Origin: an uncultured bacterium
GTDB lineage: Bacteria; Zixibacteria; MSB-5A5; GN15; FEB-12
NCBI GenBank assembly: GCA_965372795.1
Contig: CBDVDR010000010.1
Coordinates: 46,992 to 110,991, forward strand
Length of the DNA: 64,000 bases
Direction of reading: 5' to 3'
Every line of letters starts with the position of its first letter. Position 1 is the stretch's first letter. The notes under the pieces are model-generated. The model searched no databases, had not been told where the DNA came from, and worked only from the letters and a program-made list of their open reading frames with translations. Below are positions 1 to 64,000 of the stretch, in pieces. The position numbers were made by a program, and so were the translations under genes.

Positions 1-565
1 TTTTTCATATTCACCCAAATCTTTATATACCAAAGCTAAATTGGACTGACTTGATGCCATAGAAGGATGTTTGTCACCGAAGTTTTCAAAACTTGTTTGC
101 AGAGCTAATTCTAACAACTCTCTTGCTTTTTCATATTCACCCAAATCTCTATATACCAGCGCTAAATTGGACTGACGTATCGCAACAGTAGGATGCTTGT
201 CACCATAATTTTCGATATCAAGATGTAAGGCTTGTTCTAAAAGATCCCTTGCTTTTTCTAAATGACACAATTCTTGATATATTAAAGCCAAATTGAATTT
301 ATCTATTGCTACAGAAGGATGTTTTTCACCGGATATTTCTATTCCTGTACGTAAAGCTTGTTCTAATAACTCTCTTGCTTTTTCAAATTCACCCAAATCC
401 TTATATATCATCGCTAAATTGGACTGACTTGTTGCTACAGAAGAATGTTTTTCACCGTGTTTTTCAATATTTGTTTGCAAAGCTTGTTCTAACAACTCTC
501 TTGCTTTTTCAAATTGACCCAACTCTATATATACCATAGCTAAATTGGACTGTAGACTTGCTGTT
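1..565 (-). repeat. 126-bp tandem coding repeats (42-aa TPR units)
   Basis: gctaaattggactg recurs at 35, 161, 413 and 539, with a degenerate copy at 287, giving a 126-bp period. Confidence 0.9.
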
Positions 566-3500
566 ATATCAGTATGGTCACCCCTGAGTTGCTTTAAAAG
601 AGCCTCACCAAAAGGAATGAAACGAAATTTATCTATTGGATTATCATTTGATTGTTCATAACTAAGTAGTCCTGCAACACTTTTGGAAAGAAGCTTCAAA
701 TCATCTATTGTAATATCCAGCCTAAAAATAAGTGCCTCAACCAGCACCGGGTGCATTTTGTAACTGTCGGTTTTATTATCCTTTAATACAAAACCTTGAT
801 CGCAAACATTCTCAAGCATCCCCCCGAATTCATCACTCCAGTCAAGCTTATTCTTATCTAATAACCTTGATAAGAATTCAAAATCTATCCATTGATTAGG
901 CAGGGCACTGAACTGTTTTAACAGATAAACTTCCTGCTCGCTAAGCCCGCTAATATCAAAAATACTCGTTATATATGATTTGATGCGATCAATTTTAGCA
1001 ATTTTATTAACATTATGTTTTACTTTAATCCCCGCTTTGGCATCTTTCGTGAAGGCACTTCTAACTGTTTCATATTTCCAGTGATTTCTGTGTGCCGACT
1101 TTGCCAGTATTTCAATGGTAAGTGTGTGAAGCTCCACTCCCTTAACAATAGACCGTATTTCTTTAGTAGAAAAACTACTATGATATTTGTTAAATAATTC
1201 TATTGCTTCATCTTCAGGAAGAAAATCCAAATCTATTATTTTGAAATTCTCGATACGTTCCCGCGATGTTACCAGAAGGTGCCATTCTGGTGCTTTAGGC
1301 AGCATGTCAAAATGTTCTGCCAGACTTTCATGAGCGTTATCTATTATAAGGAGTTTAGGTTTTTTACTTTGTAAAGTACGCAATTTATTCAAGCAGCTAA
1401 TTAACGGTTCGCTCAGTTCTTCCTCTGCTATTTTTAAATTCTTTATAAGTGATGTATTTGCAATTATTGCTTCTTCCAAACTGTTCTCTATTGTCAGCAA
1501 TACTATATGGTCATATTCATCATAAAACTCTGTCAGGTAGACAGCCGCTAAAGTTGTTTTACCAATTCCACCCATCCCATTAATAAGAGCCGTATCGTGG
1601 TTTTGCATAAGTGATTCACGCAGATTTTGCAAATCTATTTCTCTGCCCACAATATCTTTTTTGGGAATGCGTACCAATGCCGTAAGTTCTTTGGGATAAG
1701 AATTATCTGACCCTGCAATAGCATCATCTAATTTATCAATAATTATCTTCGTATCTTTTTTAATTTCTGAAGTATCTACTTTTATTGCTTTTGAAAGATT
1801 GAACAGATCAAAAACATTATCTGAAATTGTAAATATTTCTTCTTGATAGTTTTCCCCAAAAGCGAGTTTTTTTAGTTCCTCATCTGCTTCGATATTTTTT
1901 TCAAAAATGTTAAAAAAATCGTGAATCTGCTCTTTTTCAGGTACTTTGATTTTGTCGTTATTTTTTAATTCAGACAAAATTATTTCATTTGTTTTATAAC
2001 CTGCTTTACAGAAAAAACGATGTTTTAAAAGTTCTACCAAAAATATCTTTGACTGATAGAACAAGAGCTTATCATCGAAATCGGCCACGGGATTTGCTCT
2101 GCTGTATTCTTCTATTGTATTGTCAATAATCTCTGTAAATATTGACTGAAGTTTATATCTATTCTCTTTTGTTATCCAGCCTATGCCTTTTTTTATACCA
2201 TATGAAACAAATGTATTTGCTCCATTTTCTGAAAGTGTCATATAATTAGAGGATCGCTTACTATGAACTTCAGTATAATTTTCTGGGAAAACTGATAATT
2301 TCTCTTTCTGATTAACATTTAAATACAATTCATTGTACATTATATTTTTTGATTGATCATTGGTTGCTTTTAGAATTGTTTTTTCAATACGAGACAAATC
2401 ATCAATCAAATCATATACTCTAACCATTTCATAAGATTTAGGACATTGTAATTCTTTATAATTTTCTCTAAATCTCATCAAATCATCATATTTATAAAAA
2501 GTTGGTGATTTAGATTTCAAACATACAACACATTTACAAGGTAAAAGTTTATTATATTTCAATCTGGAATAACTGTTATGTATTTCATCTAAAATAAATA
2601 TAACTTCTGTATATAATTCTTTCCTACCATGCCCAGACACTTTGATTGACAATTCTCCCTTGCCCTGTTCTTCTATGATCTCAGCCCTATTTCCTTCACT
2701 CTCTAAGACTACTCCTTCTCGCCATACTAATGCTTGATTCACTATGTAGTTATGCATACTGATTATAAATTGAGTTATGATCCCTTTTGGCATAAACTCA
2801 TAAGAATATTTCAACTGTAAATTATCTTGATAATTCCAATTATAATCTGGTTGTTCCCTACTTAATAACTGAGGTACAATATATTTTTTATCAGAAGAAG
2901 GAATTTCATAACACAACATAAAATTCTTCATCAATTGCAACAACTCAAGATATTTATTATGTAATTTAGGTTCACTCCAAATCTCTTTAAGTTCGGCAAA
3001 TGCAAAGTGTCCTTTGTTTGCTAATAAATACTTATGATCAAGAACTTTATACATAGTATTAATACACCATATAGGATTTAAAATAACAAACTCACTTAAT
3101 ATAGAGTCTTCTTGAAAATGGATAATAACACCAAGATCTTGTAAAAATTGACTGAAAAAAAGTTGATCTCTCTTTCCAGTTAAACCATTTTTATCACAGA
3201 TAGTTAAAAATTCATCTAAACTGATATAATTTCTATTATCACTATTCAATATCTCACGTACATTTTTCCAAGTTTTAGGTATAATAATTCCAATATGAGG
3301 AAGTTTTTGAATATTAGACTTGATTGCATTTATGATTTCTGATAAACCACGATTATTTTCTAAATTTGTTGAAAATGAGTTTTTGAAATTAGTAAACTCT
3401 TTATGAAGTACAGATTCGTTGATATCTACTTTTCTATCACTCTTTTCATTCTTGATGATTAAAATCGGACTATCCGCACTGAATAATTTAATAGTATTCA

Positions 3501-5202
3501 ACCAATAATTAAGATCATTATCCTCATTCCGGCTATCAATCACAAGAAGAAATAGTGATCGATTGGTTAGAAAAAGCTGGTGAGTTTCATGATAAATCGG
3601 TTGGCCACCAAAGTCCCAAATATTAACACGTAATATCTCACCATCATCACTTTTAATAATCCATTTTAAATTGTTGATTCCTTTAGTAGGACTTTGATCT
3701 TGTTGTAATATCCAATCAGTATTTTCAATTTTTTTAGCAAGCGATGTTTTACCTACCCCTGCTTCCCCTAAGATAAATAAATTTGCTTCGTTTATATAAT
3801 CAGATCCTGTTTCATTAAGTTGACGATAATACTCTTGAAGTGATTCTATTCCTTTAGATGCCACTTCATAAGGAGGATCTACAAGTAGATTATTCACGCA
3901 GTTAAATACACACAATGAATGAAGATTCACTATTTGTTCAGATATCTTTTCAATCGCATTGTGACTAATATCTAATTCTTTCATATTTGTTAATAAAAAC
4001 AATGAATCTGGTAAAGTTTTTATTTTATTATTTGAACAATTTAAAGAAATAAGAGATTCTAATTTTTGTATTAAGTCTGGTATTCTTGTAATCAAATTAT
4101 TACTAATATTTAATGATCTTAGGTTTTTTAGTTGAAATATTTCTTTAGTTAATTCTTCTATGTTTGCATTACTTATATCTAATTCTATTATATTATTATG
4201 ATTATCTGTTCTACATTTAACAAATCCCTTTCCTAACTTCTCCTCTAACACTTCAATTATTGATAAATCTTCTCCTGGCTTGCTCAAATTACATTCTTCA
4301 AATATGTATTTTGTAAGATTGACTAATTCCTTCCCAACCATTCTTTTAGGATCTTTTTGGGGTGGTATTTCTTCTCCAAAACCATATTCAGGTTTATATG
4401 GAATTGACTGACTAATAATATATGTTAAAGCATCATTTTGATTCTCAACAGGTAAATAATCAAATAATTTTTCAGAGGCGTTCTGTTGCCATTTGATCAA
4501 CAAATTTCCTTCTGCAGCTTGTTCAACTCTTGAAGGAAGAACAATAAGCTGAGGTGGATTTTTTTCTACTCGATAATTAGGTGAAATCTCATTTATATTA
4601 TGAGCAATATTTTTAATACCTTCTATATTTTGTTCATTTAGTGCAAACAACATTACGACTGCATCAGGTATTTGAATTGTACATATTCCACCTATATCAG
4701 TTGTGCCTGTTCGGCTGTCTATGAGACAAATATAATATTTCTTCTTTATTTCATTTTTTAAATACTCAATAAAATTGAAACCTTGCCAATTTTCGTATAG
4801 ATCCTGCCAATCAAAATCATTAACTTTTGAAGCATAATCGCTGTCAAATCTTCCACTTGGAAGTAAAGATATACTGCCCCCACCTTTAAATTTTTCTATA
4901 TTTGGGAGAACATACTTATCTAAGTTGATTAATTCATCTTCTTTAATAGGTTCATCACTTGTAAGTAATTTTTTATACTCATAAAATAAATCAATTAAAC
5001 CAAAATCAATATTATCATTTTTGATATCAAAAAAACGATGAATCCCAGGTGCTTCAAGATCCCAATCAATAACAAGTACATTTAAATTATAATCTTTAGC
5101 AAGTACCCAAGCTACACTTGCAAGAGACATACTTCGCCCTACTCCACCTTTATATGAATAAAATGTAAATATTTTTGAACTTTGCATTTTTAAACTAACC
5201 AT
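1..5202 (-). CDS. Giant multidomain NTPase: KGGVGR ParA/MinD-like ATPase + LRR + Roc-COR + NB-ARC/STAND + TPR (3' end outside window)
   Basis: Manual translation gives no stop from ATG 5202 (AGGA 9 nt upstream) to base 1. Motifs: FYSYKGGVGRS (KGGVGRS at 5131-5151), IDWDLEAPG, LIDSRTG; five ~23-aa LRRs (~4190-3870); GEAGVGKTS (3742-3768), WDFGGQ (3601-3618), YEFMPKGII; GMGGIGKTT (1552-1578), LLIIDNA, LLVTSR, YKMHPVL; repeats of SNLALVYKDLGEYEKARELLEQAL. Confidence 0.93.
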   Translation of the reverse strand, partial: MVSLKMQSSKIFTFYSYKGGVGRSMSLASVAWVLAKDYNLNVLVIDWDLEAPGIHRFFDIKNDNIDFGLIDLFYEYKKLLTSDEPIKEDELINLDKYVLPNIEKFKGGGSISLLPSGRFDSDYASKVNDFDWQDLYENWQGFNFIEYLKNEIKKKYYICLIDSRTGTTDIGGICTIQIPDAVVMLFALNEQNIEGIKNIAHNINEISPNYRVEKNPPQLIVLPSRVEQAAEGNLLIKWQQNASEKLFDYLPVENQNDALTYIISQSIPYKPEYGFGEEIPPQKDPKRMVGKELVNLTKYIFEECNLSKPGEDLSIIEVLEEKLGKGFVKCRTDNHNNIIELDISNANIEELTKEIFQLKNLRSLNISNNLITRIPDLIQKLESLISLNCSNNKIKTLPDSLFLLTNMKELDISHNAIEKISEQIVNLHSLCVFNCVNNLLVDPPYEVASKGIESLQEYYRQLNETGSDYINEANLFILGEAGVGKTSLAKKIENTDWILQQDQSPTKGINNLKWIIKSDDGEILRVNIWDFGGQPIYHETHQLFLTNRSLFLLVIDSRNEDNDLNYWLNTIKLFSADSPILIIKNEKSDRKVDINESVLHKEFTNFKNSFSTNLENNRGLSEIINAIKSNIQKLPHIGIIIPKTWKNVREILNSDNRNYISLDEFLTICDKNGLTGKRDQLFFSQFLQDLGVIIHFQEDSILSEFVILNPIWCINTMYKVLDHKYLLANKGHFAFAELKEIWSEPKLHNKYLELLQLMKNFMLCYEIPSSDKKYIVPQLLSREQPDYNWNYQDNLQLKYSYEFMPKGIITQFIISMHNYIVNQALVWREGVVLESEGNRAEIIEEQGKGELSIKVSGHGRKELYTEVIFILDEIHNSYSRLKYNKLLPCKCVVCLKSKSPTFYKYDDLMRFRENYKELQCPKSYEMVRVYDLIDDLSRIEKTILKATNDQSKNIMYNELYLNVNQKEKLSVFPENYTEVHSKRSSNYMTLSENGANTFVSYGIKKGIGWITKENRYKLQSIFTEIIDNTIEEYSRANPVADFDDKLLFYQSKIFLVELLKHRFFCKAGYKTNEIILSELKNNDKIKVPEKEQIHDFFNIFEKNIEADEELKKLAFGENYQEEIFTISDNVFDLFNLSKAIKVDTSEIKKDTKIIIDKLDDAIAGSDNSYPKELTALVRIPKKDIVGREIDLQNLRESLMQNHDTALINGMGGIGKTTLAAVYLTEFYDEYDHIVLLTIENSLEEAIIANTSLIKNLKIAEEELSEPLISCLNKLRTLQSKKPKLLIIDNAHESLAEHFDMLPKAPEWHLLVTSRERIENFKIIDLDFLPEDEAIELFNKYHSSFSTKEIRSIVKGVELHTLTIEILAKSAHRNHWKYETVRSAFTKDAKAGIKVKHNVNKIAKIDRIKSYITSIFDISGLSEQEVYLLKQFSALPNQWIDFEFLSRLLDKNKLDWSDEFGGMLENVCDQGFVLKDNKTDSYKMHPVLVEALIFRLDITIDDLKLLSKSVAGLLSYEQSNDNPIDKFRFIPFGEALLKQLRGDHTDITASLQSNLAMVYIELGQFEKARELLEQALQTNIEKHGEKHSSVATSQSNLAMIYKDLGEFEKARELLEQALRTGIEISGEKHPSVAIDKFNLALIYQELCHLEKARDLLEQALHLDIENYGDKHPTVAIRQSNLALVYRDLGEYEKARELLELALQTSFENFGDKHPSMASSQSNLALVYKDLGEYEK

Positions 5203-5213
5203 AATTTCATATC

Positions 5214-5879
5214 CTACCCAGGAGGACGAAGATTTTTGCTTTTAATCTCATTATGATTAAAGTATTTATCAGAAGTTTCCAACATTCTCACATTAGTAGG
5301 AGCATCTTTTCTATCCTTTAGATATTTATCTAATAGTGATAGCTCCATGAAGTTATGAAGATCATCCTCTCTTGTAACAATTCTACATTTCAACCCATTG
5401 AAATATTTTTTGGGAATTGATTCTAATTGTTGAGTATACAATTCATATAATGCTCCTTGAATGCCTGTAGGTTTTTTAGAACAGAATAAAAAACAAGAAC
5501 AATGAGATTCAGAATCACAACAAGTATCAATAGTAGGTATTAGCTTTGAATACTTTTCATGAAGTAGAGCAAAATTATCAATTATATATAAGGATGCTCT
5601 TTCTAAAAAAGAAACACGATTACGATCATCATCAAAATCAACATCTTCATTTGCGCATATAAATTTATTTTCTTTTGATTTTAATATTTCTATTATAGAT
5701 TTGTCAGAAAAAGGTTTCCAATCTTCTGATACATTTCCATAAAGAGTGTCCTTATTTCGATCAAGCCATATAGCTATTGACGATTTCCCCTTCCCCTTTA
5801 GTATTTCACACACTTCTGCAACTTCACTATGCCTAAGTGCAACAATAATGTAATTTAATGTCTTTTCAGTATTTTCCAT
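5214..5879 (-). CDS. Hypothetical protein resembling the FxsC C-terminal domain
   Basis: YGNVSEDWKPF and LYIIDNFAL recall the YYG..DW.P(Y/F) and hhhDxW/F motifs of the FxsC C-terminal domain. It lies immediately upstream of a KGGVGR ATPase, the usual FxsC partner. Motif recall only. Confidence 0.5.
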   Translation of the reverse strand: MENTEKTLNYIIVALRHSEVAEVCEILKGKGKSSIAIWLDRNKDTLYGNVSEDWKPFSDKSIIEILKSKENKFICANEDVDFDDDRNRVSFLERASLYIIDNFALLHEKYSKLIPTIDTCCDSESHCSCFLFCSKKPTGIQGALYELYTQQLESIPKKYFNGLKCRIVTREDDLHNFMELSLLDKYLKDRKDAPTNVRMLETSDKYFNHNEIKSKNLRPPG

Positions 5880-6711
5880 TACAAAGTCTATTTATAGATT
5901 CTAATTTTCCGATTACATCTTCTTGAGATCTCCTAAATTGATTATCTTCACTTAATTTTTTTATAGGGTAAAAATAGAAGCGCCATTTAATTTCAATATC
6001 ATCGACACTATCATAATTGAGAATCTTTTTAAAAATTTCAATCAAACCATTTAAATCTTCAAGTAATTTTGCAATATCATAATATAGTATTTTACTGTAA
6101 TTATTTAAATCTTCATTTTGTATATTTTCTATCGTCTTTAATGCTACTGAGTAAATCCCTGATAATTCATCTTTGTTAAATACATTATTAATGTTTGATT
6201 TTTTTATCTTTATAAGAAGGTGATTAACTTGCCTTGTAATTTGTAAAAAACTTGATGCGGGAAATGCAGGCAAACTATCTCTATATTTAATCAAAAAACT
6301 CAGAAATAAAGTAGATGGAATTAACAGTATAATTAAAATCTTAAATAATAATTCTGCCACTACTTCTAATAAACCTTGAAAAGATGTTAAACCAAAGATG
6401 TAGATATCTTCTTGAATACCTATATATCCACACATCAATAAATTTATAGTTAAAATAATAAACAACATTAACAAAGGTCTCATTATTTGACCTCTGAATG
6501 CAAAATAGCAATCCCTTTGAAAATGATTTATCAAAATATAGACAGTAAATAAAAAAATTATTGTAAAAGGAAGACTTAATGCAGGATTTAGATTGAATAT
6601 CTCAATTTTTGAAATACCATAATAACTCATCATCACTGTTACAAGGCTAATTAAATATAGTCCCCACAACCGAAATCCTAAGTAGTAATCTAACGTAAGA
6701 AGTTTACCCAA
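5866..6711 (-). CDS. Membrane protein (about 4 N-terminal TM helices plus helical soluble C-terminus)
   Basis: Four hydrophobic segments in the first ~140 aa, TTG start, 14-bp overlap with the downstream gene. Confidence 0.75.
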   Translation of the reverse strand: MGKLLTLDYYLGFRLWGLYLISLVTVMMSYYGISKIEIFNLNPALSLPFTIIFLFTVYILINHFQRDCYFAFRGQIMRPLLMLFIILTINLLMCGYIGIQEDIYIFGLTSFQGLLEVVAELLFKILIILLIPSTLFLSFLIKYRDSLPAFPASSFLQITRQVNHLLIKIKKSNINNVFNKDELSGIYSVALKTIENIQNEDLNNYSKILYYDIAKLLEDLNGLIEIFKKILNYDSVDDIEIKWRFYFYPIKKLSEDNQFRRSQEDVIGKLESINRLCNGKY

Positions 6712-6924
6712 AGTATATCCCTGATTTCCTTTAAATAAAAATGAGTAATTTATTATTAACCTAAAATGGCATAATATGTCAATATATTAATAATTTTTAA
6801 AAACTGCAATATTTACTAATTCTTATGTAAATCATGATAGATGCTGGTTAGTTGTATAGAAACGCACTCTAAGTCTCCCACAATTCTTAAGTAAACCTAA
6901 TTCATATAGTATTTTTTATACTCG

Positions 6925-9327
6925 TCATATCACTGCCCTACTCTCATATAAAGATGCTTGGAAGCCTATGAATGTATCCCGAATTGAACTAATATCACCC
7001 AATTCTCGTTTCGCATCAGGAATCGCTTTGTATTTTAGAATCAATAGATCAGGAAGTTTCTTTACATCAAGCTCACTTACGCCAGATTCCACATACTGCT
7101 TTAAAACAAAATCCAAAAATATTCGCTGTTTGGATTCATAACCATCATAATGTGACTTTGCAAATTCCGCTCTTTGACTTCGTTTTACAGGATTGGTACT
7201 AAATGCCACAAAAGACAACACATCATACAAATCACTATCTTCCGCATGAATCATTTGTTGTAAATCTTGTAATTGGTTTGGAGTAAAGCCATGCTCATTC
7301 AATTCTTGTAAGAGTTGTTTTCGAGTATCTGGGTTGCTCCAAATAGCACGTAATTCATCTTCATCCTTGAAAAAATCAGGCAAGGCATCAAACATTGACT
7401 TTAAAAATTCTTCTGCTGAGATAGGTTTCCCATCAGGACTCCAAAAAGATGTCTGCACCATAAAATCTAATTCACGTACTTTATTATCTGATAATTTAAC
7501 TTTTATCATCTTTCGAGGTGGCTGTTTATCACATTCACAAGGTGCTTTTCCGCAAAACTCACATCGTTCAGGTGGGTCAGTATCGCACACACAAGGTCTC
7601 TCACCACATGTTTGGCATACTTTTGGAGGTTCGTCTACACAAATACATACAACCTTTCCGCATTTTTCACAGGGTAAAGCATCGCCATCCCATTCAGGAT
7701 CAAAAAAATGATAATGCGCTCCGACAAAATCATATATTGTAAAATAATCCTTACCCTCAAATAAGCGGGTTCCACGACCAATAATCTGCTTGAACTCGAT
7801 CATCGAATTTACTTTACGCATGAGAATAATATTTTTAAGCTCAGGAGCATCTACACCGGTACTTAATTTCTGTGACGTTGTTAGAATCGTAGGGATGATT
7901 TTCTCGTTATCCTGAAAATCCCGTAAATGCTGTTCACCCCGCTTGGCATCATCAGCTGTAACTCTATGGCAATAGTTAGGATTGGTGCTGACAGACTGTT
8001 GGTTGATCAAATTTCGAACCCCAAGAGCATGTAGCTGGGTGTCACAAAACACAATCGTCTTTTGGTTTTGATTCATCATTTCCAAAAACAGTTTTACCCT
8101 ATACTTTTCCCGTTCCATTATTTCAATCACACGATTCATTTCATTCTCGGTGTAAATCTTTTCCTTATCAATCTTACCCTCTAATATTATATCATCAGAA
8201 GTATAGATATAATCATCAACTGTCGTACGTATCTGCTTCACTCTAAATGGTGTCAGAAAACCGTCATTGATTCCTTCTTTGAGAGAATAAATATAGACAG
8301 GTTCACCGAAATACTTATAAGTATCAATATTCTTATCCCGCTTTGGAGTTGCCGTAAGACCTAACTGCACTGCGGGACTAAAATATTCCATAATCGCTCG
8401 CCAGGTGCTTTCATCATTGGCACCACCACGATGACACTCATCTATAACGATAAAATCAAAATAATCTTTTGGGTATTCTCCAAAGTATGGTTCGCCATTA
8501 TCACCGCTCATAAAGGTTTGGAAGATTGTAAAGAAAATAGAACCGTTGGTAGGCACTTTCCCTTTTTTACGAATATCGTCTGGGCGGATTCGCACCAAAG
8601 CATCTTCTTCAAAGGAAGAGAAAGCATTAAAAGCCTGGTCTGCTAAAATATTTCTATCTGCTAAAAACAATATACGAGGAAGCCGCTTACCATCTCTTCG
8701 TAAATTCCATCTACTATGGAATAATTTCCAGGCAATCTGAAAAGCAATTGCGGTTTTTCCTGTTCCGGTAGCAAGAGTAAGCAGTATACGATTTTCACCT
8801 TTAGCAATAGCTTCCAATGCTTTTGTAATGGCATTTTCCTGATAGTAGCGAGGTTGCCAGGTGCCACCCCGATCTTCAAAGGGAACCGTATGTAATTTAT
8901 CCCGCCATTCTCCTGCTTCTTTATTGATGCTATCTTCTTCGGCAAAGGTCATCGCCCACAATTCATCTGGTGATGGAAATTTATCTACATCCGCTTCTTT
9001 ACCTTCCAGCATATCGATACCATAAATCTTCAACCCGTTACTGCTGTAAGTATAGCGTACCTGTAACCTGCCAGCATAATCTTTGGCTTGCCCAACCCCT
9101 TCGGTATAAGGTTTTTCATCAGACTTAGCTTCAATAACTGCAAGATTACGGTTTTTATATTGTAAGACATAGTCGGCAAAGTCAGGTTTACTTCGTTTCC
9201 CGTTTCCGATTAAACGACCCTTTGAGATAGGGAACTCCATGCGGATACGAGATCCATCCACAACACCCCATCCTGCTTGTTTTAAGGCTGGGTCAATATA
9301 GGTTGCTTTAGTTTCCGCTTCGTTCAT
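6925..9327 (-). CDS. hsdR: Type I restriction enzyme R subunit (EcoAI/EcoEI-like)
   Basis: ADY..IEAK nuclease motif, ATGTGKT, IDECHR, GLTATP, QIIGRGTR, and an EcoEI-type C-terminal domain. Confidence 0.95.
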   Translation of the reverse strand: MNEAETKATYIDPALKQAGWGVVDGSRIRMEFPISKGRLIGNGKRSKPDFADYVLQYKNRNLAVIEAKSDEKPYTEGVGQAKDYAGRLQVRYTYSSNGLKIYGIDMLEGKEADVDKFPSPDELWAMTFAEEDSINKEAGEWRDKLHTVPFEDRGGTWQPRYYQENAITKALEAIAKGENRILLTLATGTGKTAIAFQIAWKLFHSRWNLRRDGKRLPRILFLADRNILADQAFNAFSSFEEDALVRIRPDDIRKKGKVPTNGSIFFTIFQTFMSGDNGEPYFGEYPKDYFDFIVIDECHRGGANDESTWRAIMEYFSPAVQLGLTATPKRDKNIDTYKYFGEPVYIYSLKEGINDGFLTPFRVKQIRTTVDDYIYTSDDIILEGKIDKEKIYTENEMNRVIEIMEREKYRVKLFLEMMNQNQKTIVFCDTQLHALGVRNLINQQSVSTNPNYCHRVTADDAKRGEQHLRDFQDNEKIIPTILTTSQKLSTGVDAPELKNIILMRKVNSMIEFKQIIGRGTRLFEGKDYFTIYDFVGAHYHFFDPEWDGDALPCEKCGKVVCICVDEPPKVCQTCGERPCVCDTDPPERCEFCGKAPCECDKQPPRKMIKVKLSDNKVRELDFMVQTSFWSPDGKPISAEEFLKSMFDALPDFFKDEDELRAIWSNPDTRKQLLQELNEHGFTPNQLQDLQQMIHAEDSDLYDVLSFVAFSTNPVKRSQRAEFAKSHYDGYESKQRIFLDFVLKQYVESGVSELDVKKLPDLLILKYKAIPDAKRELGDISSIRDTFIGFQASLYESRAVI

Positions 9328-9328
9328 G

Positions 9329-10222
9329 TTAAAATAAATCCATTAGTTCTTTTGCGGATATTAATTTCTCATAAGTAGTATATTTTATGCTTTGCATCAA
9401 TCCTTTTGGTGCTTTGCTATATTCTAATGGTCCAATTGGTTTTGCTGGAGCCACAAAATTCAATCGATATTTCCCCCCATCACCATAAGGCTCAATCGAT
9501 TCGACTTCAGCAAAATGAGTAACTGCAGATATTGGTGCGGTCTGATATACCGCTATATACTTAATTTCACCAAGTCTACCACCACCAATTCTAATTGCGT
9601 ACCAACAGTGTTCCCTAAGAAATACTTCTTTGAATCCATCTTCTTGAGCGGGTACTACAATTGTATCCTGAATACTTTTTTCTTCAATCGGCAGATTAGG
9701 TACCACATCTATTTTCGTGGCTTTTTCAAATACTCTTATTTCAACCAATGGTAATATACTCAAAATTTCATTTAGAAATTCTTGTGTATCAGCCTTTTCA
9801 GACTCAGTAAGAATTGGTTCATTTGGTGTAGTTGAGTTGTTTAATTTACATCGACTTGCATTTTTTGCTTGTTGAATAAGTGCCCATTCAAGCCAAGTAA
9901 TGTGCGCTCGGTTTAGACCACCATTGCTTGAAACGAATACCAGAACTTTGTTCCAAAATTTCTTATTCTTACTGTGATCTTCTATTCGTTTCTTAATTCC
10001 ATCACCTTGCCCCACATAAATAGTTGGGAAGTCATCCTCTTCCTCATAGCCAGCTAAGATATAGATACCCGCTTCATCAAGCTCTTTTCTATTCTTATAT
10101 TTATCCCATGCTGCACGAGATATTTCCAGACCGATACCTGTCCAGTTCATCTTGGTAATCATCTTGAAATCTTGCGGGTCTCCATCGGGTACAAATAAAC
10201 GAATAGTATAAGGTTTAGCCAT
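9329..10222 (-). CDS. GIY-YIG nuclease family protein (type often found in Type I R-M operons)
   Basis: GIYIL...IYVGQG...RIEDH...KFW. The likely start is ATG 10222 (MAKPYTIRLF, AAAGGA RBS) rather than 10303. Confidence 0.85.
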   Translation of the reverse strand: MAKPYTIRLFVPDGDPQDFKMITKMNWTGIGLEISRAAWDKYKNRKELDEAGIYILAGYEEEDDFPTIYVGQGDGIKKRIEDHSKNKKFWNKVLVFVSSNGGLNRAHITWLEWALIQQAKNASRCKLNNSTTPNEPILTESEKADTQEFLNEILSILPLVEIRVFEKATKIDVVPNLPIEEKSIQDTIVVPAQEDGFKEVFLREHCWYAIRIGGGRLGEIKYIAVYQTAPISAVTHFAEVESIEPYGDGGKYRLNFVAPAKPIGPLEYSKAPKGLMQSIKYTTYEKLISAKELMDLF

Positions 10223-10277
10223 GCGTCTTAATCCTTTCTTGTTTCCTAAGAGCCAATTGCTCTGGTTCCCGCATCGT

Positions 10278-10802
10278 TCATTTCGGCAATTTCCGATCGC
10301 CATTCACACAGAGTATGGGGTTATGAGTTGTCAGTCTGAAATCTTTCCAGCGTATCTTTTTTGGTATTGGTAGTTCTATATTTAGATATTTCTCGTATGT
10401 GTTTCTCGCACGAAGAAAAATCCATTCCGATTCAGCCAATTCGATTCCCATTGTTCTAACTTTGTCTCTTAACTTGGGAATGTGGGTTATCAAATACTGT
10501 TCGTTTGCCTGGTTATTTCTAATCCGTTTTGGTTCATCCAATATATCTATTAGGAAAATACCCTGCTGTTTTAGTTCAACCAAGAACTTGTCATACTCCT
10601 CTATTGATTCCGGTCGCTTGTCAAAATAGTGATTAAATATAGTAGAAGGTAAGCTCGTGTCATCTTCAATTTTCTTACCAATAGCAAGCTTTTGTGGAAC
10701 ATAAAAGAATGTTCTCCCACTTGATGGCGGAGCTTCACCGATCAACAGAGTTTTAATCACTTCTGGTCTGTATTTATTCCTCTCTCGTTCGTAATCAATC
10801 AT
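10278..10802 (-). CDS. Putative uracil-DNA glycosylase superfamily-like protein
   Basis: KYRPEVIKTLLIGEAPP..FFY resembles the UDG-superfamily motif A region, and GIFLIDI follows. Confidence 0.5.
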   Translation of the reverse strand: MIDYERERNKYRPEVIKTLLIGEAPPSSGRTFFYVPQKLAIGKKIEDDTSLPSTIFNHYFDKRPESIEEYDKFLVELKQQGIFLIDILDEPKRIRNNQANEQYLITHIPKLRDKVRTMGIELAESEWIFLRARNTYEKYLNIELPIPKKIRWKDFRLTTHNPILCVNGDRKLPK

Positions 10803-10829
10803 ACAATTATGATTTCCCCTCAGATAGTC

Positions 10830-11990
10830 TCATGCTACTGCTCCTTCTGCTGTGGTCAGTTCGCCGTTGAATGCTTTTTGCAGGATAGATTTTTTCAAAT
10901 CGTCTAATGAATCTAATTCTTTTTCGTATTGAGATTCAAGGACTTCGGTTTGTTTTTTTAAAATTTCAAGTTTTTCAATAATTTTTAATTGTGCATTCAC
11001 TTTAGGAAATGAGATAAAATAATTTTCAATAAACTCTTTTGATACACGTTTATGACCAACAGCACCGGTCATTACCATTTTTCCTTCTACTCTAAACTGA
11101 TCTCTCGAAAGAAAGTAAAAAAGAAAATCAGACTTAATATCACCTAATGATCGAAAGACGATATATTCACTTGAACCAAATCCAATCCCATTTACTAAGT
11201 TACGTGCCACACCAAGTTTTCCATTTTCAAAACAAGGCGTTATTTTTGCCATTAAAACATCATCATCTGCAAAATACGTATAACTTCCTGCAACTTCATT
11301 TAATTTTTTTTGCTGAGCAATAGGGATGTCTTTTTGTAATACCTTTAAATCAGTCATTGGTAGAAATGTCACCATATCTGATTGATTTAGTTTATCTTTT
11401 GCTTCTTTTTTCGGTGGTTTAATGAGAAACACTTCCCCTAACTTCTTTTCCACCCAACCGTCACCTTTTTGGGTGAAGATTTGGTTCAGTTCGCTTTGGA
11501 AGAGGTCTTTAGTGTTTTGCAGGTTGCGTTCTACATTGGCTTTGGCTTTGTCGATTGCTTCAAAGCATCTGTCCAATATGGCAACAATGCGTTTCTGTTC
11601 AGGAAGAAGTGGGATTAAAGTTTCAATTGCATAAACATCATTCCTGTTAATTCCCGGTTTTACACCTTTGGCAAGAGCTGGAAGTTCAAGTAAAGACAGC
11701 AGGTGATACAAGAAATTAAGATTCAGTTCAGTTTTGTCAAACTTGACAAAGTAGGTAACATCAAGCGGCCAGAACTTTTCTTCTGTATAGTTGATTTCAC
11801 CTGCTGATCCTTTTCTTCCAACAATAATGCTTGGTTCATCTGAATAATACTCGTTGGTTCTATCCTTAACACCATTCGCACCATAGACTGGATACAATCC
11901 TTCCGATGTTCGTTTATCTTTTGAAAGAGGCTTCCCATACTCTAACGAGAGGATATCTCCAATCTTTTTGCTTTCCCAACTCTGTTTCAT
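10830..11990 (-). CDS. hsdS: Type I R-M specificity subunit
   Basis: Two TRDs separated by the conserved PLLPEQKRIVAILD spacer; C-terminal LKKSILQKAFNGEL. Confidence 0.95.
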   Translation of the reverse strand: MKQSWESKKIGDILSLEYGKPLSKDKRTSEGLYPVYGANGVKDRTNEYYSDEPSIIVGRKGSAGEINYTEEKFWPLDVTYFVKFDKTELNLNFLYHLLSLLELPALAKGVKPGINRNDVYAIETLIPLLPEQKRIVAILDRCFEAIDKAKANVERNLQNTKDLFQSELNQIFTQKGDGWVEKKLGEVFLIKPPKKEAKDKLNQSDMVTFLPMTDLKVLQKDIPIAQQKKLNEVAGSYTYFADDDVLMAKITPCFENGKLGVARNLVNGIGFGSSEYIVFRSLGDIKSDFLFYFLSRDQFRVEGKMVMTGAVGHKRVSKEFIENYFISFPKVNAQLKIIEKLEILKKQTEVLESQYEKELDSLDDLKKSILQKAFNGELTTAEGAVA

Positions 11991-13444
11991 AGCAACTCTT
12001 TAATACTTTCTAAAATCTCTTTGGTCTCGTTGTCCAGCGTTGCCATCTCAGTCAATATTTCCTTTGGACTTCGTAATGGTGCCTCTTCTGGTGTATTTGG
12101 GTTTTTCACACTTAGATCATAGGTTTCAGTGTTGATATTGGCAATATTCACGCTCCAACATCTTTCATTCTCCGGTTTACTCTTTTGCAGTTTTACAAAC
12201 TCTGCCATATCATTATCATTGAGCGGATTGGTCTTGCCCATATTGCGACCCGGATCAAGCTGGTAGTACCAAATCTTCTTGGTCGGTTCACCTTTGTTAA
12301 AAAACAGTACTACCGTTTTCACACCTGCCCCTAAAAACGTCCCACCTGGCATATCTAAAATTGTATGCAGGTTACAGTTTTCCAGTAGATGTTTCCTCAG
12401 AGAGATAGAGGCATTGTCGGTATTGCTCAAGAATGTATTTTTGATAACTATCCCGGCACGACCGCCGGCTTTGAGGGTTTTGATAAAGTGCTGCAAAAAC
12501 AGAAAAGCGGTCTCACTGGTTTTAATATTAAAATTCTGCTGAACTTCTTTGTGCTCTTTAGCACCAAAGGGTGGGTTTGCCATTATCACTTTGTATCTAT
12601 CTTTTTCCTGAATATCCCGAATGTTCTCACTTAGAGTATTTGTGTGGCTAATATTGGGGGCCTCTATGCCATGAAGAATCATATTCATAATACCGATGAT
12701 ATACGCCAGATTTTTCTTTTCCTTACCGTAGAAGGTTTTTTCCTGAAGAGTTTTTAAATCGGTAGTGGATAATGAATCTCTGTCCTTTGTCATATGAGCG
12801 AAGGCTTCACACAGGAAGCCTGCTGAACCCACCGCACCATCATAGATGGTTTCCCCTATCTGTGGGTTTACAACCTCAATGATAGCCCTAATAAGTGGTC
12901 TGGGAGTGTAATACTGCCCGCCGTTACGCCCGGCATTACCCATATTCTTAATTTTACTCTCATAGAGATGCGAAAGCTCGTGCTTGTCTTTAGTCGTTCG
13001 AAATTGTATTTCATCGATATGATCTATGATTTCACGGAGATTATAACCGCTTTGTATTTTGTTTTTGAGTTCAGAGAATATTTCACCAATTTTATATTCG
13101 ATAGTTTTTGAATTGTCAGCCTTTTCTTTGAATTTTGAGAGATATGGGAAAAGTTTGCCGTTGACAAACTGAACCAAATCGGGACCACTCATAGCTTTGT
13201 GATGATCGAGTTTACCATCGGATGTTTTTGGCATCGCCCAGTTTGCCCAGCGGTATTCTTCATCTAATATGAAAGTGTATTTTTTACCCTTAAGTTCGGC
13301 TGAATCTTTCTTATCGAGTTCCAGATCATCCAGATACCGCAAAAACAAAATCCATGAGGTTTGCCCGATATAGTCTAACTCACTATCGGCACCAGCGTCT
13401 TTATAAAGGACATCATCAATATTTTTAAAAGTCTGTTCAAACAT
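11987..13444 (-). CDS. hsdM: Type I R-M N6-adenine methyltransferase
   Basis: GQYYTPR, DGAVGSAGFL, NPPF. The likely start is ATG 13444 (AGGAG RBS). It overlaps hsdS by 4 bp. Confidence 0.95.
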   Translation of the reverse strand: MFEQTFKNIDDVLYKDAGADSELDYIGQTSWILFLRYLDDLELDKKDSAELKGKKYTFILDEEYRWANWAMPKTSDGKLDHHKAMSGPDLVQFVNGKLFPYLSKFKEKADNSKTIEYKIGEIFSELKNKIQSGYNLREIIDHIDEIQFRTTKDKHELSHLYESKIKNMGNAGRNGGQYYTPRPLIRAIIEVVNPQIGETIYDGAVGSAGFLCEAFAHMTKDRDSLSTTDLKTLQEKTFYGKEKKNLAYIIGIMNMILHGIEAPNISHTNTLSENIRDIQEKDRYKVIMANPPFGAKEHKEVQQNFNIKTSETAFLFLQHFIKTLKAGGRAGIVIKNTFLSNTDNASISLRKHLLENCNLHTILDMPGGTFLGAGVKTVVLFFNKGEPTKKIWYYQLDPGRNMGKTNPLNDNDMAEFVKLQKSKPENERCWSVNIANINTETYDLSVKNPNTPEEAPLRSPKEILTEMATLDNETKEILESIKELL

Positions 13445-13691
13445 TCGATGCAACTCCTAATAGCTTATGATATGATTACTGTCTGAATTATTTCACCCAC
13501 AGCGTTCAATTGTTTACATTTAATTAGATTTCGAGCCTTTCAAAGACCTTTCCCCTAAGTTGTTGTTACGTTTCAAATAATATGATAAATATATCATTGT
13601 ATGTCAAATGAATAAGAATACGATTGATTTTGAAGATTTACATGCCTATTTTTAAAATATTAAGTAAATAGATAAATTAACGGAGGATTTA

Positions 13692-14153
13692 GTGGGCTTG
13701 ATTGATTCAAAGAAATTTGGTCTAAATCCAATAATTGATTCAAATACTAAAGTAATGATTTTGGGATCGTTACCTGGAGATGAATCTATTAGATTACAAG
13801 AATACTATGCTAACAATAATAATGACTTCTGGAAGTTAACCAGTCATGCTATTAGTGAAGATATTACTAAATTTAGCTATAAAGAAAAAATACAAAAACT
13901 ATTAAAAAACAATATTGGTTTGTGGGATGTTTTTAAATTAGCTAATCGACCAGGAAGCTTGGATTCAGATATAAATTATGAAGAAATTAACGATTTCAAA
14001 TGGCTTAAGAATAATTATCCTAAAATTAAATTAATTTCCTTTAATGGCAAAAAAGCCGGAAAATATACGAGAGCTTTAAATGATATTGGCTATGAAACAA
14101 TAGTCATCCCATCTTCAAGTTGTGCAAAAATAAAAATAAAAAATCGTGCATAA
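13692..14153 (+). CDS. DNA-deoxyinosine/hypoxanthine glycosylase (UDG family 6-like), possibly C-terminally truncated
   Basis: ILGSLPG..S...EYY..N.FW, IGLWDV, GSLDS, FNGKKA, PSSS. An in-frame TAA precedes IWQ. Confidence 0.8.
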   Translation: MGLIDSKKFGLNPIIDSNTKVMILGSLPGDESIRLQEYYANNNNDFWKLTSHAISEDITKFSYKEKIQKLLKNNIGLWDVFKLANRPGSLDSDINYEEINDFKWLKNNYPKIKLISFNGKKAGKYTRALNDIGYETIVIPSSSCAKIKIKNRA

Positions 14154-14219
14154 ATTTGGCAATCATCAATCAGTTTAATAAAATAATTTCTTAAAATCAT
14201 AGATATCTTTAATTGAATC

Positions 14220-15596
14220 ATGGATGAGAAAAACAAAAACAAATCTTCCATAGCTGAATCTGAAAATTACAGACAAGTATACGCATATCTATTAGGTACA
14301 GGGGAATCACCACTATCATCTGTTAAAAGTGTAGTTATTACTGCAAAACGATTTGATTTAAAGCTTAATATCACAGGTGAAAAAGGATCTGTTTATAATC
14401 GAATAATTACGCTTCTGAAAAAAAATAAGTTGCAATTTACTGAAATAGAATATTCTCCGAAGATACGAAACAAACCGGATGAGTGGTATTGTGATACTGA
14501 TAATACAAGTTTGCATATTTGGGTGCCAGAATCAAAACATCGTATTGCAGACATTGGACTTTTGGTTTCGTTTTATATTAATTATCATCTTACCAAACTT
14601 AGAGAGAACGTAACTGATTTCCCAAAACCAAAAATTGACATCTTGTACTTATTACTATTAATGGAAATTTTCGCTGATACAAATGAAAAATCTTTGAGCA
14701 ATAGATTGTTTAGAGATTTACTTAATTCTGAAAACAATTCTGTTATTTCTGTTTCAAACAATATAGATACTTACTACAACGAAATGCATGCTGTTAATGG
14801 CATAGCAAAAAATTTATCTGAGTACACTCTGTTATATCTTGGATTTACTTCAGATTATGACCTTATGAAAGAACTGATTGCTAATTCTCATTTAAAGGAT
14901 CATCCTCTAAATAAAAATTTTAAGTCCTTCATATTACCTGATGTCAAATATGTCTGGTATCTTAAATCAAGCGAATGGGATGTAGATAGCCTTAGGCTGA
15001 TTCTCCAAAATTCAGTTTATCTCAACTCTATTAAGAATCAACAAATCCCCGAGAAACAGAAAGAATGTTTGGTCTTAAGACTCAAAGGATTACCGGAAGA
15101 TAAAATAGCAGATCAGTTAGGATTCGAAACATTTGATGAATATCAAACTTGGCTCAATAAGAATCATCTTTCTATAACACCGTTACAAAAAGAGAATCAA
15201 TATCAACTTTGGCTTGAAGCATGCGACTATTTTGAGATTGAGCCAGATCTTGTTGATGTAGGAATAGAAGATTCTTGTGCTATAGAAAATCCAATCCAAT
15301 ATGATACAGAGGGATCTTCCCCAAATTTTAGAATAGGTCTGGGATTTAGCTCATTTTTCATCGAAGGAAAAGGTTCTTTCTCTCTTACACCAAGACAATC
15401 TGATGTTTTAAGAATATTATATGAAGGATATTTAGATAAAACATATGACATACACCAAAGTATTATAATCCAAGAAGTTTATGGTGAGGTTTCTGAAACC
15501 AGCTTAAAAAAACTATTTGGTTATAATACTGTTTGGGATTTATTGATTGAACCTGGTAAACGAAAAGGCCAGTTTCGTTTAAAAGATCTATTCTAA
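14220..15596 (+). CDS. Hypothetical protein with internal sigma-region-4-like HTH and C-terminal winged-helix-like segment
   Basis: KQKECLVLRLKGLPEDKIADQLG; LTPRQSDVLRILYE...KGQFRL. Confidence 0.6.
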   Translation: MDEKNKNKSSIAESENYRQVYAYLLGTGESPLSSVKSVVITAKRFDLKLNITGEKGSVYNRIITLLKKNKLQFTEIEYSPKIRNKPDEWYCDTDNTSLHIWVPESKHRIADIGLLVSFYINYHLTKLRENVTDFPKPKIDILYLLLLMEIFADTNEKSLSNRLFRDLLNSENNSVISVSNNIDTYYNEMHAVNGIAKNLSEYTLLYLGFTSDYDLMKELIANSHLKDHPLNKNFKSFILPDVKYVWYLKSSEWDVDSLRLILQNSVYLNSIKNQQIPEKQKECLVLRLKGLPEDKIADQLGFETFDEYQTWLNKNHLSITPLQKENQYQLWLEACDYFEIEPDLVDVGIEDSCAIENPIQYDTEGSSPNFRIGLGFSSFFIEGKGSFSLTPRQSDVLRILYEGYLDKTYDIHQSIIIQEVYGEVSETSLKKLFGYNTVWDLLIEPGKRKGQFRLKDLF

Positions 15597-15688
15597 ATAA
15601 GTAAATCACCTACTAAACTCCCTTATTATTTTTAAAATCACTATATATACCCCCACTTAGCTCCCAATAACAATTCATTTATTGGAGC

Positions 15689-15901
15689 ATGCTATATAAG
15701 ACAACTGATAATCCAAGTAACAAAGAACAACAGACTGATAGAAGTGAGCATTGCATTGAGTCTAAGAAAATAATATTTCTTGGTAAGAAAATGACTACTA
15801 ATGAATATCAGGAATCATGTCGTAATTTAGAAGAATTTTTTAAGATTCTCATAAAATGGCAAAAGAAGGAGGGTCTTAATGAAAAAGAAACGAACTTATG
15901 A
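15689..15901 (+). CDS. Small hypothetical protein of the recombination module
   Basis: GGAG before ATG; overlaps the next gene. Confidence 0.45.
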   Translation: MLYKTTDNPSNKEQQTDRSEHCIESKKIIFLGKKMTTNEYQESCRNLEEFFKILIKWQKKEGLNEKETNL

Positions 15902-16424
15902 TCTTCGATTGATAAAAAAAAGACATTCCTACTCAACGTCTGAATTATCCAAAAAAATAAGTGTACACCCTCGAACAATTCAAGAATGGCGCAAACAAGG
16001 GATGAAACCAATTGAGATAAATAATAGAAATTTTTTATTTATGGGATATGATATAGTTAGATTCATTTCAGAAAAGCAGCAGAAGAGGAAGCAAAAATTA
16101 GAAGTAAACGAATTTTTCTGCCCAAAATGTAAATCACCTCAAACTTCTACTTTAAATAATATAACTATATTAGTAACTAATAAAAAAATTGGAAAAGATA
16201 ATCTCTCCATCCACATAAAAGGTGTTTGCACAAAGTGCAGATGCATACTCACTCGTTTTTCTTCTAAAACAATGCTCAAAAACTCCTATTGGGGGCTGAA
16301 GTTAAAAGAAGGTCATGTAAGATTAAAGGGTTATCCACCATCTGCTTTAAACACTGACATCAAGCAGGAGATTTTAGACTCTTTAAAACTTATAAAAGAA
16401 ACTGAGGGAAATAATGAAAACTAA
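15879..16424 (+). CDS. MerR/excisionase-like HTH protein with CxxC...CxxC zinc ribbon
   Basis: YSTSELSKKISVHPRTIQEWRKQG; CPKC and CTKC; overlaps the integrase start. Confidence 0.75.
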   Translation: MKKKRTYDLRLIKKRHSYSTSELSKKISVHPRTIQEWRKQGMKPIEINNRNFLFMGYDIVRFISEKQQKRKQKLEVNEFFCPKCKSPQTSTLNNITILVTNKKIGKDNLSIHIKGVCTKCRCILTRFSSKTMLKNSYWGLKLKEGHVRLKGYPPSALNTDIKQEILDSLKLIKETEGNNEN

Positions 16425-17502
16425 TTCAAAAAACGAAAGTGTTAAAAGGAAATATTTTAAATGGTTAAAAGAAGCCAGAGGATATGCAGAATCTACAATA
16501 GATATTATTGAAAAAAGTATATTACTGTATGAGGATTTTACACATTTTGAAGATTATTCCGCTTTCACTCAAAAAAAAGCTATTGGATTCAAAAAATGGT
16601 TACAATCAAAAACTTATAAGAATAAACCGGTCTCGGTTACAACAAATTATCATTACTTGAGACATTTAAAGGACTTCTTTATTTGGTTATCGGGACAAGC
16701 AGGTTATAAATCAAAAATTGATTTGGATACTGTTTCATACTTATCACTGGATAAAAAACAAGTCAGATTGGCTACAGCACCTAAACCTGTCAAATTCCCA
16801 TCATTGGAATATGTTAAAAAACTAACAGATTCAATTGAAATAATAACAGAGATAGATAAAAGAGACCGTGCTTTGATCGCATTCCTATTATTGAGTGGAA
16901 TGAGAGATAAAGCAATTTGCACTTTACCAATATGTTGTTTTGATAGAAATACGCTTGAAATCAACCAAGACCCAAAATTTGGAGTTGAAACTAAATTCGG
17001 AAAAGCTATTTATTCAAAGATACTTAGAATCGATAACAAATTGTTAGAATATATTCTTAATTGGTCAGAGTATCTTGAAAAAGATAAATTATTCAGTTCC
17101 ACTGATCCGCTATTTCCAAGAAATAAAGTACATATGTCTGAAAATAGCTATTGTTTTGAATCAAGTGAAATAGAGCCTTATTATTGGAAATCCACAAATA
17201 GTATCCGTAAAATATTAATAAATCGAAGTGAAAAAGCAGGCTTGAAGTATTATAATCCGCATTCATTTAGACATTCGACTGTAAATCTTGCTTTTAAAGC
17301 TTGCCGAAATGGTGAGGAATTAAAAGCCATCAGTCAACTCGTCGGGCATGAAAATCTTAAGACAACTATGATGAGTTATGGAACTTTAGATCAACATAGG
17401 CTTAATGAAGTTGTAGATGATTTAGATTTCTCTGAATCTTCTGACAATGATCAAGAAATGTTTGAAGAATATAAGAAGTTTATTAGAAAAATAAAGAAAT
17501 AA
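16414..17502 (+). CDS. Tyrosine recombinase/integrase
   Basis: SGMR, HSFRH, GHE..TT..Y catalytic residues. Confidence 0.92.
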   Translation: MKTNSKNESVKRKYFKWLKEARGYAESTIDIIEKSILLYEDFTHFEDYSAFTQKKAIGFKKWLQSKTYKNKPVSVTTNYHYLRHLKDFFIWLSGQAGYKSKIDLDTVSYLSLDKKQVRLATAPKPVKFPSLEYVKKLTDSIEIITEIDKRDRALIAFLLLSGMRDKAICTLPICCFDRNTLEINQDPKFGVETKFGKAIYSKILRIDNKLLEYILNWSEYLEKDKLFSSTDPLFPRNKVHMSENSYCFESSEIEPYYWKSTNSIRKILINRSEKAGLKYYNPHSFRHSTVNLAFKACRNGEELKAISQLVGHENLKTTMMSYGTLDQHRLNEVVDDLDFSESSDNDQEMFEEYKKFIRKIKK

Positions 17503-17505
17503 TAC

Positions 17506-17532
17506 TTGACTGATGATATATTATGATATACT
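17506..17532 (+). promoter_or_regulatory. Putative sigma70 promoter for the XRE-serine recombinase pair
   Basis: TTGACT (17506) and TATACT (17527) with a short 15-bp spacer; the ATG is only 7 nt downstream. Confidence 0.4.
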
Positions 17533-17539
17533 TTGAGGC

Positions 17540-17728
17540 ATGGATAATTTGTTAGAAAAACTTGAAGAATACCGGCTCGAACATCGCATTACTCAAAAGC
17601 AATTAGCTGAACTTCTTGGAGTTGCCTTTGTTACAGTAAGTCGTTGGCTGAATGGGCATACGAAACCGAATAAGATTCAAACATTTCACATTAAAAAGCT
17701 TTTATCTAAAAAGGTAAAAAAACGATGA
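17540..17728 (+). CDS. XRE-family HTH regulator
   Basis: ITQKQLAELLGVAFVTVSRWLNGHTKP; ATGA overlap with the recombinase. Confidence 0.9.
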   Translation: MDNLLEKLEEYRLEHRITQKQLAELLGVAFVTVSRWLNGHTKPNKIQTFHIKKLLSKKVKKR

Positions 17729-19173
17729 ATTGTGTAATCTATACTCGAGTCTCATCCAAAGAACAAGAAAAGAGTGGATTTTCAATTCCGGCTCAAAGAA
17801 AACTTCTTATGGATTATGCCCAATCTCATGGTTACAAAATTATTCAAGAGTTTTCGGATGTAGAAACTGCTAAATCAAGCGGTAGAACACAATTTGAAAA
17901 ATTACAATCTTTTCTAAAAGAAAACAAAGAAGTTAAAATTATTCTTGTTGAAAAAACAGATCGATTATACCGCAACTTTACTGACTATGTTTCTCTTGAA
18001 ATGCTTGATGTAGAACTTCATTTAGTCAAAGAAAATGAGATAATTAGTAAAGAGAGTAAATCTCATGCAAAATTAATTCATGGAATCAAAGTAGTATTAG
18101 CTAAAAACTATATCGATAATTTGTCAGAAGAAGTAAAGAAAGGTCTTAAAGAAAAAGCCGAACAGGGTGAATGGCCACACAGAGCACCATTAGGGTATCT
18201 TAATGACCGTGACTCTCAAAAAATAGTTGTAGATCGAGAACGAGGTCCAATAATTAAAATGCTTTTTGAATTGTATGCAACTGGACAATACTCAATTTCG
18301 CTATTGCAGAAGGAAGCTAAGATATTAGGACTCAAATATCGAGGTAAAGGACAATATGTAAGTCGATCCTGGATTGAAAAACTTTTAAAGAACCCTATTT
18401 ATACAGGCCGATTTAGATGGAAAAAGGAAATGTATCAAGGATCTCATGAACCATTGATTACATATGAATTATTTGACCAAGTGCAGAAGATAATTTCAAA
18501 TAAAAGTAAGCCGAAACCAAGAACACATAATTTTGCTTTTCGAGGCTTGTTAACATGTGGTTATTGTGGATGTGCAATAACGGCTGAGATAAAAAAAGAT
18601 AAGTATATTTACTATCGATGCACCAATGGGAAGGGTAAATGTTCTCAAGCTTATATTCCAGAGTCAAAACTATCATCACTTTTAGCAGAAACGGTTAAAC
18701 AAGTAACAATTGATTCTAATTCTGCAGAAGAAATTAGAACGGCACTAAAAGATAGTCTTGATAAAATACAACAATTTCGTGAACAAGAATTAAAAAAATT
18801 GAATAGTAAACGACAACAAATCCAATCTCGCATTGATAATTGTTACCGTGATAGATTAGATGGTAGAATTGATATTGAGTTTTGGCAGAACACCCACAAA
18901 CAACTTTTGGAAGAACAGAATAACTTGAATGAACGATATAAAAAATTAGATGAAGCTAACGAAGATTATTATCAGGCTGGATTAAGCTTCTTAGAACTCT
19001 CACAAACTGCTTACTCTGAATATCTTAATCGTAATTCACTTGAACAAGCAACACTATTAAAACAAATACTTTCGAACTGCAAAATAAAGGATGTAACTCT
19101 TTATCCTACATATAGAACGCCATTTAATTTACTACTTGATATACCTAAAAGTGAATTAATGCGGAGGAGGTAG
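17725..19173 (+). CDS. Large serine recombinase (resolvase, recombinase, Zn-ribbon and coiled-coil domains)
   Basis: YTRVSS, DRLYRN, APLGY, CGYCG...YYRC...C. Confidence 0.95.
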
Positions 19174-19246
19174 GATTCGAACCCACGGTACCTTGCGGCA
19201 CAACGGTTTTCAAGACCGCCGCTTTCGACCACTCAGCCACTCCTCC
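19162..19246 (-). tRNA. tRNA-Ser(TGA)
   Basis: GGAGGAGTGGCTGAGTGGTCGAAAGC...GCGGTCT-TGA-AAACCGT, long variable arm, GGTTCGAATCC, acceptor stem closes. Confidence 0.95.
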
Positions 19247-19332
19247 GTAATATATCGCACCCAATTACATCTAAAACAGGTGTCCTGTCAAGGATTTTGT
19301 CTTCTCCGCCCTAAAATTCAGAAAGAATTTAC

Positions 19333-20241
19333 TTACCAGAGCGGTTTTAAAGATGTCTCTCCGCAAAGCTCAGTTGTGGTCCAGCGGGTAGTTGAGTTTT
19401 CAACCACAATATCGACTCCGGTAGAATTAAAGGTTTGGCTAATAAACCAGGTATCGCTGAAACTAAGGATCGACTCACCGGTACATGCTAATGAGATAGT
19501 ACCGTTATGAGTCAGACTGCCACTTGTAGGGCAATCATCATTGCCGTCATCATCATCAAGGTCATCAATAGTTGTCACAATATCAACTGCCTCGCCCGTT
19601 ATAGCCATTGTAGAATTACAGCCTTCTGAAATACTAAGAGCACTAAGAGAGATACCGTTATTACCATTAATGGTAATTGTACCATCGGTGAGAATATCGC
19701 CAACAATATTAAACTTCTGATTAGCAGCAACATTCAGGCTAATCTCCGGAGAAGTCATTGCCAGATCAAGGTCAGCACCGGTGTTGATTCCGGTTAATTG
19801 TAATGAATCGGGCCATTGCACCGCCGTTGTACCATGTAGAAATTGAATCGAATCCTGAATAATCGATGAAGTAACAATCATCTGTTCCCCTGTTCCCAGA
19901 GTGTCATTAACACTGACATAAAAATACCAGTATTGAGAATTGGTATGATAAGCCAGCAACACCGAATCAGAAAGAGCGCGCATGTTGGAATACTTACTTG
20001 TTAATTTCCCGGGTGATTGCGACATCGTTGACATAACCGTATCAATCAGCCAAAACATAGATTCAAACATTTCACTTGTAAACTCATCCATGCTTTCAAT
20101 CGTGCTTTCAACCTGTAAGTACGATGTGTCGGTTAACTCGCCGACTTGTTTCTGCGAACTGGTGCTGTCATCGCTGCAACCAATTACAAAGAGAAGTAAA
20201 GCCACAGTCATCATCAAAATTATAAATTGTTTTGTATGCAT
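19333..20241 (-). CDS. Putative lipoprotein
   Basis: Signal peptide with lipobox VIGC; S/T/D-rich. Confidence 0.8.
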   Translation of the reverse strand: MHTKQFIILMMTVALLLFVIGCSDDSTSSQKQVGELTDTSYLQVESTIESMDEFTSEMFESMFWLIDTVMSTMSQSPGKLTSKYSNMRALSDSVLLAYHTNSQYWYFYVSVNDTLGTGEQMIVTSSIIQDSIQFLHGTTAVQWPDSLQLTGINTGADLDLAMTSPEISLNVAANQKFNIVGDILTDGTITINGNNGISLSALSISEGCNSTMAITGEAVDIVTTIDDLDDDDGNDDCPTSGSLTHNGTISLACTGESILSFSDTWFISQTFNSTGVDIVVENSTTRWTTTELCGETSLKPLW

Positions 20242-20399
20242 AAATCCTCCAAGATTACTTTTATATATATATCGGATATATTCACAAGAGAATTATTTAT
20301 TTATAAAGTTTCCCAATTTGCGTTTGTAAATCAATTAAAATGTTGCAAAAATATTTAAATAGTCCAATATTTAGCTATAACAGGGGAATAAGGGATATA

Positions 20400-21503
20400 A
20401 TGGAAAATTTCAATAATCAAAATTATGCTACAATTTTACTCTCAAGACAGTCTTTGCGACCTTGCGGTAAAGACCTTTGGGTAAAACAAACCGTCGGGGC
20501 TGTCACTTGGGTCAAAGAAAATAATCTGACCCTTATAACATCCGTTGGGATGAAAACCTGGGAACTGATAACTTCGATCGCATCAAGTTTATCAATCCCT
20601 ATGGTTTTAGCAATACCATACGATCAAAATATTTGTGAAAATGAAATCGAAGAAATACTGATTCAAGAATTTTCTTTAAATGACAAAAATGTTCAATTTC
20701 AAATTCTAAACTCAAGCGATAAACATTCATTCATGAAACTTCGGGATGAATGGATTATTTCTAATTCGAATATTTTATTACCCGTCTCGCTTAATCCAAA
20801 AGGGAATCTCAACCGTTTGATAAATAAATATCAAGATGAAAAAGAGATTATTAAATCATTCAGTACAAAATATACAACAAGTAACGACAAGCTGTCATAT
20901 TTAATAAAAAACTCTGACCTGTCTACGGACATAAAGAAAATCAGGACCGAATATTTATTTCACTGGACAAAAACAACCAATAGCAAATGGCAGGACGAAA
21001 GATTGTTTGATTATTACAAAGCTATTATCAGCACAGATAAGTATCCACGCCTGGCGATTGATAATTTAAATCAGATAATAAAATCTCAAACAATAATAGC
21101 CTCATCAAAAAACATTAAAGGCAATAACAGAGTCGTTTCGTTTTCGGGATTACATCCGGCAAATGCCATAAGTTTAATGAGATGGCGTAGCCGATATAAA
21201 GAGATGACTATCGAACCGTATGCAATTGGAATTGAAAAAAGCTTTGCTCTTGATTATGGGATTAAACCGGTGATTTATTATTCCGGGGCAGAACCAATAA
21301 ACTTCCCTGCCGAAAATGAATGGCTTTATCAAGCTCAGGGAAAAATTACTGATTGGCGGACTGAAAATGAATTTCGCTATCCGGGTGATTTCTGTTTAAC
21401 CAAAATCCCAAAAGATAAAATAATATTTATCACCCGGACAGAGGCGGAAGCTATTCAGCTTGCCAAAAAGACCGATATAAAAACCACTGCTTTATGCCGT
21501 TAG
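20400..21503 (+). CDS. Hypothetical protein: SLOG/DprA-like N-terminus plus AbiGi/ART-like C-terminus
   Basis: RDEWIISNSNILLPVS..PKG in the N-terminal half; YLFHWT, VVSFS, PYAIGI, PVIY, DWRTENEFR in the C-terminal half. Likely start ATG 20400. Confidence 0.5.
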   Translation: MENFNNQNYATILLSRQSLRPCGKDLWVKQTVGAVTWVKENNLTLITSVGMKTWELITSIASSLSIPMVLAIPYDQNICENEIEEILIQEFSLNDKNVQFQILNSSDKHSFMKLRDEWIISNSNILLPVSLNPKGNLNRLINKYQDEKEIIKSFSTKYTTSNDKLSYLIKNSDLSTDIKKIRTEYLFHWTKTTNSKWQDERLFDYYKAIISTDKYPRLAIDNLNQIIKSQTIIASSKNIKGNNRVVSFSGLHPANAISLMRWRSRYKEMTIEPYAIGIEKSFALDYGIKPVIYYSGAEPINFPAENEWLYQAQGKITDWRTENEFRYPGDFCLTKIPKDKIIFITRTEAEAIQLAKKTDIKTTALCR

Positions 21504-24488
21504 TTATTTCAGGAGCAACATCTTTTTTGAAACTCTAAACTCTCCGGCAATTATCCGATACAGATATACTCCGGATGAAACCGAAGAACCGGTATCATCT
21601 CTGCCATCCCATTCGATTTTATAGTTTCCAGCCGATTGGGTTTTATTAATCAATTGCCGAACTTCCTGACCAAGAATATTAAACACAGAAATAGAAACAG
21701 CTGATCGTTCTGGCAGTGAATAAGCAATAGTCGTTACCGGATTGAACGGGTTGGGGTAATTCTGGGCTAATTCAATCGTTTTAGGAAGAATCTCAATTAA
21801 TTCATCTTCTTCAACATCAGTTAAGATCGAACTGTTTTGATAAGCAGTACGGGCAGCCAGGACACTTTCGGCAAACTCTGTCGAATCAATTCCGGCAATT
21901 ACCGCAAAGACAAAAGTATAGGAATCATCGGCTCCCAAAATTATCGGTCCCACCGCCATAGTCTGATTTAAATCATCACGGGCGTTTACATAAGTACTCG
22001 CACTGCGGGTACCATCGGTTAATGATTTTATTTTTTCAGCCTCAGTGAAGCCATCAATATCACAGCCGGTGACAAATACCGATTGAGTTTGTGCTGATGA
22101 TAAATTCCCATTAAGTAAAACCATGCCTCGATAACTGGAATTGGTTGTGTCGGTATCTTTGTGTGCCATCCATAGATACTGCCCGGCAAAGTTATATCCC
22201 CCGCAGTTATTGGCATAATTAATTATATCCCAATCAAAATATAAACCAAAATTGACATCGGATATTGTCTGGGCGGTTGGATTATGAATCTTATATTTTA
22301 ATATCACAAAGTTTTGATTTGGAGGAGTTGTATAAGCATAGGTACTCTGAGTAATTGTCAGCCCGATTGGTTGTTCGGCTCGCTGATCAGAGAACAGGGA
22401 GGATGTTTCCTCGTCGGCAACTTCTGGAGAACCTGCCATTTCAATATTACCTCCCGGAAGAATATTAAAATCACTATCAGGATCACAGATAAAATTATGC
22501 ACCGCATCCGATACATAATTACCCTCCGCGGAAACCATCACTCCCCCCAGCCAGAGATCATTCAAACCGCCTTCAAATTTAAAACCTGCACCGCCCGTAG
22601 CCGGATAAAAGGAATCATCACCAAACCCGAAAAGTCCATAGTTCGAAACTGAAATTTGTATAGCGCCCGTGTTATGGGTCAGGATTGATCGTTCAAGGTT
22701 CGGTTCTACCTGAAAATAAATTGTCGTCGCCTGACTGTAGCCAGTACCGCTGATTTCCATATCCAACGATAGTATCGTTCCCTCTGTTACCGTATCAGCG
22801 ATTACAACTTTTAAACTGTCGGACGAACGAATAGTATCGCCCTCATTAAAATTACCAAATGAGATTGAACCGCTCAAAAGCGTCAATGAAGGATCAACAG
22901 TGCCCGGAATAAGAGTGACCAGATCAACGGAGCTGCCAAGATTTTGTAATACAACTGTTCCGGAAATTGTATCGCCGGCTATCACCGGATTATGATCATA
23001 TTTGTATACTCTGACATTGGGTAAATTATTTGTTCCTGACAAAGCATTTAAAGCGCCAACACAATCAACAACGCCCCAGCCAAAATTATTATCAGGTAAC
23101 ACATTTCCGAAATCACGAGCCGAGACTAAAATTGCAGTTTTAATTTCATCGACAGTTGCATTAGGATTTTTTTCTCGCAACAAGGGTACCATTCCGGAAA
23201 CATGCGGTGCTGCCATTGAAGTTCCGCCCTTGATTCCATAATTCCCGTCTATCAAAGCAGATCGTATGATTGATCCCGGCGCCACAACATTCGGTTTAAA
23301 GGCGCCATTGCAATCTGAGGGTCCTCTTGATGAAGAATTTTCAACTTTAGGGGTATCTACAACAGTTATGGATATGGACCCGATGGCAAAGCAGTCAATT
23401 GAATCCAAAGCTCGATTAGCCGGATTTCGAATCGAAGCTATACCGCCTTCATTGCCTGCCGCAAAAATATTTACTATTCCCAAGGCTTCAAGATTATCTG
23501 AGAGTCTATAAAAAATATCGGCACATTCAACTTCCGGTACGCCCCAGCTATGGTTGATAACATCAGGAATATCCCCGACAGAATTCAGATCGCCATCCGG
23601 ATTGGCTGCCCATTCAAAAGCATCTATCAAGGAAGTTCCTTGAATATCAAGCACGCCCGCCGAGATCCACTTCGCACCCGGAGCCACGCCAATTGTATCA
23701 CCTAAAACATCATCATGACCAACCATCGTTCCCATTGTATGGGAGCCATGGTTTACATCAAAAGTTCCCGGGTTGGTACCATCATCGCTTGAAAAAGAAT
23801 GTGGAAACGGTTCGCCATACCTGCCGTCAAACCAGGCCGCAGCGGAATCACCATCGTGACCTTTCCAATTGCTAAACAAGGCCGGATGGGTTCCTTCAAC
23901 CCCGGTATCAAAATTGCAGACAACTCTTCCATTGCCGGTATATCCCATCTGCCAGGCGCCATCAGCGTTCATGTATTTAATATTGTCACCGACACCAACA
24001 TCTTGAGTAGAAGCCGAGTATGATTTTGTCGGTTCAATAAAGGTTGCTTTGTGAGGGAGAATAATTTTTTCTATCGCGGAATTGTTTGAAAGAATTTCCA
24101 ACTGATCTTTTGTGATTTCTGCTTCAATAACATTTATCAGCCAGTGTGTTTTTATTCGGGAAACTTTGCCCCTCTTTTTCAGATCACGTAACTCCGAAAG
24201 AATTTGCTTCTGAGCTATAAGATGTGACGTTTTTAAACGGGCAACACCACTACGGTATCGGGTAGCATGAGTAGAGGTCGAAACCTTTAGAGCGGATTTT
24301 AATTGAGATGCCGATTGGACTTCGGGAAGTTTAATCCATACTTCAATTTTTTCATCAGCCGAAGAATTGTTAATTCGATCCTGTAAATCCATAGATAATT
24401 CTGCTGAATTAACTGAGATCGTAGCTAGTATCATAATTACTATAAATAATATCTGTTTTTTCATAATACGATTAAGTTTTTCTTTCAT
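21504..24488 (-). CDS. Secreted S8 subtilase with C-terminal FlgD-Ig/T9SS-like tail
   Basis: Catalytic DTG, HGSHTMG, GTSMAAPH; QNYPNPFNP...WDG...SGVYLY tail. Confidence 0.92.
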   Translation of the reverse strand: MKEKLNRIMKKQILFIVIMILATISVNSAELSMDLQDRINNSSADEKIEVWIKLPEVQSASQLKSALKVSTSTHATRYRSGVARLKTSHLIAQKQILSELRDLKKRGKVSRIKTHWLINVIEAEITKDQLEILSNNSAIEKIILPHKATFIEPTKSYSASTQDVGVGDNIKYMNADGAWQMGYTGNGRVVCNFDTGVEGTHPALFSNWKGHDGDSAAAWFDGRYGEPFPHSFSSDDGTNPGTFDVNHGSHTMGTMVGHDDVLGDTIGVAPGAKWISAGVLDIQGTSLIDAFEWAANPDGDLNSVGDIPDVINHSWGVPEVECADIFYRLSDNLEALGIVNIFAAGNEGGIASIRNPANRALDSIDCFAIGSISITVVDTPKVENSSSRGPSDCNGAFKPNVVAPGSIIRSALIDGNYGIKGGTSMAAPHVSGMVPLLREKNPNATVDEIKTAILVSARDFGNVLPDNNFGWGVVDCVGALNALSGTNNLPNVRVYKYDHNPVIAGDTISGTVVLQNLGSSVDLVTLIPGTVDPSLTLLSGSISFGNFNEGDTIRSSDSLKVVIADTVTEGTILSLDMEISGTGYSQATTIYFQVEPNLERSILTHNTGAIQISVSNYGLFGFGDDSFYPATGGAGFKFEGGLNDLWLGGVMVSAEGNYVSDAVHNFICDPDSDFNILPGGNIEMAGSPEVADEETSSLFSDQRAEQPIGLTITQSTYAYTTPPNQNFVILKYKIHNPTAQTISDVNFGLYFDWDIINYANNCGGYNFAGQYLWMAHKDTDTTNSSYRGMVLLNGNLSSAQTQSVFVTGCDIDGFTEAEKIKSLTDGTRSASTYVNARDDLNQTMAVGPIILGADDSYTFVFAVIAGIDSTEFAESVLAARTAYQNSSILTDVEEDELIEILPKTIELAQNYPNPFNPVTTIAYSLPERSAVSISVFNILGQEVRQLINKTQSAGNYKIEWDGRDDTGSSVSSGVYLYRIIAGEFRVSKKMLLLK

Positions 24489-24660
24489 TTTTACAAATTA
24501 TAAATTTTATAAAATATATACGATTAACAGTTCAATTTATTCTAACCAATTACCATCAATCTATGAATAATTCTCGTAATTTTTAGTACAATATATTATA
24601 TTTAAGTTAATTTCAGGTAATTTGTACAGTAAAAAGAGTATTTGTAAATATGGAGGTTTC

Positions 24661-25173
24661 ATGCAGCAAATAAAAAATCTCGACCGCGAGACGCTTGAAA
24701 TTATGCTCTCAGATTTTGCTAAAAACTGGCTGGCTCATGACGGGCTCTGGTTTCAAGCGACGGAAAAGTCTTATGGGATAGAGGAAGCTATTAAACTCGA
24801 TACCGAAGCCTGGGAAAAATTTACAATTGTCGAAGCCAGGAGAATTATGAAATTGCATAAAATCTCGGAGAACAGCGGTTTGGAAGGTTTAAAAAAAGCT
24901 CTCGGTTTTAGGTTGTACGCTGTCTTAAACGAACAGGTGATCGGCAACGAAACAGATAAGTCGTTTGAATTTTTTATGGTAGATTGTCGGGTGCAATCAG
25001 CCCGATGCCGTAAACAACTGCCCCTCTTCCCTTGCAAATCTGTCGGACTGGTTGAATACGAAGGCTTTGCCCGAACTATTGACCCGAGGATTAAAACCGA
25101 GTGTATCGGCTGCCCCCCGGATGAACAAGCCGGTAAAGATTATTTTTGCGGATGGAAATTTTTCATTGAATAA
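24661..25173 (+). CDS. DUF6125-like protein
   Basis: WLAHDGLWF...CRVQSAR...PCK...CPPD...CGWKF; GGAGG RBS before ATG 24661. Confidence 0.7.
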   Translation: MQQIKNLDRETLEIMLSDFAKNWLAHDGLWFQATEKSYGIEEAIKLDTEAWEKFTIVEARRIMKLHKISENSGLEGLKKALGFRLYAVLNEQVIGNETDKSFEFFMVDCRVQSARCRKQLPLFPCKSVGLVEYEGFARTIDPRIKTECIGCPPDEQAGKDYFCGWKFFIE

Positions 25174-25203
25174 AAAAAGCAGTCCGCCTGGGCGGACTGC
25201 TTT
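25173..25203. terminator. Intrinsic terminator between convergent genes
   Basis: aaaaaaagcagtccgc-ctgg-gcggactgctttt. Confidence 0.75.
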
Positions 25204-25256
25204 GATTATAGAAAATTACAATAGTATTTATTGACGTCACACTAGAATTTACTAAA

Positions 25257-25283
25257 GTCACACTGAGCGGAGTCGAAGTGTGA
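25257..25283. repeat. REP-like element GTCACACTGAGCGGAGTCGAAGTGTGA
   Basis: Intergenic imperfect palindrome of the CTGAGCGGAGTCGAAG type common in FCB genomes. Confidence 0.6.
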
Positions 25284-25294
25284 TCTATGTACTT

Positions 25295-26215
25295 TTATTC
25301 AAATGATGCTACGGTGCGTTTTAAGCCTTCGTCAAAGTCAATTTCACCTTTGTAACCAAGCTTTTTAATTTTATCAATATCCGCATAGGAATGTTTGATA
25401 TCACCGGCGCGTTCGTCAGCATAAATGGCTTCGACATCAACTTTCAGGATTACTTTTAATTTATCAATCAGATCGTTCAATGTAAACTGGGCTCCGCAAG
25501 CAACATTAAAACTATCACCAACCATTTCATCACTGGTCGCCGCAAGGATATTAGCCTCTATTGCGTTCTGGACATAAGTAAAATCACGCGATTGTAAACC
25601 ATCACCATAGACGGTTGGTTTCTTGCCTTGTTTCATCAAAGTGATAAATTTTGGAATAACCGCCGCATAGTCAGATTTTGGATCCTGTCTCGGACCAAAA
25701 ATATTAAAATATCTGATTGAAACAGTCGGGAGTTTATACAATTCCCAAAAAACTTTCAGATAATATTCACCGGTCAATTTTGTGATCGCATAAGGTGACA
25801 ATGGTGAGGGAGTCATCGCTTCATGTTTCGGTAACACTTCCGATTCTCCATAAACCGAAGAAGAAGATGCCAACACAACTTTTTTAACTTTTGCTTCACG
25901 AGCAGCATATAAAACATTCAGCAGACCATTTAGGTTGACCTCATTCGAGGTCAGCGGATTCTCAACCGAACGTGGTACCGATGGCAAAGCCGCCTGATGG
26001 AGAATATAATCAACTCCTTTGACGGCCTGGGTAACTGTCCATAAATCGCGAATATCACCTTCGATAAATTCAACCTGATCAATAATCGGCTCAATATTTT
26101 CAATTCTACCGGTTGATAAATTATCAAGGATTCGAACCTGTTCACCTTTTTCAAGTAAATGATGAGCAATGTTTGACCCGATAAATCCGGAGCCGCCGGT
26201 TATAAGATATTTCAT
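25295..26215 (-). CDS. NAD-dependent nucleotide-sugar epimerase (extended SDR, WbpP-like)
   Basis: GGSGFIG, HQAALPSVPRS, YAITK, RYFNIFGPRQDP. Confidence 0.9.
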   Translation of the reverse strand: MKYLITGGSGFIGSNIAHHLLEKGEQVRILDNLSTGRIENIEPIIDQVEFIEGDIRDLWTVTQAVKGVDYILHQAALPSVPRSVENPLTSNEVNLNGLLNVLYAAREAKVKKVVLASSSSVYGESEVLPKHEAMTPSPLSPYAITKLTGEYYLKVFWELYKLPTVSIRYFNIFGPRQDPKSDYAAVIPKFITLMKQGKKPTVYGDGLQSRDFTYVQNAIEANILAATSDEMVGDSFNVACGAQFTLNDLIDKLKVILKVDVEAIYADERAGDIKHSYADIDKIKKLGYKGEIDFDEGLKRTVASFE

Positions 26216-26321
26216 TTAAAATTATTCCATCTGGTTTTAAGTTCTTTAAATTATATCGACAATAAAGCTGTTTGTTAATAGTTATTATAGAATATAAAAG
26301 TATAATAAAACATATCTCTTT

Positions 26322-27740
26322 TTAGTCCAGCTTTATAATTATTTTTTTTTCGAAAATTGAATAGCTGATATCTTGCCCGTCACTATATCTTTTTTTTAAT
26401 TGATACTTTGATATAAATAGTTGGCTGTTATAAAATCCAGAAATGGGACTATTTTCTGAAACAACCACCCAATCAGGCTTATAATCATAAATTAATTGAA
26501 CATAATTCCCTGACCGGTTGTATGGTACAGCACTGGGCGATACCAAACCGTCACGGTCCAGAATTATTTTACGTGAATAATAGCCAATATATCCGATATC
26601 CTCGGCGGCTATTTTTGCAGATTCATCAGCATGAGCATACAAATAATCCCCAATTTGTTTATGCACCGCTTCAAGGCTCTTCTGCTGGGTTTTATATGAG
26701 ATAACCGTTGGCACGTTTCCGACCAATAACCCGCCAATCAATAATCCATAAAGCAGATTTTGTACTTTTTGTTTTTTAATAAATTCAAACCTATCTCGTA
26801 AATCAGCAAAGCCACCCCCGATAAAGAGAAAATAGATCGGATAAATCGGAACAATGTACCAGAAGAACAGATGAGTACGGCTGAAAGTAAAAAATAGAAT
26901 CATCCCGACCAGCCAGAGAATTTCTTTCTGACCAAAATTCTGCTTTTTGTTAAGCCAGATGGCTCCCCATATAACAAGTGGTAATAAAATCCAACCGGCC
27001 GGATTATGAAAAGCCATTAAATATTTAAAATGATCAAGAAATGACTCTCCCCCGATTTGGGTATATAGGGCAAGTTTCGCTGTTATTGTATGCGGAATTA
27101 TCGAACCGAAATAAAATTGACAAAACGCAAACCAGGGCAATAATATCCCCGCCGGGATAGATAAATAACTCTTTACACAATGACGGTTTTTAAAACAGTT
27201 CACAAGTAATATAATTATCAGAAGCAAAGCTCCTTCATAACGGCACAAAGTTGCCATCGTTGCCAGAGCTATCGCATAGAAATTCTTCGAACGAAATTGA
27301 TAATAAAATGAAGCCGTAATCAACATCGTAAATAAAGCGGTTTCCATCCCGCAACTATCACCGACTATCGAACGAGGCCATAAGATATAAAAGATAACCG
27401 GAACAAACGCCATTGAAGTCATCCGAAGCAGTAAAGAAAAACGATATATTATCATCGCTGTAATACCGGAGGCTGCCAGAGAAATCATCAATGATGCCTT
27501 TATAGGTACAACCGTAAGAATATAGAACATGCTTAAAAGCAAAGTATATAACGGCGTCGAACTTCCAAATACCGGTTCAGCTTTGTTGTAAACAAAGCCC
27601 TCGCCCAAAGCAAGGTTTTCAGCATACCTAAAAGTTATAAAAGCATCATCAGCGGTAAAGTTTGTTAAAGCATGGAAAATAATCCGTACTGTTACCGCAC
27701 AAAAAAAGATGATAACTGTATTTCGATAGGTTGAAGTCAT
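26322..27740 (-). CDS. Polytopic membrane GT-C-like glycosyltransferase
   Basis: DDAFITFRYAENL...G, GMET, RYEG, DIGYIGY..DRDGL; many TM segments. Confidence 0.7.
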   Translation of the reverse strand: MTSTYRNTVIIFFCAVTVRIIFHALTNFTADDAFITFRYAENLALGEGFVYNKAEPVFGSSTPLYTLLLSMFYILTVVPIKASLMISLAASGITAMIIYRFSLLLRMTSMAFVPVIFYILWPRSIVGDSCGMETALFTMLITASFYYQFRSKNFYAIALATMATLCRYEGALLLIIILLVNCFKNRHCVKSYLSIPAGILLPWFAFCQFYFGSIIPHTITAKLALYTQIGGESFLDHFKYLMAFHNPAGWILLPLVIWGAIWLNKKQNFGQKEILWLVGMILFFTFSRTHLFFWYIVPIYPIYFLFIGGGFADLRDRFEFIKKQKVQNLLYGLLIGGLLVGNVPTVISYKTQQKSLEAVHKQIGDYLYAHADESAKIAAEDIGYIGYYSRKIILDRDGLVSPSAVPYNRSGNYVQLIYDYKPDWVVVSENSPISGFYNSQLFISKYQLKKRYSDGQDISYSIFEKKIIIKLD

Positions 27741-27808
27741 ACTATAAAATACTTTTTTTTAATATCATATTCAAGAAAGATATTTCATGGAGATAATCAT
27801 TATACCAT

Positions 27809-27836
27809 AAAAAAACGGGGTAAATACCCCGTTTTT
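27809..27836 (-). terminator. Intrinsic terminator downstream of the AGCS transporter gene
   Basis: aaaaaaacgggg-taaata-ccccgtttt. Confidence 0.75.
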
Positions 27837-27869
27837 ATCTCTAACAAAACATAAATTAAAATCGTTGAG

Positions 27870-29282
27870 CTATTTCATAACCTGTTTTTTTAAATCCTTA
27901 AACGGCACATGCTCTCTTGAATAATATTCATTGGTCATTTTTTTCAGCATCCCCGATAAAGCAACAATAGCTATCAGATTTGGAATTGCCATAACACCAA
28001 GAGCTAAATCTCCAAAGGTCCATACTGTTTCAAGTTCCATAATTGCGCCCACAAAAATCATAACACAAAACAGTAGGCGGTAAGGCACTACAACTTTATT
28101 CCCAAACAGATATTGAATCGACCTGTCACCGTAATAAGACCAGGCGATCATAGTTGAAGTGGCAAATAAAAGCACGGCTGCCGTTACAATATAATTACCG
28201 CCTCCTCCCAAAAAGGGCAGACCCTGCTGGAAAGCATAAGCTGTCATTGGTGACCCGTTCAAGGTTTCCCCGTCAATAACAACTTTCCAGGCATCGGTCA
28301 CAATAATTGCTAAACCGGTCAGAGTACAAATTGTCAGGGTATCAATATATGGTCCCATCATTGCCACGGTTCCTTCACGAACCGGCTCATCGGTTTTTGC
28401 GGCTGCATGAGCTATCGGCGCCGAACCCTGCCCCGCTTCATTTGAGAACAGACCTCGTTTTATACCCCAGATAAGCGTGAACATAAATGTCGAACCGGCA
28501 AATCCTCCGATAGCACCCGGAGGAGTAAAAGCCATACTAAAAATATCACTGAATGCTTGAGGAATTCTTTCAAAATTATAAATTAGTACCGTCACGGCAC
28601 CAAGCACATATATAACCGTCATGAATGGCGACAGAATTGCTGTAACCTTACCGATTCTCTTCACACCGCCTATAATAACCACTCCGACCAGTACCGAGAT
28701 TACCAGACCGGTTATCCATACCGGAATTGCAAAATCTGTATGAAGTTGATCGGCTACGGTAAATGCCTGAATCGCATTACCGGTTGCTAAGGCACATAAA
28801 GATGCAGCCCCGGCAAAAACTATTCCAAGCCATTTCCACCCCAGAGCTTTCTCCATATAATACATCGGTCCACCTGATGATGAACCATCCGGATTAATTT
28901 TCCTATATTTCATTGAAAGAGTACATTCGGCATATTTCAAAGAGGTTCCCAAAATACCGGTTACCCACATCCAGAACAATGCCCCGGGTCCGCCATAATG
29001 AATAGCAGTAGCAACCCCGGCAATATTGCCAATACCGATTGTTGCTGAAAGTGCGGTTGATAACGCCTGAAAATGCGAGATATCACCTTCATGACTGGGA
29101 TCATCAAATTTTCCGCGGGTAATATCAATAGCATGTTTTATACGCCTGAGTTGTATCCAACCCAATCGAAGTGATATAAAAAGGCCGGTGCCTAAAAGTA
29201 AGGCTATCATAGCGGGGAAAATATCGGGCCAGCCCCACACGAACGATGATAAAGTGTTTATTATTTCTTTGATGAATTCCAC
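27870..29282 (-). CDS. Alanine/glycine:cation symporter (AGCS family)
   Basis: GIGNIAGVA, GGPGALFWMW, GGPMYY, RGLFSNEAGQGS. Confidence 0.95.
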   Translation of the reverse strand: MEFIKEIINTLSSFVWGWPDIFPAMIALLLGTGLFISLRLGWIQLRRIKHAIDITRGKFDDPSHEGDISHFQALSTALSATIGIGNIAGVATAIHYGGPGALFWMWVTGILGTSLKYAECTLSMKYRKINPDGSSSGGPMYYMEKALGWKWLGIVFAGAASLCALATGNAIQAFTVADQLHTDFAIPVWITGLVISVLVGVVIIGGVKRIGKVTAILSPFMTVIYVLGAVTVLIYNFERIPQAFSDIFSMAFTPPGAIGGFAGSTFMFTLIWGIKRGLFSNEAGQGSAPIAHAAAKTDEPVREGTVAMMGPYIDTLTICTLTGLAIIVTDAWKVVIDGETLNGSPMTAYAFQQGLPFLGGGGNYIVTAAVLLFATSTMIAWSYYGDRSIQYLFGNKVVVPYRLLFCVMIFVGAIMELETVWTFGDLALGVMAIPNLIAIVALSGMLKKMTNEYYSREHVPFKDLKKQVMK

Positions 29283-29583
29283 AATGCCTCACTATCTTTT
29301 TTAATATTTATATACCTGATGGGTAATCACCAACATAAATAATTGCCCGCATTGAAAGTTTGTTTATCTAATAAGTACATTATTGTTTTTTACAATAATA
29401 TATTGCCATTCAATTACGCAAGAAAAAATTATTTTTAATTTTTTAAGATTGCTCTATTTTATTAGTTATCACAGACTTAACCACCTACCATCGAACGCCT
29501 TGACAAATTTAGATTTATCGGTATATTATTTTTTACAGCACTATTTTTTATAATTTTGAATTTAATAAAAGGGACGGTACTAA

Positions 29584-32500
29584 ATGGGTAATCATCTACG
29601 GGTTATTGTATCTATTTTTCTATTAACTTTTTTTTATTCAAATCTATCACAAGCGGCAAGTTCTCCCGACGCACAGAATAAGTTGGTTGCAAAAGTCACT
29701 TATCGAAGCCATTGGAACACAGCCGAGACTATTTCTGGCGCTTATTATGTTACTGATAAACTTTCCAAACCGATGGCGGCGATTGAGTTTTTGACCTCCA
29801 AAAAAGATCTGCTCAAAATGCAAAGCCCGGTTGATGAATTAGAAGTAATAAATGAACTGACAGACAATTTGGGCAAGACCCACATCAAATTTAAGCAAAT
29901 TTATCAAAACCTTGAGATATTCGGCTGTCAGACCGTTGTTCATTTTGAAAATGACCAAATGATATACCTTGTCGCAGGTCAAACCGTGCCGACTCCGACA
30001 GTTTCTACTAACCCAACTATCACTTCATTCTCTGCATCTGAAACAGCCAAAAAATATTTGGATGATAAAAATATTCCCGATGATTCAAAAACCGAAACAA
30101 AACTGATGCTTTTCCCTCATGACGGTACAACCTATCTGGTTTACTTAGTTGATGTGCTCGGCAATGATACCCATATCATGAGACAAAAAGTATTCATTGA
30201 TGCTCATTCCGGTGAAGTTATTCACGCTTATAACAATATGCAAAATGAAGGTCCGGCTATCGGTTCCGGTCCGGATGTTCATGGAACTGTTCGCTCCTTC
30301 GGTACCTATGATATTGGCGGCACCTTTTACATGATTGATGCTTCTTTCCCAATGTACACTCCTCCGGTAGAAAACCACCAGGGTGTCATCACTACCAACA
30401 TGGTTGGCTATCCAAATTTAATGAATGATTTCAATAACGATAACTATTGGGATGATTTTTTTCTCCACCCGGAAGGTGTCTCAAGCCAGTACAATTTAGC
30501 TATAGCTTTTAATTACTTTTATGACAGATTCGGTCGAAACAGTTACGATGATTTAGGCGGCTCAATTCATGGCAGTGTCCATTATGTTGATCCCAATGGT
30601 GATGTCAATAACGCCTTTTATGTCGGGGATGGTCAGATTCTATTTGGACCGGGTGAAGAACGCTACTATCTCCCCTGGTGTGGCTCGCTGGATGTTGTAA
30701 CTCATGAACTTGCCCACGGAGTAACAGCAACTACTGCCGGTTTGATTTATTCTTTTCAATCCGGTGCCCTCAATGAACATTACTCTGATTTTTTCGGTGC
30801 TATGTCAGACCCTGAAGACTGGTTAATTGCAGAAGATATAAAATTAACATCTCCCGGATTTCTTAGAAATATGGCTGACCCACATCAAGGTGCGGTTCCT
30901 GATTACTTTGAATTCGGTTATCAGCCTGATCATATGGATGAATTTGTTGTCTGGCACGAAGATTCTGATAATGGAGCGGTCCATTTTAATTCAGGTATAC
31001 CTAACAAAGCCTCTTATTTGACTGCCACCGAAATCGGAAATTACGCCACCGAAGAAATCTGGTATCGTACTCTTACAACTTATTTAACCCAGGGATCAAA
31101 TTTCAATTTCTGGGGAAATATGACCATTCAATCAGCAATGGATCTATATGGTTTTCCAAGCCCTGAAGTTACTGCTGTACAAAATGCTCTTGACGCTGTT
31201 GGAATTACAAGTGTCTATGCTGAACAAGATGAAATCACTATGGGAGTATCTATTGGTGAAATTGCTGACACAAGTATTGTTATATTAAAAGGGTACTCAG
31301 ATTCACTTATTATTTTAAGCGCCAGTGCTGTCTTTGGCAGTGTTGAAATTTCAGGTACTTTTCCTGACACCCTTACCGAATCTGATCAGGGGTTAGTAAC
31401 TTTTTCTTTTGATGCGACCATGCTTGAACTTTGCGATATGGGAGTATTTCAGGATACGATAGTAATAACTACTTCTGATCCAAGTGTCTCTGAAATAAAA
31501 ATACTTATAACAATTAATGTTGGTGGTGAGACTTCAGAATCAGATCGTGGAACAATTTGTCGAGCCGGAACATGCAATTATACCTATTGTGGAATCTTAT
31601 TTTATAATAATACCCAGATATCAAGATTCATGAGAAATGATTTAAATGGTCTGTTTAATGCTACCCTTATGATAGGTATTGTAGATGGAGTCGATACATC
31701 AATCTACCGTCAATTTGATATTGAAAACGGGTTTGCACCTACCAGTTTCATGAGGGATTCAGTAAATCAGCGAACCGGCTTCCATTCAATATATTCAGAT
31801 ATCGCAACTAATGATTCAAGAATACAAGGGACTCAGGAATATTTCTACAGATATGGTGAAGATTACTGTGGCGAATTTATCAGCCAATATAAACTTTACA
31901 ATGTTTGTGATACACCCCTGACAATTGTTACCGGAATTTATGCCGATTTTGATCCTAATGATAATGGGTATGATAACTTTGCCGGTATCATTGAAGAAGA
32001 TAATATTATTTATACTGTTAGCAACAATGGTCAAACTGCCGTGGGTCTTGCACCTCTTAACGGCATCGTTAGAAATCTTCGTACTATCAATAATCCAGAC
32101 GTAATCTGGTATGACAAATTCCCATTTGGCCTTTGTTATAATGAAATGATGCAGACAACAAATACTATAGGAAGTTCATCCGACGATTGGTCATCAATTC
32201 TGACCTTTGAAACAACAACCCTCGCACCAGGTGATACTGTTGTATACCGGGCTGCCTGGTTGTATTCCTTGGCAGGTGTTAATGGATTATCAACTATCCT
32301 TCACAATATTGATATGTTTGCGGATTCGGCTCTTCTTTTATTAGATATAAATAAAAATTTCAAACATTGTCTCACAGATAATATATATGATAATGATACA
32401 AGTTTTATTATTAATTATGTCGTAGGTTACAACGGATCTAAATCATTCCCTTGGACAGCGACTCATAAATCAAACTGGATGCAATTAAGCTCTTATTCAG

Positions 32501-33657
32501 GAATGACTGATGATATTGTTTCAATCTCCTATGATTTAACCGGTTTTGAACAGGGTAAATATTTTGATACTATCGTAGTAAGGTGCGATTCGGCTGTTAA
32601 TCTTTTTCAAAATCTGGCTATTGAATTATGGGTGAATGACAGCTCTGGTAGAATTGAAGTCCCGGCAACTTTTTTACCTGAAATCCAGGATGGTATTGAC
32701 ATTGCTTTTGAAGGGGATACAATTATTGTTGATAATGGCTCTTATCCGGTGGCCCTCAGTGTTGATGAAAAAGCTGTTATCTTAAAATCAAAAAACGGAC
32801 CCTCTGCAACAACTCTTACTCCTGTTGCTAATTTATCTCCAGTAATAGATATTTATAAAAATCTAAACGGAATCATAGATATTTCAGGGTTTACTTTTTC
32901 AGGAACAAATAGACATGCCACGATAAACATCGAAAGATCAAATTCTGTCTTTATAAGAAATAACATATTTACTAAAATTACTCATATTGGTCCGTCAAAT
33001 AAATGGATGGTTAATTTTTATCTAAGTTCCGGAACGGCTGAAAACAATATATTCTATGACAATAACGCCCAGGGTATTCGTTCATACTTTTGGACTGTAT
33101 CTATTTTGAATAATACTTTTAACAAGAATATTTTTGGTGTAACAAGCAATACCTTGAATACAACTCTAAAAAATAATATTATTATAAATTCCAGTAGTTT
33201 TGGAATCAGTGGTTCTTTTACAGATATCGACTGTAACAATATTTGGAATAACACCGGTGGTGATTATGTAGATGGTGCGACACCGGGAGTAAATGATCTT
33301 TCGGCGAATCCATACTTCTGCTACCCTGGTGCTTTGGATTACAGTATTGCTTCTTACTCAGTTTGTGCCCCGGAAAATAATGCCTGCAACATACTCATTG
33401 GTGCCGCCGAGGTTGGCAATTGTGATGTTCTCTGTGAAAACCGTGGTGATATCAACCATTCCGGAGGAACCATTCCGGTCGATATTTCTGATTTAACTCA
33501 ATTTGTGGAATATATGTTTGCAGGCGGTCCGGCACCAAATTCTTATGAAGAAGGCGATATTGATTCAAGCGGGGAACATAGTATCTCAGATCTTACCTTT
33601 TTGGTGGACTTCCTTTTTGTAAACGGATCCGCCCCGCAACCATGTTCTATAAAGTAA
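29584..33657 (+). CDS. Secreted M4 (thermolysin-like) metallopeptidase with beta-helix and C-terminal dockerin-like domain
   Basis: FTP/PepSY propeptide, NNAFY, HELAH, GALNEHYSD, VHFNSG; C-terminal RGDINHS..DISDLT and GDIDSSGEHSISDLTFLVDFLF. Confidence 0.9.
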   Translation: MGNHLRVIVSIFLLTFFYSNLSQAASSPDAQNKLVAKVTYRSHWNTAETISGAYYVTDKLSKPMAAIEFLTSKKDLLKMQSPVDELEVINELTDNLGKTHIKFKQIYQNLEIFGCQTVVHFENDQMIYLVAGQTVPTPTVSTNPTITSFSASETAKKYLDDKNIPDDSKTETKLMLFPHDGTTYLVYLVDVLGNDTHIMRQKVFIDAHSGEVIHAYNNMQNEGPAIGSGPDVHGTVRSFGTYDIGGTFYMIDASFPMYTPPVENHQGVITTNMVGYPNLMNDFNNDNYWDDFFLHPEGVSSQYNLAIAFNYFYDRFGRNSYDDLGGSIHGSVHYVDPNGDVNNAFYVGDGQILFGPGEERYYLPWCGSLDVVTHELAHGVTATTAGLIYSFQSGALNEHYSDFFGAMSDPEDWLIAEDIKLTSPGFLRNMADPHQGAVPDYFEFGYQPDHMDEFVVWHEDSDNGAVHFNSGIPNKASYLTATEIGNYATEEIWYRTLTTYLTQGSNFNFWGNMTIQSAMDLYGFPSPEVTAVQNALDAVGITSVYAEQDEITMGVSIGEIADTSIVILKGYSDSLIILSASAVFGSVEISGTFPDTLTESDQGLVTFSFDATMLELCDMGVFQDTIVITTSDPSVSEIKILITINVGGETSESDRGTICRAGTCNYTYCGILFYNNTQISRFMRNDLNGLFNATLMIGIVDGVDTSIYRQFDIENGFAPTSFMRDSVNQRTGFHSIYSDIATNDSRIQGTQEYFYRYGEDYCGEFISQYKLYNVCDTPLTIVTGIYADFDPNDNGYDNFAGIIEEDNIIYTVSNNGQTAVGLAPLNGIVRNLRTINNPDVIWYDKFPFGLCYNEMMQTTNTIGSSSDDWSSILTFETTTLAPGDTVVYRAAWLYSLAGVNGLSTILHNIDMFADSALLLLDINKNFKHCLTDNIYDNDTSFIINYVVGYNGSKSFPWTATHKSNWMQLSSYSGMTDDIVSISYDLTGFEQGKYFDTIVVRCDSAVNLFQNLAIELWVNDSSGRIEVPATFLPEIQDGIDIAFEGDTIIVDNGSYPVALSVDEKAVILKSKNGPSATTLTPVANLSPVIDIYKNLNGIIDISGFTFSGTNRHATINIERSNSVFIRNNIFTKITHIGPSNKWMVNFYLSSGTAENNIFYDNNAQGIRSYFWTVSILNNTFNKNIFGVTSNTLNTTLKNNIIINSSSFGISGSFTDIDCNNIWNNTGGDYVDGATPGVNDLSANPYFCYPGALDYSIASYSVCAPENNACNILIGAAEVGNCDVLCENRGDINHSGGTIPVDISDLTQFVEYMFAGGPAPNSYEEGDIDSSGEHSISDLTFLVDFLFVNGSAPQPCSIK

Positions 33658-33814
33658 ACAAGTTAATATCAGTATTGTTATAACACAGTTCGCAGATATT
33701 GCTTTGTAGTCGATTATTCTTGACAGGATTATCGACTGTGATGTATATTATATATAGATCACATATCTTGAATGACACCCAAAGCCCTTTATTTTTTTTA
33801 TAGGAGGGACTATA

Positions 33815-35179
33815 ATGAAAAGGTGTTATTTAAAAAAAACACTACTGCCGTTATTATTGATAATATTTATAATCACCTTAAGCGATCATCCGTCAATTAA
33901 TAGCACAACTTTTATATGTGGAGACATGGACAATAGTAATACTCCATTCAATATTTCAGATATCACCTATTTTGTAAACTGGCTTTTTCTAAACGGTGCT
34001 CCCCCCCTTCCTTTAGAAACAGCCGATTGTGACGGTGACGGATCGCTTACGATTTCTGATCTTACCTGTTTTATTGATTATCTATTTCGTAATGGTTCTG
34101 CCCCCGCCTGTCCGGTATACATACATGATGATATTATCGGAAGCTGTTTGGGTAACACCTGGGTTGCAGACTCAGGCAATACTGCACCCTCATTAGCTAC
34201 AAGTTCAGGCTGTTTAACAAGCATGCCAATGGACACTTTTGAATATATGTATGCTGAATTCATTGGAAACAATCTGCATATCTACCATAACAATGCCTTC
34301 TATAATTGTTGTCTGGAATATCAAGTTGCTTTTGAACTCATACCACAATCAGATGGTTTACATATTATTGCTACGGAACAAGATTTTGGTCCACCTTGTG
34401 ATTGTTTATGTTTCTTCAATCTTGAATCAGTTGTTAACGATTTGGATATCAGTCAGGAATCAACTTTCTATATTACTTTAATAGGTCTTGAAGGAAATAT
34501 CGTTGGAGTTGATACGGTTAAAATGGGACCTTATGGTTACATGTACTGTGAGGTTGAAAATAATAACATTAATATATATCATAATAATGCCCTTCTAAAT
34601 TGCTGCCCTGATTTTTTTATGGATTATGAAATTAACGGTAACCAAATAACAGCAATCGAACGGGACACTCTTTATGCCTGTCATTGTCTTTGTAATTATA
34701 ACTTAAAATCGACCCTCTTCTATATGCCTCCCGGAGGCTATATTGTAACGCTTATAGGAGGTTCGTTTACTCCTTATGATGGTAAAGTGATAGGAGTTGA
34801 CACAGTTACAATTGGGGTTATTGGAGGTCCTTGCTCTTACAATGAATTCTCAGGGACAGCGATTATAACCTCAGTATCTCCTGCTCCTCCAGAAAGTTAT
34901 AGTTGCAACAACGGTGTTGTAGTTGAATATGATTTTATTCCAGATGACCCCAACGCCCCAAACAACTACTCATTTCCAAACTGGTCAGATAGTAGTCGGA
35001 ATCTCAAAGTCGGAGGAGGTCTAAATCCATCAGCCAGTTGGGCGTTATCTCAGGGACTTACTGTTGGAAGTCTGCACCCTTGTAAGAGAATGGAAATTTA
35101 CGAAGGCACCTGTACCCCGGTTATTTTTGAACTGCTTGATGTAGACTATATCTCATATGTTGACGATTGTTTTGATTAA
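33815..35179 (+). CDS. Secreted Cys-rich protein with N-terminal dockerin-like domain and internal duplication
   Basis: CGDMDNS..NISDITYFVNWLF and ADCDGDGSLTISDLT; the unit YMY.E..NN..IYHNNA..NCC...C.CLC occurs twice. Confidence 0.8.
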   Translation: MKRCYLKKTLLPLLLIIFIITLSDHPSINSTTFICGDMDNSNTPFNISDITYFVNWLFLNGAPPLPLETADCDGDGSLTISDLTCFIDYLFRNGSAPACPVYIHDDIIGSCLGNTWVADSGNTAPSLATSSGCLTSMPMDTFEYMYAEFIGNNLHIYHNNAFYNCCLEYQVAFELIPQSDGLHIIATEQDFGPPCDCLCFFNLESVVNDLDISQESTFYITLIGLEGNIVGVDTVKMGPYGYMYCEVENNNINIYHNNALLNCCPDFFMDYEINGNQITAIERDTLYACHCLCNYNLKSTLFYMPPGGYIVTLIGGSFTPYDGKVIGVDTVTIGVIGGPCSYNEFSGTAIITSVSPAPPESYSCNNGVVVEYDFIPDDPNAPNNYSFPNWSDSSRNLKVGGGLNPSASWALSQGLTVGSLHPCKRMEIYEGTCTPVIFELLDVDYISYVDDCFD

Positions 35180-35180
35180 T

Positions 35181-35207
35181 AAAAAAAGGAGCCGTCGAAG
35201 CGGCTCC
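35181..35207 (-). terminator. Intrinsic terminator oriented on the minus strand
   Basis: Minus strand reads GGAGCCG-CTTCGA-CGGCTCC-TTTTTTT. Confidence 0.7.
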
Positions 35208-35408
35208 TAAGCCAGATAACTTTTAATCCACTGGCTAATCGAATATCTTTTGGTAACAAATATCTTTGTTTCACTAAATTATACTACAAATTTCATGCCA
35301 CTCTCAAATTACACTTTTTTAAGTATTTTACAGCACTTTAACATACACCACGACCATTACTCTATTGGATTCCCCCTATACTTATAGGATTAAGTCCATA
35401 AAAATTAA

Positions 35409-36773
<1,365 letters not shown>

Positions 36774-36787
36774 AATCACTGCACTAA

Positions 36788-36820
36788 TAAAAAAAGCAGG
36801 CATCTTGCCTGCTTTTTTTT
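36788..36820. terminator. Bidirectional terminator
   Basis: aaaaaaagcaggca-tct-tgcctgctttttttt. Confidence 0.85.
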
Positions 36821-36850
36821 ATTCAAATCAAATTAAACTGTCGATACCAC

Positions 36851-37291
36851 TCACTTCGGGGCTTTGGAAGGATCAAAATCGGCAACGTTTGTTGCAAAGG
36901 CCCACTGGTGACCTTCAGGACATTCCATATGACACATCCTATCGCCCCAGAACTGATCAGTCGGTTCGCAATGAGGTGATGCTCCTGCAGTTTTTGCCTT
37001 TTCAAAAAACTCATCGACATTATCAACATACAGAAACATTGATACCGGAGAGCCACCCAATGATTTTGGAGATTTGCTATTTTGTTCTAAATTTTCCGTA
37101 CCCATCATGATAACAGTATTCTTATGCGTCATCTCGGCGTGCATAAAATTCCCTTTTTCATCAGGCAATGTTAATCGGGTTTCAAATCCGAAAGCTTTTT
37201 CATAAAATTCAATCGACTTTTTAAGATCTTTAACAATTATATAGGCGTTTACCCATCCCATTCCTTCAGGTTTAGCTGGTCTGTCTGACAT
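36851..37291 (-). CDS. VOC/glyoxalase (PhnB-like) protein
   Basis: IEFYEKAFG, HAEM, DQFWGDR..CPEGHQW. Confidence 0.9.
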   Translation of the reverse strand: MSDRPAKPEGMGWVNAYIIVKDLKKSIEFYEKAFGFETRLTLPDEKGNFMHAEMTHKNTVIMMGTENLEQNSKSPKSLGGSPVSMFLYVDNVDEFFEKAKTAGASPHCEPTDQFWGDRMCHMECPEGHQWAFATNVADFDPSKAPK

Positions 37292-37425
37292 TTTATTCTC
37301 CTATTTAATGGATTTGTTTTTCTCTATGTATTCTCTAAACGAAAAGTAAGGATAAATGTTTTGGTTTTATATCACAAATTCCGATTATATTTGCCAATGT
37401 GATACAACTCAATTCTGAAGTAGAG

Positions 37426-38178
37426 TTAAATAATTGGCAAGATAGTATTGGGGTCGAATTTCTTTTTGATCTTCCGTGAATAAACCGCATCGGTCTCAAG
37501 ATTTTTCTCATCCAGCCCCGCAAGAAAATTACCTCGATCAATTTCATTCTGGCGCATTGATTCAAACTCATGTTCGGCTGTTACCGGCATCACTCGAAAA
37601 GTCGCGGACACGATCAATCCCAACAGACCCCACGATCCGGCAAAAATTTTGACTATATCATACCCCGATACCGATTTAAAACAGGTCGACCCGGGAGTAA
37701 TTATCTCACCATCCGGCGTCACAATTTCCGCCTGGATAAAATATTTTTTTAAAGGAAAATCCTGATCGTGATAAACAGTTGTCAACCCGACCGCTAATGC
37801 CCCGCCGACCGAACCGACATAGGCAAGATTTGATTGCGGCAAAAAGAGATTGGCTCTTTTTATTTTTTTATTTATCTCTTTTAAGGGAAACCCTCCCCCG
37901 ACTTTGACATAATAATCATCCGGGGCAGTTTCGATCAATTTATTCAACCGATCTGTCCGTACTGAAATCATATTGACAAACGGTTCATCAATCGGATCAA
38001 TATTATTTCCAAATCCGGTTATAAATAATTTCTGGGCGTGTTGATTGGCAAGTTTGAATAACTTTGAAGTCTCTTCGGCATTCTCAGGATGAAAGGTAGC
38101 GATGGTTTTTTGAAAGGTCAGCCGGTCATCAGGGAACTCGCTTCTGATTATATCCAGAAATTTATTTATATCAGTCAT
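37426..38178 (-). CDS. FAD-binding oxidoreductase (GlcE/GlcD-like)
   Basis: SVGGALA, KSVSGYDIVKIFAGSWGLLGLI, KKKFDPNTIL. Confidence 0.8.
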   Translation of the reverse strand: MTDINKFLDIIRSEFPDDRLTFQKTIATFHPENAEETSKLFKLANQHAQKLFITGFGNNIDPIDEPFVNMISVRTDRLNKLIETAPDDYYVKVGGGFPLKEINKKIKRANLFLPQSNLAYVGSVGGALAVGLTTVYHDQDFPLKKYFIQAEIVTPDGEIITPGSTCFKSVSGYDIVKIFAGSWGLLGLIVSATFRVMPVTAEHEFESMRQNEIDRGNFLAGLDEKNLETDAVYSRKIKKKFDPNTILPII

Positions 38179-38373
38179 GTCGTGAAGATATAACTGTCAA
38201 TCGTTTCTGTCAACTGCGGATTTTCGGTGGATTTTACAAATCCGAAAACATAATTCAAATATTTATATTAAAAAATTCAAAATACTTAAACTAATCGAAT
38301 ATCAAAATTTGTCGATTAATAAATTAGGGTTTAAAAAAATAATAATAGAGCACAAATATGGTTTGGATACTTA

Positions 38374-40386
38374 ATGAGAAGGATAAATCTACTCATTAAT
38401 ATTAGTATTTTAACGAATGTGCTAATATTTGTTGTTATCTCATACTTTGAATTTGAATGGGCATGGGGAATTAACCATCTTCTATTTTTACCTGACAATT
38501 TTACTTACATATACTATTTTTGTATAGTAATTATATTAATAATTCTTTTTTCTTCATTAAAAACTAATTCACTGGAAAATGTATTTCAATGGTTTGGAGA
38601 AATCTTCTTTAAGAACAAATACGTTTATAGATATTTGCTAATCATTTTTTTAATTTTTATTTTCATTCTATTTCGATCCAAAACTTTTTTTCTGGGGGAT
38701 GGCTACACATGGATTGGTAATTTTGGAAATGATAAAATTCTGATCTTTAAATGGACGGAATCTTTATCCATCTATCTAATCAGATTAATTCAAAATATCT
38801 TAAACAGTACCGACAGCAAAACAGCCCTTCTGTCATTTCAAATAATCTCAATAATTTCCGGTGGAGTTTTTATTTATAATATTGTTGAAGTTATAAAAGA
38901 AATTTGCCAAAATAACAACATCCGAATTTTCTGCTTCTTCTCTATTCTTCTATCCGGTTCTATTATGCTATTCTTTGGCTATGTTGAATTCTATCCGGCT
39001 CTCTGGGCGATATTAAGTATTTTCCTGAATTTCTCCATCAAATATTTAAATAATAAATCAAAAATAATAGGTGTTATAATAATTTATCTGATAGCTATCA
39101 GTATTCATGCACAGACGTTATTTTTAATTTTAGGTTTTCTCTTTGTTATTACACACAAAACTCTAAATGTAAAGAAATTCATAAAATATAATAAATATGT
39201 TAAATATTCTTTAGGGTGTTTATTGTTAATATTCCCCATAGCCTACTACTTGCTTCATGAAAACATTTTATCATTCAGTTTGACTTTCCTACCATTATTT
39301 AGCACAAAACTCTCTTATTACGTTTTTAGCCCATCGCATTTATTAGACATATTGAATCTATTATTTTTATTATTCCCAAGTTTGATAATTATTACTTCAA
39401 TTTTAATTATTTATAGAGCAAAATTTTCTAAAGATAATGTTTTTTATTTTTTACTTACTTTGTCAATCGGTTCTTTATCTTTTTTGATATTCGTTGATCC
39501 AAAACTAGGGATCGGCAGAGATTGGGATTTAATGTCTTTTACATTATTACCACCTTTCTTACTTTTATTTAAGGGATTGGATGCTTGTGCTAACAAGATT
39601 GGAATTAAAACTATTCTTTGTAGTATAATTATATGTTTTATATCAACATCTTTTTTTATCACAATAAATCAAAATAAAAACTTTTCTGAAAAAAGATTTT
39701 ACACGCTATTAAAATCCTCAGGGAAAAAAGAAAGAAACGGGTGGGAAATCCTTTCAAATTATTATGAAAAAAGTGGTTATATTGAGAAAGGTAAATCAAT
39801 TGCCTATGAATCAGAAATATTATTCCCTGAATATTCTTTACATTTAAAAGGATTTAAATACCTTCAACAAGGCGAGATATCTAAAGCTTTTCAAATTGCT
39901 CAACATCTAATTGCGCTTGATTCAAATAATACAAATTATCTCAACCTATTAGGACAGGTTTATGCATCAAAAGGAGATTTAATTCATGCCGAAAAAACTT
40001 TAAAGAAAGCTCTCAAAATTAGTCCCTTAGATTCAGGCGTACTTTTATCAATAAGTCAAATTTATATCGCTTTAAATCAAAATGACGTGGCATTGTCTAA
40101 TTTGAGCATGGCTTTCAAATTAAATCCCAGAAGAGAAACTTATGCTACTATTGGGTTAGTAAATTTTAAATTAGGAAAGTTTGAACGAACAACTCAAATT
40201 TGTGATACTTTGTTATATGACAATCCAAATTCCCCCGAAGGTCATATGCTTCGGATGATGATTTATTTATTTAAAAAAAACTACGAGTCTGCAAAATTTC
40301 ATTATTTGGAATACTGTAAACATGGAGTTGGAAGACAAGAATATAAAAGTATAATTCAAAAATACAAATTCCTTGAATCTAAATAA
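38374..40386 (+). CDS. Polytopic membrane protein with C-terminal TPRs
   Basis: FLGDGY, FFGYVEFY, LG..RDWDL, many TM segments, TPR tail. Confidence 0.75.
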   Translation: MRRINLLINISILTNVLIFVVISYFEFEWAWGINHLLFLPDNFTYIYYFCIVIILIILFSSLKTNSLENVFQWFGEIFFKNKYVYRYLLIIFLIFIFILFRSKTFFLGDGYTWIGNFGNDKILIFKWTESLSIYLIRLIQNILNSTDSKTALLSFQIISIISGGVFIYNIVEVIKEICQNNNIRIFCFFSILLSGSIMLFFGYVEFYPALWAILSIFLNFSIKYLNNKSKIIGVIIIYLIAISIHAQTLFLILGFLFVITHKTLNVKKFIKYNKYVKYSLGCLLLIFPIAYYLLHENILSFSLTFLPLFSTKLSYYVFSPSHLLDILNLLFLLFPSLIIITSILIIYRAKFSKDNVFYFLLTLSIGSLSFLIFVDPKLGIGRDWDLMSFTLLPPFLLLFKGLDACANKIGIKTILCSIIICFISTSFFITINQNKNFSEKRFYTLLKSSGKKERNGWEILSNYYEKSGYIEKGKSIAYESEILFPEYSLHLKGFKYLQQGEISKAFQIAQHLIALDSNNTNYLNLLGQVYASKGDLIHAEKTLKKALKISPLDSGVLLSISQIYIALNQNDVALSNLSMAFKLNPRRETYATIGLVNFKLGKFERTTQICDTLLYDNPNSPEGHMLRMMIYLFKKNYESAKFHYLEYCKHGVGRQEYKSIIQKYKFLESK

Positions 40387-40393
40387 TCTTATT

Positions 40394-40424
40394 AAAAAAC
40401 CCCGACTCAATAAATCGGGGTTTT
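40394..40424. terminator. Bidirectional terminator
   Basis: aaaaaaccccga-ctcaataaa-tcggggtttt. Confidence 0.75.
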
Positions 40425-40504
40425 CTATATATAAATCTCTTTGATAAATTACTAAGTAATCATCAATTAGTTCAGCCATAGGCTGAAAAAAGCAACTTCG
40501 TTGC

Positions 40505-42181
<1,677 letters not shown>

Positions 42182-42475
42182 TTAGCTGTTTTGAATGACA
42201 GCGAAAATCTCTGATTCTTTCATAATAATTAATTCATCACCTGCGATTAAAACTTCTGTACCTGCATATTTACCATACAGAACTTTGTCACCTTTTTTAA
42301 CTTCAAGCGGTAAAACTTTGCCATCTTCTGTCATACGTCCAACGCCGACTTCAATAATTTCACCTTCCATAGGTTTTTCTTTAGCAGTATCAGGAATAAT
42401 AATTCCCCCTGCTGTTACATCAGCGGCTTCAATCGGTTTGACCACAACTCGGTCACCTAATGGTTTAAAATTCAT
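42182..42475 (-). CDS. groS: Co-chaperonin GroES
   Basis: [22 protein letters not shown]. Confidence 0.99.
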
Positions 42476-42541
42476 CTCAATCTCCTATTTAATAATTGTT
42501 TGTTTTTTATTTTTTAAAAAAAATACAGGCAACGCCTGTTG

Positions 42542-42568
42542 TTAGCACTCTACACTAATGAGTGCTAA
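42542..42568. promoter_or_regulatory. CIRCE operator (HrcA)
   Basis: Perfect TTAGCACTC-N9-GAGTGCTAA upstream of groES. Confidence 0.97.
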
Positions 42569-42577
42569 TAAGCAATC

Positions 42578-42605
42578 AATATAGATTTAACGGTGATTTT
42601 GTCAA
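42578..42605 (-). promoter_or_regulatory. sigma70-type groESL promoter
   Basis: TTGACA-N16-TATATT on the minus strand just upstream of CIRCE. Confidence 0.7.
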
Positions 42606-42702
42606 GAAGTTTCAGTTTTTTTTTCAAAAAGAGGAGTTTTTTTATGGTGTATATATCACCCTGCGTAAGTCGTTAATAAACAATAATAAAGGTGATATTT
42701 CT

Positions 42703-42885
42703 TTATGTGCTATTGCTTAAGAGATATACCACCCACACTACCATACTTAAAAATGCTGTTAAGGGAATAAAATAATAAAACGGCAGTTCTATTCCAAGAT
42801 AGCGTAATCTCAGTATTATACAGTAAAGAATTAGCCATATAAAAACGCATCCTATGCAAAATCCAATTATAAGTTTTAATTCCAT
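42703..42885 (-). CDS. Small 2-TM membrane protein
   Basis: Hydrophobic 60-aa ORF with AAGGA RBS. Confidence 0.5.
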   Translation of the reverse strand: MELKLIIGFCIGCVFIWLILYCIILRLRYLGIELPFYYFIPLTAFLSMVVWVVYLLSNST

Positions 42886-43355
42886 TTAAAAAAATTCCTT
42901 TATTTATAAAATGATTATTATTGTTATGTCGACTGTTTTTAATTAAACTTTAGCCTTGTTATATATATTATCGGCTTAATTCGAGAATTTTGTATTAAAT
43001 GGTTCATTTTATTTAAAAATAAATCGTAATCGATTATAAGACATAACATTAGTTTATTATTTAAATAATATCTTGTATTAAATAATCAATTTAATCAATA
43101 ATTAACCTCTGTCACCAACTCCATTTAACATTACAAAGTTCTCCTATTTCTGGCATCTCTATATATTCTACCTACATAACATTATACGTATTTCAACTTT
43201 TTACGTATTTCAACTTTTTATCTTTCTTATGCTTTTTGTAATTACATTTTTATATTAGAATTAATAGTGATTGCTGAACCAGAACTATTTGTAAAGGGGT
43301 TTGTTAAGGAAATATGAATCGAATTGGAATGATTTTAAAATGAAATGGAGACTAT

Positions 43356-43736
43356 ATGACCAAAGCTGACCAAAACTCAAATGTTGCCGTACTCGGTGCT
43401 TCGCCCAAAGAAGAAAGATATTCGTTCAAAGCAGTTAAAATGCTCAAAGAGCACAACCATAACCCAATCCCGGTTCACCCGGTCGGACATACGGTTGACG
43501 GAACCCCCGGACTTAGGAATCTGGGCGAAATCGACAAAGAGATTGATACCCTGACCATGTATGTCAGCGCCAAAATCTCAAACGGTTCATTTGATGAAAT
43601 TATAAAACTGAAACCTCGACGGGTAATTTTTAACCCCGGCTCTGAAAACCCTGAGTTGGCTGAAAAACTAAAATCCGAGGGAATTGAAATTGTCGAAGCC
43701 TGTACTTTGGTAATGCTTCAAACCGGACAATATTAA
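43356..43736 (+). CDS. CoA-binding protein (YccU-like)
   Basis: VAVLGAS, FNPGSEN, ACTLVML. Confidence 0.9.
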   Translation: MTKADQNSNVAVLGASPKEERYSFKAVKMLKEHNHNPIPVHPVGHTVDGTPGLRNLGEIDKEIDTLTMYVSAKISNGSFDEIIKLKPRRVIFNPGSENPELAEKLKSEGIEIVEACTLVMLQTGQY

Positions 43737-43744
43737 CTGACATA

Positions 43745-44076
43745 GCAGGCGAAGCCTGTATATTCCTGACGAAGCACATAGAATCAGACAATTATATAAA
43801 GCAGGCGAAGCCTGTTAATTGCTGACGAAGCACATAGTTCAAGTAGGGTGGGATCCCTGTGATCCCGCCAAAAAGTAGCCAGTAGGGCAGAACCCCACCT
43901 TTGGCGGACTATTAGCCTTTAGTGGTTCTGCCAATGTGTCAGGAGCACAGGGCTCACTGACCTACTCAAGACTGACGAAACAGATAGAATCAGACAATTA
44001 TATAAGCAGGCGAAGCCTGTTAATTGCTGACGAAGCACATAGAATCAAACAATTATATAAAGCAGGCGAAGCCTGT
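43745..44076. repeat. Composite intergenic repeat: 56-bp units interrupted by three GTAG-REP-like palindromes
   Basis: GCAGGCGAAGCCTGT at 43745, 43801, 44006 and 44062; REPs at 43843-43869 (+), 43882-43932 (+) and 43938-43965 (-). Confidence 0.85.
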
Positions 44077-44110
44077 GGAGAAACTTTAAATATGGTCGAT
44101 ATTAGATATT

Positions 44111-44953
44111 ATGGCTAAAAAAAATAAACAAAAAGTAGCATTCCAGGGTGAACGCGGAGCCTTCTCAGAAGTTGCCGCCCGAGACCTTCTGGGTAAATCA
44201 ACCGTACCGATTCCCTGTCAATCATTTGAGGAACTCTTTGACCGCGTCGAATCCCGCAAAGCAGATTTCGGCGTGATCCCGATTGAAAATTCACTGGTCG
44301 GATCAATCCATAAAAATTATGATCTTCTTCTTGAACGCAATCTCCAAGTTATTGGTGAAACCCAGCTTCGAATTGTCCATTGTCTGATTGCCCCGAAAAA
44401 AGTCGGCTTCTCTAAAATCAGTAAAGTCTATTCTCATCCGGTTGCTCTTGACCAGTGCCGTAATTTTTTCAATAAACATACCAAAATTGCCCCTATCTCA
44501 TATTACGATACTGCCGGATCGGTGAAGATGCTTTCTGAATCAGGTCTGAAAAATTCTGCCGCGGTGGCGGCTCCGTATGCGGCTGATATTTACAAGATGA
44601 ATATTTTAAAAAAATCGATTGAAGATGAAAAAACAAACTTCACCCGATTTTTATTGCTCGCCAAAAAACCGGTAACTTTTAAAGGCAAAGCCAAAACTTC
44701 GATAGTTTTCTCGATGAAAAACCAGCCGGGAATTTTATTTAAAGTTCTTTCGGTTTTTGCTCTTAGAGATATCAACTTGACAAAAATCGAATCGCGTCCG
44801 GTTCGCAAAAAAGTCTGGCAATATCATTTCTATATTGATTTTGAAGGTTCGATTCAGGAATCCCGCGTTAAATTCGCGCTTGACCATTTAGGTGAAATAA
44901 CTCATTTCATCAAGATACTCGGAACGTATCCCAAAACAGTAAACGGGGTTTAA
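44111..44953 (+). CDS. pheA: Prephenate dehydratase (PDT-ACT)
   Basis: AFQGERGAFS, PIENS, NFTRF, LTKIESRP. Confidence 0.95.
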   Translation: MAKKNKQKVAFQGERGAFSEVAARDLLGKSTVPIPCQSFEELFDRVESRKADFGVIPIENSLVGSIHKNYDLLLERNLQVIGETQLRIVHCLIAPKKVGFSKISKVYSHPVALDQCRNFFNKHTKIAPISYYDTAGSVKMLSESGLKNSAAVAAPYAADIYKMNILKKSIEDEKTNFTRFLLLAKKPVTFKGKAKTSIVFSMKNQPGILFKVLSVFALRDINLTKIESRPVRKKVWQYHFYIDFEGSIQESRVKFALDHLGEITHFIKILGTYPKTVNGV

Positions 44954-44960
44954 AAATAAC

Positions 44961-45662
44961 TTAAGCAATATGAGCCAGTTTCATAAATTTGGCTTCAACC
45001 GCTTTTTGTACTGTTCCCAGTAAATCCTCAATATCCATATAAGCCGAATTGACCACCATGTCATAATGGTGCGGTTCATCAATATCCTCAGAAAATAGTT
45101 TCCGGACCAATTCCGAACGATGTTTGTCAGATTCTTGCATTTCTCTTTCTGCCTGTTTTGGAGAAAGGTTACAATATTTCATTAAATTTGTTAATCGAAT
45201 TTCAGGGGGTGCCACAAACCGGATATGGAATCCCTGCCTTGGACCTAAAATAAAATTACCACCCCGCCCTAATAAAATAACCCCGCCAAGTTTCGACATT
45301 GAAAGCACAACCTTAAAAAGATGTTTGAAATAATCCTGATGATCAACCGAACGACCGCCAAACAAAGATTCAACCATCAGTTCAATATCGTTTCGGAATG
45401 TCTGGTCCAGGGACGCCACGATTCTTTTTCGATACCCCGATGATTTACAGATTGAATCTATTATTTCTTTATGAAGTTTTTGATAGCCGAGTTCCTCCGA
45501 TAAACGGGTTGCAAAATATGAACCACGACTGCCTCGCTGACGGCTGACCGTTATAATCGGCGGAATAACAGAAATTGTTTTTGGTTCTTCTTCGAGTTGC
45601 TTTTTACGCTGGATTTCCCATTGAAGAAGTTGGCGATTTATTAATGCCTCAATAGATGACAT
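44961..45662 (-). CDS. Cytidylate kinase-like family protein
   Basis: ITVSRQRGSRG, VILLGRGG, D..R...YDMVVNS; likely start ATG 45662 (AGGAGG RBS). Confidence 0.85.
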   Translation of the reverse strand: MSSIEALINRQLLQWEIQRKKQLEEEPKTISVIPPIITVSRQRGSRGSYFATRLSEELGYQKLHKEIIDSICKSSGYRKRIVASLDQTFRNDIELMVESLFGGRSVDHQDYFKHLFKVVLSMSKLGGVILLGRGGNFILGPRQGFHIRFVAPPEIRLTNLMKYCNLSPKQAEREMQESDKHRSELVRKLFSEDIDEPHHYDMVVNSAYMDIEDLLGTVQKAVEAKFMKLAHIA

Positions 45663-45737
45663 AACTGACCACCTCCTTATATATATTATACGAACCAATC
45701 TATTATTTGGTTAATTATCTTTTGATGGAACTGAATG

Positions 45738-45980
45738 GGGCAGACGAGGACGTCTGCCGCCCACACACAATAATCTTTTTTAGAAGAAGGAGTAGGTCGA
45801 AACCCCTGTGGTTTCGACATTTTTTTTGAATCCAAGGATATACTACAAATCAAACCACGAAGTGGATGTCTAACCCACGAAGTTTGTAGGGATCAGGCAT
45901 GCCTGATCCAATAAAAGAATAAAAAATAATTACACAAAGAAAATAAACACACTTAGTGTGTCAAACCCACGAAGTGGGTT
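45738..45980. repeat. Cluster of REP-like palindromes
   Basis: GTGGGCGGCAGACG..CGTCTGCC (-), GTAGGTCGAAACC..GGTTTCGAC (45792), GTAGGGATCAGGC..GCCTGATCC (45886), and CCACGAAGTGG hairpins. Confidence 0.75.
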
Positions 45981-47172
45981 AACCTAAGGCTGACTTTATT
46001 TTATCGGCATAAAGAGATGCAAGTTCGGATGAGGAATACTTTTTATTAGCGATCAAATAGCCATTCTCAGCAATATTATTTCTTTTTTCATCATCGGTTA
46101 ATAAACTAATAATCGACTCGGCCAAATTCTGGCTGTCATCTATTTTTACTAACAAGCCTGTTTCATTATGTTTGATAATATCTTTGATTCCCCCCGAATC
46201 AGTTCCAATAACCGCCGTACCGCACATCATCGCCTCTGATAAAGTCAACCCGAATCCCTCAAGATACGAATTCAAGACCACAATTGTTGATCGGTTATAA
46301 ATCGAACGTAATTCGGATTGATCAACTGCCGGAAAAATAGTTACCTTTTCCTGCAAACCAAATTTATGAATCAAACTTTCAATCTCCGGTTGTAAATCAC
46401 CTTCGCCATATATATGAAGTTTCGCATCCGGTAATTTTTCATTCACCAGCGCAAAAGCCTTGATAAGATAATCGACCCGTTTCTGTTCGGTAAAACGGGT
46501 GACCGAGGTTACCAGATTTTTATCTTTAGAAATTAAATCATCTTTGTAAAAAATTGTTTCATCATGCGGCAGCGGGAGCACTTTTAGAATATCTTTAAGA
46601 GTTGGATCTAAACTCAAAATTTCATCTTTTAAATAATTTGAGACCATCGTCCAGGAATACAATGAATGACAGAAAGATTTCAAATACCTATAGGCGGCAT
46701 TAAAATATTTATGGATCAACCGGATATCGGTTCCATGCGAAGACAAAATCATCGGCAGTCCGGTTTTTTTCTTAATTGTTTTCATAATCAACCCGGCCGG
46801 AACCAGCCAGTGCCCGCTGACAATATCAATAGACTCTTTATCGATTACTTCAAAAGCAGCTTGTCGGAATTTATCAAGAAAATTTTTGAATTGAAAAATT
46901 CCTGAGACCGATCCCAGCACCAGTTTGTGCATCTGTCCCCGATAAGCGATGTTTTCATTTTCATCTGTATCAGCATAGCGAAACCGATATATTTTGACCC
47001 CGTCCCATTCTTCATATTCTTTTACCCCGGGATCATGAGGTGCCAATATTACCGGCTGGATATTAAAATCGACCAGTTTCCGGCAAAGCAGATGGATAAA
47101 AACACCGGCAAAATCTCCTTTAAATCGGGGGTAATTGTGGGTCAGAACCAGCAGGTTTATTTTTTCAACCAT
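45979..47172 (-). CDS. Glycosyltransferase family 4
   Basis: HWLVPAG, HGTD, EGFGLTLSEAM..G. Confidence 0.92.
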   Translation of the reverse strand: MVEKINLLVLTHNYPRFKGDFAGVFIHLLCRKLVDFNIQPVILAPHDPGVKEYEEWDGVKIYRFRYADTDENENIAYRGQMHKLVLGSVSGIFQFKNFLDKFRQAAFEVIDKESIDIVSGHWLVPAGLIMKTIKKKTGLPMILSSHGTDIRLIHKYFNAAYRYLKSFCHSLYSWTMVSNYLKDEILSLDPTLKDILKVLPLPHDETIFYKDDLISKDKNLVTSVTRFTEQKRVDYLIKAFALVNEKLPDAKLHIYGEGDLQPEIESLIHKFGLQEKVTIFPAVDQSELRSIYNRSTIVVLNSYLEGFGLTLSEAMMCGTAVIGTDSGGIKDIIKHNETGLLVKIDDSQNLAESIISLLTDDEKRNNIAENGYLIANKKYSSSELASLYADKIKSALG

Positions 47173-47252
47173 ATCATTATCTTAAAATAAATTATTTCTT
47201 TGTAAAATAGATTCTTTTCATATTCTTATAGTATTATATTCAAATTAAGATT

Positions 47253-48191
47253 ATGAGCATACAAAAAAACATAAAACTAGATTTTACCGCTGAAATCGAC
47301 TTTAGTAAGATTCTTACCAACCCTATTCTGGATATTGCCGCCCGGGTTTGGGAGGATGATCAATATCAGGCTTTTAAATCCTGCTATCGGTCGATGCGAA
47401 TTATCGATGATTTAATTGATGAGAGAAAATCAACCGGCAAAAAATTTTCCTTCCTTGAAAAAGGAAAATATAAAAAAGAGATCAATAACTGGATTGCTAA
47501 TTTAACCGCAAAAACTCCGGTTGATGATTTCCAAAAAGAACTGCTTGAGATTATCGAACAATTCAAAATCCCATTCACGCCCTGGATTCGTCTTTCTCAA
47601 GCTATGATTTATGATATTTACAATAACGGTTACTCCTCGTTTATTTCTTTTTTACGCTACACCGAAGGGGCCGCCATTGCTCCGGCATCAATTTTTATGC
47701 ACTTGTGCGGTGTCAAAAAAGAGATAACTTCGTTTTCTGCTCCGCCTTATGATATTCGACAAGCTGCCCGACCTCTGGCAATATTTTCATATCTGGTTCA
47801 TATTATCCGTGATTTTCAAAAAGACCGCCTCGCCGGGTTGAATTATTTCCCTGATGAATTTCTCCGCGAATTTCAATTAGATGACCAGACCCTTTTTAAG
47901 ACAGCCAATGAAAACGAAATCCCGGATAATTTCAGAAAATTAGTAACTCGTTATAAAACAATTGCCAATCGTTATAAACAGATTGCAAGACAGCAAATAG
48001 ATTCTTTATCTCCTTGCCTTGAACCAAGATACCAGCTTAGCCTGGAACTGATCTATAATTTATATCTTCAGATTTATGAGAAAATCGATCCCGAAAACGG
48101 TTTATTTACAACCGAAGAATTAAATCCAACCAAAACTGAAGTGCAAAACAGGATAGAATTTACCGTAAGTTCTTTTCAGAGAAAAATTTAA
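47253..48191 (+). CDS. Squalene/phytoene synthase family protein
   Basis: MRIIDDLID and IIRDFQKD..G..YFP Asp-rich motifs. Confidence 0.85.
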   Translation: MSIQKNIKLDFTAEIDFSKILTNPILDIAARVWEDDQYQAFKSCYRSMRIIDDLIDERKSTGKKFSFLEKGKYKKEINNWIANLTAKTPVDDFQKELLEIIEQFKIPFTPWIRLSQAMIYDIYNNGYSSFISFLRYTEGAAIAPASIFMHLCGVKKEITSFSAPPYDIRQAARPLAIFSYLVHIIRDFQKDRLAGLNYFPDEFLREFQLDDQTLFKTANENEIPDNFRKLVTRYKTIANRYKQIARQQIDSLSPCLEPRYQLSLELIYNLYLQIYEKIDPENGLFTTEELNPTKTEVQNRIEFTVSSFQRKI

Positions 48192-48294
48192 AACTTTTCT
48201 GGAAGAATATTTCCCCTAATTTGTAAATCAAATGAAATAATTTTTCAGACGGATAGTTTTCTTCGTCTAATTGTATAAACAAATGAGGTTTGAT

Positions 48295-49644
48295 ATGATA
48301 AAAAGTTTTTCCACTCTAATTACATTACTTCTTTTGGGATCAGTTTTATTCGCCAATGAAATTTCCGTTACGGTTTATAACAGCAATCTTGGCGTTGTGT
48401 CCGAATCAAGATCGCTGTCATTTGATAAAGGAACCGGTCGGCTTGCTTTTACCGATGTACCTTCAATGATTGATCCCAACTCGGTTAGATTCGAACTCAA
48501 AGAATCATCCGGCAAGGTTACTATCCTCGAACAAAACTATGCTTACGATCTGGTTAGCCCGACTCAGATTTATTCAAAATATATTGATCATGAAATTGAA
48601 CTTTACGATCAGGATGGAAAACTATATACCGGAATTCTTTTAGCCTTTAGTAAAGGTGAAGTTACGCTCAAAGAAAAATCCGGTAAAATTAAAATTATCC
48701 TGCTCTCAAATATCAGCGAAGTAAGTTTCCCTTCTTTACCTGAAGGATTAATTACCAAGCCGACTTTGTTCTGGCTCTATAATTCTGATATCTCAGGCAA
48801 TAAAAACTGTCAGGTCAGCTACCAGACCGGCGGTCTTTCGTGGAATGCTGAATATGTGGGAGTCTTAAATGCCGACGAGAATTTTCTTAATCTATCGGGC
48901 TGGGCATCAATTAATAATTCATCGGGTAAAATGTATCACAACGCTTCCTTAAAACTTGTTGCCGGCGATATCAATCGGGCAACAAAAGCAAGAGGAAGAG
49001 GTGAAGCAATTATGTATGCAGCCGGACCGGCTAAAAATGCCGGCTTTGCTGAAAAAGAGTTTTTTGAATATCATCTTTATACTTTGCCAAGAAAAGCCAC
49101 AATCGCCAATAAAGAAATCAAACAGATTTCACTATTTGAACCGGCTGATTCAGAAGTTGAGAAAGTGTTCATTTACAAACCTGATCGGAACCCAAAAAAA
49201 GTCGAAGTTAATATAAAATTCAAAAATTCTCAAACCACCGGTTTAGGGATGCCTCTCCCCAAAGGTCGAGCCAGAATTTTTAAAGCTGATGACGATGGCT
49301 CGCTGATTCTTTTAGGAGAAGACTATATCGACCATACTCCAAAAGATGAAGAACTCAATATTATGGTCGGTTATGCCTTTGATATTTCAGCTGAAGAACG
49401 CCTGATCAATCAAACCAGAGTTTCAAAACAGATTGATGAACGGGAATATGAAATCGAAATTCGGAATCACAAAAATGAAGATATTGTGGTTGAAATTGAG
49501 AAAAAACTGTATGGATTCTGGGAGATTACTGAATCAACAGTTGAATTCACCAGGAAGGATGCCTCTACGGTTATTTTCTCACTTCCGGTTAATAAAGACA
49601 GTAATAGGCTTGTTACTTTTAGGGTTAGATTTAGTAATAGATAA
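48295..49644 (+). CDS. DUF4139 domain secreted protein
   Basis: SVTVYN..LGVV, EQNY.YDL, YQTGGLSWNAEY, EYHLY, GMPLPKG, GED.IDHTP; start position uncertain. Confidence 0.85.
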   Translation: MIKSFSTLITLLLLGSVLFANEISVTVYNSNLGVVSESRSLSFDKGTGRLAFTDVPSMIDPNSVRFELKESSGKVTILEQNYAYDLVSPTQIYSKYIDHEIELYDQDGKLYTGILLAFSKGEVTLKEKSGKIKIILLSNISEVSFPSLPEGLITKPTLFWLYNSDISGNKNCQVSYQTGGLSWNAEYVGVLNADENFLNLSGWASINNSSGKMYHNASLKLVAGDINRATKARGRGEAIMYAAGPAKNAGFAEKEFFEYHLYTLPRKATIANKEIKQISLFEPADSEVEKVFIYKPDRNPKKVEVNIKFKNSQTTGLGMPLPKGRARIFKADDDGSLILLGEDYIDHTPKDEELNIMVGYAFDISAEERLINQTRVSKQIDEREYEIEIRNHKNEDIVVEIEKKLYGFWEITESTVEFTRKDASTVIFSLPVNKDSNRLVTFRVRFSNR

Positions 49645-49722
49645 GGTAATCATTGTTGACAAGTTAATCTCATGGATGTAAATTCCACCGACTTGAAAAA
49701 TGAAATGGGATAAGGAGATATT

Positions 49723-51099
49723 ATGAAGTTTATTCTGAAAGTTACATTATTATGTATATTGGCACTAGCTATTGCCGGGAGTTCTTTTGCCGCCAAGAAA
49801 AAAAGAAAACTTCCCGAAAGTGCCTATATTAAAGCCGCCAAAATCGAAATTCTTTCGGGTAAATTAAAAAGATATAAAACCGCCACCTCCCTTTTGGATT
49901 CTTTATTCTTAAATTACGGTCCTCACGCCGAAGGTTTGAATCTGATGGCAAGTATTTATGTTGATTATACCGATAAAACGGCGGGACCGGTAAATAAAAT
50001 GCCTTATGTAAAGTCAATGGTTGCGTATTTTGATTCATTACAGCAATGCTGCGACAATCCAGATATTAAGAAAAAATACAGAAAAGACTGTGACAAGTTT
50101 ACTGAGAAAGCAGACTCAACAAGTGTTAAATACTGGCGCGAATTTTACAACGCCGGCATTGAGCAACTTACCTATCTGCAGGAACTTTCAAAAGAACTTG
50201 AAACTGCTACTGATTCAGCTACTATTGCCTACACAACCACAAGCTTTGAAACCAATATTGATTCCTGTATCGCTAATATGGAACTCGCTTTGACAATCGA
50301 CCCGGGTTCAAATGAACCTTATATCGCCATTGGCAACGCCTATGAATACAAAAAGGATTTCCGTGAAGCCGTTAAATGGCTGGCAAAGGGACTGGATAAA
50401 GTTAGTAATAAATCAGATTTACTGTTAGCTATTGCCTACGACTATATTAGAATTGACGAATATTGTGAAGCAATCCCTTATTTCAAAGAATATACTGAAT
50501 TAGCTCCTGAAGATATGGGAACTCTGTTCAACCTGTCAATCTGTTACACTAATTGTGAAAAAATAGATGAAGCCTTTGAAGTTTATCAGCGGATTTTGGT
50601 TAATGATCCTGAAAACTTAAATGTTATATCAAGTGTCGGAAACTATTTCAACCAAAAAGCAAGGGCTGCTACTAATGCTGCCGCTGCTTCTCGCGAAGCC
50701 GGCGACACAGCTCAAGCATCGGTTTATATGAAAGATTGGGAACATTCGTTTGATTCCTCACTTGTATATTTTAAAAGACTTTTCGATCTCTCACCTGAAG
50801 ATCCGTATGCAGCCGAGCAATATGCGGTTGTAAATGCTATTCGCGGTAAATATGAAGATGCCGCGGTCGGATTCTCCCGATTAACTACTCTGGAACCGGA
50901 TAAGTCAGAAAACTGGACATATCTTGGAGATTGTTACCTGAATTTGAAAGAATTCAAAAAAGCTACCACTGCTTATGAAAAGGTTGTTGAGCTTGAACCG
51001 GACAATAAAGAGACCTGGGAACGGCTTGTCGATCTTTATGCAGAAATAGGTGAAACTAAGAAAAAAGCTGCTGCCGAAAAGAAATTAAATAGTTTATAA
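49723..51099 (+). CDS. Secreted TPR protein
   Basis: Signal peptide and multiple TPR motifs. Confidence 0.85.
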   Translation: MKFILKVTLLCILALAIAGSSFAAKKKRKLPESAYIKAAKIEILSGKLKRYKTATSLLDSLFLNYGPHAEGLNLMASIYVDYTDKTAGPVNKMPYVKSMVAYFDSLQQCCDNPDIKKKYRKDCDKFTEKADSTSVKYWREFYNAGIEQLTYLQELSKELETATDSATIAYTTTSFETNIDSCIANMELALTIDPGSNEPYIAIGNAYEYKKDFREAVKWLAKGLDKVSNKSDLLLAIAYDYIRIDEYCEAIPYFKEYTELAPEDMGTLFNLSICYTNCEKIDEAFEVYQRILVNDPENLNVISSVGNYFNQKARAATNAAAASREAGDTAQASVYMKDWEHSFDSSLVYFKRLFDLSPEDPYAAEQYAVVNAIRGKYEDAAVGFSRLTTLEPDKSENWTYLGDCYLNLKEFKKATTAYEKVVELEPDNKETWERLVDLYAEIGETKKKAAAEKKLNSL

Positions 51100-51121
51100 A
51101 CTTTTCAAAATTAGATTAAAT

Positions 51122-51154
51122 AAACGGTAGGTTAATTGCCTGCCGTTTTTTTTT
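51122..51154 (+). terminator. Intrinsic terminator
   Basis: aaacggtagg-ttaattg-cctgccgtttttttt. Confidence 0.7.
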
Positions 51155-51170
51155 ATCATATATTCATTAT

Positions 51171-53564
51171 ATGGATAAACTTTATCGTTATGCGACAATT
51201 GCTGTTTCCGGTCCCTTACGGAAAACATTTGCTTACCAAATCCCTGATTCTATCCCTCAGTTATCCCCCGGTCAAAGAGTTGTCGTGCCTTTTGGGCGTA
51301 TTAAAAAAGTTGGTTTTTTTCTAAAATACATCAACAAACCAACCGGGTTTGTTACTAAACCAATAGTATCTGAACTCGATAAAAGCACTTTATTCCCTCA
51401 AGATCTTTTCGAGTTATGTTTGTGGATGGCTGATTATTATTTTGCTAATCCTGCTGATTGTCTGATGTCTGCTTTACCACCGAAGATAAAAACGAAAAAA
51501 GTAATCGACTATTTTTGGGGTAAAGATATAAATTCGCTCTCAATACCTGATTTTCTAAAGAATTATTATAACTCCGGTAAAAAAATCTCCCAGAACCATC
51601 TCTCAGAAATTAAAAGAAAACCGGGACAGCTTTTCAAGTTAATTGATAAACTAATTATTGAAGAAAAATTGAATGTTGATCCCGACCAAAAGAAAATTAA
51701 ACTTTTGGGGTATATCGCCGCGCCTCAAACAGAATGGGATGACTTCTTTTCAAGCCGAAAATATTTTCACTCAATCTTTGAAACTATCAAAACCAGCAAA
51801 GAATTAAAAGAAGAAGACTGGACAGATTATATTATTTCAAAAGCGGTTGAAGAAAAAATTCTTATTCCTCAATATTCTGACCCGGATGCAAATGTGCTTG
51901 AGTTTATTAAACCGCGCGGAGATGTCGCCACTATTAAACTTAACGAACAACAGCAATCAATCGTAGACAAAGTTTTGCAATCAGAGAATAATAGCTTTAA
52001 ACCATATCTCCTCCATGGTGTCACCGGTTCCGGCAAAACTATCGTTTATTGTCATATTGCGCGGGAAATTATCAAAAGTGGTAAATCGGTTTTAGTGCTG
52101 ACTCCCGAGATTGCTTTAACGGGAACAACCCTGGCCTATTTACGGGGCTTCTTTGGTGACAAAGTCACCGTCATTCATTCATCAATGACCGACCGGGAAC
52201 GGATGGACAGTTGGGATGGTATTAGAAAAGGTGATTTTCAAATTGTGGTTGGTCCCAGATCAGCACTTTTTGCCCCTTTAAATGATATCGGATTAATAAT
52301 TGTCGATGAAGAACATGACGGTTCTTACAAACAAAATGATCCTTCGCCTCGTTTTCAGGGACGCGACAGTGCGATTATGCGAGCGAAGATTAAAAATATT
52401 CCAATTATCCTCGGGTCCGCCTCTCCATCCTTAGAAAGCTACTACAACGCTACCACCGGACGATATGAACTGTTAACTATCAATCACCGACCGGGCGGCG
52501 CAGTTCTTCCGGAAGTACATGTTGTCGATATGAAAACCGAACGGATCAAAGGTGATCTCTCTTTTCTTTCATTTCAGCTGAAAAAGAAAATCGAAACTGC
52601 TATTGAGAATAATACCCAGTCGATATTATATCTAAACCGAAGAGGTTACTCGCCTCATCTTTCCTGTAACGAATGCGGTCATATTCCTGCATGTCCCCAT
52701 TGTGAGATTAAACTTACCTTCCACAAAGTCGGAAAAAAACTAAGCTGTCATTACTGCGGCTACCTCGAGCGCAAATTTGATCTCTGCCCCGAATGCAACA
52801 GCGATGACGTTACCTATCGCGGAGTAGGCACTCAAAAGGTGGAAGAATTGCTTCCAGTTATTTTCAGCGATGCAAAAATTATGAGGCTTGATTCTGATAC
52901 AGCTTTTGGGCGAAAACAAGCGTATGATATTTTGGATAAATTCGCAAAACATCAAGGTAATTTACTCTTAGGAACTCAAATGGTGACTAAGGGATTGGAT
53001 CTGCCTGATGTTACGCTGGTGGGGGTATTATCGGCTGACTTGAGCCTTGATCTGCCAAGTTTCAGATCAACTGAAAAAGTTTTTGCAAAGTTATTACAAG
53101 TAGCCGGCAGGTGCGGTCGTTCCGAAAAAAAAGGTGAAGTTGTAATTCAAACATATAATCCCGAGAATCCGGTTATTGATGATGCCGCCCGTCAGGATTA
53201 TCATTCATTTTACGAAAGAGAAGTATATTCAAGGAAAAGTATAGATTACCCGCCCTTTTCACATATAATAAATTTTATATTTAAAGCAAAAGATGATAAT
53301 ATTCTTAAGAAAGTATCTTTTGAATTTAAAGAGATGCTTCAAAAGAAAATAAACGAATCATCAATATCAGCAAAAATTCTCGGACCGACCGATTGCCCTC
53401 TACATTTATTAAGAGGACAATTCCGACGCCATCTTTTTATCAAGACTAATCAGACGGTAAGATTTACCAGAATGCTAACCGAGTGGGAAAACAAATCAGC
53501 ACGATTTGAATTGCCATCCACAGTTAAAATTATTGTTGATGTTGACCCTGATGATATGATGTAG
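51171..53564 (+). CDS. priA: Primosomal protein N'
   Basis: GVTGSGKT, DEEHD, SASPSLES, LNRRGY, four CxxC, QVAGRCGR. Confidence 0.97.
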   Translation: MDKLYRYATIAVSGPLRKTFAYQIPDSIPQLSPGQRVVVPFGRIKKVGFFLKYINKPTGFVTKPIVSELDKSTLFPQDLFELCLWMADYYFANPADCLMSALPPKIKTKKVIDYFWGKDINSLSIPDFLKNYYNSGKKISQNHLSEIKRKPGQLFKLIDKLIIEEKLNVDPDQKKIKLLGYIAAPQTEWDDFFSSRKYFHSIFETIKTSKELKEEDWTDYIISKAVEEKILIPQYSDPDANVLEFIKPRGDVATIKLNEQQQSIVDKVLQSENNSFKPYLLHGVTGSGKTIVYCHIAREIIKSGKSVLVLTPEIALTGTTLAYLRGFFGDKVTVIHSSMTDRERMDSWDGIRKGDFQIVVGPRSALFAPLNDIGLIIVDEEHDGSYKQNDPSPRFQGRDSAIMRAKIKNIPIILGSASPSLESYYNATTGRYELLTINHRPGGAVLPEVHVVDMKTERIKGDLSFLSFQLKKKIETAIENNTQSILYLNRRGYSPHLSCNECGHIPACPHCEIKLTFHKVGKKLSCHYCGYLERKFDLCPECNSDDVTYRGVGTQKVEELLPVIFSDAKIMRLDSDTAFGRKQAYDILDKFAKHQGNLLLGTQMVTKGLDLPDVTLVGVLSADLSLDLPSFRSTEKVFAKLLQVAGRCGRSEKKGEVVIQTYNPENPVIDDAARQDYHSFYEREVYSRKSIDYPPFSHIINFIFKAKDDNILKKVSFEFKEMLQKKINESSISAKILGPTDCPLHLLRGQFRRHLFIKTNQTVRFTRMLTEWENKSARFELPSTVKIIVDVDPDDMM

Positions 53565-53570
53565 GGTTAA

Positions 53571-53819
53571 TTAAATAAAAATTCCAACAATACTAAAGAC
53601 CGCAGACATTATAACCCCAGCAATTATTGTCGAAAAGATTATTTTACCATCTGCTCTTTTTTCCTTTGGGATTACCAAAGTATAGACTGCGATAGAAATA
53701 ATTAGCCCACTAAAAAAACAGGAAGTGTATGGGAAACCTGCACTTGAAAATATACATCCGTAATATGCCATAATGGCTGTGATACAAATTAAAAGCAAAT
53801 ATCTTATTGGTTTAGACAT
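53571..53819 (-). CDS. Small membrane protein
   Basis: GGAGGAG RBS, about 3 TM segments. Confidence 0.65.
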   Translation of the reverse strand: MSKPIRYLLLICITAIMAYYGCIFSSAGFPYTSCFFSGLIISIAVYTLVIPKEKRADGKIIFSTIIAGVIMSAVFSIVGIFI

Positions 53820-54057
53820 AATACTCCTCCGTTTTGGATAAATATATTAAATTTATACAGAAAACCGGTTGATATTCAGCATGAAGATCAAGAATGAATA
53901 AATAACAGTAGCTTGATGAGTTCCGGTAAATATTTTTTTAAAGAACTGAATGCATACAAAATAACTAATCCTATAATAGGATATAATTCATTCCATTTTA
54001 ACGCAACAAAAAAATCGGCTAAATTGTATCTTATTTAGCCATTTATATTAAAAACAT

Positions 54058-54087
54058 AAAAAAAACCGCCCAAAAGGGCGGTTTTTG
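54058..54087 (-). terminator. Terminator after rplY
   Basis: aaaaaccgccc-aaaa-gggcggttttt. Confidence 0.85.
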
Positions 54088-54112
54088 AAAATGAAAACTA
54101 TTTTCACTTAAA

Positions 54113-54808
54113 TTATTTCGATTTTTCGTCAGATTTGCCTTTGCCTTCGGCAGCAGCGTCTGTTGCTTCAGCACCTTCAGCACCTTCGGCTCCTTCAGCA
54201 GCTTCATCGCCTTCGACTTCTTCCTCAGCACCTTCAACAACAGGTTCTTTCACAACTGTTGGAGCACTGATAACTACCACCGTACGGTTTTCATCAGATA
54301 AGACATTGATGCCTTCCAGATCTAAATCTTTAACATGGATGGAATCACCAATCGAGAGATTTTCCACATCAAGTTTGATAAATTCCGGGATTTGGCTTGG
54401 AAGACATGAAATTTCCAATTCACGCATATTGGTTTGCATGATTCCGCCATCAACTTTCACACCAATTGGAATACCTTCAAAATGAATTGGGATAGATAAG
54501 TTAATCGACTTAGTCATAGAGACAGCATGAAAATCGGCATGAACAATTTTGCTTGTAATCGGGTCTCTTTGAAGATCGCGTAAGATTACCTTATTGGATT
54601 TACCATCAATATCCAAAGTATAGAGGACTGATGATCCGGCCGCAGATTTCATTGCCGCATTTAATTCTCTTTCGTTGAGAGTGATAGGTTTTGAATCAAA
54701 TTCCGGACCATAAACTACAGCAGGAATATTACCTATCATCCGTGTTTGTCTGGCAGAACCTTTTCCAACTCGTTCTCTTGCTTCTGCCTTAATTAGAATC
54801 TCTTTCAT
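54113..54808 (-). CDS. rplY: 50S ribosomal protein L25/Ctc
   Basis: GKGSAR..R..G.IPAVVYG, HADF, Ctc C-terminal domain. Confidence 0.96.
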   Translation of the reverse strand: MKEILIKAEARERVGKGSARQTRMIGNIPAVVYGPEFDSKPITLNERELNAAMKSAAGSSVLYTLDIDGKSNKVILRDLQRDPITSKIVHADFHAVSMTKSINLSIPIHFEGIPIGVKVDGGIMQTNMRELEISCLPSQIPEFIKLDVENLSIGDSIHVKDLDLEGINVLSDENRTVVVISAPTVVKEPVVEGAEEEVEGDEAAEGAEGAEGAEATDAAAEGKGKSDEKSK

Positions 54809-54844
54809 TTTACTTTATAAACCTCCAAAAATTATTTTTTCTTA

Positions 54845-55804
54845 TCAAACTATATTAGACTGATCTTCAAACAATGATGAGACAGATTCTTCATCAAAAA
54901 TTCTTTTGATCGCTTGTCCAATCAATTTAGAACAAGTTAACACCTCGAATTTGTCGGGCAGATTTCTACCGGTTTGGTCGATAGAATCAGAAATAACCAT
55001 CTTCTTAATCGCTGAATTATTGATCTTATCAATAGCCTGGCCAGATAATACACCATGAGTACAGGCGGCATAAATATCGAGGGCGCCTGATTTTTTCAAA
55101 AATTCAGCAGCATGACAAATTGATCCGCCGGTATCAACCATATCATCACGGATCAATATATTTTTACCTTCAACCTCTCCGATAACATTCATGACTTCAG
55201 AGACATTAGCTTTTGGTCTTCTTTTATCGACGATAGCCAGATCGGCATTCAAAGACCGGGAAGTTGCTCTTGCTAATTTGATCGAACCGACATCAGGCGA
55301 TACGACACATAAGTTTTCCAAATTTAAAGCTCTGATATACTGGTTGAAGATCATCGAAGAATACAGATGGTCATGGGGCAGATCAAAAAATCCCTGGAGC
55401 TGGCTGGCATGAAGGTCCATGGTAATAATTCTGTCAACTCCGGCAGTTGTAATCAAATTAGCTACTAATTTTGCGGTTATAGCCACCCGTGGTTTATCTT
55501 TTCTGTCCTGTCGGGCATAACCATAATATGGAATAACAGCCGTAATCCTCATGGCTGAGGCACGACGGGATGCTTCAATCAGCATCAGTAATTCCATTAA
55601 ATTTTCAGCTGGAGGATTAGTAGGTTGCACAATAAACAGATCAGCACCGCGTATATTTTCATTTATTTGTACAAAAACTTCCCCGTCGGAAAATTTTGTA
55701 ACAGTGCAATCGGTTAATTTAATTCCTAAACTATCAGCAATATTTTTGGCGACCGGTAAGTTTGAGTTACCGGTTACAATTTTAATTTCTTCTCTTAAAA
55801 TCAT
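54845..55804 (-). CDS. prs: Ribose-phosphate pyrophosphokinase
   Basis: FSDGE, PYYGYARQDRK, DLHA, DDMVDTGGS. Confidence 0.98.
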   Translation of the reverse strand: MILREEIKIVTGNSNLPVAKNIADSLGIKLTDCTVTKFSDGEVFVQINENIRGADLFIVQPTNPPAENLMELLMLIEASRRASAMRITAVIPYYGYARQDRKDKPRVAITAKLVANLITTAGVDRIITMDLHASQLQGFFDLPHDHLYSSMIFNQYIRALNLENLCVVSPDVGSIKLARATSRSLNADLAIVDKRRPKANVSEVMNVIGEVEGKNILIRDDMVDTGGSICHAAEFLKKSGALDIYAACTHGVLSGQAIDKINNSAIKKMVISDSIDQTGRNLPDKFEVLTCSKLIGQAIKRIFDEESVSSLFEDQSNIV

Positions 55805-55883
55805 CGGTCTAAACCTGAATTTCTTCCATTACTATTTTAGCCGCCCAATATAATACAATAATAAAATAATGGGTGAAAAAAAC

Positions 55884-55957
55884 CTGGGGCGCCAGGATTC
55901 GAACCTGGGAATGCCAGCGTCAAAGGCTGGTGACTTAAGCCGCTTGTCGACGCCCCA
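55884..55957 (-). tRNA. tRNA-Gln(TTG)
   Basis: TGGGGCG acceptor, CCAGC-CT-TTG-AC-GCTGG anticodon arm, GGTTCGAATCC; usual position upstream of prs. Confidence 0.95.
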
Positions 55958-55981
55958 AAAATAATTTTTCATTGCAAAATG

Positions 55982-56257
55982 TTATTCTACATTTTGCTGT
56001 TGCAACTTCAATTCTTCTTCAAAAGCTTCAAGAACTCTACGTTCTATTTCTTGACGCATGTCACTATTGACAGGGTGTGCAATGTCCTGATGAGTGCCAT
56101 TAGGGCGTTTACGGCTTGGCATCGCCACAAAATAGCCGTCATTACCCTGAATGATTTTCATTCCTCGAACGACAAATGCATTATCAAAAGTAACGTTTGC
56201 AAATCCTTTGAGTCGCTCTTCACCTCGTAGGGTGACCCTGATTTCAGTGATCTCCAC
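55982..56257 (-). CDS. spoVG: SpoVG family nucleic-acid-binding protein
   Basis: ITEIRV...FVAMPSRK...DIAHP. Confidence 0.95.
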   Translation of the reverse strand: MEITEIRVTLRGEERLKGFANVTFDNAFVVRGMKIIQGNDGYFVAMPSRKRPNGTHQDIAHPVNSDMRQEIERRVLEAFEEELKLQQQNVE

Positions 56258-56272
56258 GGGTGCCTCCCATAA

Positions 56273-57166
56273 TTAAAAGCTGTGTCTGTTTAGGGTAATT
56301 GGCTCCACAATAAAAATTTGCCAATCTCCCCTGCCGTCAAAATCCAGACGTTTACTCTCAGGTGCTCTTATATAAATACCAAACATAGTCGGACCGGATC
56401 CACTCATCCGAGCCAATAATGCTTTTTTTTCCAATAGTACATCTTTGATCTTTTTCAATTCTGAAAAAGATTGGAAGTGTATTTCTTCAAAGTCATTTTT
56501 TGGAAAACCTAAAGAAACTACTAAATCCTCAGATGAGTAACAACAAGGTAAGCTAAAGGGTGTCTTAAAGTTTGTCAAGCCTCTTTTAAGTCCCGCGTAG
56601 CTTTCCGGGGTCGAAATAGAGAAATTAGGGTTGACCAATACAACCGTATAATCAGTAGGCAAATCAACTTCTTTAATGATCTCGCCTCTGCCGGTAATTA
56701 AAGCCTGACCCTTTGTGAAAAAAAAGGACAAATCCGATCCAATTTCAGCAGATATATGAGCCATCTCTTTATATTCTAAGCCCAAACTATATAATAAATT
56801 AATAGCTAAAATAGTTGCTGCGGCATCAGAAGACCCGCCGCCCAGTCCGGCTGCGATAGGGATTCTTTTGGTCAGATTGATTTTCATGCCTTTTTTAAGT
56901 TCAAATTTATCTGCCATCAAGTTAAATGACTTAATAATCAGATTGTCTTCATTAACAGGTATATCTTTGTCATTCAACACTTTTAGGACAGCTCCGGGTT
57001 CATCTTTAAGAGTGAAACTTATTGAATCAAAAAGTGAAACGGCTTGAAACAGAGAGTTGATATTATGGAATCCATCCGGTCGCTTATTTAATACTTCCAG
57101 AAATAGATTTATTTTGGCGGGAGTATCAATTTCAATTTCAGAATTGGTGATTCTCTTCACAATCAT
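56273..57166 (-). CDS. ispE: 4-diphosphocytidyl-2-C-methyl-D-erythritol kinase
   Basis: PAKINLFL, RPDGFH, IPIAAGLGGGSSDAA, MSGSG. Confidence 0.97.
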   Translation of the reverse strand: MIVKRITNSEIEIDTPAKINLFLEVLNKRPDGFHNINSLFQAVSLFDSISFTLKDEPGAVLKVLNDKDIPVNEDNLIIKSFNLMADKFELKKGMKINLTKRIPIAAGLGGGSSDAAATILAINLLYSLGLEYKEMAHISAEIGSDLSFFFTKGQALITGRGEIIKEVDLPTDYTVVLVNPNFSISTPESYAGLKRGLTNFKTPFSLPCCYSSEDLVVSLGFPKNDFEEIHFQSFSELKKIKDVLLEKKALLARMSGSGPTMFGIYIRAPESKRLDFDGRGDWQIFIVEPITLNRHSF

Positions 57167-57346
57167 GGTCTATAATTAATCTCTTAATAAATTATCTTTT
57201 TTATGAAACCTATTAGCTTGTAATCGATTCCGATGCAAACCGCATTATAACAGATACGGTCAATTCTGACAATAGTTACTTGAAATTAGTCTATTTCTCA
57301 CTTATATTGCAAATTCATTGAAATTTGAAATATATTGGAGGTTGTA

Positions 57347-60019
57347 ATGGATCCATTCAAAGCCCTTGGAATACTAAAAACGAGCAATGGCTCGGTAGAA
57401 ATATATCGTCTAAAAAAAGTAGCCAAACAGAATCAGCTTGAAAAAATGCCCTATTCGATTCGAATTCTACTTGAAAATGTACTTCGTAATGTTGATGGAA
57501 AAGCGATTAAAAAAGAAGATGTAGAAAAATTAGTAAATTATAATCCCAAAAATGTTGGTCAAATCGAGCTTCCTTTTAAGCCGGCACGGGTTCTTTTACA
57601 GGATTTTACCGGCGTACCGGCAGTTGTTGATCTGGCTGCCATGAGATCAGCGATGAAAACCCTTGGTGGTGATCCCAAAAAAATAAATCCGCTGGTACCG
57701 GTTGATCTGGTAATTGACCATTCGGTTCAAATTGATAAATTCGGTACTGATGATGCTTTGAATTACAATATGGAAAAAGAATTTGAACGGAACAACGAGC
57801 GGTATGAATTTCTCCATTGGGGTCAAAAATCATTTAAAAATTTCAGAGTTGTTCCCCCTGCGACCGGAATTTGCCATCAGGTAAATTTGGAATTTCTGGC
57901 TAAATGTATCTCTGTTAGAGAAGGCATTGCTTTCCCTGATACATTGGTTGGCACCGACAGTCATACTGTTATGATTAATGGTCTTGGCGTTGTCGGGTGG
58001 GGTGTTGGCGGAATTGAAGCCGAAGCAGTTATGCTGGGACAGCCGATCTATATGCTGACCCCGGAAGTGATCGGTTTTGAACTAACGGGCAAACTTGCAG
58101 AAGGTGTCACCGACACTGATTTGGTTTTGACTGTTACACAAATACTTCGTGAAAAAGGTGTGGTTGGGAAATTTGTAGAATTCTTTGGTGCTGCTCTTGA
58201 CCATTTATCTTTGCCGGCTAAGGCGATGATTGCAAACATGGCGCCCGAATACGGAGCAACGATGGGATATTTCCCAATCGACAAAGAGACTCTTAACTAT
58301 CTGACAATGACCGGACGTACTCCAGAGGAGATTGACCTCGTAGAACGATATGCCAGAGAACAGCTGTTATTCCGTGAAAAAGGTTCTTCAGCTCCTGAAT
58401 TTACAGATACGGTTCAATTGGATATTTCTTCGGTCGAACCATCCCTTGCCGGACCGAAACGGCCACAGGATAAAGTCAAACTTTCCAATATGAAAAAAGA
58501 ATTTCAGGAAGGTCTTAATAAACCGATCAAAGAACGCGGTTTTGAACTTGCTCCGGAGAAACAGAATGTAATGGTTCAAATTGAAAATGGTTATGATGTT
58601 CCAATCGGACATGGCGCGGTGGTTATTGCCTCAATAACATCATGCACCAATACATCCGACCCCAGTGTTCTCATTGCTGCCGGATTAGTTGCTCAAAAAG
58701 CTGTTGAAAAAGGACTTAAATCCAAGCCGTTCGTTAAGACATCTTTAGCTCCCGGCTCAAGAGTCGTAATGGATTACCTTGAAAAATCAGGGTTGATGGA
58801 ACCGTTAAAAGAACTTGGCTTCCACAATACCGGTTTTGGATGCGCCACCTGTATTGGCAACTCCGGTCCTATTGCCGAACCGATTGTAGAAGCAATCAAT
58901 ACCGGTGAACTTGTTGTTGCCGCTGTTCTTTCGGGTAATAGAAATTTTGAAGGACGCGTCAGCCCCCATACAAAAGCAAATTACCTCGCCTCGCCTCCGC
59001 TGGTTATTGCCTATGCCTTAGCGGGTACCGTTAATCGTGATTTGACTGTTGAACCAATCGGTAAAGACAAAAATGGCAACATGGTTTTCTTAAAAGATAT
59101 CTGGCCCACACAAAAGGAAGTTAACGAACTGGTTTCAAAAACAATTACTCCGCAGATGTTTAGAGAACAGTACAGTTCGGTATTTGAAAGCAACCTGGCC
59201 TGGAATGCTATTGAAAGTCCTGACAGTGAGCTTTATCAATGGAATGAAGCATCTACTTATATTCAGCATCCCCCATTCTTTGAAGGAATGTCAAAAGAAC
59301 CGGGTGATATTGAACCAATCTCCGAGGCTCGGGTCTTGGCGATGCTTGGCGATTCAATAACGACCGATCATATCTCACCGGCGGGTGCAATCAAAGCTGA
59401 TTCTCCGGGTGGTAAATATCTGATGGACAACAAAGTTCAGTTTGCCGATTTCAACAGTTATGGATCCCGACGCGGGAATGACCGCGTGATGACTCGCGGA
59501 ACGTTTGCCAATATAAGACTTCGTAATCAACTTGCAAATGGCACCGAAGGCGGGGTTACGATTCATTTACCATCAAACGAACAGATGTCTATTTATGATG
59601 CGGCGATGAAATATAAAAAAGAGAAGGTTTCTCTAATCGTTATCGGCGGTAAAGATTACGGTATGGGTTCCTCGCGGGACTGGGCTGCAAAAGGTACCAA
59701 TTTGCTTGGTGTAAAAGCTGTTCTGGCTCAAAGTTTTGAACGAATTCACCGTTCTAATCTGGTCGGAATGGGCGTGCTCCCGCTTCAGTTCAACGAGGGT
59801 AACACAAGAGAGTCGCTTGGTTTGACCGGACATGAAGTTTTTTCGATTGAAGGTTTATCAAATCATATAAAACCAAAACAGCAGGTTACAGTTAAGGCTC
59901 TTTCATCGAAAGGTGAGAAAACTTTCAAGATGATAGCGCGACTTGATACCCCGGTCGAGATTGATTATTACCGTCATGGCGGAATTTTACATATGGTGCT
60001 TCGCCAATTATCAAGGTAA
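57347..60019 (+). CDS. acnA: Aconitate hydratase A
   Basis: [41 protein letters not shown]; likely ATG 57347 after GGAGG. Confidence 0.98.
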
Positions 60020-60070
60020 CAAAGTTACTTTGAAGTGGCTTCGCCACTAATTTCGATATATAGTATTAGT

Positions 60071-60103
60071 AAAGGCAGTCCGCTTAGGCGGACTGCCTTT
60101 TTT
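60071..60103. terminator. Terminator after acnA
   Basis: aaaggcagtccgc-ttag-gcggactgcctttttt. Confidence 0.85.
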
Positions 60104-60125
60104 GTATAAATGGGTCAGTTTTATT

Positions 60126-62291
60126 CTATTGACATGACGGAGGATATAGTCCACCGACAAATAAGAAGTCGACAAGAAATGTTAAATCGGAAATATTTAT
60201 TGGTAAATCGCCCTCCGATATACCATCGGAATTCCCTTCTTCCATGCAGATTGGTTCAGGACCATCTCCAAATATAAACGAGACCAGATAAGTAAGGTCA
60301 GAAACAGTAATTGGTATACCCGGACCGTTGATGCCATCGACATTGCCGCGATTATAACAACAACTTGACGAACCTTCTCTTAAGATTACAACCGGAATAT
60401 AAGAAATTCCGTCGAAAGCAACTTCTCCGTAGAGAAGATGTCCCTCACCGGTATAGTCAAATATTTCTCCCTGCTCGATAAGAAAACTATCCGGGTAGGA
60501 ACCAGGCCCAGATAATTCAGGAGAAATAAAAACCTTTGTATAGGGATCAAGATAATTATGTCCGCCAAGAAATGGAGGGAAATCATATACAGGATTTATT
60601 GAATCTCCGAAAATTAAATAAATAGCGGTTAAACTGTCAGGGTAAACCATTGAAATCGTTTTGGTTTCGTAATTCTGGACAATATAACAGGTGTCAGGTT
60701 CAGCTAAGGGAATTTTGGGATAAGGCAAAGCATCGCCAATTACAACACGATATAAATAGATCCAGTCGTTAAGGGTCAAAGGAATCCCATCAGCATTGAC
60801 ATCCGAGGCCGCTGTTTGAGCTTCAACATTTATATTAAACGCGATGGTACCATATAAGAAATAATTACTAAATAGAACTGCGTCTGCTATTTCATTTGAA
60901 AGTCCATTTAGATTGATATCACCCCTTTGATCGATACTATCAGTACAGGTCAGATCAAAGCCGCCGTTATAGTAATTCACCCCCCTGACACTTGTCTTGC
61001 CCGGTTGCAACTCTCCCAGGCATTCATAGGGAGCGCCGTATCTTGTTGGGAAGGATGAGTTTTGTCTGATTGATCTCTGATTTTGATCATAATCAAAAAT
61101 ATCATTTGAGGCAAACAACGTGTCAGCATTATTATCATAAGCGATTGTGTTATTATTACAATCGTGCCACATGAATTGTATTGGAGAGTAAATACATTGG
61201 TAATCATCAATATTATCAGTGATTGTAAAATTCAAAACTGCCAATTCCCCGAGGGTATCAGCCAGACAACTGGGATGAGCCATGCCATTGTCGATATCTG
61301 CTATACCCTTTATATATACTAAACCATCAGGACATGGTTCCCCACCACAATCCGCATTTGAACCATCTGCCCAAGTAAATGATTCCCAACCGCAATCTAT
61401 CATCAATTGTCCGGCTGAGACAGAATTTAAAGTTGCGACATTCGGATCATATTTTATTAGAAACTCAAAACTTCCAAAAGCCTGACGATCATCATTGATC
61501 GACGAAATATAGGAAGTTATACTAACTTGTTCAGTTGAATCAAATTGTGTGTTGTGTGTTTTTTCAATGAAGATATTATTCCTAATGGGCATAGTTGTAT
61601 CTATGGCAACAAACTGAACTCCACCATTGTAAAAATCTATTGCTCTGGTTCGAAGAGTATCAACTGAGCTGGTTAGACAATCATCAGGAGAACCTGAATA
61701 AGTTGGGAAAGAAAGATTATCGGTAACCTCTGCATCATTATAATCAAAGATGTCATTAGAGACTAAGAGTGTGTCTTTGGTTCTTGATAAAGATATAGCA
61801 TTATCATCACATTCATTCCAGAAAAATGTCAGAGGATAAAATTGTCCGATTTCACCGTGGGTATTAAATAATAAACTTATCAATTGAAGTGAACTGTCTA
61901 TTGTACAGGGATAATAAGATAATCCCTTTTCCAATTTAATGCGAACAAAAGCAGGTGGACAATTTTCGCCACTGCAATCAGGATTAGATTCAATAATAAT
62001 CTCATAATTACGCCAAAAGCAATTGTTGTATGAAGGGAGATTCCCCGGATTGTATATTGGTGTCATAGCATCGGGATCGTATGCTATAACTAAATCAATA
62101 TTATAAAGGTTTATTGATGGTGAGAGAAGATCCAGATAAATTGGAACTTCATATAATGATCCAAAGGTAGCGTTGTTATTTGTTTCCAATCTAATAACAG
62201 CTTGCGGTGTTTGCGCAAACGCAGGAATAGCCATTGCAATTAATAGGATAATTGAAATGGTTAAAATTTTCTGTGAGGTGTGGTTTTGCAT
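60126..62291 (-). CDS. Secreted protein with two cohesin-like and two dockerin-like domains
   Basis: Signal peptide from MQNHTS (62291). VPIYL..NIDLVIAYDP and FGSFEFLIKYDP are cohesin-like. RGDINLNG..EIADAV/SDVNADG and RGNVDG..VSDLTYLV/GNSDG..ISDLTFLVDFLF are dockerin-like pairs. Confidence 0.75.
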   Translation of the reverse strand: MQNHTSQKILTISIILLIAMAIPAFAQTPQAVIRLETNNNATFGSLYEVPIYLDLLSPSINLYNIDLVIAYDPDAMTPIYNPGNLPSYNNCFWRNYEIIIESNPDCSGENCPPAFVRIKLEKGLSYYPCTIDSSLQLISLLFNTHGEIGQFYPLTFFWNECDDNAISLSRTKDTLLVSNDIFDYNDAEVTDNLSFPTYSGSPDDCLTSSVDTLRTRAIDFYNGGVQFVAIDTTMPIRNNIFIEKTHNTQFDSTEQVSITSYISSINDDRQAFGSFEFLIKYDPNVATLNSVSAGQLMIDCGWESFTWADGSNADCGGEPCPDGLVYIKGIADIDNGMAHPSCLADTLGELAVLNFTITDNIDDYQCIYSPIQFMWHDCNNNTIAYDNNADTLFASNDIFDYDQNQRSIRQNSSFPTRYGAPYECLGELQPGKTSVRGVNYYNGGFDLTCTDSIDQRGDINLNGLSNEIADAVLFSNYFLYGTIAFNINVEAQTAASDVNADGIPLTLNDWIYLYRVVIGDALPYPKIPLAEPDTCYIVQNYETKTISMVYPDSLTAIYLIFGDSINPVYDFPPFLGGHNYLDPYTKVFISPELSGPGSYPDSFLIEQGEIFDYTGEGHLLYGEVAFDGISYIPVVILREGSSSCCYNRGNVDGINGPGIPITVSDLTYLVSFIFGDGPEPICMEEGNSDGISEGDLPINISDLTFLVDFLFVGGLYPPSCQ

Positions 62292-62467
62292 AAATATGCC
62301 TCGTTTAAGATTGTAATTTTCCCCAATACAAACTATATCGGGTTGGGATTTCAAAACGATAGCAATTTTTTTTAAATAGGTACTAAATAGCCTTATTTGA
62401 TACGTATTAAAGAATATCTATATCTCTATATACTATCTGAAGTAAATTATGTCAACAGGTTTTATGC

Positions 62468-62632
62468 ACCCACACTTCGTGTGGGTTATAATCAAACACA
62501 TTTTGTGTGATTATTATTATCAGGTTTCGCTGTAAACCTTTCTGTTGTTATTATTTATAAAGAAATGGGTTCGTTTGCACACTTTTATGTTTTTTGATGA
62601 ATTGGCAGAACCACTAAAGGGTTCTGCCCTAC
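62468..62632. repeat. REP-like palindromes
   Basis: ACCCACAC-TTC-GTGTGGGT (62468-62486) and GTAGGGCAGAACCCTTTAGTGGTTCTGCC on the minus strand (62604-62632). Confidence 0.7.
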
Positions 62633-62761
62633 GAATATTATTTGATTTTGTAGTTGCAATTATAGACATAACTCTCCGTGCCCTTTTACTTAGGGTTATT
62701 GATTCTGATTCATCAATGAATTAGGGGGGGGGGAATTTGGAGTATATGATGAAAGGGATTT

Positions 62762-63886
62762 TTAAACTTTAGGTAAGAAATTATTCTTACCCAACATCTC
62801 AATAACACCTCTTAAAAGGTAATTATTATCAAAGCTTATTAAATATTTCCTTGAACTATCCTTGTCAGAAATTAACATTTTTTTATCTCTTAGATTTCTA
62901 ATCATTCTTGATATTTCAGCAGGAATTTTATTGGGAAATAACTTCCTGATATCAGATGCTTGAATCACTTGTTCTTTGACAGCAACTTGCAATATTTTTG
63001 CATCGTCTGGGGTAATCATTTTTTTCTCTAACGAAGTTTTAATCATTGGCGATAATATTTTGTTTGATAAAAATTGATAGTCAAGTAATTTATCAATCTT
63101 ATCTATTTCATTTTTTAATCCACTTAAAACATACTCGCACCATTCTAACATATATTTATCTTTACCAGAATCAGCTTTAGACAAATAATCATAATATTTA
63201 TTTCGGTCAGTACAAAAAATAGCGGTAGGATTTATAATTCGCCCATCCCGTACATTGAAGCCTTGCTTTACTAACATGGCATAAGTTAATAATCGAACAG
63301 TTCTTCCATTTCCATTATCAAATGGATGAATCCATGCGAATCGATGATGAGCAATAGCAGCTTTTATCAGATCAAATTGTGAAGGATCGCTATTATTAAT
63401 AAATGAAATCAATCCATCCATATATCCTGTTAATTGTAAACTATCCGGAGGAATATGTTTAGATTGTGTAATTCGAACATTTTCTTTTCTGTATTTACCG
63501 GGAGATTTACTCCCCTCTTCCGTTAAATCTCTTACAACTATTTTATGAAGTTCGCTTATAAATAATTTATTGATTTTTGATTCACCAATATTTGCATCTA
63601 TAAACGTATGTGCCTTTTCCATATTTTGAATTTCGATAATTTGCTCATCTTTTGTAGTAGTGCTTTCAATTTTTGTTTCAATAAATTCAGCTATAGTTGT
63701 TCTATTACCTTCAATTCGAGCCGAGCCTATGCTTTCTAAAAAATGATAGATTTTTTTTAATTGAAAAAATATACCTGGGTGTGTTGAGCCCCATAATGGT
63801 TTTTTCCTCAAGTGGTCCAATTCAATTATGAGTTTCGTTAAATTGGATCCAAATACCGGTTCAACTAATTTTAAATCTATATGCAT
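62762..63886 (-). CDS. Fic family protein (class II-like, with C-terminal wHTH)
   Basis: HPFDNGNGRTVR catalytic motif and N-terminal SARIEGN inhibitory motif; likely ATG 63886 (GAGGA RBS). Confidence 0.92.
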   Translation of the reverse strand: MHIDLKLVEPVFGSNLTKLIIELDHLRKKPLWGSTHPGIFFQLKKIYHFLESIGSARIEGNRTTIAEFIETKIESTTTKDEQIIEIQNMEKAHTFIDANIGESKINKLFISELHKIVVRDLTEEGSKSPGKYRKENVRITQSKHIPPDSLQLTGYMDGLISFINNSDPSQFDLIKAAIAHHRFAWIHPFDNGNGRTVRLLTYAMLVKQGFNVRDGRIINPTAIFCTDRNKYYDYLSKADSGKDKYMLEWCEYVLSGLKNEIDKIDKLLDYQFLSNKILSPMIKTSLEKKMITPDDAKILQVAVKEQVIQASDIRKLFPNKIPAEISRMIRNLRDKKMLISDKDSSRKYLISFDNNYLLRGVIEMLGKNNFLPKV

Positions 63887-63917
63887 ATATTTAACATCCT
63901 CTTTTTGAGTATTTAAC

Positions 63918-64000
63918 ACTCTACACTCTACACTCTACACTCTACACTCTATACTCTATACTCTATACTCTATACTCTATACTCTATACTCTATACTCTA
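63918..64000. repeat. Heptamer tandem repeat (ACTCTAC)4(ACTCTAT)7+, continuing off the window
   Basis: Read directly from the sequence. Confidence 0.95.

Follow-up and report, generated by a model that had tools for sequence, protein, structure and literature searches.

Repeat sensors gated by nucleotides fall into two large families, Roco (LRRK2-like) GTPases and NLR/STAND ATPases. The Roco protein of Chlorobium tepidum is a model for LRRK2. A third type of nucleotide-binding part, the MinD/ParA-like domain, recurs in NTP-dependent conflict systems (Kaur, Burroughs, Iyer and Aravind 2020, eLife, PMC7159879), and that paper predicts domains of this sort in such systems to be inactive.

The DNA analyzed here is a stretch of 64,000 nucleotides (the window; G000:C10:46992-110991) from a draft assembly of 69 contigs, and a single gene at its left end, P0002, encodes parts of all three kinds. 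An initial annotation had described this gene as one long unbroken minus-strand frame, and 1734 codons are open over window 1-5202, continuing past the left edge. Extending the contig leftwards to reach the C-terminus, as had been proposed, recovered 78 further codons and a stop; the complete ORF (L005:9764-15202) encodes 1812 aa. The domain order that had been read from the sequence alone was borne out by profiles: KGGVGR module, LRR, Roc, COR-A/B, NB-ARC and TPR (Table 1). The gene had also been called unannotated, which is right only in part, because it is present in a public protein collection as P0007 (1788 aa), with a start at Met25 that leaves out the KGGVGR motif.

Table 1. Features of the giant gene and its neighbors, in window coordinates
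Feature	Position	Residues	Strand	Remarks
Giant gene P0002	1..5202		(-)	1734/1812 codons inside window; final 78 codons + stop (237 nt) past left edge = L005:9764-10000
KGGVGR module	4198..5202	1-335	(-)	NF047398 match; ParA/MinD-like fold; P-loop = window 5131-5151
Leucine-rich repeats	3883..4197	336-440	(-)	LRR_8 (aa 340-394), LRR_4, LRR_14
Roc GTPase domain	3415..3780	475-596	(-)	PF08477 aa 475-586, 86.2 bits (cut-off 27)
COR-A + COR-B	2398..3279	642-780 + 793-935	(-)	PF16095 136.9 bits (cut-off 35.3); PF25497 120.5 bits (cut-off 27)
Linker (52 aa), Roco part to NLR part; fusion junction	2242..2397	936-987	(-)	Open in coding frame only
Helical domain (N-domain)	1636..2241	988-1189	(-)	No Pfam family; N-terminal domain of STAND/NLR-type proteins everywhere else
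NB-ARC / ARC region	598..1635	1190-1535	(-)	PF00931 aa 1190-1349, 46.6 bits (cut-off 23.5)
TPR array	1..597	1536-1812	(-)	TPR_12 180 bits; 42-aa units (126 nt); continues past window
P0004	5214..5879	221 aa	(-)	No known family; stop 11 nt ahead of giant-gene start; conserved cassette partner
P0005	5866..6711	281 aa	(-)	3-4 predicted transmembrane helices + soluble tail; 14-nt overlap with P0004; conserved cassette partner
Type I restriction-modification operon	6925..13453		(-)	Profile matches; context only, outside the system
EcoAI-family hsdR	6925-9327		(-)	Type I R-M operon
Two ORFs	9329-10802		(-)	Unknown family; within type I R-M operon
hsdS	10830-11990		(-)	Type I R-M operon
hsdM	11987-13453		(-)	Type I R-M operon

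The Roc, COR-A and COR-B domains are contiguous over aa 475-935, the arrangement (Roc, then COR-A and COR-B) that defines a Roco protein. The Roc motifs G1 (GEAGVGKTS, aa 479-487), switch I (TKGI, with the switch-I Thr), G3 (DFGGQ, within WDFGGQ at 529-534) and G4 (NEKSD) align with those of seven Roco homologs. The NB-ARC domain carries a Walker A motif (GMGGIGKTT, 1209-1217), a Walker B motif (LLIIDN, 1284-1289) and an MHD-like motif (MHP, 1483-1485) and is followed by a repeat sensor, as in STAND/NLR-like proteins; the DNA of the TPR array is itself a 126-nt periodic repeat family. With motifs typical of their families, Roc-COR and NB-ARC are both predicted nucleotide switches. The N-domain was modeled as entirely helical (pLDDT 84.3), and structure comparison of the predicted model gave no informative fold match. 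Pfam profile search found no DNA-binding domain in the giant gene, and no recognized effector domain was found in it.

Three intact Walker A motifs had been claimed for the protein. The Roc and NB-ARC motifs are indeed intact, but the first (KGGVGRS, aa 18-24) has Arg23 where the catalytic Lys would stand. This N-terminal module matches the KGGVGR-motif AAA family NF047398 over aa 10-203 (155.4 bits against a cut-off of 90), and its best solved structural relative is the distant ParA-like 3k9g (E 5.8e-4). The P-loop lysine of an active ParA/MinD protein is thus replaced by arginine, whereas the signature Lys (Lys18), the switch-I DxD (D46-W-D48) and the Walker B Asp (D162, in D162-S-R-T-G) are present; K18, Arg23, D46/D48 and D162 are invariant across both module alignments. 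An invariant Lys-to-Arg exchange in an otherwise conserved pocket suggests a dimer switch that is competent to bind nucleotide and slow to hydrolyze it.

The module family is very large: 6550 of 8000 scored candidates matched at E <= 1e-40, and at least 594 module loci were confirmed in species-level genomes. Elsewhere the module is fused to effector-type domains (TIR, patatin, CHAT and PNP), and the same close type of module also forms the N-terminus of TIR-NB-ARC-TPR, HEAT-PNP, Roco-TIR and Roco-EAD7 proteins. Proteins of the KGGVGR-NB-ARC-TPR kind are very frequent, with NB-ARC in 47 of the 84 module ORFs (phmmer, 79 genome loci). An N-terminal KGGVGR module was encountered in only four other Roco proteins (P0025, P0128, P0138 and P0357). 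Pairwise combinations are common, in line with the earlier statement that each kind was already known; the triple combination had been described as unrecognized, and searches of a 5.8-billion-cluster collection found no protein other than the gene's own entry that unites the KGGVGR module, Roc-COR and NB-ARC. The fusion is built wholly from known, freely shuffled immune-type parts. Its distribution is patchy, with matches, all partial, in 6 of 107 other family genomes and none in the same-genus genome.

By comparison with its relatives, residues 988-1812 (825 aa) of the giant protein constitute a whole stand-alone-type NLR, comprising a predicted helical N-domain, NB-ARC and TPR. A paralog on another contig (C4), P0003, aligns over its full length with residues 988-1806 at 68% identity, and nucleotide homology to this paralog starts at window 2231, 64 nt after the P0003 start. 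The GC content of the C-terminal half of the gene (34.0%) is close to that of the paralog (33.7%), that of the N-terminal half being 28.4%. Each of the 149 other listed carriers has the N-domain at its N-terminus, and the giant gene is the only one of the 150 listed in which it is internal, with 987 residues ahead of it. In the NB-ARC tree, the fused domain is sister to that of P0003 (support 100/99) inside the clade of N-domain NLRs, nested among stand-alone proteins and apart from the three placeable KGGVGR-linked ones (3 of 15 KGGVGR-linked rows were kept, the remainder aligning too poorly). The outgroup family copies are also stand-alone (G100, 875-aa ORF, 60% identity), and the pair of copies in G000 share 78% identity. 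Taken together, identity, domain position and phylogeny show an NLR part that came from a stand-alone gene, was duplicated in the lineage and was fused head-to-tail behind the Roco part. A 252-nt tract of the giant gene, 620 nt downstream of the junction, is identical to the paralog; gene conversion is a possible cause, as is an assembly ambiguity.

The initial annotation had instead placed a Roco cassette inside an FxsT-type KGGVGR-NB-ARC-TPR protein. The linear order would be identical, proteins of that type are abundant, and FxSxx_TPR is the top NCBIfam match. However, that match (the FxsT equivalog NF040586) is limited to the TPR region and reaches 227.6 bits, below the 300-bit cut-off. 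Among the listed matches, no KGGVGR module is followed by the N-domain of the NLR half, and the NLR half shares just 26% identity with P0353, which carries an NB-ARC and is among the closest relatives of the module, against its 68% identity to P0003; the tree, on the KGGVGR-linked rows that it kept, also groups the NB-ARC domain with stand-alone NLRs. Given the score, the identities, the position of the N-domain and the tree, an insertion is very improbable, and the gene is read as an end-to-end fusion. A Pfam and NCBIfam scan of the neighbors, which covered protein families, recognized no FxSxx-COOH peptide or maturation genes.

It is also conceivable that the fusion is an artefact, with separate KGGVGR-Roco and NLR genes wrongly joined, either through a chimera in the assembly or because an erroneous consensus lost a stop or changed the frame. 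The draft state of the assembly, for which no public sequencing run was listed, the step in GC from 28.4% to 34.0% at the junction, the exact 252-nt repeat common to paralog and giant gene, and the alignment of Met988 near the paralog start would all fit such an event. Against it, the sequence of the junction (window 2231-2397) is unique, the repeat is 620 nt away, and a switch between paralogs at the repeat would leave the architecture unchanged. The gene is interior to a contig of 110,991 bp, and an independent public gene caller reads through the junction (P0007). The COR-to-NLR linker of 52 codons contains no stop in the coding frame, against 9 and approximately 20 stops per 111 codons in the other two frames, and the giant-gene frame is not open by chance. 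An artefact is thus highly improbable: the gene is an intact 1812-aa ORF, known from one draft genome assembly.

Alternatively, the fusion may be real and redundant, a recent neutral accident in which one sensor half works and the other is drifting. The gene is a singleton, the branch of the fused NB-ARC since the split is longer than that of P0003 (0.11 vs 0.03), and at the junction the N-domain departs from the paralog over its first ~12 residues. Yet the catalytic motifs of Roc and NB-ARC are all intact, and the gene maintains 5.4 kb of DNA at 28-34% GC with zero stops and zero frameshifts. The pairwise dN/dS of the fused half and P0003 is 0.33 overall, 0.18-0.22 in NB-ARC/ARC and between 0.18 and 0.41 in every region, although relaxed constraint on the fused lineage alone may be compatible with these pairwise values. 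Drift of one half is, on balance, quite unlikely.

The two genes upstream of the intact fusion belong with it. A three-gene operon had been proposed, and its order was conserved across five loci (the window, G239, L020, L099 and L100), the five in which P0004-type genes occur. A KGGVGR-module gene directly follows the P0004-type gene in 5/5, and a P0005-type gene precedes it in all four with upstream sequence, that part of L100 being cut off. In the window (6711-1) and in G239, L020 and L099, the genes are tightly packed on one strand in the order P0005-type, P0004-type, KGGVGR gene. The ~335-aa module is 44-51% identical to those of the four other cassette loci, and the tails differ: TPR in L100, L020 and L099, Lcl_C in G239, and Roco plus NLR in the window, where the tail is a 1480-residue array with two additional NTPase switches. 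These observations show a conserved cassette, new here, that consists of the two small upstream genes and the ~335-aa KGGVGR module and has variable tails. P0004- and P0005-type genes were found at only one of the 79 module genome loci examined, and profile and fold searches assigned neither P0004 nor P0005 to a family or fold.

The surroundings had been described as a defence island. One type I R-M system does adjoin the giant gene, which lies in a low-GC island beside it, but the other neighbors have no recognizable family, so the case is thin. No PADLOC system model for the known antiphage STAND systems (Avs, bNACHT and others) was matched and no complete system was recognized; a weak mad8 match (3.2e-5) fell on the NB-ARC part. 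A non-immune role was also weighed: a multi-input regulatory or developmental scaffold, like some STAND-TPR regulators of transcription or metabolism, or a positioning factor of the ParA kind. The searches revealed no effector domain in the protein, the NB-ARC and TPR parts give it weak NCBIfam similarity to AfsR-type and NsdA-type regulators, and positioning is the usual role of ParA/MinD. Kaur et al. 2020 (PMC7159879) link such systems to a multicellular habit, beyond phage. Conversely, the protein has no DNA-binding domain in the Pfam search, the gene is patchy and accessory, its low-GC island adjoins an R-M system, and the module is elsewhere joined to TIR, patatin, CHAT and PNP. A non-immune role is consequently rather unlikely. 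The best explanation overall is that an intact third cassette gene, a Roco with an NLR tail, encodes a candidate sensor-switch for defence or cell suicide, and this we consider probable.

A scheme for its action can be proposed tentatively, and it is somewhat less likely than not to hold as a whole. The protein would act as both sensor and switch in a system for defence or cell suicide. Recognition of a ligand by the LRR array, the TPR array or both would license a nucleotide-dependent assembly, through the Roc-COR dimer cycle (GTP) and NB-ARC oligomerization (ATP), and so bring the N-terminal KGGVGR modules together. Because they keep the signature Lys that bridges the dimer and the acidic residues of the pocket, with Arg replacing the catalytic Lys, the modules would then hold bound ATP in a long-lived sandwich dimer instead of turning it over. 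That dimer would engage P0004 and the membrane protein P0005, the latter being the likeliest effector because minimal cassettes offer no other candidate. The module's part as the output is a guess, because Kaur et al. 2020 (PMC7159879) predict such a ParA-like domain to be inactive.

The covalent fusion argues that the Roco and NLR families can serve one pathway, and each switch would be separately mutable in a single construct. A more far-reaching reading, which is doubtful, puts the Roco GTPase sensor and the NLR ATPase sensor in series within a single bacterial immune pathway, its output being a device not recognized before: a hydrolysis-deficient ParA-like ATP-dimer module together with P0004 and P0005. 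If true, the protein would be a natural three-switch, two-sensor receptor (a ‘Rosetta stone’ fusion), bacterial LRRK2-like proteins would gain a defined immune role, and the cassettes would be a new family with swappable sensors. The particular fusion is limited in reach, because it is a singleton known from assembly alone and its function is inferred; the wider gain is its context, a conserved cassette in which genes for a membrane protein and a small protein accompany a KGGVGR module whose tail varies.

Compared with described systems, the giant protein shares with bacterial Roco proteins the LRR-Roc-COR-A-COR-B core and family-typical G motifs, and its Roco part is 47-50% identical to the stand-alone Roco proteins P0012, P0015 and P0127. 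Many bacterial Roco proteins also carry something at the C-terminal ‘output’ position, and a Runella Roc-COR-CHAT protease of the gasdermin operon is named in a preprint on bacterial gasdermins (bioRxiv 10.1101/2021.06.07.447441). Where those with effector tails end in TIR, EAD7 or CHAT, the giant gene has a whole NLR, and it bears an N-terminal KGGVGR module, as do only the four other Roco proteins named above. With NB-ARC-TPR NLR-like proteins (AP-ATPase/STAND) it shares an NB-ARC that carries Walker A, Walker B and MHx motifs and a nephrocystin-3-like TPR_12 array, and P0003, P0008, P0009 and P0068 begin with the same helical domain; in the giant gene, however, this domain is internal, and the cut-off for the FxsT type is missed.

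The module also resembles component B of the PADLOC candidate PDC-M28 (PDC-M28B, model PDLC04559; E 4.4e-27 over aa 7-242), although the match covers only model positions 126-355 of 438. The eight proteins scanned with PADLOC included no further PDC-M28 component, and the literature searched contained no mention of PDC-M28. The giant protein is also like the NF047398 fusions, which correspond to the ‘inactive MinD/ParA-like domain’ of conflict systems in Kaur et al. 2020 (PMC7159879) and in which an N-terminal module with K-G-G-V-G-R, D-W-D and D-S-R-T-G heads multidomain proteins with STAND, TIR, TPR, WD40, PNP, patatin or FGE-type tails. From these the giant gene differs in its tail of Roco plus NLR, and in belonging to the sub-clade whose members are accompanied by P0004-type and P0005-type genes.

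The initial annotation described a stop-free minus-strand frame of at least 1734 codons. Translation recovered 1734 codons without a stop, continuing past the left edge of the window, and when the contig was extended leftwards by 10 kb, as had been proposed, the C-terminus was reached after 78 further codons, giving a complete ORF of 1812 aa (P0002, the giant gene). The domains that had been named (KGGVGR, LRR, Roc, COR, NB-ARC and TPR) were each found above curated cut-offs in profile searches, and the quoted motifs lay in the translation where they had been placed. The G1, switch I, G3 and G4 motifs of Roc agreed with those of seven Roco homologs in an alignment. All three Walker A motifs had been called intact; those of Roc and NB-ARC are present, but KGGVGRS departs from an intact canonical P-loop, keeping the signature Lys18 and having Arg23 at the position of the catalytic lysine. 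Arg23, D46-W-D48 and D162-S-R-T-G are all invariant in alignments of relatives of the KGGVGR module. The gene had also been taken to be unannotated, but a public call exists (P0007, 1788 aa), starting at Met25. This start removes the KGGVGR motif, which is why the precomputed Pfam list of P0007 lacks a ParA-type family and why database domain lists for the giant-gene protein miss the ParA-like module. The longer start, upstream of Met25, was favoured by alignment of homologs.

Coordinates of the giant gene, its domains and other features (window, G000:C10:46992-110991; L005, extended contig; L006, region of the contig C4 paralog)
Feature	Location	Observation
Giant gene, complete	L005:9764-15202	minus strand
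Frame inside the window	window 1-5202	minus strand
Part cut off by the public call	window 5131-5202	KGGVGR motif
KGGVGR-motif AAA domain	aa 10-203	profile match above curated cut-off
LRR	aa 336-440	profile match above curated cut-off
Roc	aa 475-596	profile match above curated cut-off
COR-A	aa 642-780	profile match above curated cut-off
COR-B	aa 793-935	profile match above curated cut-off
Linker	aa 936-987	52 codons
N-domain	aa 988-1189; window 1636-2241	helical, ~150-190 aa (P0199-P0347)
NB-ARC	aa 1190-1349	profile match above curated cut-off
TPR	aa ~1540-1805	profile match above curated cut-off
TPR array	L005:9813-10616; window 1-616 and beyond	126-nt (42-aa) period; five in-register copies, 67-76% identity
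Exact 252-nt repeat	window 1366-1617 (aa 1196-1279); L006:10210-10461	in genes otherwise differing at dS ~0.43
Further tract, 70 nt	starts at window 782	
Second KGGVGR module	G000:C7:40249-41088	broken by two stops (1 TGA, 1 TAA); 32% identity
Second stand-alone Roco	G000:C1:281991-283820	949-aa ORF; 36% identity
Two ORFs between hsdR and hsdS	window 9329-10303 (324 aa) and 10278-10802 (174 aa)	minus strand; EcoAI-type operon; no family in Pfam or NCBIfam
Two ORFs left of the window	L005:3996-7118 (1040 aa) and L005:7739-9088 (449 aa)	minus strand, downstream of and on the same strand as the giant gene; no match in Pfam, NCBIfam or PADLOC
Tandem KGGVGR-module gene pairs	L062:3083-10846; L044:6989-14759; L085:4713-7960; also L065, L093	directly abutting in L062 and L085

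The C-terminal half of the giant gene (the NLR part) has a close relative in the same genome. Residues 988-1806 matched the whole of P0003, a stand-alone protein of 864 aa encoded on contig C4, at 68% identity; the nucleotide match was 81% identical and began 64 nt past the P0003 start codon. The GC content of the C-terminal half (34.0%) is close to that of P0003 (33.7%), versus 28.4% in the N-terminal half. Residues 988-1189 (the N-domain) returned no family in a Pfam search; phmmer, run exhaustively against 1.84 billion cluster representatives, gave 211 proteins at E <= 0.001. Among the matches listed, the N-domain started no more than 33 residues from the N-terminus in all 149 other proteins, and only the giant-gene protein, as publicly called, had 963 residues before it; those that carry the N-domain are of STAND type and end in TPR, WD40 or PIN-associated tails. 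Maximum-likelihood analysis of the NB-ARC/ARC region grouped the fused copy with P0003 as its sister (100/99), inside a seven-member clade of N-domain NLRs (94/95). Three KGGVGR-linked NB-ARCs were placed, and all fell outside this clade, 12 of 15 such rows having been left out as aligned over fewer than 180 residues. Stand-alone NLR relatives occurred in 3 of 107 other family genomes; that of genome G100 is an 875-aa ORF with 60% identity, and the two copies in the genome of the window (G000) are 78% identical to each other. The TPR array of P0003 is more uniform than that of the giant gene (78-83%) and has one extra unit.

Paralog identity, GC content, N-domain position, the tree and the family distribution give the order of events: from these comparisons it is clear that a stand-alone NLR was duplicated and that one copy was fused head-to-tail behind a Roco gene. 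The earlier proposal, of a Roco cassette inserted into an FxsT-like protein, is thus replaced by an NLR of stand-alone origin fused behind Roco. FxsT-type identity was also tried directly and rejected, the FxsT equivalog model scoring 227.6 bits, under its cut-off of 300. Pairwise comparison of the fused copy with P0003 gave a dN/dS of 0.33 overall (dS 0.43), with 0.22 for NB-ARC, 0.18 for ARC and 0.41 for both the N-domain and the TPR array. These values argue against a decaying pseudogene, although the branch of the fused copy since the split is longer than that of P0003 (0.11 versus 0.03 in the NB-ARC/ARC tree).

The join itself could in principle be an assembly product. A look-up of public sequencing runs for window 1200-3800 listed none, DNA or RNA. 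The internal evidence favours a real fusion. The linker is open in the coding frame only, the other two frames around it holding 9 and ~20 stops in 111 codons, and the junction sequence is unique and lies inside, not at an end of, a contig of 110,991 bp. The only long exact repeat common to the giant gene and P0003 is 252 nt long and could be a site where a short-read assembler switches between paralogs; read in the direction of the gene, it comes 620 nt after the junction, and a switch there would leave the architecture unchanged. Gene conversion has probably made the fused NLR copy and the stand-alone one identical over this tract.

The Roco part of the N-terminal half was nearest to P0012, P0015 and P0127 (47-50% identity), all of which lack a KGGVGR module, and was less similar (29-42%) to the four KGGVGR-Roco proteins found: P0128, with an EAD7 tail; P0025 and P0138, with TIR tails; and P0357, with TPR ahead of LRR and a short tail. 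The KGGVGR module was nearest, among the matches listed, to KGGVGR-TPR and KGGVGR-TIR-NB-ARC-TPR proteins (51-53% identity). As the two parts have different nearest relatives, the N-terminal half is itself a mosaic. With residues 1-985 as query, 6 of 107 other family genomes matched, and only partially, and the same-genus genome gave no match; by this distribution the giant gene is accessory. A second KGGVGR module and a second stand-alone Roco occur elsewhere in the genome.

The N-domain may represent a new N-terminal NLR domain family. Its structure was modelled with a pLDDT of 84.3; the best Foldseek match in the PDB had an E-value of 0.68, and in a wide VIA-align comparison generic coiled coils matched its single long helix only (Z <= 6.1). 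An adaptor shared with the C-terminal tails of stand-alone Roco proteins was considered and rejected: the tail alone gave E-values of 0.10 and 1.8, and the long BLAST alignment to P0045, reaching aa 1057, is therefore attributed to alignment drift. The domain heads at least 211 STAND-type cluster representatives, followed by TPR, WD40 or PIN-TPR-GreABC tails, and its conserved features include F61, P101, F109, F113 and an 'ENYKEEIF' consensus.

The two small genes upstream, P0005 and P0004, form a compact run with the giant gene (14-nt overlap, 11-nt gap). P0005 (281 aa) has 3-4 predicted transmembrane helices; neither it nor P0004 (221 aa) belongs to a family in Pfam, NCBIfam or PADLOC. The structure model of P0004 reached a pLDDT of only 56.3, and atlas comparison gave scores of at most 0.85; its Foldseek matches, to generic α/β NTPase-like folds, were weak (TM <= 0.38) and were set aside. 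A predicted complex of the KGGVGR module with P0004 scored 0.05 against a mark of 0.32 in a run without controls, a value that speaks neither for nor against binding. A scan of the operon for promoters and terminators gave results at or under shuffle expectation.

When P0004 was searched across the phylum, one genome besides its own matched, out of 284 (G239). It encodes, in the same order as in the window, a 283-aa membrane protein (26% identity to P0005, E 2e-7), a 225-aa protein (22% identity to P0004, E 1e-9) and an 809-aa protein. The last of these begins with ~335 residues that match the KGGVGR module at 44% identity (E 2e-88), and its tail, which includes an Lcl_C domain, is unrelated to that of the giant gene. 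A module alignment scan confirmed at least 594 KGGVGR-module loci in species-level genomes. Among 79 loci examined, only L020 carried upstream P0005-type and P0004-type genes, and its module was the closest of them (51% identity); 47 of the 84 module ORFs in these loci held NB-ARC by phmmer, and none held a Roco segment. Scanning metagenomes with the P0004 alignment added two loci of the same arrangement, L099 and L100; the tails in L020, L099 and L100 are plain TPR repeats, and the complete module protein of L100 is 634 aa. The P0004-type gene directly preceded the KGGVGR-module gene in 5 of 5 loci, and a P0005-type gene came before it in all 4 with upstream sequence, so the three-gene operon of the initial annotation is conserved. 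What stays constant in the cassette is the pair of small proteins together with the ~335-aa module, the tail being variable. As leads, this conserved cassette and the N-terminal NLR domain, which has no family, are more general than the fusion itself. Tandem same-strand pairs of KGGVGR-module genes were seen in several genomes, mostly actinomycetes.

The cassette and the N-terminal half form a low-GC stretch (25-30%, versus 38-41% further right). An EcoAI-family type I R-M operon adjoins the cassette, as the suggested defence island would have it, but profile searches recognised no family among the remaining neighbours; such a location is plausible, on thin evidence.

Beyond the module and a repeat sensor, the minimal cassettes hold nothing but P0004 and the membrane protein P0005; for this reason the KGGVGR module, P0004 and P0005 would together form the output device, with the variable tail as the sensor. 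In the giant gene, the tail would place one nucleotide-gated sensor, LRR-Roc-COR, in series with a second, N-domain-NB-ARC-TPR, and their assembly may bring the N-terminal KGGVGR modules together. Apart from the Lys-to-Arg change, the pocket is conserved and still has the dimer-bridging signature lysine. Walker A Lys-to-Arg mutants generally bind nucleotide and hydrolyze little of it; given this behaviour and the change itself, the module might bind nucleotide with little hydrolysis and form a long-lived sandwich dimer. This scheme, which we infer for the giant gene and its cassette, is tentative and slightly less likely than not to be right. The structural and evolutionary account of the giant gene is very probably correct, and account and scheme taken together are somewhat likely to hold.

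The architecture was sought in a 5.8-billion-cluster collection, where in each search the ~8000 candidates sharing the most words with the query were scored and distant analogues could be missed. The whole protein gave 176 matches and residues 1-985 gave 77 at E <= 1e-20; the module alignment, run against longer proteins, matched 6550 of the 8000 scored candidates at E <= 1e-40, with architectures judged on the 120 listed of these 6550. No second protein combining the KGGVGR module, Roc-COR and NB-ARC was present among the matches listed, and query coverage was at most 45% for every match except the giant-gene protein itself. Pairwise combinations of the three NTPase modules are common. The triple fusion is a singleton, and the giant gene is, on present sequence evidence, a real gene with an architecture unique so far, put together from known modules within a family noted for shuffling its domains.

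A literature search that covered the architecture tables of Kaur et al. 2020 only in part found no bacterial Roco-NLR fusion described; Figure 1-source data 1 of that paper could list related architectures. Titles and abstracts on Roco plus NB-ARC in bacterial domain architectures likewise held no bacterial fusion, and a search on KGGVGR as a motif returned nothing related. PDC-M28 and FxSxx-COOH did not occur in the literature searched; Roc, COR, MinD, ParA, NB-ARC and GTPase were absent as whole words from a 2026 preprint on bacterial STAND receptors, as were AP-GTPase, COR, MinD and ParA from two supplementary text files of Kaur et al. 2020. For Roc-COR and anti-phage activity, only the bacterial gasdermin preprint matched (bioRxiv 10.1101/2021.06.07.447441), which names a Runella Roc-COR-CHAT protease. 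In the sections of Kaur et al. 2020 consulted (PMC7159879), MinD/ParA-like domains are recurrent 'effector' domains of NTP-dependent conflict systems, predicted to be inactive, AP-GTPase (Roc) domains are strictly tied to COR, and two levels of regulation are emphasised for these systems. The KGGVGR module of the giant gene matches the PADLOC candidate component PDC-M28B. Fusions of STAND and Roco parts do occur in P0076 (ATPase_2-LRR-Roc-COR-EAD7) and P0041, but in these the order is opposite to that of the giant gene.
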